A program made the position numbers and the translations under genes. From IMG/VR virus record IMGVR_UViG_3300030330_004178, positions 1 through 33,740 of that record: 33,740 nucleotides of DNA, one strand, 5' to 3'. The number at the start of each line of letters is the position of its first letter. The stretch's first letter is position 1. The notes beneath the pieces are model-generated. The model did not search any database, was not told the origin of the DNA, and saw nothing but the letters and a program-made list of their open reading frames with translations. This document shows positions 1 to 33,740 of this stretch, in pieces. Source of the stretch: a virus. Its lineage: Duplodnaviria > Caudoviricetes.

Positions 1-1
1 A

Positions 2-367
2 CCCCCTGCAAAAGACGGTTTTCAACACAGGTGGTTAAGAGCTGAAAGCTTAGGTTTCCAAGATACTAAGAATATCGCAGGAAGACTAAGATCAGGATAC
101 GAGTTAGTAAGAGCTGACGAGTTTCCAGATTCAGACTACCCAGTTGTAGAAGACGGTAAATACAAGGGAGTAATCGGAGTTGGTGGCCTTGTGCTGGCAA
201 GGGTGCCTGAAAAGATCGCAAAAAGCAGGACTGAGTATTATCAGAAAATGCATGAAGATAAAGTTCAAGCGGTAGATAACGATCTGATGAGGGAACAGCA
301 TAAGAGTATGCCTATCAATATTGATAGACAATCTCGAACAACCTTCGGTGGTACAAAGAAAAGTTAA
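2..367 (+). CDS. 5'-truncated conserved phage head-module protein (missing from ORF track)
   Basis: Open frame from the window edge, PPAKDGFQHRWLRAESLG...GVIGVGGLVLARVP...TTFGGTKKS, stop TAA 365-367; co-oriented with the capsid genes. Confidence 0.85.
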   Translation, partial: PPAKDGFQHRWLRAESLGFQDTKNIAGRLRSGYELVRADEFPDSDYPVVEDGKYKGVIGVGGLVLARVPEKIAKSRTEYYQKMHEDKVQAVDNDLMREQHKSMPINIDRQSRTTFGGTKKS

Positions 368-427
368 TTTTTTAACAATTCAAAGTCCGCCGGATAAACT
401 TAACAAGTTCTTAAGGAGGACTAAACT

Positions 428-1006
428 ATGGCGACTAATCAAGACGCAGCCTTTGGTTTAAAACCAATTGGCAAAGTGGGTCAAAATAGAGACAACCAAG
501 GTTTATCCGAGTATGACATAGCTGCTTCGGCAACTGCTATATTCTTCAATGATCCTGTCAAAATGAAATCTGACGGAACAATTGAAGTTGCAGGCGCAGG
601 AGGAGCGATACTAGGTTCCTTGGGTGGTATCTTTTTTACCGACGCAACGACTAGCAAGCCTACTTTTGCGAATCACCTGAACGCATCCAACACAGCGACT
701 GATATTGTTGGTTTCGTTTCTGATGATCCGTATCAGAGGTTTGAAATACAAACAAACAACACAGGCGCTTCTGCTAATACAGATATCTTCAACGTTGCAG
801 ATATCGAGTACACAGCTGGAAGTTCGCCAGACTTCGTGTCCGCAGTTGAATTAAATGATTCAACTCTAGCAAACGGCTCATCTGCTACTTTGCAGATTCT
901 AGGTTTATCTAGAGATCCATCAAACAATACAGTTGGCGCTGCCAATGTAAACTGGATCGTTAGAATAAACGAGCACGAGTTAGACATGAATGTAAATGGA
1001 GTATAA
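428..1006 (+). CDS. Putative capsid-associated (decoration/minor capsid) protein
   Basis: 192 aa, Ala/Gly/Thr/Asn-rich, AAGGAGG SD, immediately upstream of the major capsid gene. Confidence 0.6.
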   Translation: MATNQDAAFGLKPIGKVGQNRDNQGLSEYDIAASATAIFFNDPVKMKSDGTIEVAGAGGAILGSLGGIFFTDATTSKPTFANHLNASNTATDIVGFVSDDPYQRFEIQTNNTGASANTDIFNVADIEYTAGSSPDFVSAVELNDSTLANGSSATLQILGLSRDPSNNTVGAANVNWIVRINEHELDMNVNGV

Positions 1007-1017
1007 GGAGGATAACT

Positions 1018-1926
1018 ATGGCCATTTCTAGAGGACAACTAGTTAAAGAACTAGAGCCAGGTTTGAATGCCTTATTCGGCCTGGAATATAATCGTTATGA
1101 GAATCAGCATGCTGAGATCTATACTACTGAAAGTTCAGACAGAGCGTTTGAAGAGGAAGTAATGTTATCAGGATTTGCTCAAGCTCAAGTTAAACCAGAA
1201 GGATCTGGTATAGCTTTTGACAATGCTCAAGAGACTTATACTGCAAGATACACACACGAGACTGTGGCTCTTGCCTTCGCAATAACTGAGGAAGCAATCG
1301 AAGATAACTTGTACGACCAACTTTCATCTAGATATACAAAAGCATTAGCTAGATCGATGGCGAATACTAAACAAGTTAAAGCAGCGAGCATCTTAATTAA
1401 CGGATTACCTGGTGGATCTTTTCAATCAGGTGATGGTGTAACGCTATTTAACACAGCTCACCCAACAATTGCTGGTAATGTTAAAAATACATTAACAACA
1501 GCGGCTGACTTAAATGAAACTTCATTAGAGCAATCATTAATTGATATTAATGCATTCACTGATGAGAGAGGACTTAAAGTTGCTGCAAGAGGAGTAAAAA
1601 TGATTATTCCTAGTGAGTTACAGTTCACAGCTGAGAGATTAATGAAATCTCAAGGCAGAACAGGTACAGCTGATAACGATGTAAACGCAATAGCTTCAAT
1701 GGGAATGATCCCACAAGGCTATAGAGTCAATAATTTCTTGACTGACACAGATGCGTTCTACATTATTACAGACGTGCCTAATGGTATGAAGTATTTCGAA
1801 AGATCTCCTATCAAAACAGCGATGGAAGGTGATTTCGATACTGGTAACGTGAGATACAAAGCTAGAGAAAGATACTCATTTGGAGTATCTGACTTCAGAG
1901 GTATCTTTGCATCACCAGGTGCTTAA
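1018..1926 (+). CDS. Major capsid protein, Mu gpT-like family (HK97 fold)
   Basis: 302 aa; N-terminus MAISRGQLVKELEPGLNALFGLEY and C-terminus DFDTGNVRYKARERYSFGVSDFRGIF typical of this family; AAGGAGG SD; strong terminator follows. Confidence 0.88.
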   Translation: MAISRGQLVKELEPGLNALFGLEYNRYENQHAEIYTTESSDRAFEEEVMLSGFAQAQVKPEGSGIAFDNAQETYTARYTHETVALAFAITEEAIEDNLYDQLSSRYTKALARSMANTKQVKAASILINGLPGGSFQSGDGVTLFNTAHPTIAGNVKNTLTTAADLNETSLEQSLIDINAFTDERGLKVAARGVKMIIPSELQFTAERLMKSQGRTGTADNDVNAIASMGMIPQGYRVNNFLTDTDAFYIITDVPNGMKYFERSPIKTAMEGDFDTGNVRYKARERYSFGVSDFRGIFASPGA

Positions 1927-1936
1927 TATTTACTTT

Positions 1937-1969
1937 AAAGGGGCGAAACACAATTTCGCCCCTTTTTTT
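1937..1969 (+). terminator. Intrinsic terminator after the capsid gene
   Basis: AAAGGGGCGAAA-CACAA-TTTCGCCCCTTT stem ending in a T7 run. Confidence 0.9.
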
Positions 1970-1984
1970 ATTTAGAAAGAAAAA

Positions 1985-2263
1985 ATGCGACCTCAAAAAT
2001 TTTTAGTAAAAATAGCTGCTTATGAATACGGGACTGAATTTATAATCCAATGTATTGATAGCCCTATTGATATTGAAAATGCAATCATTGACAGATTAGG
2101 AAATTCTGATATAAAATGGGAGTATCTTGGAGAAATGATGGATCCCAAGGTAAATAGAATAACCTATGAGGAGGTTATCAATGGAGGCGATAATGCAACA
2201 TCTGGAGACTCTCTACACAAAGAAGAGAGGTTTAGATCTTCAATGGGAGCAGGAGCATCTTAA
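1985..2263 (+). CDS. Hypothetical protein (92 aa)
   Basis: ORF after the terminator with upstream AGAAAG; 3' end overlaps the next ORF. Confidence 0.6.
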   Translation: MRPQKFLVKIAAYEYGTEFIIQCIDSPIDIENAIIDRLGNSDIKWEYLGEMMDPKVNRITYEEVINGGDNATSGDSLHKEERFRSSMGAGAS

Positions 2264-2408
2264 AGAGGGTAGATATACTCTCAATATGGTTAAGATTGAC
2301 CGAAAAGTTAGAGATGTCATTAGCCATATAAAACTAGCTGAAGCTAAAAAAGCTGATCTAGAAAATAAAATAGAGGCTGCTCAACCACAAGTTTCTGTAG
2401 CTACTTAA
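2181..2408 (+). CDS. Hypothetical coiled-coil protein
   Basis: GAGGAGG SD precedes ATG 2181 (alternative ATG 2193 with GGAGG); charged, helical sequence. Confidence 0.7.
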   Translation: MEAIMQHLETLYTKKRGLDLQWEQEHLKEGRYTLNMVKIDRKVRDVISHIKLAEAKKADLENKIEAAQPQVSVAT

Positions 2409-2455
2409 TAAAAAGCTACATCGTTGGAAAAAATTAATCCGCACTACAGGCTCTC

Positions 2456-2484
2456 TTGCACTCTATTAAAATCTAATATATAAC
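2456..2484 (+). promoter_or_regulatory. sigma70-like promoter
   Basis: TTGCAC(2456-2461)-17 bp-TATAAC(2479-2484); predicted +1 near 2491. Confidence 0.65.
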
Positions 2485-2490
2485 TTAATC

Positions 2491-2561
2491 ACTATACAAT
2501 TAATTAGAACATAGACGCGTATAGTCGACGGCCTAGAGACTATGTTCGGTAAACTAGGAGG
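2491..2561 (+). ncRNA. Structured pseudoknotted 5' leader RNA, possibly the Mu-gpT-DE motif
   Basis: Three interleaved helices: ACTATAC 2491-2497/GTATAGT 2519-2525; GAACATAG 2507-2514/CTATGTTC 2540-2547; CCTAG 2532-2536/CTAGG 2554-2558 (overlaps SD). Lies downstream of a Mu-gpT-like capsid gene. Confidence 0.7.
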
Positions 2562-2569
2562 ATATAATC

Positions 2570-3112
2570 ATGGCAAAAACTACATTTCAAGGACCAGTAA
2601 AATCAATTAATGGTTTTCAAGGTGTTGGAACTGGAAACTCTGTAAGTATCGGAGCAGGTGCAACTTCTTTAACTGTTGATTCACATGCTGGTAGAATGTT
2701 GTACCACAATGTTGCTGGTGCAGCTACTTTGACTTTACCTGCGATTAATTCATCTGCAGACTCAGGTGTTGCAGGTCCAGGTAATGATCCAAACTCAGCA
2801 AACAATTTAGGTGCTTCTTTTGAGATATATATTGGAGCAGATAAATCTGGTGACTTTGTTTTACAAGTTGCTAATGCTAGTGACACTATGACTGGTAATG
2901 CGCTTATTGTTGATACTGACAGTAGTGATAATGGTGAGGGTTTTATGACTGCAGCCGCATCTGATACTGTTACTTTAAACGGTAGCACAACAGGTGGAAA
3001 AGCAGGATCAATCATAACTTGCAAAGCTATTGGCGAAAACAGATGGGGTGTACAAGTAACATCTGGAGGAACTGGTAACTTAGCTACACCTTTTAGTGCA
3101 GCAGTAAGTTAA
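2570..3112 (+). CDS. Virion structural protein (head fibre/decoration-like)
   Basis: 180 aa, Gly/Ala/Thr/Ser-rich, AGGAGG SD, within the structural module. Confidence 0.6.
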   Translation: MAKTTFQGPVKSINGFQGVGTGNSVSIGAGATSLTVDSHAGRMLYHNVAGAATLTLPAINSSADSGVAGPGNDPNSANNLGASFEIYIGADKSGDFVLQVANASDTMTGNALIVDTDSSDNGEGFMTAAASDTVTLNGSTTGGKAGSIITCKAIGENRWGVQVTSGGTGNLATPFSAAVS

Positions 3113-3124
3113 TAATTAATTTAG

Positions 3125-3153
3125 TGTGGGGCTTAGGCCCCACATTTAATTTT
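3125..3153 (+). terminator. GC-rich hairpin, probable terminator
   Basis: TGTGGGGC-TTAG-GCCCCACA followed by TTTAATTTT. Confidence 0.7.
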
Positions 3154-3165
3154 AAGGAGAAAAAA

Positions 3166-3450
3166 ATGGCAAGTAAAGGTGATGTAAAATCAGTAAGAGT
3201 TACAGCTACTGGAGCAGTATTTGCAGGAAGAACAAGATTAAGAGGAATTATTCTTGCTTCTGACGCAGGCGGAGCCGGGACTATAATTCTTCAAGACAAC
3301 ACAGACAGCACAACTTTGTTTCAAGCAGACGTTCCTAACGGAGATGTTTTTTCAATGAACATTCCTGAAGATGGAATTTTATTTCCAGGTGGAATGAAAG
3401 TCTCTACAATTACAAACATAGATGCAGCTACTTTATTGATTGATAAATAG
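3166..3450 (+). CDS. Small structural protein (94 aa)
   Basis: AAGGAG SD before ATG 3166; the track's 3124 start lies in the hairpin. Confidence 0.7.
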   Translation: MASKGDVKSVRVTATGAVFAGRTRLRGIILASDAGGAGTIILQDNTDSTTLFQADVPNGDVFSMNIPEDGILFPGGMKVSTITNIDAATLLIDK

Positions 3451-3458
3451 GAGGTTAG

Positions 3459-4187
3459 ATGGCTAACACAACTTCTGGAACAACTACTTTTGATAAAAAT
3501 TTTGCTATCGATGAAGTAATAGAAGAGGCCTACGAAAGAATTGGTCTACAAGGTGTTTCAGGTTATCAATTAAAAACAGCTAGAAGATCTTTAAATATAT
3601 TATTTCAAGAGTGGGGAAATAGAGGACTTCACTATTGGCAAATAGCTAATAACGATATTACTTTGGTAGATGGTCAAGCAGTATATACAATGTTTAGATC
3701 TTCTTCAGACGGAACCTCTGATGCCACCGCTGTTTTTGGTGTGGATGATGTATTAGAAGCTTCTTTTAGAAATTCTGATAATATAGATTTTCCTTTAACA
3801 AAAATTAACAGATCTAATTATCAAGCTCTTTCAAATAAATCTTCAAAAGGTATACCCACACAATATTATGTTCAAAGATTTATAGATAAAGTAACAATAA
3901 CTTTATACTTAACACCTGGAAGTGATGAAGCAGGAAAAAAATTAAATTATTATTATGTTAAAAGAATTCAAGACGTGGGTGATTACACAAATGCAACAGA
4001 CGTTCCTTATAGATTTGTGCCGTGCATGGTTTCTGGTTTAGCTTTTTATTTAGCACAAAAATATGCTCCAGATAGAATACAAGCTATGAAATTATATTAC
4101 GAAGACGAATTACAAAGAGCATTATCAGAAGATGGATCATCTTCTAGTTCTTTTATAACACCTAAAACTTATTACCCGAGTATATAA
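3459..4187 (+). CDS. Putative head-tail adaptor/neck protein
   Basis: 242 aa, AGGAGG SD; motifs ARRSLNILFQEWGNRG, G.PTQYY, LYLTP resemble podovirus adaptors; position in module. Confidence 0.55.
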   Translation: MANTTSGTTTFDKNFAIDEVIEEAYERIGLQGVSGYQLKTARRSLNILFQEWGNRGLHYWQIANNDITLVDGQAVYTMFRSSSDGTSDATAVFGVDDVLEASFRNSDNIDFPLTKINRSNYQALSNKSSKGIPTQYYVQRFIDKVTITLYLTPGSDEAGKKLNYYYVKRIQDVGDYTNATDVPYRFVPCMVSGLAFYLAQKYAPDRIQAMKLYYEDELQRALSEDGSSSSSFITPKTYYPSI

Positions 4188-4684
4188 TGGCAAAATTATC
4201 TAGTGGAAAATATGCAAAATTTATCTCAGATAGATCTGGTATGGAGTTTCCATACAATGAAATGGTTAAAGAATGGAATGGATCAAAAGTTCATGTATCA
4301 GAGTTTGAACCAAAACAACCACAATTAGAGCCAACTAGATATTCTGGAGATTCACAAGCTTTAAAAGACGCAAGACCTGCAAGAACAGAGCCTGCAACGC
4401 AAAATTTATTACCACCAAACCCATTTAGTTTAGTATCGGGATCTGCAAACGTAACAGTTACAGAACCTAGCCACGGTAGGTCTAATAGTGATACTGTTAG
4501 ATTTAGAAATGTAAATGGCAGCCCTGGAGGTTTAGCTTTTACAGTATTTGAAAATTCATCGGGATTTAGTATAAGTAGTGTAACAACCGATACTTACGTG
4601 TTTGATTGTGGATCAAACGCAACAGTAACAGAAACATCAGGAGGATTGACAGTAACTGCAGGCCCAGTTACACAATTAGCATAA
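4187..4684 (+). CDS. Structural protein with C-terminal small beta domain
   Basis: 165 aa, TAATG coupling; the VTVTEPSHG...DTV unit resembles the VTITFPTAHN...DII unit in 13261-15429. Confidence 0.6.
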   Translation: MAKLSSGKYAKFISDRSGMEFPYNEMVKEWNGSKVHVSEFEPKQPQLEPTRYSGDSQALKDARPARTEPATQNLLPPNPFSLVSGSANVTVTEPSHGRSNSDTVRFRNVNGSPGGLAFTVFENSSGFSISSVTTDTYVFDCGSNATVTETSGGLTVTAGPVTQLA

Positions 4685-5388
4685 TGGCAGGATTAAGTGC
4701 ATCAGGATTAAAAACACAAATTAAAAGTTATACTGAAACAGATTCTAACGTTTTAACAGACGCTGTTTTAGAAAATATTATATTAAATGCACAATATAGA
4801 ATATTTAGAGATGTTCCTATCGATGCTGATAGAAAACAACAAATAGGTAATTTAGTTACAGGACAAGAAACAATTAATGCTCCTGCAGGTGCAGTTTTTA
4901 TCAGAGGAATACAGGTTTATGATTCAACATCAGCTACGACTGGTGCTAATGTTTGGTTAGAAAAAAAAGATGTCACATATCTTCAAGAGTATATTTCTTC
5001 AACTGAATCTGCTAAAAGAGGTCAACCTAAATATTATGCCATGTTTGGTGGTGCCACAGGAGAATCTGACACTACCTCTGGCAGAATGATGTTTGCCCCT
5101 GTTCCTGACACAACCTATAAATTTAGAGTTCACTATAACGCAATGCCTGCTCTATTAGAGAATAATGACACTAATTATATTAGTCTTAACTTTCCAAACG
5201 GCTTATTATATTGTTGTTTGGCTGAGACTTATAGTTTTTTAAAAGGCCCTGCAGATATGTTGACTTTGTATGAAAATAAGTATAAACAAGAGGTAGAGAA
5301 GTTTGCTAGTGAGCAAATTGGAAGACGAAGAAGAGATGATTATACTGATGGTACAATAAGAATACCTCTACCTTCTCGTAATCCATAA
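4684..5388 (+). CDS. Putative tail tubular protein A-like adaptor
   Basis: True start probably ATG 4684 (TAATG overlap); motifs GQPKYYA, FAPVPD, LLYCCLAE. Confidence 0.55.
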   Translation: MAGLSASGLKTQIKSYTETDSNVLTDAVLENIILNAQYRIFRDVPIDADRKQQIGNLVTGQETINAPAGAVFIRGIQVYDSTSATTGANVWLEKKDVTYLQEYISSTESAKRGQPKYYAMFGGATGESDTTSGRMMFAPVPDTTYKFRVHYNAMPALLENNDTNYISLNFPNGLLYCCLAETYSFLKGPADMLTLYENKYKQEVEKFASEQIGRRRRDDYTDGTIRIPLPSRNP

Positions 5389-5404
5389 CTAAGGAGAATA
5401 AATT

Positions 5405-5854
5405 ATGGCAATAACATCGGCAATTTGTAATAGTTTCAAACAAGAGCTTTTACAAGGTATACACAATTTCACAGCATCGTCTGGTGATACTTTTAACTTA
5501 GCTTTATTCACAAGCAGCGCTACTTTAAACGCTAGCACAACAGCATTTGCTACAAACCCTGGAGGGGGTTCTAACACTGAAGTGTCAGGATCTGGATACA
5601 CTACAAAAGGAAATGCTCTTACAAGCGTAACTCCAACTCTAGATTCATCAACAGCTGTTTGTGATTTTGCAGACACAAGTTTTACTTCTGCATCTTTCAC
5701 AGCAAGAGGTTGTATGATTTTTAATGACGACGCAACAGGTGATCCAGCAGTTTGTGTAATTGATTTTGGATCAGATAAAACTGTAACAAGCGGAACTTTC
5801 ACAATTCAATTTCCAGCAGCAGACGCATCAAACGCTATTATAAGAATAGCATAA
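5405..5854 (+). CDS. Conserved virion/tail protein (149 aa)
   Basis: AAGGAG SD; MAITSAICNSFKQELL...IDFGSDKT...GTFTIQFP, a common marine phage structural family. Confidence 0.65.
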   Translation: MAITSAICNSFKQELLQGIHNFTASSGDTFNLALFTSSATLNASTTAFATNPGGGSNTEVSGSGYTTKGNALTSVTPTLDSSTAVCDFADTSFTSASFTARGCMIFNDDATGDPAVCVIDFGSDKTVTSGTFTIQFPAADASNAIIRIA

Positions 5855-5867
5855 GGAGGAACTCCTT

Positions 5868-7085
5868 ATGTCAACTACCTGGGGACAAAATTCTTGGGGT
5901 GATAACTCATGGCAGTCTAATACTGTAACCATAGCAACTACAGGATTTTCTACTACTTCTTCAGTTGGAAGTGGTACAAACATGGGTGTGCCTCAACAAG
6001 GTTGGGGCGGTAAGGCTTATGGTCAAAACGAGTATGGTGAACTTTCAGATAATACTGTATCATTAACTGGTTTTGGATTAACAACTTCTTTAAATTCAGA
6101 TGGATTATTATCATTTCAATCAAATGGTTGGGGTAGAAACGCTTGGAACGTTGGTCCTTTTGGAGAAAGTTTTAATCCTGTAATAACTTTAACTGGATTT
6201 GGTTTAACCACATCTGTCGGTGATGGAACTAATATGGGTGTTCCTCAAACAGGATGGGGTGGAAGAACTTGGAGCACCGGTGAGTGGGGAGCTGTTAATG
6301 ATAACAGTGTTGAAGTCACAGGTTTAGAATTATCTACAACCGTTGGTACAGTAGAAGCGTACAACGAAGTTGGTTGGGGTCGTGATGGTTGGGGTGAGGA
6401 AGCATATGGTGAATCAAATGATGCTCATGCAACATTAACAGGTTTTGAATTAAAGTCGACTTTAGGTAATAGTACTTGGGGTGCTAAAGCTTGGAATAAT
6501 AACGCTTTTGGTACATTTACTCTTGACATAGATGATTTATCACTTGGTATTACGTCTCCTGGTGCATCAACCTCATCTATTGGAACAGCGACCATGCGTG
6601 GTGATGTTCCTGATTTAGTTCCAACAGGTCAATCAGCAACCACATCACAAGGATCACTATCTCCTGCAGATGTGATGGGGCCAACAGGACAATCAGCAAC
6701 AGCTTCCGTTGGAGCTTTATCTCCTGCAGATGTGATGGGTGTATCTGGAGTTGGTGCAACAACAGCAATAGGTGATGTGGCTATCACCACAAATCCTATA
6801 ATTATTCCTACAAGTTTATCTATGACGTCTGCACAAGGAGCACTATCTCCTGCGGATGTAATGGGAGTGACAGGTCAATCAGCAACAACTTCCGTCGGCT
6901 CTCCATCACTTAAAATTGATGTTACATTTACGCTAGGAGGATTATCTACAACATCTTCTTTAGCTGCATTTGGAACTTCTACAGGCTTTGGAATTCAAGC
7001 ATATCAAGCAGTTGACACAGGTTCAAATTCATCATATACAGATGTTGCAACTGGATCAAATACAAGTTATAGTAATGTTGCATAG
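5868..7085 (+). CDS. Repetitive Trp-Gly/Thr-Ser-rich tail-associated protein
   Basis: 405 aa; six WGxxxW/Y units followed by SPADVMG repeats. Confidence 0.7.
   Translation: MSTTWGQNSWGDNSWQSNTVTIATTGFSTTSSVGSGTNMGVPQQGWGGKAYGQNEYGELSDNTVSLTGFGLTTSLNSDGLLSFQSNGWGRNAWNVGPFGESFNPVITLTGFGLTTSVGDGTNMGVPQTGWGGRTWSTGEWGAVNDNSVEVTGLELSTTVGTVEAYNEVGWGRDGWGEEAYGESNDAHATLTGFELKSTLGNSTWGAKAWNNNAFGTFTLDIDDLSLGITSPGASTSSIGTATMRGDVPDLVPTGQSATTSQGSLSPADVMGPTGQSATASVGALSPADVMGVSGVGATTAIGDVAITTNPIIIPTSLSMTSAQGALSPADVMGVTGQSATTSVGSPSLKIDVTFTLGGLSTTSSLAAFGTSTGFGIQAYQAVDTGSNSSYTDVATGSNTSYSNVA
6658..6865 (+). repeat. Intragenic direct repeats (LSPADVMG x3)
   Basis: TATCTCCTGCAGATGTGATGGG identical at 6658-6679 and 6718-6739; two-mismatch copy at 6844-6865. 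Confidence 0.9.
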
Positions 7086-7094
7086 GAGAAAAAT

Positions 7095-8324
7095 ATGGCA
7101 TCAACATTTAGCCCTTTGGGTATAGAACTTCAAGCAACCGGTGAAAATGCTGGTACATGGGGAACAAAAACTAATACTAATTTAAGCATTATTGAACAAA
7201 TATCTGGCGGATTTACTACGCAAGCTGTTACAGATTCAGGAACACCAACTGCTCTTTCTGTATCAGATGGATCAACTGGAGCGACTCTTGCTCACAGAGT
7301 TATAGAATTTACTGGCTCTCTATCTGCAGGCAGAGAAGTAACTATCCCTCTTGATGTACAAAATTTTTACATTTTAAAAAATGCAACATCTGGTGGTCAA
7401 ACTGTAACTTTTAAATATGTTAGCGGTAGTGGTGACACGGCAGTTGTTCCAAACGGAAAAACTGTAATTGCTTATGCTAAAGCGGATGACGGTACTAACC
7501 CTAATATTGTTATGGTTGAGTTTGGTGGAGATGTTGTTGATGATACTTCACCTCAACTAGGTGGTGATTTAGATACTAACAGTTTTAATATAGCTTTTGA
7601 TGATGCACATGGAATTAATGATGAAAACGGAAATCAACAAATTATTTTTCAAACAACTGGTTCTGCTGTAAACCAGATTGACGTTACTAACGCTGCAACA
7701 GGTAATGCACCAAGCATTTCTGCTACAGGTGATGATACAAACGTCAGTTTAAATTTAGTTGCAAAAGGAACCGGATCTGTTCAATCAAATGGATCAGCAG
7801 TTAAAGTTGCAGGTAAAGAAAGTATTTGGGTTCCTGCAGTTGCCATGTATCCTAACACTACAAATGGTGCTGGAGCTCTTACTCAAACAGAATTAGGAAA
7901 TGGACCAGAAATTAAGGCGTTGCCTTTTGACAAAACTTCTGACGAGTTTGCACAATTTGCAATTGCTTTTCCTAAATCATGGAACGAAGGGACAGTAACC
8001 TTTCAAGCATTTTTCACAGCAGACTCAACAGATACTGGTACTGCAAAATTTACATTAGCTGGTGTAGCATTAGCAGACAACGATAGTCTTAATACTGCTT
8101 TTGGAACAGCAGTTGGACCATCTGCAAAAGCACACAGTGGAACAGCAAACGATTTAGACGTCACAGCAGAAAGTGGAGCAGTTACAATAGCTGGTTCACC
8201 TTCAGTAGATGAATATGTTTTCTTCGAAGTATCTAGAGACGTGTCAGAGGATGATCTAGATGCTGATGCAAAACTTCTTGGAATTAAATTATTCTTTACT
8301 ACTGACGCTGCTAACGACGCGTAA
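7095..8324 (+). CDS. Tail fibre / receptor-binding protein
   Basis: 409 aa; N-terminal anchor ELQATGENAGTWGTKTNTNL, internal DTSPQLGGDLD fibre motif, beta-rich C-terminus. Confidence 0.7.
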   Translation: MASTFSPLGIELQATGENAGTWGTKTNTNLSIIEQISGGFTTQAVTDSGTPTALSVSDGSTGATLAHRVIEFTGSLSAGREVTIPLDVQNFYILKNATSGGQTVTFKYVSGSGDTAVVPNGKTVIAYAKADDGTNPNIVMVEFGGDVVDDTSPQLGGDLDTNSFNIAFDDAHGINDENGNQQIIFQTTGSAVNQIDVTNAATGNAPSISATGDDTNVSLNLVAKGTGSVQSNGSAVKVAGKESIWVPAVAMYPNTTNGAGALTQTELGNGPEIKALPFDKTSDEFAQFAIAFPKSWNEGTVTFQAFFTADSTDTGTAKFTLAGVALADNDSLNTAFGTAVGPSAKAHSGTANDLDVTAESGAVTIAGSPSVDEYVFFEVSRDVSEDDLDADAKLLGIKLFFTTDAANDA

Positions 8325-8341
8325 TAAAAGGAGTATAGAGT

Positions 8342-9148
8342 ATGTCATCATTCGGATATAGAATCCTAGGTCTAGGAGGCGGAGCTGGAGGACCACCATA
8401 TCAAATAGATCACCTTACAATAGGTGGAGGTGGAACTGGCGGAGGAGCTTTCGGAGGCGGAGGCGGCGGAGCTGGAGGCTTCAGATCTGGAAACTTCATA
8501 GCAAATTCAAACACAGTGCTTACAATCACAGTAGGCGGAGCTGGTGGAAGTAGTTCTATCGCAGGAACTAATGTGACTACAGTAACTAGTGATGGTGGTG
8601 GTAGTGGAGGCCCAGGAGGAAACTCAAGTCCTGAAGGTCGTCCAGGTGCTTCTGGTGGTGGTTCTGGAGATGCAGGATCAAACCAAAGAGCCGGAGGTGC
8701 TGGAATACCAGGTCAAGGAAATAATGGAGGAAGTGCTAACCCAGGAAACACTGGTGGCGGAGGCGGTGCTGGAGGCACTGGCGGAAACGCTCCAGGTGGA
8801 AACGGAGGAAGTGGTTCTTCAAGTTCTATAACAGGTTCATCTATCATATACGCAGGTGGCGGTGGAGGTGCTCCAGGTAAATCTGGAGGTTCTGGCGGCG
8901 GAGGAGATGGTTTCTCTTCTGGTGACGGATCTACATCCCCAAGAGCTGGCACAGACGGTAAAGGTGGCGGCGGAGGCGGAGGAAAATTTCCCGCTTCTCC
9001 TTCAAGTGGTCAAGGTGGAGATGGTACAGTTGTTCTATCTGTTCCAACTGCTAACTTTACTGGAAACACTACGGGCTCACCTACAGTTTCTACATCTGGA
9101 TCTAACACGATCATGGTATTTACTTCTACAGGGACGTATACAACGTAA
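8342..9148 (+). CDS. Glycine-rich tail fibre-associated protein
   Basis: 268 aa dominated by Gly runs (GGGGGAGG); ends FTSTGTYT. Confidence 0.75.
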   Translation: MSSFGYRILGLGGGAGGPPYQIDHLTIGGGGTGGGAFGGGGGGAGGFRSGNFIANSNTVLTITVGGAGGSSSIAGTNVTTVTSDGGGSGGPGGNSSPEGRPGASGGGSGDAGSNQRAGGAGIPGQGNNGGSANPGNTGGGGGAGGTGGNAPGGNGGSGSSSSITGSSIIYAGGGGGAPGKSGGSGGGGDGFSSGDGSTSPRAGTDGKGGGGGGGKFPASPSSGQGGDGTVVLSVPTANFTGNTTGSPTVSTSGSNTIMVFTSTGTYTT

Positions 9149-9498
9149 TGAAAAGATTTGCTAAATTAGATGAAAACAATGTTATGGTTGACTTAATTGT
9201 TGTTGGCGAAAGTGATGCTCCAACAGAGGAAGAGGGAGCTAAGTACATAAATCATTGTCAAAGAACTTCTGGCGTAGTTTGGGTTGAAGCTACTAATGAA
9301 GTTACACCTGGATCTACTTACGACTTTTCAACTAAAAAATTTACCCCTGTACAACCCGCACCTAGCTGGACATATGTAGCGGGGTCTGGAATAATTGGTG
9401 AGTGGCAGCCACCTGTACCTTATCCAGATGATGGTGGTAGTTATCAATGGGATGAAAGCGTTTACCAAGCAGATAATACAGCTGGTTGGGTATCCTAA
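9148..9498 (+). CDS. Small partner of the Gly-rich protein (fibre assembly chaperone-like)
   Basis: 116 aa, FAKLDENN...PSW...WQPPVPYP...YQWDE; TAATG-coupled. Confidence 0.6.
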   Translation: MKRFAKLDENNVMVDLIVVGESDAPTEEEGAKYINHCQRTSGVVWVEATNEVTPGSTYDFSTKKFTPVQPAPSWTYVAGSGIIGEWQPPVPYPDDGGSYQWDESVYQADNTAGWVS

Positions 9499-9788
9499 GA
9501 TTTAAATAATTTTTTAAATAAATTTTTTATACGTCCTATTAAAGACTTATTTTCAAAGTATTCTATACACTCTGCTATCGTTTGTTGACGTATATATTCT
9601 TCTCGTATCTCTTGTGATGAAGGCTTTTCATTATGCCAACGTTCTAAGGTATAATTACCCTCCCAAGCTTTTAACTCATACTCAGTGTTTCTAATTAAAG
9701 AATCCATGACAGTGTTCACTCCCCATGAAAAACCGTTTTCGTTTGTATATTTTTCAATAACTTGTTTTGTTGTATATTTTGATTGCAT
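9495..9788 (-). CDS. Hypothetical protein (97 aa)
   Basis: Coupled by TAATG to the minus-strand oxygenase; converges on 9148-9498. Confidence 0.7.
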   Translation of the reverse strand: MQSKYTTKQVIEKYTNENGFSWGVNTVMDSLIRNTEYELKAWEGNYTLERWHNEKPSSQEIREEYIRQQTIAECIEYFENKSLIGRIKNLFKKLFKS

Positions 9789-10399
9789 TATATTATCTCC
9801 AGTTCTGATATTTTTTTTCTATCTCCTAACACTCCTTTTACAAAAGAATTAAAAGCCAGACTAATTCTAAGATTATCTCCTTTTTTAACATCTACTTTAT
9901 GAGTTAGTTCTGAAGGAAATAATAAAAGATCTCCTGAAGTAACAGGATACCACCAACTTTCAGAGTTGTAGAGATTCCAATTTTTTGTTTCGGGTTTAAT
10001 TCTTTTATAACAATTATTAAAAAATCTAATCATGTCGTTTTCAGGATTAGCGTTTACATAAAGCACACCAGATATCATACTATTAGGATGTTCATGTATG
10101 TGATGATATTCGTCTGTTCTTGTAAAATTTAACCAAGACTGAGTTATGTAAGGTTTTACGTTTTTCCACTGCGTGATAACTTTGTTATACTCTAATAAGT
10201 GTGTAAATAACTCTTTTTTTAATTTTTTAAAAACAGGTTTTTCTAAAATGTATGAATCATCTGAAATATAATTACTCTCGTTTTGATGGATACTTTTATT
10301 TATCTTATCCATGGCTTTCATCTCTGTTTTACTAAATTCTCTACCTAAAGAAGTTATATAAATAGGTGTTGGAAAAATAGCATCAATTTTGTATTTCAT
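9788..10399 (-). CDS. 2OG-Fe(II) oxygenase-like protein (TIGR02466 type)
   Basis: Start MKYKIDAIFPTPIY at 10399; HxH (HEH)PNSMISGVLY, LLFPSELTH, RISLAFN. Confidence 0.85.
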   Translation of the reverse strand: MKYKIDAIFPTPIYITSLGREFSKTEMKAMDKINKSIHQNESNYISDDSYILEKPVFKKLKKELFTHLLEYNKVITQWKNVKPYITQSWLNFTRTDEYHHIHEHPNSMISGVLYVNANPENDMIRFFNNCYKRIKPETKNWNLYNSESWWYPVTSGDLLLFPSELTHKVDVKKGDNLRISLAFNSFVKGVLGDRKKISELEII

Positions 10400-10413
10400 A
10401 TTTCTAACATAAA

Positions 10414-10457
10414 TATATACTTGAAAATAAATAAAAATCAAGTATATAGGATTTTAT
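10414..10457. promoter_or_regulatory. Overlapping divergent promoters within an 11-bp inverted repeat
   Basis: TATATACTTGA 10414-10424 / TCAAGTATATA 10438-10448; each strand reads TTGAnn-16 bp-TATATA. Confidence 0.6.
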
Positions 10458-10472
10458 GAAAGATAAAATTAA

Positions 10473-10952
10473 ATGATCAAAGTAGTAGATAATTTTCTAT
10501 CAGATAACGAGTTTTTTAAAATACAAAATATTATCTGTGGTAATAGTTTTCCGTTTTATTATAATGACCAAATAACAGATGAAAATGACCCCATAGATTA
10601 TTATTATTTCATACACTTATTTTTTATTAACAATTCACCAAATAGTAATTATTTTAATTTATGGGAGTCTTTTTTAGAAAAGATAGAGTGCAAAGCCCTA
10701 ATTAGAATAAAAGGTAATATGTATACAGGTGGTAGAAAGAAAATAATACATAGACCACATAAAGATTATGATTATCCACACAAAGGTTGTTTGTTTTATA
10801 TAAACGACAATAATGGGGCAACATATTTTAAGAATAAAAAAATATTACCGAAAGCAAACAGAGCCGTGTTTTTTAACCCACATGAACCACACTCTAGTTC
10901 TATTTGCACTGATCAAAAAAGAAGAATAACAATTAACTTTAATTATTTTTAA
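10473..10952 (+). CDS. 2OG-Fe(II) oxygenase
   Basis: HKD (HxD), FYINDNNG.T.F, NRAVFF, distal His (PHSS), RITINFNYF. Confidence 0.85.
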   Translation: MIKVVDNFLSDNEFFKIQNIICGNSFPFYYNDQITDENDPIDYYYFIHLFFINNSPNSNYFNLWESFLEKIECKALIRIKGNMYTGGRKKIIHRPHKDYDYPHKGCLFYINDNNGATYFKNKKILPKANRAVFFNPHEPHSSSICTDQKRRITINFNYF

Positions 10953-10953
10953 T

Positions 10954-11526
10954 ATGAAAAAAAAATTAGAAGATTATGTTTTAACAGCTCAATCCGCATT
11001 ACCTATTAAATTGTGTAATGACACAATAAAAGAAATAAATAAAAATAAAAAAAATTGGTCAACTCATAAATGGCACAACAGAAAAAATGAAGAGGTTGTT
11101 TCTCTCAGTGGTAACAAAGAATTAGATAATCTTTATATGAGATCAAATAACTCTCAAGAAATAATGAGACTTTTATGGCACGTAATTCATGGTTATACAA
11201 AACATTTAGACTTTCCTTGGTTTCAAGAATGGACTGGGTATACCGAAGTTAGATTTAATATTTACAAAAAAAATAAACAAATGTCTGATCACTGTGATCA
11301 CATTGCATCTATATTTGATGGTCAAAGAAAAGGTGTTCCTATACTTAGTTGTGTTGGTGCATTAAATGATAATTTTGAAGGTGGAGAGTTTATGATGTTT
11401 GATGATATGACATTTAAATTAAAACAAGGTGACGTGTTAGTTTTTCCATCTAATTTTTTATATCCTCACAGAGTAAACCCTGTAAAGAAAGGAGCCAGAT
11501 ATTCTTTTATTTCATGGGTTTGGTAA
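10954..11526 (+). CDS. 2OG-Fe(II) oxygenase, prolyl 4-hydroxylase-like
   Basis: HCD, LNDNFEGGEF, FPSNFLYPHRVNPVKKGARYS. Confidence 0.9.
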   Translation: MKKKLEDYVLTAQSALPIKLCNDTIKEINKNKKNWSTHKWHNRKNEEVVSLSGNKELDNLYMRSNNSQEIMRLLWHVIHGYTKHLDFPWFQEWTGYTEVRFNIYKKNKQMSDHCDHIASIFDGQRKGVPILSCVGALNDNFEGGEFMMFDDMTFKLKQGDVLVFPSNFLYPHRVNPVKKGARYSFISWVW

Positions 11527-12011
11527 TTACAAAAATAAAAGAACATTCAACTATTAAAAAAATGATTCTAGATGAAATACATAAAACAAAACAAGGTAAC
11601 TATAAAAATATTACTTCTACTGATTGGCAAACTCCATCTAATATTGAAAGAACATATTTTACAAAACATATAAAAGACATAATAAATAAATATTATACTA
11701 GAATAGCGGAACAATTGGGATTAAAAGATTTTAATCTTACAAAATTAATTACACATAATTGGTGGTTTCAGATTTATGATAAATACTCTACGCATGGTTG
11801 GCACACTCATGCTGGTTCACATTTTACAAACGTTTATTTTATAGAGTTACCAGACTCAACATGTGCTACAGAAATAAAAGGACACAGTAATTTAAATATA
11901 GAAGAGGGAGATTTAATTACATTTCCTGCATATTGGCCTCACAGATCTCCTATTAATACAACGAATAAAAGAAAAACAATAATATCTTTTAATACATCGT
12001 ATGAATATTGA
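11514..12011 (+). CDS. 2OG-Fe(II) oxygenase-like protein
   Basis: WFQIY, HGWHTH, FPAYWPHRS, KTIISFN. Confidence 0.8.
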   Translation: MGLVITKIKEHSTIKKMILDEIHKTKQGNYKNITSTDWQTPSNIERTYFTKHIKDIINKYYTRIAEQLGLKDFNLTKLITHNWWFQIYDKYSTHGWHTHAGSHFTNVYFIELPDSTCATEIKGHSNLNIEEGDLITFPAYWPHRSPINTTNKRKTIISFNTSYEY

Positions 12012-12573
12012 ACATTTATTTCCAACAACAATAGGCTATGAGTTTTGTCCTTTTCATAATAACATAGAAAAAAAATTAGTTGATCACTGTAATTCTTTTT
12101 CTAATAGATATAATAATAAAGACTCATTTTTAAATAATGGTCAATTATTTACCACATTTGAAAAACATAATTTATTACAAGATAAAAAGTTTGATAAACT
12201 TAATATGTGGGTTGTTGACAAAATTAAAGAATATATGAAACAGACAACGATGCTATATAATATGAAATTTGAAGGCGAGGCATTTTTTAATATATATAAC
12301 AAACATGATTATCAAGAAGCACACAATCATTTTGGTTTTGTAATATCCTGTATTTATTTTCTAAAGGCTAATAATAAAGCTAGCAAAGTATTTTTTAGAC
12401 CACATGTTTTTGATAATATTAAATATGATAATTTTACTTACTCACCTAGCACACCTGTTTTTTATGAAGCACAGCCAGGTAAGTTATTAATATTTAGAAG
12501 CTACATTGATCATTTTGTAGAACAACATTTAGATGAGGAACAAAGAATATCCTTAGCTTATAATTTTAGATAG
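12001..12573 (+). CDS. 2OG-Fe(II) oxygenase-like protein (TIGR02466 type)
   Basis: LFPT start, QEAHNH, ISCIYFL, LIFRSYIDHFV, RISLAYN. Confidence 0.85.
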   Translation: MNIEHLFPTTIGYEFCPFHNNIEKKLVDHCNSFSNRYNNKDSFLNNGQLFTTFEKHNLLQDKKFDKLNMWVVDKIKEYMKQTTMLYNMKFEGEAFFNIYNKHDYQEAHNHFGFVISCIYFLKANNKASKVFFRPHVFDNIKYDNFTYSPSTPVFYEAQPGKLLIFRSYIDHFVEQHLDEEQRISLAYNFR

Positions 12574-12582
12574 GAGAGAAAT

Positions 12583-13221
12583 ATGGAAGAAACAAGAGCT
12601 GTACTACCTGTGTTTTCAAAGGTAATTTACATAAATAAAATAAAACTTAATCATAAAAAAATAAATACCTTAATAGGTAAAAAATTTGTAAAGGCAGGAC
12701 ATCGAATACCTGAAGACCCTAAAAATATATCTAGCTTTAGTGAAAGTAAAAACATTTTAAATTTATCTAAGTTTAAAGATTTAAAAAAACAAATCATGGA
12801 TGAGTTATATTTTTATACAGAAAATGTTTTAAGATATAAACATAAATTTACCATGACAACATCTTGGTTTACTAAAACAGAAAAGAACGAAGAGTCTGGT
12901 TTTCATAACCATAGAAATGCATATATTAGTTGTATATTATATATAGATGTTAATGATAAAGCAGGAATGTTAAGTTTTATTGATTATAACGTTAATAAGA
13001 TGTTTCAGCTAACTCCAATTGAATATAATAATTTTAATTCTGAAACTATTAGAATAAAGCCAGAAAATAATATGATAATATTTTTTCCTAGTGAGATGTA
13101 TCATAAGGTGTGTTTACATGAGTCTAATGTTCCTAGAATATCTTTAGCTTGTAATTTTATACCAATAGGGGATATTTCTGATCCCAGTAGTGATAGTTTT
13201 GTTCATTTGACCATTAAATAA
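12583..13221 (+). CDS. 2OG-Fe(II) oxygenase-like protein (TIGR02466 type)
   Basis: HNHRN, ISCILY, FFPSEMYHKV, RISLACN. Confidence 0.85.
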   Translation: MEETRAVLPVFSKVIYINKIKLNHKKINTLIGKKFVKAGHRIPEDPKNISSFSESKNILNLSKFKDLKKQIMDELYFYTENVLRYKHKFTMTTSWFTKTEKNEESGFHNHRNAYISCILYIDVNDKAGMLSFIDYNVNKMFQLTPIEYNNFNSETIRIKPENNMIIFFPSEMYHKVCLHESNVPRISLACNFIPIGDISDPSSDSFVHLTIK

Positions 13222-13260
13222 TTCGTTTATTTTTAGAGTAGATTTGATATACAAGGTATT

Positions 13261-15429
13261 ATGCTACAAAAAATAGGTTTTCAACCCGGTATAAACAAAC
13301 AAATCACACCCACAGGAGCAGAAGGTCAGTGGATTGATTGCGATAATGTTAGATTTAGATATGGCATTCCTGAGAAAATTGGAGGTTGGAATCAACTAGG
13401 ACAATTAAATTCAAATGAGTTAACCGGTGCAGGGAGAGGCTTACATCACTATGTAAATAGTGAGGGCAGAAGATATGCCATAGTTGGAACAAATAGAATA
13501 TTATATGCTTTTTCTGGTAACGTATTTTATGACATACACCCTATAAAAACTACCACTACTTTAACAAGTGCTTTTAGCACAACCAATGGATCACCAACGG
13601 TAACCATAACTTTTCCCACGGCTCACAATATAAACCCTCAAGATATAATATTGTTAGATAATTTTTCTACCATTACAGGGTCTAATTTTGCAGCTTCTGA
13701 TTTTGATGATAAAAAATTTATGGTGACATCTGTTCCTAGTGGAACAACCCTAACAATAACCATGCCATCAAATGAATCTGGATCAGGTGCTACCACGTCT
13801 GGAGGCATTAGAGTTCAACATTATTTTCCAGTTGGATCTGCTGTACAAGAAAAAGGTTTTGGTTGGGGTTTAGGAACGTATGGAGGTGTAGACACAGGAG
13901 CCGTAACCACTACTTTAAATGGGGCTATAAATTCGTCTACCACAACAATAGTTTTAACAGACGCATCTCAGTTTCCAAGCACGGGAACTAATTTTGTTTT
14001 AATAGGAACTGAAATGATTCAGTATACTGGTATTAACAGTAACACTTTAACCGGTGTAACAAGAGGCACCAGAGGCACAACAGCTGCATCTCACAGCGAC
14101 GGTGTAACTGTTACAAGTGCTACGGGTTATGGTGCGTGGAACGAACAAACTCAAGAGGGTCTAGCTTTAGATCCCGGTATGTGGTCTATTGATAATTTTG
14201 GAGATAAAGCAATTTGTTTAATTCATGATGGTGAAGTTTTTGAATGGGATTCTAGTTTAGGAAATGCAACAGAAACAAGAGCCACAATTATAACTGGTGC
14301 ACCAACTGCATCAAGACACATGGTTGTATCAACACCAGACAGGCACTTAGTTTTTTTTGGAACAGAAACAACTATTGGAGACAAAGCCACACAAGACGAT
14401 ATGTTTATAAGATTCTCGAATCAAGAGGATATAAATACTTATACACCAACAGCAACTAATAGTGCCGGTACGCAAAGACTAGCCGACGGATCACAAATCA
14501 GAGGAGCCATTAGAGGTAGAGATGCTCTTTATGTTTGGACAGATACTGCATTATTTACTCAAAGATTTGTTGGAGCTCCGTTTACGTTTGCGTTTGCACA
14601 AGCAGGTACTAACTGTGGACTCGTTGGACAAAACGCATGTGTTGAGGTTGATGGTGCTGCATATTGGATGTCAGAGAATGGTTTCTTTAGATATGCAGGT
14701 AAGTTAGAATCACTACCTTGTTTAGTAGAAGACCATGTATATGATAATATTAATTTAGCTTCAGGTAATCAAATGGTTTCAGCAGGTTTAAATAATTTGT
14801 TTGGAGAAGTTATTTGGTTCTATCCGTCAGAAACATCTAATGTTATTGATAAACAAGTTACATATAATTTTTTTGATTCATCACCACAAAGACCTGTGTG
14901 GACAGTGGGGACATTAGCAAGAACTATGTGGAGAGATTCTGCAGTATTTGGTAAACCACACGCTTTAGAATACGATGCAGGAACTGACACATCTTTTGAT
15001 GTTATAGGAAATACAGAGGGCAGAACTGCATACTATGAACATGAAACAGGAACAGATCAAAATAAAAACGGTACCATAACAGCTATCACTTCAAACATAT
15101 TATCAGGAGATTTTGACATATCTCAAAGGGCAGGAGGTGTTGCAGATATTGGAGGAGACGGTGAATTTTTAATGAAAATAAGAAGATTTATACCAGATTT
15201 TATATCTCAAACAGGCGACACTCAAATAACTTTAAATCTAAGAAATTTCTCTAACAACGCTGCAGCTAGCTCTACATTAGGCCCCTTTACAGTTACTTCA
15301 TCTACTAGTAAAGTAGATACACGTGCAAGAGCGAGAGCGATTGCATTAAAGATAGCTAATACATCAACAAGTCAAAGTTGGAAATTAGGCACCTTTAAAT
15401 TAGATATACAACCAGATGGTAGAAGATAA
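13261..15429 (+). CDS. Tail nozzle / tail tubular B-like (P22 gp10-like stabilisation) protein
   Basis: 722 aa, beta-rich; starts FQPGINKQ...WIDCDNVRFR, ends DIQPDGRR; precedes the ejection proteins. Confidence 0.7.
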   Translation: MLQKIGFQPGINKQITPTGAEGQWIDCDNVRFRYGIPEKIGGWNQLGQLNSNELTGAGRGLHHYVNSEGRRYAIVGTNRILYAFSGNVFYDIHPIKTTTTLTSAFSTTNGSPTVTITFPTAHNINPQDIILLDNFSTITGSNFAASDFDDKKFMVTSVPSGTTLTITMPSNESGSGATTSGGIRVQHYFPVGSAVQEKGFGWGLGTYGGVDTGAVTTTLNGAINSSTTTIVLTDASQFPSTGTNFVLIGTEMIQYTGINSNTLTGVTRGTRGTTAASHSDGVTVTSATGYGAWNEQTQEGLALDPGMWSIDNFGDKAICLIHDGEVFEWDSSLGNATETRATIITGAPTASRHMVVSTPDRHLVFFGTETTIGDKATQDDMFIRFSNQEDINTYTPTATNSAGTQRLADGSQIRGAIRGRDALYVWTDTALFTQRFVGAPFTFAFAQAGTNCGLVGQNACVEVDGAAYWMSENGFFRYAGKLESLPCLVEDHVYDNINLASGNQMVSAGLNNLFGEVIWFYPSETSNVIDKQVTYNFFDSSPQRPVWTVGTLARTMWRDSAVFGKPHALEYDAGTDTSFDVIGNTEGRTAYYEHETGTDQNKNGTITAITSNILSGDFDISQRAGGVADIGGDGEFLMKIRRFIPDFISQTGDTQITLNLRNFSNNAAASSTLGPFTVTSSTSKVDTRARARAIALKIANTSTSQSWKLGTFKLDIQPDGRR

Positions 15430-16625
15430 TGGCAATAAATTTTAATAACTTAGATCAAGGTAGAGCAGGCATTATAGGTTTAGATAATGTAGTTACTCAA
15501 CCATCTAGTGCCCCATTACAAACTGCATTTTTTGGATTTGGAAAAAGTGATGAGGAAAAAGCATTAGAACAAATACAAGAATTAAGAGAAGATCAGAAAA
15601 CAATTACTGCCCCTGTTCAAGGTGATCTAAACTTATTAAAAGATAATGAATTTCAATATAATAGATATCAAGAAATAGAAAAACAAATAGAAGATTTAAA
15701 AAAACAATTTCCTAGCGACACAACTATTCAAGAAGCTTCTTTAACTAATCGATTTGGTTTTCCATTAACAGCTAGTTTAGATACATCTGGAGTTGCGCAA
15801 GCTATTGAAAAAGCTAAAGCAAGAGAGGCTTTAGACACACAAAAATTCACGCCAGGATTTATTAGCGAAACCACAACAGACCCTATGGATATTAGAGAAC
15901 AAAATAGATTAGGCAATTTAGCCATAAATGAATTATTTATGAGTAAACCTGCTGTTACTTTTGATGCTCCTTACATGTCAACAGGTTTAAAAATGGTTCC
16001 AAAACCAACTTTTGGACAAAGATTATCGAGTGGTATTAATCAATTGAAAACTAATTTAGGAACTGGGTTTGGTAAAATAAAAAGTGATATAGGTAGTTTT
16101 ATTGGTTCAGGAGGTCTTACAGGCATGGCGGGTAGAGCCCTTGGGGGTATACTTCAAGCTGTTCTTCCAAAAGAAAGTCCGATAGATAAATATAATAAAC
16201 AATTTAGTGTTCAAAGTTTAGGAAGAGATCCTTATGGATACTATGATAGTTTAAGGGCAGGTAATTTAACTGGTCAAGATCCTTTTGGAGTTAACACAGT
16301 TAGTGGATTTGGTAATTATCAGAAACATTATAGTGATTATTTAAATGCATTTAATAATCAAACTAAATTTAAAGGATTATATACACCTAAGAAAACTAGT
16401 AAGTTTGCTCAAGATAAAGCTGACTTTGCTAAAGAAGTTTTAGGATTAAAGAAAACATCGTCAAATATAACCGGTACACCTTTAATAGTTAGTGGGTCTG
16501 TTTTTGAATCACAAAGAGGACGTAAAGATGATAGCCCAACAACAGGGACAACTAAACCAGGACAAGATGGAGGATTTGGAGCAGCAGATTTTGGGCCTGG
16601 AGATGATGAGTTTGGATCTTTATAA
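15429..16625 (+). CDS. Hypothetical protein, possible internal virion protein (398 aa)
   Basis: Long ORF, TAATG-coupled at both ends; coiled-coil and Gly-rich amphipathic segments. Confidence 0.65.
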   Translation: MAINFNNLDQGRAGIIGLDNVVTQPSSAPLQTAFFGFGKSDEEKALEQIQELREDQKTITAPVQGDLNLLKDNEFQYNRYQEIEKQIEDLKKQFPSDTTIQEASLTNRFGFPLTASLDTSGVAQAIEKAKAREALDTQKFTPGFISETTTDPMDIREQNRLGNLAINELFMSKPAVTFDAPYMSTGLKMVPKPTFGQRLSSGINQLKTNLGTGFGKIKSDIGSFIGSGGLTGMAGRALGGILQAVLPKESPIDKYNKQFSVQSLGRDPYGYYDSLRAGNLTGQDPFGVNTVSGFGNYQKHYSDYLNAFNNQTKFKGLYTPKKTSKFAQDKADFAKEVLGLKKTSSNITGTPLIVSGSVFESQRGRKDDSPTTGTTKPGQDGGFGAADFGPGDDEFGSL

Positions 16626-16789
16626 TGGCTAAGATAGTACAAGTATTAACAAGACCCTCATCTGAATATGATTTAGGAACAGCAGAGGCACAGGTTAGAG
16701 ATCTTGATGGAATAGTAGAAAAACTAAACACTACTTTTCAAGAAGAATTAAAACAGGAAGTAGAAGCTCAAAACTTCTTTTTAAATTAA
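16625..16789 (+). CDS. Small coiled-coil protein (54 aa; missing from track)
   Basis: MAKIVQVLTRPSSEYD...ELKQEVEAQNFFLN; TAATG overlap at both ends fills the gap exactly. Confidence 0.8.
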   Translation: MAKIVQVLTRPSSEYDLGTAEAQVRDLDGIVEKLNTTFQEELKQEVEAQNFFLN

Positions 16790-17130
16790 TGGCGAATAGT
16801 TTTTTAAATAAAAAAGTAGATTTAACCACAACAGATCTTACAACTTTGTATACGGTGCCAGATGCGAATACCGCCATTATAAAATCCATATTAGTATCAA
16901 ATGATTCAGGATCTAGTTGTAATTTAGATGTTACACTTGTTGATGCATCATCTGCTATATTTAGTGTGTTTAAAACTAAAGCAGTGGATACTAATACAAC
17001 AGTGGAGTTATTATCTCAACCCTTAGTCATAGAGGAAAAAGAGATATTAAAAGTGCAAGCTAGTGATGCAAATGAATTGCACGTAATAGCATCAATACTA
17101 CAAATACAGCCAAGAGAGGTAGTCACATAA
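16789..17130 (+). CDS. Small beta-rich structural protein (113 aa)
   Basis: TTLYTVP...IIKSILVSN motif common in marine phage virion proteins. Confidence 0.7.
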   Translation: MANSFLNKKVDLTTTDLTTLYTVPDANTAIIKSILVSNDSGSSCNLDVTLVDASSAIFSVFKTKAVDTNTTVELLSQPLVIEEKEILKVQASDANELHVIASILQIQPREVVT

Positions 17131-17300
17131 TGAAAGTAATTAAGCCTACAAAAATTATAGAAGAAATATCTAACCTTAAAACAGGAGAAAAGTACAAAAA
17201 CGATGAGGAGTGGAAGTCTAAAGGCATACCAGAATCTGATATAAGAAGAGATGTTAAAGTGGTGTTGCCCTCTCTTGACTTATTTGGAGAAACCAAATAA
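17130..17300 (+). CDS. Hypothetical protein (56 aa; missing from track)
   Basis: MKVIKPTKII...NLKTGEKY...IRRDVKVVLPSLDLFGETK; TAATG-coupled. Confidence 0.75.
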   Translation: MKVIKPTKIIEEISNLKTGEKYKNDEEWKSKGIPESDIRRDVKVVLPSLDLFGETK

Positions 17301-17303
17301 AGT
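17275..17303 (+). promoter_or_regulatory. sigma70-like promoter for the ejection-protein genes, with internal palindrome
   Basis: TTGACT-17 bp-TAAAGT; TTATTTGG-AGAAA-CCAAATAA inverted repeat at 17280-17300. Confidence 0.55.
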
Positions 17304-17355
17304 GTAATATTTCAGGACATTCGCGCCTGCCACAATCATCAAACTTGACGGAAGT

Positions 17356-18981
17356 ATGGCAATAACAAGAGGACAAATGCAAAGACAATTAAGACAAAGT
17401 GGCGGTATCATGAATGCTGCGTCTGAAACTATTGGTGGTGGAGACTACGCAGGTATACCAATGGGTAGTAGAACTGGTTTTGGATTTCTTAGAAAACTTA
17501 AAAGAAGAGTTAGAAAAATAATACCAAACGAAATAGCAGATGTTGCAGTTAAAGCAGCACCTTTTGTTGCACCATTTAACCCTGCAGTTGCCGCTGCAAT
17601 GGCAGGTATAGGTAGTTTTGATCAAACGGGTAATCTTAGTGATGCATTTAAGAGAGGTGCATTGACTTACGGTGGTGGACAATTAGCTAGATATGTAGGT
17701 GGTGCTGATTTTCAAGGAAACCCTTTTCAATCAGGTGGTGCATTCAGAGGTGGGCTTGAAGGATTTAAAGCAGGTTTTAGTTCTCCATTGGGAAGTAAAA
17801 CTGGTATAGGTAAAATGTTAAGTGATAATGCTGCTGCAAAAGGAAAAGCACTCAAAGCAGAGGGTGTTTCAGAAATAGTTCCTGTGGGAGGAGATGCAGC
17901 TATTGCTGAAGCAACTTACGGTGTCAACCCTAATATTGTAAGTAAAAATCCAGTAAAAGGAGACACTAATTTTATAGGAGAATTATTTGGTAATATTAAA
18001 AACAAAGAGTATGGAGCTGTTGGTGACCAACTTCTTGAAGGGGCACAAACAATTGGTAAAGCAATATTTTTTGATAAAGATGGAAATGTAGATAAAGCAG
18101 CAGTCTTAGCAGCAGCGTCCATGGCAGCTAGTTATAAAGAGGCAAAAGAATTAGCAGATGATGCAGGTGTTGACATAACTGAGGAAGAATACGATGAAGC
18201 TAAAAAAGCAGAAAAGAAAGAAGAGTACGCAGGTTATCTACAAAACTTCTTTGGTGGTAAAAAAGATGGTGGAAGAATAGGCTTTGCACGTGGATCAGAT
18301 GATGAACCTGATGAGATTGAAGAATTTAAAAAATTAATAAGTGGTGAGATTATTGAAAACGAAGATCCAGACATGAAAGACATGGACGATTTAATGGCCG
18401 GTGGTGGTATTAGTTTTAGTAGAGCAGAAAAATCATTTCTATTTAGAAGACTAGGTGGATCTGGTGGTAGAGAAAGATCTTATACAATGCCACAACTTTA
18501 TAGAATATTAAGTAACCCTAATAGCCCTAGTAACATAGGTGATGCAACGATATTAAAACAAATAGCAGTTGTGGGTCTTGGTGGTAAAAAAGATGGTGGT
18601 AGAATTGAACTTGGCACCGGTAGCCGTCCATCTCAATTATTTAAATTATTAGAAGAAGCAGAAGCTGCAGGGGACATGGATAAAGTAAAAGAAATTAAAT
18701 CTGATTTATTTAAAGAGTTTGGTTTAAAACTAGCAATGGGTGGTGAAGTACCAGTCAGGAAAAACAAAGCAGGGATCGAGGAACTAGATTACAGAGAGTC
18801 AGGTGGTTTTGTACCGGTAGGAGTTAAAGAAAGAGCTGATGATGTACCTGCGATGTTATCTAAAAATGAGTTTGTTATGACAGCAGATGCAGTAAGAGGC
18901 ATCGGTGATGGCAGCGTTGAAAAGGGCGCACAAAAATTATATAACGTTATGAAACAAGCAGAAAAAGTAGGTAAGGCATAA
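17356..18981 (+). CDS. Internal virion/ejection protein with DGGR-type modules
   Basis: 541 aa; hydrophobic Ala/Gly segment; repeated GGKKDGGRI; C-terminal DDVPAMLSKNEFVMTADAV resembling a tape-measure-associated motif. Confidence 0.65.
   Translation: MAITRGQMQRQLRQSGGIMNAASETIGGGDYAGIPMGSRTGFGFLRKLKRRVRKIIPNEIADVAVKAAPFVAPFNPAVAAAMAGIGSFDQTGNLSDAFKRGALTYGGGQLARYVGGADFQGNPFQSGGAFRGGLEGFKAGFSSPLGSKTGIGKMLSDNAAAKGKALKAEGVSEIVPVGGDAAIAEATYGVNPNIVSKNPVKGDTNFIGELFGNIKNKEYGAVGDQLLEGAQTIGKAIFFDKDGNVDKAAVLAAASMAASYKEAKELADDAGVDITEEEYDEAKKAEKKEEYAGYLQNFFGGKKDGGRIGFARGSDDEPDEIEEFKKLISGEIIENEDPDMKDMDDLMAGGGISFSRAEKSFLFRRLGGSGGRERSYTMPQLYRILSNPNSPSNIGDATILKQIAVVGLGGKKDGGRIELGTGSRPSQLFKLLEEAEAAGDMDKVKEIKSDLFKEFGLKLAMGGEVPVRKNKAGIEELDYRESGGFVPVGVKERADDVPAMLSKNEFVMTADAVRGIGDGSVEKGAQKLYNVMKQAEKVGKA
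18251..18599 (+). repeat. 22-bp perfect direct repeat, 327 bp apart (in frame)
   Basis: TTGGTGGTAAAAAAGATGGTGG at 18251-18272 and 18578-18599. Confidence 0.9.
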
Positions 18982-19916
18982 TGGTAACTGAAACAAGAAC
19001 TAGACAATCACCAGAATTTGAGGCGGCTCAAGAACAATATATTGATCTGTTAACGAAACAGGTCGGTCGTGCTCCAGGCACGGGTGGTGTACCGACACTC
19101 GCGCAACTTGGACCTCAGGTTGCAGCCGTAGACCCGTTAACACAAGCAGCTCAACAACAGGCGGCAACTCAAGCAGGATTAGGTCAATTAACATTTGATC
19201 CAACAACAGGTGCAGTTACCGGTGTTGGCACAGGTACAGGTGTTGCAGGATTTCAACCATTTTTAGATCAAGCACAACAATTTCAAACCGCCGCTGCGGG
19301 ATTAACAGGCCCAACTGCTTTTCAACAATTTTTATCCCCATATCAACAACAAGTTATTGATGCAACATTAAGAGACTTCGATAAACAAGCGGCAGTAGAC
19401 AGAGCAAGAACTTTGCAACAAGCAGGAATGGGTACAGTGGGTAATTTAGATGCGGGTAGATTTGGTGTGCAACTTGCAGAACAAGGTGCACAATCTAATT
19501 TAGACAGAGCAGCATTACAAGCGAGATTATTACAGTCAGGATTTACACAAGCCTCTGATCTTGCTTCAAGAGCACAACAACAACAATTAGGTTTAGGTGA
19601 GTTCTCAAGAGGACTAGCATCACTACAGCCATCTTTAGCATCATCAACACAACAACAATTAGGCGGTGCAGGAACAGGGGCTCTAGCATTCCAACAAGCT
19701 TTATTAGATGCAGAACAACAAAGACAACAACTAGCATATCAAGAACCACTAAGTAGAATACAGGCTCTTGGATCAGGATTAGCTTCTCAGGTAGGTGGGG
19801 TACCTACTACAACTCAAACATTAGGAACACCTGCACCACAAGCAAGTCCATTGTCACAAGCACTACAAGTAGGTTTAACAGCGTACGGCCTTGGTAGTTT
19901 ATTTGGGAGAGGATAA
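18981..19916 (+). CDS. Gln/Ala-rich ejection (DNA pilot-like) protein
   Basis: 311 aa, Q-rich coiled coil, FLSPYQQQVID motif, hydrophobic Gly-rich C-terminus. Confidence 0.65.
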   Translation: MVTETRTRQSPEFEAAQEQYIDLLTKQVGRAPGTGGVPTLAQLGPQVAAVDPLTQAAQQQAATQAGLGQLTFDPTTGAVTGVGTGTGVAGFQPFLDQAQQFQTAAAGLTGPTAFQQFLSPYQQQVIDATLRDFDKQAAVDRARTLQQAGMGTVGNLDAGRFGVQLAEQGAQSNLDRAALQARLLQSGFTQASDLASRAQQQQLGLGEFSRGLASLQPSLASSTQQQLGGAGTGALAFQQALLDAEQQRQQLAYQEPLSRIQALGSGLASQVGGVPTTTQTLGTPAPQASPLSQALQVGLTAYGLGSLFGRG

Positions 19917-21448
19917 TGAGATACGTAAGACCTAGTTTTAAAATGGGTGGTACACCTAGTGGTATAGAAACTTTAACACCAAGAGTGCAAGCTCAAAATG
20001 GGTTTTTTGCAAACAAGCCTTTATTTGTATCTCCAAACAATTTAGCAAATCTACAAAACCAAAGATTTAATGTTGGTATTTCTGGAGGGCAAACACCTTA
20101 CATAGAAAGAATGATGAAAAGTTTTCCATTAAATGTTGATGACATGGGCGTAGCATCTGTGTCAGATGTAGATAGCACATCTTCAAGTGCTATTGGAGGC
20201 ACTAAATTTAAACAAGCTGAAAAAAATAGAGAAAATATAAATACAACAGATGAGTTTATAACAATATTAGCAGGACGTAATCAAACCCCAATAAGAGTTA
20301 AAAATCCTAACTACCAACCTGAAGGTGAATTTAGAGATGTTAATGTTAGAGGTGTTCCAACTAAAAGATTTTTTCCTGATGAAAAAATAGACATGGATGA
20401 AATAGCAGATAATGTCATAAGTAAAAACAAAGCTGAAAGAGATTTTCAACAAATAGTTAGAGATGCAGAGAAGAAATTTGCTAAAAAAGATGATGTTTCA
20501 ACAGAAGATAAAAAAACACTTTCTTTTGAAGAATTAGTAGCAAAAGAAGATGATGATGTTTTTAAAACTGAATTTGATAGACAATACAAAAGAATAGAAC
20601 AGTATCTAGGTGAGGATAAAAAAGATTTAAAAGGAGAGTTAGCCCTAGCTTTATCTGATGCAGTTGGAACACCTGGAACATTAGCAGATAAAGCTAAAGT
20701 TTTAAATTCTTTTCTATTACAAAAAGCAAGTAGAAAAAAAGCAAATAAAAGAGATTTTGCTAAATTAGCTTTTGCTGCAGCTAATGATTTAGAAAAAGCA
20801 AAAATATTAGCAAATAAAGAAACTTTTGAAGAAAAAAGATATAACAAATTATTTACATCTGCAGATATAATTGCTAACCCAGATAAATATTCTGAGTCAA
20901 CAGTTAATGCTGCAAAAAGTTATTTAAAAACTACTAAAGATATACAAGATTTATTAAAAAACAAAGAAGGAGACTTTACATTAACTGGTGCAACAGTAGC
21001 AAAAACTCTTGCAGAAATACCTGAAACAAAAAAGAAACTAGCAAAAGAATTAGCCAAAGGTGATAAAGCTAGACCAGAAAAAATAAAAGAATATAGAGAA
21101 TCATTAGCTTTAGCTCAAGCTCTTCTAAGTAAAGATTTAAATGCAATTTCAAATCTTGTAAAATTAGATTTTGCTGATGGTGGTAGAGTTAATCTAGCAC
21201 AATCTTTTGAAGGCACTGTAGGAGAAGCTGCTGATACACAAAAAACACCCGCTGCTAAAATTGATAGATTAGATTATAATGCATTAAGAACTAGACTACC
21301 TAGAGAAATTACAGATGATATTGTAAGACTTTTAGCTAACGATGATCAAGCGTTACAGGATTTTTCTTATATTAGAACTCAAGGAGATGTTAATCAATTT
21401 AATTTAAAATATGGAGTAACTTTAGTATTACCTCCAGAAAGTGCATAG
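19916..21448 (+). CDS. Internal virion protein (510 aa)
   Basis: Charged helical protein; RPSFKMGG at the N-terminus and FADGGRV before the C-terminal LRTRLPREITDDIVRLLA domain. Confidence 0.6.
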   Translation: MRYVRPSFKMGGTPSGIETLTPRVQAQNGFFANKPLFVSPNNLANLQNQRFNVGISGGQTPYIERMMKSFPLNVDDMGVASVSDVDSTSSSAIGGTKFKQAEKNRENINTTDEFITILAGRNQTPIRVKNPNYQPEGEFRDVNVRGVPTKRFFPDEKIDMDEIADNVISKNKAERDFQQIVRDAEKKFAKKDDVSTEDKKTLSFEELVAKEDDDVFKTEFDRQYKRIEQYLGEDKKDLKGELALALSDAVGTPGTLADKAKVLNSFLLQKASRKKANKRDFAKLAFAAANDLEKAKILANKETFEEKRYNKLFTSADIIANPDKYSESTVNAAKSYLKTTKDIQDLLKNKEGDFTLTGATVAKTLAEIPETKKKLAKELAKGDKARPEKIKEYRESLALAQALLSKDLNAISNLVKLDFADGGRVNLAQSFEGTVGEAADTQKTPAAKIDRLDYNALRTRLPREITDDIVRLLANDDQALQDFSYIRTQGDVNQFNLKYGVTLVLPPESA

Positions 21449-21455
21449 GAGGACT

Positions 21456-24400
21456 ATGGCTGAAGAAAAAAGTTTATTTCAAAGAATATCTGAAGATATA
21501 ACTGTTGATACCGATCCTTTACCAAGGAGAGTTGGTGCTTTTGATTATTTAACAGACATACCTCTAGGTTTGGTAAAAGGAGTTAGCCAAGCCGTTAAAG
21601 GTTTAGTTTCTTTAGGAGCTTTACCTATTGATTATGTAGCAGACACTAATCTAACATCTAAAATAGATAGTCTTTTTGATAAGATCACACCAGAAACAGA
21701 TACTATTGTTGGTGATATAACTTCTGTTTTAGGTCAGTTTGGATTACCTGCAGGAGTAGCCGTAAAAGTAGCAAACGGCATGTTAAAGTTAAGTAAAGCC
21801 AGTCAATTAAAAAAACTATCAAGTTTTAAAAAAGCAGATGGCTCTTACGATATAGCAGGAGCCGGTGGTGAACTTGCAAAACGTGCAGGTTATTATGGGA
21901 GTATTGGTGCAGTTACAGATTTTGCAGTATCGACTCCAGGTGATCTACCAACGTTTTCAGAAACTTTTGGTTTTGGAGAAGCTTATAAGGGAAAAGAATT
22001 AAAAGGTAGAGATAGAGCAATTGAAGACTTTAAAGAAAAAATTAGATTTGGTGCAGAGGGGGCATTATTAGGTGGTGGTGTAGTAACTGCTTTACCTGTT
22101 GCAGGTACTTTAGGTTTTAAATATGGAATAATGCCTGCGGGTAAATACATTGTTAAACCAGTCGGACAAGCCGCTTTTAAAACTGCAGATGCTTTAGTAT
22201 TTAATCCAATAGGTAAATTAGCTTCAACAGAATTAGTTGGTAAAGGAACTAAAGTTGCAGGTGAATTTATTGGTAATCAAACTAGTGCGTTAAGAAAAAA
22301 ATTAGGATTATCAGAACCAGGTAGTTGGAAAAAATTATCAGACTCACCTAATGCACCTTTGTTTGAAAGATTTAAACGTAAATTAGATAAAGCAAAAAAT
22401 TTATTTACCGATCCTCTTAATGATGCTACGGCACAAGAGGCAAGAGAGGTAATTCAATACGCGGATGCTGACAGAAAAAATATAGCTAGATTTATTAAAG
22501 ATATAGATACTAAATTTAAAGATATTGCAAATAATCAAGCTATTAAACTACCAAAATATTTAAGAGATTCTAAAATTAAATATCCATCAAAAATAACTGA
22601 CAAAAGTGATGTTATGTTAAGAAAAATGGAAGATGATATGTTTGATTATTTAAAAGCTCCTGTTGGTATGGATAAGGGATTATTAAATAATTTGGATGAA
22701 TCTGTTAGAGATTCTGCATTATCTATGAAAAATTTAATAGTTAAATTAAATAATCAGTACGGAAAAATACTGGCAGATAGTGGTGATAAATCTTTAGAGG
22801 CTTTAGCTGCAGAAATAACTAAAAACGGAGGGGCATACTTAAAACAAACGTTTTCCGCTATGAAAAATAAAGCGTTTGAACCAGATGAAAAATTTTTAGA
22901 AAAGGCTACAACATATTTTAAAGAAAAAGTTATTCCTAATTCAAAAGAATATTCAAGAATAGTTTCAGATAAAATGGCTAAAGATAATATATCAAGATCA
23001 GATGCTGTTGATTTTGTGGCTGATAGTATTTTAGGAGATTTAAAAAATACCTTGATACAAAGTAATAGAAGTCCAGAGTCTTTGTTTAGAACTGTTACAG
23101 ACACATTTAAAATTTCAACAGCTGAAGCAAAAATAGGAGTTGATGGGTTATTAGAGGCGGGAGTCCCTATTCAAGATTTAATGAAATCAACTCTTAAAAC
23201 AGACGCTGATGCTATTATAGGAGCATATTTAACACCAACAAAAAGTTATCAAGATGCAGTTGTTGATACGGTTATGACCGCAACAAAACAAGTATATCAA
23301 AAAGATTTTTTTGATAGAACTGCAAAAACGGGTTTAGAAAGAGGTTTTTTATTTAGATCTAGAGCAGAAGCTGCAACAAAAGGTTATAAAAATGCAGATA
23401 CAATGATACCAGTTTCTAAAGATTTTACACCAGGCCCTACATACACAGTTTTTGATAGCGATATGTTTAATGCAGGTATTAGAATAGGAAAGGATGGAGC
23501 AGAATTACCAGGTCCATTATATGCGTTACCAGAAATTGCTAACGCTATTAGAGGACAAGATGAATATCTAACAAAACTTTTTGATTTACCTGGATATAAA
23601 GCTTTAATGTCTGTTAAAGCAGCAGGTCAAGTAGGTAAAACAGTTTTCTCACCAATGACTCAAATAAGAAACGTATCAACTGCATCTTTTTTTGCTTTAG
23701 CAAGTGGTTTAATTGGTGGTAGAGCTAGTTTAACAGATGCTTTTAAATTACTAGCAGATGATTTGTTTCCTGGAAAATTTGTAAAAGTTAGTGATGTTGC
23801 AAAAAAAATGGAAGATCTAATACGAAGAGGAGTTGTTGATCAAAATATTGAAGTAAACGAAATTAGAAATATTTTAGATAAAGCAAAAAAAGGTAATTTT
23901 AGTCTACAAACTTTAATTGAAAACCCAATCGTAAAAAGAGCGTTTGATCTTTATCAAGGTGGTGACAACGTTTGGAAAATATATGCAGATAAATTTTATC
24001 AAAGTGCTTTAAAAGACGCTTTTAGTTATGTCACACCACAACAGGCTAAAGCAGGCATAAGTGGTGATAGAGCAATCAGAGAAAATATGATTGATTGGTA
24101 TAGAACAATTGCTAAACAAAATGACATAGCTGATGAGTTGGCTTCTATAAATAATAAAATAATTAACGCTAAAACAACAAATGAAGCTGCAGGTCTATCC
24201 CAACAATTTAATAATTTAAGAAGTGTTGGAGATGTATCTTCTTATTTAGTTACCAATACAATACCAACATATAGTAGAGTTCCAAAAATAATAAAAAATA
24301 TTAGAAATTTACCTTTAGGTAATTTCATAGCTTTTCCTGCGGAAATATTAAGAACAGGAACACACTTATTAACTATAGGTGGTAGAGAGTTGATGAGTGC

Positions 24401-25748
24401 AAATCCGTTTATTAGACAAATGGGGGCAAGAAGATTATTAGGGGCATCAGCCGTATTTGGCGGAACAGGGGCAATAGTTGCAGGCACAGCCGAAAAATTA
24501 ACTGGTGTAAGCGATGAAAAAATGGAAGCTTTTAAAAGATCAATAGCACCTGACTTCCAAAAAAATTCAACCTTGATACCGCTTACAAAACCAGATGAAA
24601 ATGGAGAATTTAAATATTTTAATTTTTCTTACACAAATCCATATGATTCTTTAACAAGACCTGTTAATGCAATATTAACTGCTCATTCAAATGGTCAACT
24701 AAATGATGCTAAATTAAGTGAGATACTTTACGATAGTTTTATATATGACAGAGACACAAATGCACCAGGAGCTCTAACAGAGTTTATAACTCCTTTTGTT
24801 AGTGAATCAATTGGAGCAGGAGCAATTGCAGATTTAACCATAAGAGGTGGTAGAACAAAAGACGGTAAAATTATTTATTATCCTCAAGATGATATTATGG
24901 AAATTTTAGATGCATCTTTTGGACATTTAGTGGGTCAACTAGAACCTGGTGCATCAAGAAGTTTTAGAAGAGTTTATAAAGGTGTTACAGAATCATTTAA
25001 TGATTTTGGAACTCAATACGATGGAGCAACAGAATTTGCAGCACTAACAACTGGTTTAAGAATTGAAACAGCTAAACCCTTAAATAGTCTACCTTTTATA
25101 ATTTCTTCTTACAATAGAGATATAGAAAATATAAGAAATAAATTTTCTAGAAATGCGTATAGTCCTAACATAGATGTAAGAGGTAGGGTTGGGTTTATGC
25201 AAGAATATTTAGAGGATTCTTATAGAGCACAAAGTAATTTAAGTAGAATAATTAATGATATGAAAATTATTGGAGTTGATGAAGATTTAATAGAAGAGGG
25301 AATATCAGAGAGATTTAGAAATAAAAAACAAACTGATGCTATGATGGATGGTGAATATAGAGCACCTAATTTTTCAGAAGAGAGATTTAAAACTTTAATA
25401 GATAGATTAGAAAGAGAAGATCCAATAGCTGCAGCTCAAGTAGAATCTGAAATTGAAGAAGCTGTTGATATAATTAGTGATATTAGAGATGAAGTAGATG
25501 ATGAAGATTTAGGTTTAAACCCTAGTTTTATATCAGACAGAGTTAGAGAATTGTTTGAAATTCCATCAGTCCCAACAGGAGGAATCATATCAGATCAAGT
25601 TGCACAAAAAGTAAATTTACCGGTAGATCCAAATGCAGCTACTCAACCTAGCCCTTCGGTAATAGCACAAACTAAAAAACCAATCACGTTGACTGAATTA
25701 GAACAATCTCCAATATTTAGTTTACTAAGACAAAGAGGATTAGCTTAA
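21456..25748 (+). CDS. Large internal virion/ejection protein (about 1430 aa)
   Basis: AGGAGG SD before ATG 21456; size, helical character and position match podovirus ejection proteins; LPLGNFIAFPAEILR motif. Confidence 0.7.
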   Translation: MAEEKSLFQRISEDITVDTDPLPRRVGAFDYLTDIPLGLVKGVSQAVKGLVSLGALPIDYVADTNLTSKIDSLFDKITPETDTIVGDITSVLGQFGLPAGVAVKVANGMLKLSKASQLKKLSSFKKADGSYDIAGAGGELAKRAGYYGSIGAVTDFAVSTPGDLPTFSETFGFGEAYKGKELKGRDRAIEDFKEKIRFGAEGALLGGGVVTALPVAGTLGFKYGIMPAGKYIVKPVGQAAFKTADALVFNPIGKLASTELVGKGTKVAGEFIGNQTSALRKKLGLSEPGSWKKLSDSPNAPLFERFKRKLDKAKNLFTDPLNDATAQEAREVIQYADADRKNIARFIKDIDTKFKDIANNQAIKLPKYLRDSKIKYPSKITDKSDVMLRKMEDDMFDYLKAPVGMDKGLLNNLDESVRDSALSMKNLIVKLNNQYGKILADSGDKSLEALAAEITKNGGAYLKQTFSAMKNKAFEPDEKFLEKATTYFKEKVIPNSKEYSRIVSDKMAKDNISRSDAVDFVADSILGDLKNTLIQSNRSPESLFRTVTDTFKISTAEAKIGVDGLLEAGVPIQDLMKSTLKTDADAIIGAYLTPTKSYQDAVVDTVMTATKQVYQKDFFDRTAKTGLERGFLFRSRAEAATKGYKNADTMIPVSKDFTPGPTYTVFDSDMFNAGIRIGKDGAELPGPLYALPEIANAIRGQDEYLTKLFDLPGYKALMSVKAAGQVGKTVFSPMTQIRNVSTASFFALASGLIGGRASLTDAFKLLADDLFPGKFVKVSDVAKKMEDLIRRGVVDQNIEVNEIRNILDKAKKGNFSLQTLIENPIVKRAFDLYQGGDNVWKIYADKFYQSALKDAFSYVTPQQAKAGISGDRAIRENMIDWYRTIAKQNDIADELASINNKIINAKTTNEAAGLSQQFNNLRSVGDVSSYLVTNTIPTYSRVPKIIKNIRNLPLGNFIAFPAEILRTGTHLLTIGGRELMSANPFIRQMGARRLLGASAVFGGTGAIVAGTAEKLTGVSDEKMEAFKRSIAPDFQKNSTLIPLTKPDENGEFKYFNFSYTNPYDSLTRPVNAILTAHSNGQLNDAKLSEILYDSFIYDRDTNAPGALTEFITPFVSESIGAGAIADLTIRGGRTKDGKIIYYPQDDIMEILDASFGHLVGQLEPGASRSFRRVYKGVTESFNDFGTQYDGATEFAALTTGLRIETAKPLNSLPFIISSYNRDIENIRNKFSRNAYSPNIDVRGRVGFMQEYLEDSYRAQSNLSRIINDMKIIGVDEDLIEEGISERFRNKKQTDAMMDGEYRAPNFSEERFKTLIDRLEREDPIAAAQVESEIEEAVDIISDIRDEVDDEDLGLNPSFISDRVRELFEIPSVPTGGIISDQVAQKVNLPVDPNAATQPSPSVIAQTKKPITLTELEQSPIFSLLRQRGLA

Positions 25749-25945
25749 TGACTAAAAAATACGACGCATTACAAAGAATAGAATCACATGAGAAGCTTTG
25801 CAGAATAATGCAAAAACAAACTTACGATAGAATGCAACAATTACAGGGTCAAATAACTAGAATAGAACGAATATTATTAGTTTCTATGGGTGCAGTAATG
25901 ACTGGTATGGGTGGTGTTATCGTAGTTTTATTACAGAAACTCTAA
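25748..25945 (+). CDS. Small coiled-coil protein with C-terminal TM helix (holin/XhlA-like candidate)
   Basis: 65 aa: IESHEKLC..., then ILLVSMGAVMTGMGGVIVVLL. Confidence 0.55.
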   Translation: MTKKYDALQRIESHEKLCRIMQKQTYDRMQQLQGQITRIERILLVSMGAVMTGMGGVIVVLLQKL

Positions 25946-25966
25946 CACCACCGAAGATTCAACTTC

Positions 25967-26227
25967 TTAATTTTTTAACAGCACACCCATGACTAATTTG
26001 TTAAATTTTGATGGCTCGCTAAAATTATATTTAATTGGTGGAGATACAACATTTTTTAGTTTCTCCTCCATATTAATTAATTTATTTACTGTCTCTTTAT
26101 CCTCCTCTGTTTTTTTCCACTCTAATGGATCATCATAACCAGACATCTCAAATTGAAAATCTATACAATCTCTTAAAAATTCAATGTCCTTTTCTGATAA
26201 TGTTACTTTATATTTTTTGTCTTTCAT
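25967..26227 (-). CDS. Hypothetical accessory protein (86 aa) with its own promoter
   Basis: AAAGGAG SD on the minus strand; near-consensus promoter upstream. Confidence 0.75.
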   Translation of the reverse strand: MKDKKYKVTLSEKDIEFLRDCIDFQFEMSGYDDPLEWKKTEEDKETVNKLINMEEKLKNVVSPPIKYNFSEPSKFNKLVMGVLLKN

Positions 26228-26251
26228 TTTTTCTCCTTTGTGTATGATAGG

Positions 26252-26280
26252 ACTATATAGGATAATATATTAAATGTCAA
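26252..26280 (-). promoter_or_regulatory. Near-consensus sigma70 promoter
   Basis: Minus strand reads TTGACA(26280-26275)-17 bp-TATAGT(26257-26252). Confidence 0.8.
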
Positions 26281-26296
26281 TTGACAAATTGTCGCA

Positions 26297-27730
26297 CTAA
26301 ATCCAGTCTTCTAATTTCTCTCCCATGATCTGACTTGCAATATCAATTTTTTTACGTAAAGCTTTTACAATTTTTTCATCAACAGTTTTTTCTGCGATTA
26401 TATCTACATATGTCATATTTCTAGTTTGACCAATACGATCTATTCTAGCTTCTGATTGTGTTCTTTTTTCTAAATCATAACCATTAGAAAAATAAATCAT
26501 TGTATTTGCTTCAGTGAGTGTGATACCATACCCGCCAGTTTGTGGTGTACCAACCAAGAATCTCACTTCACTATCTGGGTTTTGTATTTCTTTGATAGCC
26601 TTTTGCCTATCTTCAGTAGTGGTGTCACCATAATAAGTGACCACGGATCGAGGACCATAGTCTTTTGATATGGCAGCTACCACATTATTTATATCATGTC
26701 TCCAATGACACCAGATAACTGCTTTACCCTCTACTTCATCTAATACATTTAATAATTCTGATATTCTATTATTTTTTATTTGTTTAACTGTGCCATCATC
26801 AGCTTTAAAGTGACCACAAGTTATTTGTTGCAAACGCATCAATTGCACAAGTGCAGTGCTAGTAGTCATGGTTTTATTATGCATCTCTGCGACTGCCATT
26901 CTTTTCATTTGTGTATAAAGCTTTTGTTGCTCTGAAGATAATTGTATAGTTCTTTTTGTGTATGTTTTAGGCGGTAGATCTAAACAATCTTTTTTTAAAA
27001 TTCTCTCTGAAAAAGGTTTTATAATCTCAGCCAACTCATCTAAATTTTTGTAACCTGCAACTATTTGAAAAGACTTACCACCAAAGTTCATAGTTTTTAA
27101 TTTTGCATATCTAGATCTAAAAGCATAGTAAGAAGAGAACCCTAATAATTCTGGTTGTAAAAACTCACATTGTTTATACAGATCTAATGGTGACTTTGTA
27201 ACCGGTGAACCAGTTAATATTCTTGAGAATCTTGCAGCAAGACCTAAATCACAAATATTTTTTGTACGTTTTGCGTCAGGGTTTTTTATAGTTGTGGACT
27301 CATCAACGGCCATCAGTGTTCTATGAGAGAATAAAAATTTTTTTGCAAAGTCTACACCTTTTTGTGTAGATAGAGCTTCTACATTCATTATTAAAATATG
27401 TAGATCCTCATCTGTTTTAAATAAACTATCTAATTCTCTTTGTTGTTTTTGACTTATGGTAGCCTGCCATAGCACAACTTTCTTATCTATGTGGTTTACC
27501 ATATGATTCGGTATCTCTTGATCATACCAATTTTTATAAACACCTTTTGGTGCAATAATTAAAGCACCATCAATCTTACCATTATCATAAAGCATGGATA
27601 TATTATCTATCAATACCTTAGATTTACCTGTACCCATCTCCATAAAATAAGCAAAGAATGGTTTTTTCCATGATCTTTTTAACGCCTTGAGCTGATGCTC
27701 GTATGGCTTTGTTTTAAATTTGTAATCCAT
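26297..27730 (-). CDS. SNF2-family (SF2) helicase/ATPase
   Basis: Start MDYKFKTKPY at 27730; MEMGTGKS, VDEST, LTGSP, GITLTEA, QSEARIDRIGQ. Confidence 0.92.
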   Translation of the reverse strand: MDYKFKTKPYEHQLKALKRSWKKPFFAYFMEMGTGKSKVLIDNISMLYDNGKIDGALIIAPKGVYKNWYDQEIPNHMVNHIDKKVVLWQATISQKQQRELDSLFKTDEDLHILIMNVEALSTQKGVDFAKKFLFSHRTLMAVDESTTIKNPDAKRTKNICDLGLAARFSRILTGSPVTKSPLDLYKQCEFLQPELLGFSSYYAFRSRYAKLKTMNFGGKSFQIVAGYKNLDELAEIIKPFSERILKKDCLDLPPKTYTKRTIQLSSEQQKLYTQMKRMAVAEMHNKTMTTSTALVQLMRLQQITCGHFKADDGTVKQIKNNRISELLNVLDEVEGKAVIWCHWRHDINNVVAAISKDYGPRSVVTYYGDTTTEDRQKAIKEIQNPDSEVRFLVGTPQTGGYGITLTEANTMIYFSNGYDLEKRTQSEARIDRIGQTRNMTYVDIIAEKTVDEKIVKALRKKIDIASQIMGEKLEDWI

Positions 27731-27745
27731 AAATAGTTTATTATT

Positions 27746-27792
27746 CTTTCTTGCAAAACAATATAAACATGATAAATAATAAGTCAAGAAAG
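27746..27792. promoter_or_regulatory. Divergent promoter region bracketed by an inverted repeat
   Basis: CTTTCTTG 27746-27753 / CAAGAAAG 27785-27792; minus strand TTGACT-16-TATATT; plus strand TTGCAA with an AT-rich -10. Confidence 0.5.
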
Positions 27793-27794
27793 TT

Positions 27795-28148
27795 ATGAGC
27801 AAAACAGTTTATATAATTCAAGAACTTCCAGGTACAAAGATAGGGGTTCCAAAATACAATATTATGGGTGCATCAAAGTTTGGTGACTTAAAAACTTTAT
27901 TACCAGAAAATTCACAAATAATAATGTCACCAGGGCCACTGATATTCAAACTTAGAAAGCTTCTAAAAAACTTTACTGAAGAAGATTATTTACTACTTAC
28001 AGGCGATCCTGCCATAATTGGTGTGGCTTGCTCTATTGTATCTGATATTACAAATGGAAAATTTAATTTTTTAAAATGGGATAGACAAGAAAAAATGTAT
28101 TATCCAATAAAAGTAAATCTATATGAAAAAGGTGAGATTGAAGATTAA
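27795..28148 (+). CDS. Conserved hypothetical protein (117 aa)
   Basis: DYLLLTGDP...LKWDRQ..YYP; first gene of the rightward replication unit. Confidence 0.75.
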   Translation: MSKTVYIIQELPGTKIGVPKYNIMGASKFGDLKTLLPENSQIIMSPGPLIFKLRKLLKNFTEEDYLLLTGDPAIIGVACSIVSDITNGKFNFLKWDRQEKMYYPIKVNLYEKGEIED

Positions 28149-28150
28149 TC

Positions 28151-28178
28151 TTGACATAGGATTTTATATAATTATAAA
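28151..28178 (+). promoter_or_regulatory. sigma70-like promoter
   Basis: TTGACA-16 bp-TATAAA in the intergenic gap; contains the ATAGGATTTTAT box. Confidence 0.65.
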
Positions 28179-28200
28179 GAGTATACGAAAGGAGAAATAG

Positions 28201-28821
28201 ATGGCAACAATTAAAACAGATGGAAAAACATTTTTAGAAGAAAATGAAAAGAGAAATGCAACTTCTTCTGGAATGATAAACTTTGAGGAGGATCAAAGAG
28301 AAGATCTAAACTCAGTTGGTGATGCAAAGTCATTATCAGATCAGGTCGTTAAACTAAAAAAATTAGAAGACGATCTTGTAGAAAAAGAAAAAGAATTAAA
28401 AGAACTGAAGAGACATATCGAATTAGTTTCTGGTGAGGTTATACCTACCATGATGCAAGAGATGAATATCTCTACATTAAAACTAGCTGATGGATCTTCT
28501 GTAGAAGTAAAACCGATTTATGGTGCCTCAATATCTCCTGCAAAAAAGGAGGAGGCATTTGACTGGCTTCGTAATCACGGTCTAGGTGATCTTATTAAAA
28601 ATGAGATTACAGTTTCCTTTGGTCGTAACGAAGATAACAAGGCAATTGCTTATGCAAACCTTGCACAAGGTCAAGGATTTCAACCTGTCCAGAAGTTAAA
28701 GGTTGAACCTATGACACTTAAAGCTTTAGTCCGTGAGCGTCTTGAGTCTGGACAAGAGATGCCCACGGAACTATTTAACGTGTTCGCAGGAAACCGAACC
28801 AAAATCACAAGGAGTAAATAA
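28201..28821 (+). CDS. Conserved replication-module protein (206 aa)
   Basis: AAAGGAG SD; coiled coil, then AFDWLRNHGLGDLIKN and VEPMTLKALVRE. Confidence 0.75.
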   Translation: MATIKTDGKTFLEENEKRNATSSGMINFEEDQREDLNSVGDAKSLSDQVVKLKKLEDDLVEKEKELKELKRHIELVSGEVIPTMMQEMNISTLKLADGSSVEVKPIYGASISPAKKEEAFDWLRNHGLGDLIKNEITVSFGRNEDNKAIAYANLAQGQGFQPVQKLKVEPMTLKALVRERLESGQEMPTELFNVFAGNRTKITRSK

Positions 28822-28823
28822 CG

Positions 28824-29588
28824 ATGAGCAAAGAACCAATAAAGAAGGCGAATGGGTCATTGGCGATGAGCAACTTTGAAGCAGACGCAAACATGGGAAT
28901 GGGTAATCTAACTCAAGATGATTTAGCATTACCATTTCTAAAAATACTTGGTCAACTATCTCCAGAGGTAAACAAAAGAGATGGCAAGTATGTAGAAGGG
29001 GCACAACCTGGGATGATATTTAATTCAGTAACAGGCGATCTCTTCGATGGTGAAAAAGGTGTAAAGATTATACCTTGTCACTATAAGTTGGAGTATGTTG
29101 AATGGAGAGATAGGGGTAAAGATGGATCTGGTGCGCCAGTAAATATTTATCCTTCTTCTTCAGACATCATGACAAAGACTACAAGAGGGGCAGACTTTAA
29201 AGATAGATTACAAAATGGTAATTATATCGAGAAGACTGCGCAGCACTTTGTAATTGTTGTTGGGTCTATTCCTACAACAGCTTTGATTGCTATGAAATCT
29301 ACTCAATTAAAAATTAGTAGAAAATGGAATAGCATGATGCAAAGTATCAAACTCAAGGGTAAGAATGGTATGTTCACCCCTGCTTCTTTTAGTCACGAAT
29401 ACTTATTAAAGACTAATCAACAATCAAATGACAAAGGTAGTTGGTTTGGATGGGAGATAAGTAAAGTCGGACCTGTAGAGAATGCAGATATCTATCACCA
29501 AGCAAAAAGTTTTGCTGAGAGCATTAGTAAAGGAGATGTTCAAGTAAAACATGGTGAAGAACAAACAAGTGAAGCATCACATTACTAG
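28824..29588 (+). CDS. Putative single-stranded DNA-binding protein
   Basis: 254 aa; DLALPFLKILGQLSPEV, NDKGSWFGW, acidic tail ending in an aromatic residue; upstream of primase. Confidence 0.5.
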   Translation: MSKEPIKKANGSLAMSNFEADANMGMGNLTQDDLALPFLKILGQLSPEVNKRDGKYVEGAQPGMIFNSVTGDLFDGEKGVKIIPCHYKLEYVEWRDRGKDGSGAPVNIYPSSSDIMTKTTRGADFKDRLQNGNYIEKTAQHFVIVVGSIPTTALIAMKSTQLKISRKWNSMMQSIKLKGKNGMFTPASFSHEYLLKTNQQSNDKGSWFGWEISKVGPVENADIYHQAKSFAESISKGDVQVKHGEEQTSEASHY

Positions 29589-29598
29589 AATCCTAGGT

Positions 29599-29632
29599 TA
29601 TGGGCGTGGAAGCGAGAGTGGAAACGCCCATA
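29599..29632 (+). other. Intergenic hairpin with GGAA/GGAA internal loop and GAGA tetraloop
   Basis: TATGGGCGT-GGAA-GC-GAGA-GT-GGAA-ACGCCCATA; no T-tract. Confidence 0.75.
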
Positions 29633-29642
29633 GAATATTCGC

Positions 29643-31277
29643 ATGGAAGATAAATTTGTTAAAATATTTGACGGATTAAAAAGAGATTATGGTTACGCAG
29701 AAATCAACAACGGATACAAAGACACAACAACAGGTAAGTTTAAAGTAAAACATGGTTGGGCAGGTAAACCTTTAACCAAATCTGATTACGTTGACCATCT
29801 CTCTGGTAAAAAATCTATAGGAATTCAACCTTGTGATGACAATGGCATGGTTAATTTTGGTGCTATAGATATAGATTCAAAAGCATATCAAGATTTTAGT
29901 CCTAGAAAATATTTAGAAATAATTCAAAAAAATAATTTACCAGTAATACCAGTTAAATCTAAAAGTGGTGGATTACATTTATACATACACACAAAAGAAA
30001 AAGTCAAAGCTAGTTTTTTAAGAAATTTTTTGGACAAACTATTATATACGTTAGAGTTGAATTCTACAACAGAAATATATCCTAAACAAACAGAACTTGG
30101 AACAGGATCCGATGGCAGTTTTACAAATGGTAATTTTATAAACTTACCATACTATAATAAAACAGAAAGAGTTGCATTAAATTTTGACGGACAAGAATTT
30201 TCTTTTGATCAATACATACAAGTTGTTGAAGCTAATTTAAAATCAGAAAAAGAATTAAATGACTTTATAGATGAACATATAAATAAAATATTACAAGGTG
30301 GAGCAGAAGAATTTAATGATGGCCCACCATGTTTACAAGCTATATCAAAAACAATTGACGACAGTAATAAACTACCAGATGAAAGAGATCGATTTTTATT
30401 TAACTATATGGTTTTTTCTAAAAAAAAATATCCAGATCTTTGGGAGAAAAAAGTTTTAGATGGCGCAAGAAAATATATTTTATATGATGAAGAGTGGGGA
30501 GATAAAAAAGTTTTAGATAAAATAAAATCTTGGAGAAAACCAACAGCAGGACATCTCTGTGATCAAGATCCTATTAGAAATTTTTGTATAAAATCAGAGT
30601 GTGCAAAAAGACAATTTGGTTACATGTCAGATAAACAAAAGAAATTTCCACAGTTATCAGCTTTAATTAGAATTGATTATATACCAGAACCAGAGTTTAG
30701 ATTTACAGTTCATTTTAATGACAAACAAGATGGAGAAAAAAGTAAACAAGTTTTAGCTAGAGACGTAAATTATTTAATGGACATGGAAAAATGCAGAAGG
30801 TTGATAGCATCACATACACCAATAGCACCACCAAGAATAAAACAAGATGAATTTCAAACAATCATAGAAAAATTAAAAGAGACTGAGACTGTGCAACCAC
30901 CTCCAGCTGGCACTTCTCCAAAAGAAATATTACAAAAATATTTAGAAGAACATATTCATGGAGTCCCTGCAATTAGTGCTACGTCATTTAGTAGTGGATC
31001 TGTTTTAAAAGAAGATGGCTTTGCATATTTTACTATGGAGGTATTTTTTAATTATTTAAAAAATAAAGAATGGAAGATGAAATATGAAAAAACTGGTAGA
31101 ATGTTAATAGAAGAATTTAAAGCAGAACTAGGTTACTTAAAAAGATATCCTAAAAAAGATACAGACAAAAAATCTCATAACCCAATACGGTGTATAAAAA
31201 TACCTCTTTCTTTTTTTGAAAGAGATGAAGAGGATGTTGAAATTATAGATATGAAAAACAAGGGCGATATTTTATGA
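29643..31277 (+). CDS. Archaeo-eukaryotic-type primase (prim-pol) with Cys-containing domain
   Basis: AEP motifs FGAIDID, SKSGGLHLY, GNFINLPY; GPPCL...HLC...FC...EC. Confidence 0.8.
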   Translation: MEDKFVKIFDGLKRDYGYAEINNGYKDTTTGKFKVKHGWAGKPLTKSDYVDHLSGKKSIGIQPCDDNGMVNFGAIDIDSKAYQDFSPRKYLEIIQKNNLPVIPVKSKSGGLHLYIHTKEKVKASFLRNFLDKLLYTLELNSTTEIYPKQTELGTGSDGSFTNGNFINLPYYNKTERVALNFDGQEFSFDQYIQVVEANLKSEKELNDFIDEHINKILQGGAEEFNDGPPCLQAISKTIDDSNKLPDERDRFLFNYMVFSKKKYPDLWEKKVLDGARKYILYDEEWGDKKVLDKIKSWRKPTAGHLCDQDPIRNFCIKSECAKRQFGYMSDKQKKFPQLSALIRIDYIPEPEFRFTVHFNDKQDGEKSKQVLARDVNYLMDMEKCRRLIASHTPIAPPRIKQDEFQTIIEKLKETETVQPPPAGTSPKEILQKYLEEHIHGVPAISATSFSSGSVLKEDGFAYFTMEVFFNYLKNKEWKMKYEKTGRMLIEEFKAELGYLKRYPKKDTDKKSHNPIRCIKIPLSFFERDEEDVEIIDMKNKGDIL

Positions 31278-31663
31278 TGAGAGATGATCTCATGGTTCAA
31301 CAGCAGGTAAAGAACAAGTGGCAGCATATGGTGGGTGTTATCTGTCTTAATCAGACAGGACGCAAGAAGGTGAAGAAAATACTACCACCTTTTTTTAAAA
31401 AATTTCCCACTCCAGAGGTATTATTGCAGTCAAATATTAATGTAATTGCAACACTTTTAGAAGAATTAGGTATGAAATATGTACGATCTCAGAGGATCTG
31501 GAGGATGTCTGAGGACTATCTAAAATGGGATGGTGAAGACGCAACACAACTATTTGGTATCGGTAAGTATGGTAGCGATAGCTACGAAATATTTTATAAG
31601 AACAGGATACCAGAAAATGTGCAGGACAAAGAATTGAAAAGATATATCAAGGAGGAAATGTGA
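31274..31663 (+). CDS. MBD4-like HhH-GPD DNA glycosylase (catalytic domain only)
   Basis: VQ, W, ICLNQT, KFPTPE, LLEELG, SEDYL, LFGIGKYGSDSYEIF, QDKELKRY are colinear with the recalled human MBD4 domain (LHGIGKYGNDSYRIF...EDHKLNKY). Confidence 0.85.
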   Translation: MMRDDLMVQQQVKNKWQHMVGVICLNQTGRKKVKKILPPFFKKFPTPEVLLQSNINVIATLLEELGMKYVRSQRIWRMSEDYLKWDGEDATQLFGIGKYGSDSYEIFYKNRIPENVQDKELKRYIKEEM

Positions 31664-33093
31664 TAAAAAAATTTTATGGTCCTCCCGGTACAGGTAAGAC
31701 GGAAAAATTAATTAGAAGGGCTTTAGCTTACGTTAGATCTGGCACACCAGTAAAAAAAATAGGATATTTTGCGTTTACAAAAAAAGCAGCCAATACTGCA
31801 AAGGAAAGAATGTTAAATAAAAATAGACAGTTTCAAAAAAAAGATCTTAGATATTTTCAAACACTACATTCTTTAGCTTTTCACACATTAGGATTAAAGG
31901 AAGAAAATGTAATGCAAGATTATCATTATGATGATCTTGGAAAAACTTTAAGTATAAGTGTTAAGGCAAAAAGAGATATGGATTCTTCTCCATATCTAAC
32001 TTGTGACAATGAATATTTTCAAATTATAATTAAATCTAGAGAAAAAAATATAGAGGTTTGGGATGAATATTGCACAGGGGAATATAGTAAAGATATTAAA
32101 CCAAATATTTTAAAACACATTGCAGCTAATTATATTAAATATAAATACAGCAATAATTTAATTGATTTTACCGATATGATTCATCAATTTATAGAGAAAA
32201 AAGATTTATGCCCTAAATTTGATGTAGTGTTCATTGATGAAGCACAAGATTTATCTCCAATACAGTGGATGATGTACGACATATTAAAAGCAAATACTAA
32301 CGATATGTATCTTGCAGGAGACGATGATCAAGCCATATATGCATGGGCAGGTGCAGATGTAGACAGGTTTATAAAAGAACCTGCAACAGAAATAGTCTTA
32401 AAAAAATCAAGAAGAGTGCCCGTAAAAATACAAGAAATATCAAACATTGTAGTGAGTCGTATAGAGGGATTAAGAGCGGATAAATTATATTATCCGAAAA
32501 ACGAAGATGGATCTTACGTAAAAATTAATAATTTAAATAACGTAGACCTATCAAAAGATAACTGGTTAATCTTAACTAGAACAATAAATAAATCTATTGA
32601 GATATCAAAAGAGATTAAAACAAAAGGTTTTTTCTTTGAAAATAAATTTATTAAAAGTTTAAATACTAAACTGCATAAAGCAGCTATTTATTATTCTAGA
32701 TGGTCTGAGGGACAAGATTTAGAACAAACACAAAAAGAAGATGTTGAAGACTATATGTCAGAGGATAATTGGAACGAACTAGTCCCTTGGTATGAGGCTT
32801 TTGATAAAGCGAATCTCGAAGATAAAAATTACATTAGAATGCTTCTATCAAACAAAGAAAAATTAACAGAGGATCCAAGAATAAAAATATCTACGATTCA
32901 TGCAGCAAAAGGTGGAGAATGTGAGAATGTAATATTAGTATTGGATAACGCTAGGAAAATTAGAGAAGCTGTGTTAAAAAGTAGTAAAAAAAGAGATGAA
33001 GAACACAGAGTTTGGTACGTAGGAATTACTCGTAGTAAAAATAATTTGTATTTAATGCGAGCTAAAATAGAAAGGCATGGTTATAATTTATGA
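31660..33093 (+). CDS. UvrD/Rep-like SF1 helicase
   Basis: GPPGTGKT, DEAQD, GDDDQAIY, STIHAAKGGE, YVGITR. Confidence 0.92.
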   Translation: MIKKFYGPPGTGKTEKLIRRALAYVRSGTPVKKIGYFAFTKKAANTAKERMLNKNRQFQKKDLRYFQTLHSLAFHTLGLKEENVMQDYHYDDLGKTLSISVKAKRDMDSSPYLTCDNEYFQIIIKSREKNIEVWDEYCTGEYSKDIKPNILKHIAANYIKYKYSNNLIDFTDMIHQFIEKKDLCPKFDVVFIDEAQDLSPIQWMMYDILKANTNDMYLAGDDDQAIYAWAGADVDRFIKEPATEIVLKKSRRVPVKIQEISNIVVSRIEGLRADKLYYPKNEDGSYVKINNLNNVDLSKDNWLILTRTINKSIEISKEIKTKGFFFENKFIKSLNTKLHKAAIYYSRWSEGQDLEQTQKEDVEDYMSEDNWNELVPWYEAFDKANLEDKNYIRMLLSNKEKLTEDPRIKISTIHAAKGGECENVILVLDNARKIREAVLKSSKKRDEEHRVWYVGITRSKNNLYLMRAKIERHGYNL

Positions 33094-33335
33094 CAACAAA
33101 AGATATATTTGAGGAAGCATTTCCTCAATACACTCAAATAGGTGGGAATCACTATACTAAATTTCCTATTCAACCATATGAGTTTATTTCTAAAAACAAT
33201 CTTTCGTTTTTTCAAGGCAACGTAATTAAATACGTTTGTCGTTATCAACGAAAGGGAGGTGTTGAAGATCTAAAAAAGATAGTGCACTATTGTCAATTAG
33301 AAATGTTGAAAATGAAAGATGCAAAGAAAACTTAA
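33090..33335 (+). CDS. DUF3310-family protein
   Basis: QIGGNHY...IQPYEFI...FFQGNVIKYVCR...EDLKKIVHY. Confidence 0.8.
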   Translation: MTTKDIFEEAFPQYTQIGGNHYTKFPIQPYEFISKNNLSFFQGNVIKYVCRYQRKGGVEDLKKIVHYCQLEMLKMKDAKKT

Positions 33336-33740
33336 AGTATTAGATTTATTTTCTGGCATAGGAGGATTTGCATTAGGTTTAGACTCTACAGGAATATTTG
33401 AGACTGTAAAATTTGTAGAGAAAGATAAATACTGTAAGAAAGTTTTACAAAAAAACTTTCCTAACATACCGATTGAGGAGGATATAAAAGATGTTAAAGG
33501 AAAAGAAGGAGACGCAGATGTCATTGTGGGAGGATTCCCCTGCCAACCAATGTCAGTCGCAGGTAAAAGAAAAGGAACAGATGACGACCGCTATCTCTGG
33601 CCAGAAATGTTTAGACTCATTAGGGAGATCAAACCCCAATTCATTATTGGGGAGAATGTGCAAGGAATTATTAACATCCAAAACGGCATGGTACTCAGAC
33701 AGGTGCAAGACGACTTGGAAAGTGAAGGTTTCGAAGTCCA
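33319..33740 (+). CDS. DNA (cytosine-5) methyltransferase, 3'-truncated (missing from track)
   Basis: MQRKLKVLDLFSGIGG (motif I), GGFPCQPMS (motif IV catalytic Cys), GENV (motif VI); open to the window end. Confidence 0.95.
   Translation, partial: MQRKLKVLDLFSGIGGFALGLDSTGIFETVKFVEKDKYCKKVLQKNFPNIPIEEDIKDVKGKEGDADVIVGGFPCQPMSVAGKRKGTDDDRYLWPEMFRLIREIKPQFIIGENVQGIINIQNGMVLRQVQDDLESEGFEV

Follow-up and report, generated by a model that had tools for sequence, protein, structure and literature searches.

The window, by which we mean the whole stretch of viral DNA analysed here (33,740 nucleotides, IMG/VR record IMGVR_UViG_3300030330_004178), carries a structured leader in front of a 180-aa gene, and the locus raises the question of what RNA this leader forms, to which gene it belongs, and what it does there. 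A first-pass annotation of the same DNA had proposed a pseudoknotted RNA able to sequester a Shine-Dalgarno (SD) site, acting either as a translational switch or as a ribozyme or packaging-type RNA.

Genome context

Sequence comparison identifies the window as part of an HTVC023P-type pelagiphage genome, and positions 1900-3200 match HTVC027P, psg01, and HTVC023P. The capsid gene, the two terminator-like hairpins, the promoter, the leader element, and the 180-aa gene described below all lie on the plus strand. The gene for a Mu gpT-like major capsid protein (302 aa, 1018..1926) is recognized by PF25209 (49.8 bits), PF10124 (25.7 bits against a cut-off of 20.1), and the PHROG family phrog_371, and its product is 85.8% identical to the HTVC027P capsid protein. 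A sequence scan places an intrinsic-terminator-like hairpin at the end of the capsid operon (1937..1972) and a second terminator-like hairpin behind the 180-aa gene (3123..3152), with none between the leader element and that gene (2570..3112). The element is separated from the capsid gene by 565 nt and two small ORFs of 92 and 80 aa (1985-2408), which lie between the capsid terminator and the leader in different frames with a 98-nt overlap; this module is missing from HTVC023P, where the leader directly follows the terminator. A TGTAGCT/AGCTACA hairpin (2396-2420) spans the stop codon of the 80-aa ORF immediately 5′ of the −35 box and was recovered by a strict pattern in 24 of 50 close relatives. 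Farther along, profile search found five neighbouring 2OG-Fe(II) oxygenase-like genes (9788-13221).

Fold and covariation of the leader

The leader contains three crossing helices, all of them exact reverse complements as the first-pass annotation had read them: P1 (7 bp) pairs the predicted first bases of the mRNA (2491..2497) with loop A (2519..2525), P2 (8 bp) closes the junction by pairing 2507..2514 with 2540..2547, and P3 (5 bp) pairs loop B (2532..2536) with 2554..2558. The 3′ strand of P3 (feature 2554..2562) overlaps the SD AGGAGGA (2556-2562), covering AGG 2556-2558, the first three of its seven bases. A crossing chain of 7, 8, and 5 bp arose in none of 3000 dinucleotide shuffles of 2485-2570 and in none of 1566 window tiles, no tile containing the entire element. 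The nested folding energy of 2485-2575 was unremarkable (z −0.41), which is expected because the element is a pseudoknot. The conserved core, absent from the earlier annotation, is a three-way junction (2514..2540) built from three GAC triplets (2514-2516, 2527-2529, and 2538-2540) that pair cyclically: G2514-C2540, C2516-G2527, and C2529-G2538 are joined by G2517-C2526, and A2515, A2528, and A2539 stay unpaired in the junction. The label "triple-helix" formerly given to the leader is a misnomer, as three helices are present and base triples are not in evidence.

The annotation had made its reading depend on conservation or covariation of these helices among relatives, and both were found. From 175 long-form sequences (the form seen in the window) we took 44 representatives less than 90% alike, aligned them without structure, and then counted pairs; 96.3% of cells were paired and 14 of 23 pairs changed on both sides, a level reached by 0 of 500 shuffles. 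Both strands of P2 are supported by covariation, with two-sided changes at 8 of 8 pairs and 100% pairing, and the loop A strand of P1 by sequence together with two-sided changes at 3 of 7 pairs. For P3, one of five pairs covaried in this alignment, in which four HTVC023P-type rows are misaligned; in rows of that type the P1 and P3 sequences are swapped relative to the window. Strand variants do support the loop B pairing, the 175 relatives including CCTAA/TTAGG (10), CCTAT/ATAGG (1), and GTATAG/CTATAC (15). Compensatory changes (G-C to A-U, G-C to U-A, and C-G to U-A) affect every junction pair except C1-G2 (numbered by triplet). In the 139 parsed loci of the capsid-anchored sample described below, G1-C3 is GC in 126, AU in 10, GU in 2, and UA in 1, and the second pair of arm A is UA in 65, AU in 47, GC in 24, and CG in 3. 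Although every helix varies in sequence, 106 of the 117 strictly parsed loci keep GAC/GAC/GAC. Wobbles in 1050 P2 cells were G-U in 51 cases versus A-C in none, which favours plus-strand RNA as the molecule that folds. We conclude that the ∼80 bases before the predicted spike gene almost certainly form a conserved three-way-junction RNA with two pseudoknots.

A mutually exclusive helix, ATAGTC/GACTAT (2521-2526/2538-2543), had been put forward as the other state of a switch. It is exact in the window but not conserved as a feature in its own right: there were no compensatory changes, 258 of 500 shuffles paired equally well, and at least five of its six pairs form in 157 of 175 close relatives but, among the 80 long forms of the capsid-anchored sample, in only 23. 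We therefore read it as a probable by-product of the adjacent helices. Because no conserved alternative fold was found, the term "switch" is unproven; a docking of P3 that is stabilised by a ligand would, however, leave no trace in an alignment.

Distribution

Using the capsid protein alone, we fetched 160 loci in two sets, each the best 80 of about 600. Nine loci were too short, and a gene whose product begins with the motif MAxTTFxG (the arm gene) was present in 141 of 150 listed. Between them, two heuristic parsers recovered the junction at 137 of these 141 loci, and a unified parser, with two isolates added, found it in 139 of 143 as compared to 10 of 429 shuffles. The 139 comprise 80 long, 51 short, and 8 permuted forms, frequencies that are not population values, the ranking having been by likeness to a short-form capsid. 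In the permuted form (L694, L696, L772, L773, L777, L783, L817, and L725) arm B encloses the SD, and the start codon is immediately preceded by the third GAC. P1 of at least 5 bp was present in 80 of 80 long forms versus 447 of 1600 shuffles, with 23 different 5′ strands.

The element tracks the arm (spike) gene, not the capsid gene. Where the arm gene adjoins the capsid gene, 113 of 115 loci have the junction; where other genes intervene, 24 of 26 keep it at the arm gene and none of the 26 has it behind the capsid gene. This bears on the possibility of a small-molecule riboswitch, in which the three-A junction would be a pocket for a ligand, e.g., an infection nucleotide signal, whose binding would lock P3 over the initiation site. 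The compact invariant core, exchangeable peripheral helices, and pseudoknot over the SD or AUG would suit such a sensor, and translational riboswitches of the preQ1/SAM-II type share that core-plus-pseudoknot layout. However, the element always stands before a structural gene and never before a metabolic one (109 of 110 readable matches precede the arm gene, and the remaining one a near-arm variant), and no Rfam riboswitch matched, so we regard a riboswitch as quite improbable.

Four of the 141 arm-gene loci had no junction by either parser (L695, L708, L789, and L814). Divergent junctions include a longer arm A with the P1 loop kept (L296:177-272), U-A in place of G1-C3 in DSL-LC04 (L841, upstream of 2235), and non-GAC triplets in L814. 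Our own long-form model, R1, gave weak matches before another gene at L321:351-415 (minus strand, 20.8 bits) and L336:958-1026 (plus strand, 16.7 bits); each is a hairpin plus SD and probably a chance match. A 16-bp palindrome occurs in 27 of 280 loci (e.g., L324, L329, L333, L350, L351, L352, L355, and L369), in some short forms as arm A itself and otherwise close by; none occurs in the window, and we take it to resemble a parS centromere site. The more distant capsid relatives Alcaligenes QDWS535, Caulobacter RW, and ct2G2228 had no such leader by eye. In a pattern scan of cellular genomes (1 of 64 parts), all three helices were found in 0 of 120 matches as compared to 107 of 120 viral ones, and the cellular pattern matches are chance. 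The capsid family accounts for an estimated 36,000 stored stretches in IMG/VR. Among cultured phages, HTVC027P and HTVC023P have the long form and Roseobacter phage CRP-902 the short form.

Relation to Mu-gpT-DE

The first-pass annotation had linked the leader, from its context, to Mu-gpT-DE, a motif reportedly published in an RNA-motif discovery study of metagenomes. In Rfam, Mu-gpT-DE RNA (RF03012) is a catalogued 53-nt motif of unknown function, with membership set at a covariance-model score of at least 49 bits; its ZWD structure has 11 pairs as compared to 9 in Rfam (PMC7657543 supplement, consulted in part). The RF03012 model had no match in the window at E≤10, nor did Rfam as a whole give any match over the element at the gathering threshold or at E≤10. 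There was likewise no RF03012 match in HTVC027P, HTVC023P, or psg01, and Rfam returned nothing for 20 loci chosen from the long-form scan and the isolates.

The link nevertheless holds in position, downstream gene, and core. Loci reached by way of remote homologs of the 180-aa protein carry true RF03012 elements (50.6-60.3 bits) that end at the AUG of the homolog's gene, and short forms score 50.6-72.3 bits on the model, CRP-902 reaching 72.3. The same capsid gene is present in 81 of 82 short-form loci with enough upstream DNA (57-74% identity), two of the short-form loci (L397 and L363) encode full-length homologs of the 180-aa protein (E about 1e-50), and on the capsid tree the long forms are mixed in among the short ones. 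The setting of the window element is that of RF03012, i.e., same strand, downstream of a gpT-like capsid gene, and followed by the same gene family. The two RNAs share three GAC triplets with G1-C3 and C1-G2 pairs (part of the RF03012 consensus), the site before the MAxTTFxG gene family, and pairing into the initiation region. They differ in arm A, which in the window has 2 bp and a loop paired to the 5′ end whereas in RF03012 it is a closed 5-bp hairpin; in P2, which has 8 bp upstream of the SD in the window but 4 bp in RF03012, where its 3′ strand (CAGG) is the SD; and in the partner of loop B, the SD in the window and the start codon in RF03012 copies. A search of 39 loci with R1 recovered one copy in its own record and no short-form element in the 36 short-form loci, so the homology rests on position, gene, and core. 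Judged on these features, the window element is a homologous long form, a longer relative of Mu-gpT-DE that is not a member by model. The Rfam model stops short of the start-codon pseudoknot, part of which may already be in print in the authors' own structure. In the literature, "Mu-gpT-DE" was found only in the CaCoFold paper, "gpT" was absent from the main text of PMC5737381 (consulted in part), and a core 14-mer was absent from six supplement files of PMC10690425; the publications found do not describe the long-form fold, of which supplements may hold a description.

Pairing into the translation initiation region

Outside the permuted form, P3 is aimed at the start of the downstream gene. 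It was found in 122 of 129 non-permuted loci versus 152 of 1290 loop shuffles. Its two strands occur in 37 different combinations, and the helix ends between −18 and +7 of the start codon (the search range being the leader and the first 10 coding bases). In the 117 strictly parsed loci, P2 covers the SD and P3 the AUG in 48, P3 covers the SD in 36, and P3 covers the AUG in 17; thus the SD and/or start codon is paired over in 101 of 117. P3 ends 0-6 nt before the SD in another 14 loci, and 2 have no P3 overlap call; these weigh against a strict SD gate. The earlier claim that the last helix covers the SD is therefore sound as regards pairing into the ribosome-binding region, but not as a universal rule, since P3 does not include GGAG in 21 of 175 close relatives. 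Even at a distance of up to 10 nt from the SD, a compact pseudoknot attenuates translation (PMC10018353, consulted in part).

Where the pairing reaches the coding region, loop and codon 2 match: a GCC loop accompanies GCN (Ala2) in 54 loci and a CCC loop accompanies GGN (Gly2) in 13 (67 of 67). On a FastTree capsid tree, in which a few form labels are mis-parsed, the loop and codon-2 traits each change 10 times, and independent pairs agreed on 4 of 4 starred branches (p 0.125), too few for significance. The signal at the next pair is weaker, GCA codons occurring in 13 of 75 loci with loop U versus 2 of 108 with loop A, and most loop-U cases keep GCT. As in autogenous operators, the fold lies on or directly beside the initiation region of the gene it would regulate. 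The leader probably controls translation in cis.

Such control could be that of a fixed attenuator, in which the RNA needs no partner to fold, its junction A's do no more than stabilise it, and a constant, lower initiation rate sets the spike-to-capsid ratio. The absence of a conserved second conformation agrees with this, as does a P3 whose geometry varies yet stays near the start codon, and the leaders of T4 e and soc repress without a ligand (PMC3014915, consulted in part). On the other hand, a simple hairpin would suffice for that purpose, and the GAC identities are kept far past pairing needs (106 of 117 loci), for which reason we consider a fixed attenuator unlikely. In bare-duplex energies P3 amounts to −4.7 kcal/mol as compared to −9.8 kcal/mol for SD:anti-SD (with the sequence that we take to be the anti-SD), so strong repression would need a stabilised junction.

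Promoter and transcripts

A predicted sigma70-type promoter (2456..2484; −35 TTGCAC 2456-2461, 17 nt, −10 TATAAC 2479-2484) puts the transcription start at A2491. The distance from the start of the −35 hexamer to the start of P1 is exactly 35 nt in 147 of 175 distinct relatives, 36 nt in 6, and 21 nt in 1, the other 21 being without that hexamer; because of this fixed spacing, P1 likely begins at the predicted +1. The promoter that the first-pass annotation had placed here, with +1 at about 2491 where helix 1 starts, thus agrees with the hexamers and the spacing as a prediction, but a consensus promoter scanner run on the window did not list it.

In HTVC027P infection, the ortholog of the 180-aa gene (gp62) is a well-transcribed late gene (PMC12753301, consulted in part). 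Mean TPM at the last three time points (Table S3 of the same source) was 10371/33390/74585 for the capsid gene gp59, 3456/8343/11866 for gp60, 8271/20718/36186 for gp61, 12786/22241/28568 for gp62, and 3198/6216/9428 for gp63. The increase of gp62 over gp60 and the drop at gp63 are compatible with its own promoter and terminator; the high value of gp61 weakens that. Late transcription of gp62 is uninformative on translation. Metatranscriptome contigs span the element (7 RNA runs, 1 unlabelled), and strand, start, and level are not readable from them. Some RNA contigs start at 2523, where a polymorphic site would break assembly contigs; we dropped these starts as evidence of processing because they coincide with that site.

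Two further readings meet the evidence here. If P1 keeps the mRNA's first bases paired, the knot might shield the 5′ end by blocking decapping or 5′-3′ decay, and the start of P1, which in 147 of 175 relatives coincides with the predicted +1, would fit; a three-way junction with 5′ and 3′ pseudoknots also resembles the topology of viral exonuclease-resistant RNAs (xrRNAs). However, short forms close arm A as a hairpin without an open loop, 63 of 241 short forms lack a −10-like hexamer and many abut the capsid terminator (a crude test), and the codon-2 pairing would go unexplained. We therefore hold a 5′-end shield to be a poor candidate for the main role, about as improbable as a riboswitch, although the long form alone may have it as a secondary function. 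As to RNase J, the 5′-3′ exoribonuclease that such a shield would face in the host, "rnj" had 0 matches in the HTCC1062 gene table, where two unnamed metallo-beta-lactamase genes were present and 5 of 10 "ribonuclease" rows were covered. A self-cleaving or processed RNA, or a trans-acting or packaging RNA, could likewise invoke the invariant junction nucleotides and the contigs beginning at 2523. Yet no Rfam ribozyme family matched, the RNA pairs with the coding start, and no terminator separates it from the gene, so the suggestion of a ribozyme or packaging-type RNA found no positive support and we judge it very improbable.

The downstream protein

The 180-aa protein consists of an N-terminal arm (MAxTTFxGPV) and a beta-sandwich knob and is predicted, from modelling, to be a trimeric capsid spike. 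HTVC027P gp62, its ortholog with the same leader, is identical at 76 of 180 residues, and the corresponding gene in DSL-LC04 carries the annotation "cement protein". Among the loci the downstream proteins vary in length between 67 and 329 aa, and the conserved part is the N-terminal arm only; the spike body is freely swapped while the RNA core stays. The protein had no Pfam or PHROG match, no convincing PDB sequence match, no Foldseek PDB match at E≤0.001, and, above 0.9 in a protein atlas, matches to unnamed clusters only. A single-chain model gave a beta-sandwich (pLDDT 66.8), the best fold matches of which were phage spike/tailspike domains at Z 5.6-6.6 (weak, and under the distinctive level of the tool), including residues 195-294 of the Pa223 capsid spike. 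These residues form a trimeric C-terminal knob, the spike being anchored by its N-terminal domain (bioRxiv 2025.06.11.659172, consulted in part). Modelled at three copies only, the protein scored 0.94 versus 0.25 for the best control (pLDDT 91; runs share at least 97% of contacts), with residues 1-24 within the modelled interface. Of the solved homopairs, 20 of 30 attained the mark used, as did 1 of 23 monomers, and the pass could stem from likeness to solved spikes.

Discussion

Taken as an operator, the leader may act as a translation-initiation gate closed by a phage protein, most plausibly the unassembled spike trimer, a reading that we place somewhat short of even. The folded leader would lower 30S binding at the spike gene. 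Because core base identities are kept beyond pairing needs, a binder is suggested: P3 alone would be too weak to repress, the junction would have to be stabilised, and its near-invariant, pseudo-three-fold form would be the binding site. The binder would be the spike's own trimer, acting through its three conserved N-terminal arms, and free spike would shut off its own synthesis so that spike output is matched to free capsid sites. Against a protein gate, the swapping of the spike body leaves only some 15 arm residues, a single conserved basic position among them, to read the RNA, and the arm lies in the modelled trimer interface. The arm has, on the model, a ready alternative job in trimerisation and capsid anchoring, and the three junction A's may be conserved for folding alone.

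A broader and more doubtful proposal is that of a widespread phage RNA sensor, in which the GAC junction, with its pseudo-three-fold form, would be recognized by a partner of three-fold symmetry and so gate a capsid-spike gene, and Mu-gpT-DE would be one small subtype. Candidate partners would be the N-terminal arms of the spike trimer or a symmetric ligand, e.g., a cyclic trinucleotide. With these comparisons, what had been an orphan "downstream element" becomes a large family of 5′ leaders open to testing, carried by a phage group that is among the commonest in both marine and fresh water. Peripheral helices change in many ways, yet the core and the targeting of the initiation site persist, and this marks the functional site. 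If a virion protein or a metabolite does close the gate, the leader would give dsDNA phages a new means of keeping decoration-protein output in step with capsid assembly, and would also be a new compact RNA fold.

Among known systems, flaviviral class 1 xrRNAs share the three-way junction, the 5′-end pairing, and the downstream pseudoknot; however, they lie in the 3′ UTR, whereas this element runs from a predicted transcription start over a ribosome-binding site and has no sequence or Rfam match to them. The leaders of T4 e and soc, the latter a capsid decoration gene, also hold the SD and/or AUG in a helix, but they are simple hairpins (PMC3014915, consulted in part, as for the T4 and rpsO comparisons that follow). 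Gene e is relieved by a late promoter that omits the 5′ strand, unlike the promoter predicted here, which would yield the whole fold. The operators of T4 gene 32, which is autoregulated through a pseudoknot, and of E. coli rpsO are likewise 5′-leader pseudoknots tied to translational control. Those are single H-type knots bound by nucleic-acid-binding proteins, whereas here a three-way junction carries two knots and the gene product is a virion protein without a known RNA-binding domain. Of the systems compared, the element appears most like a translational operator.
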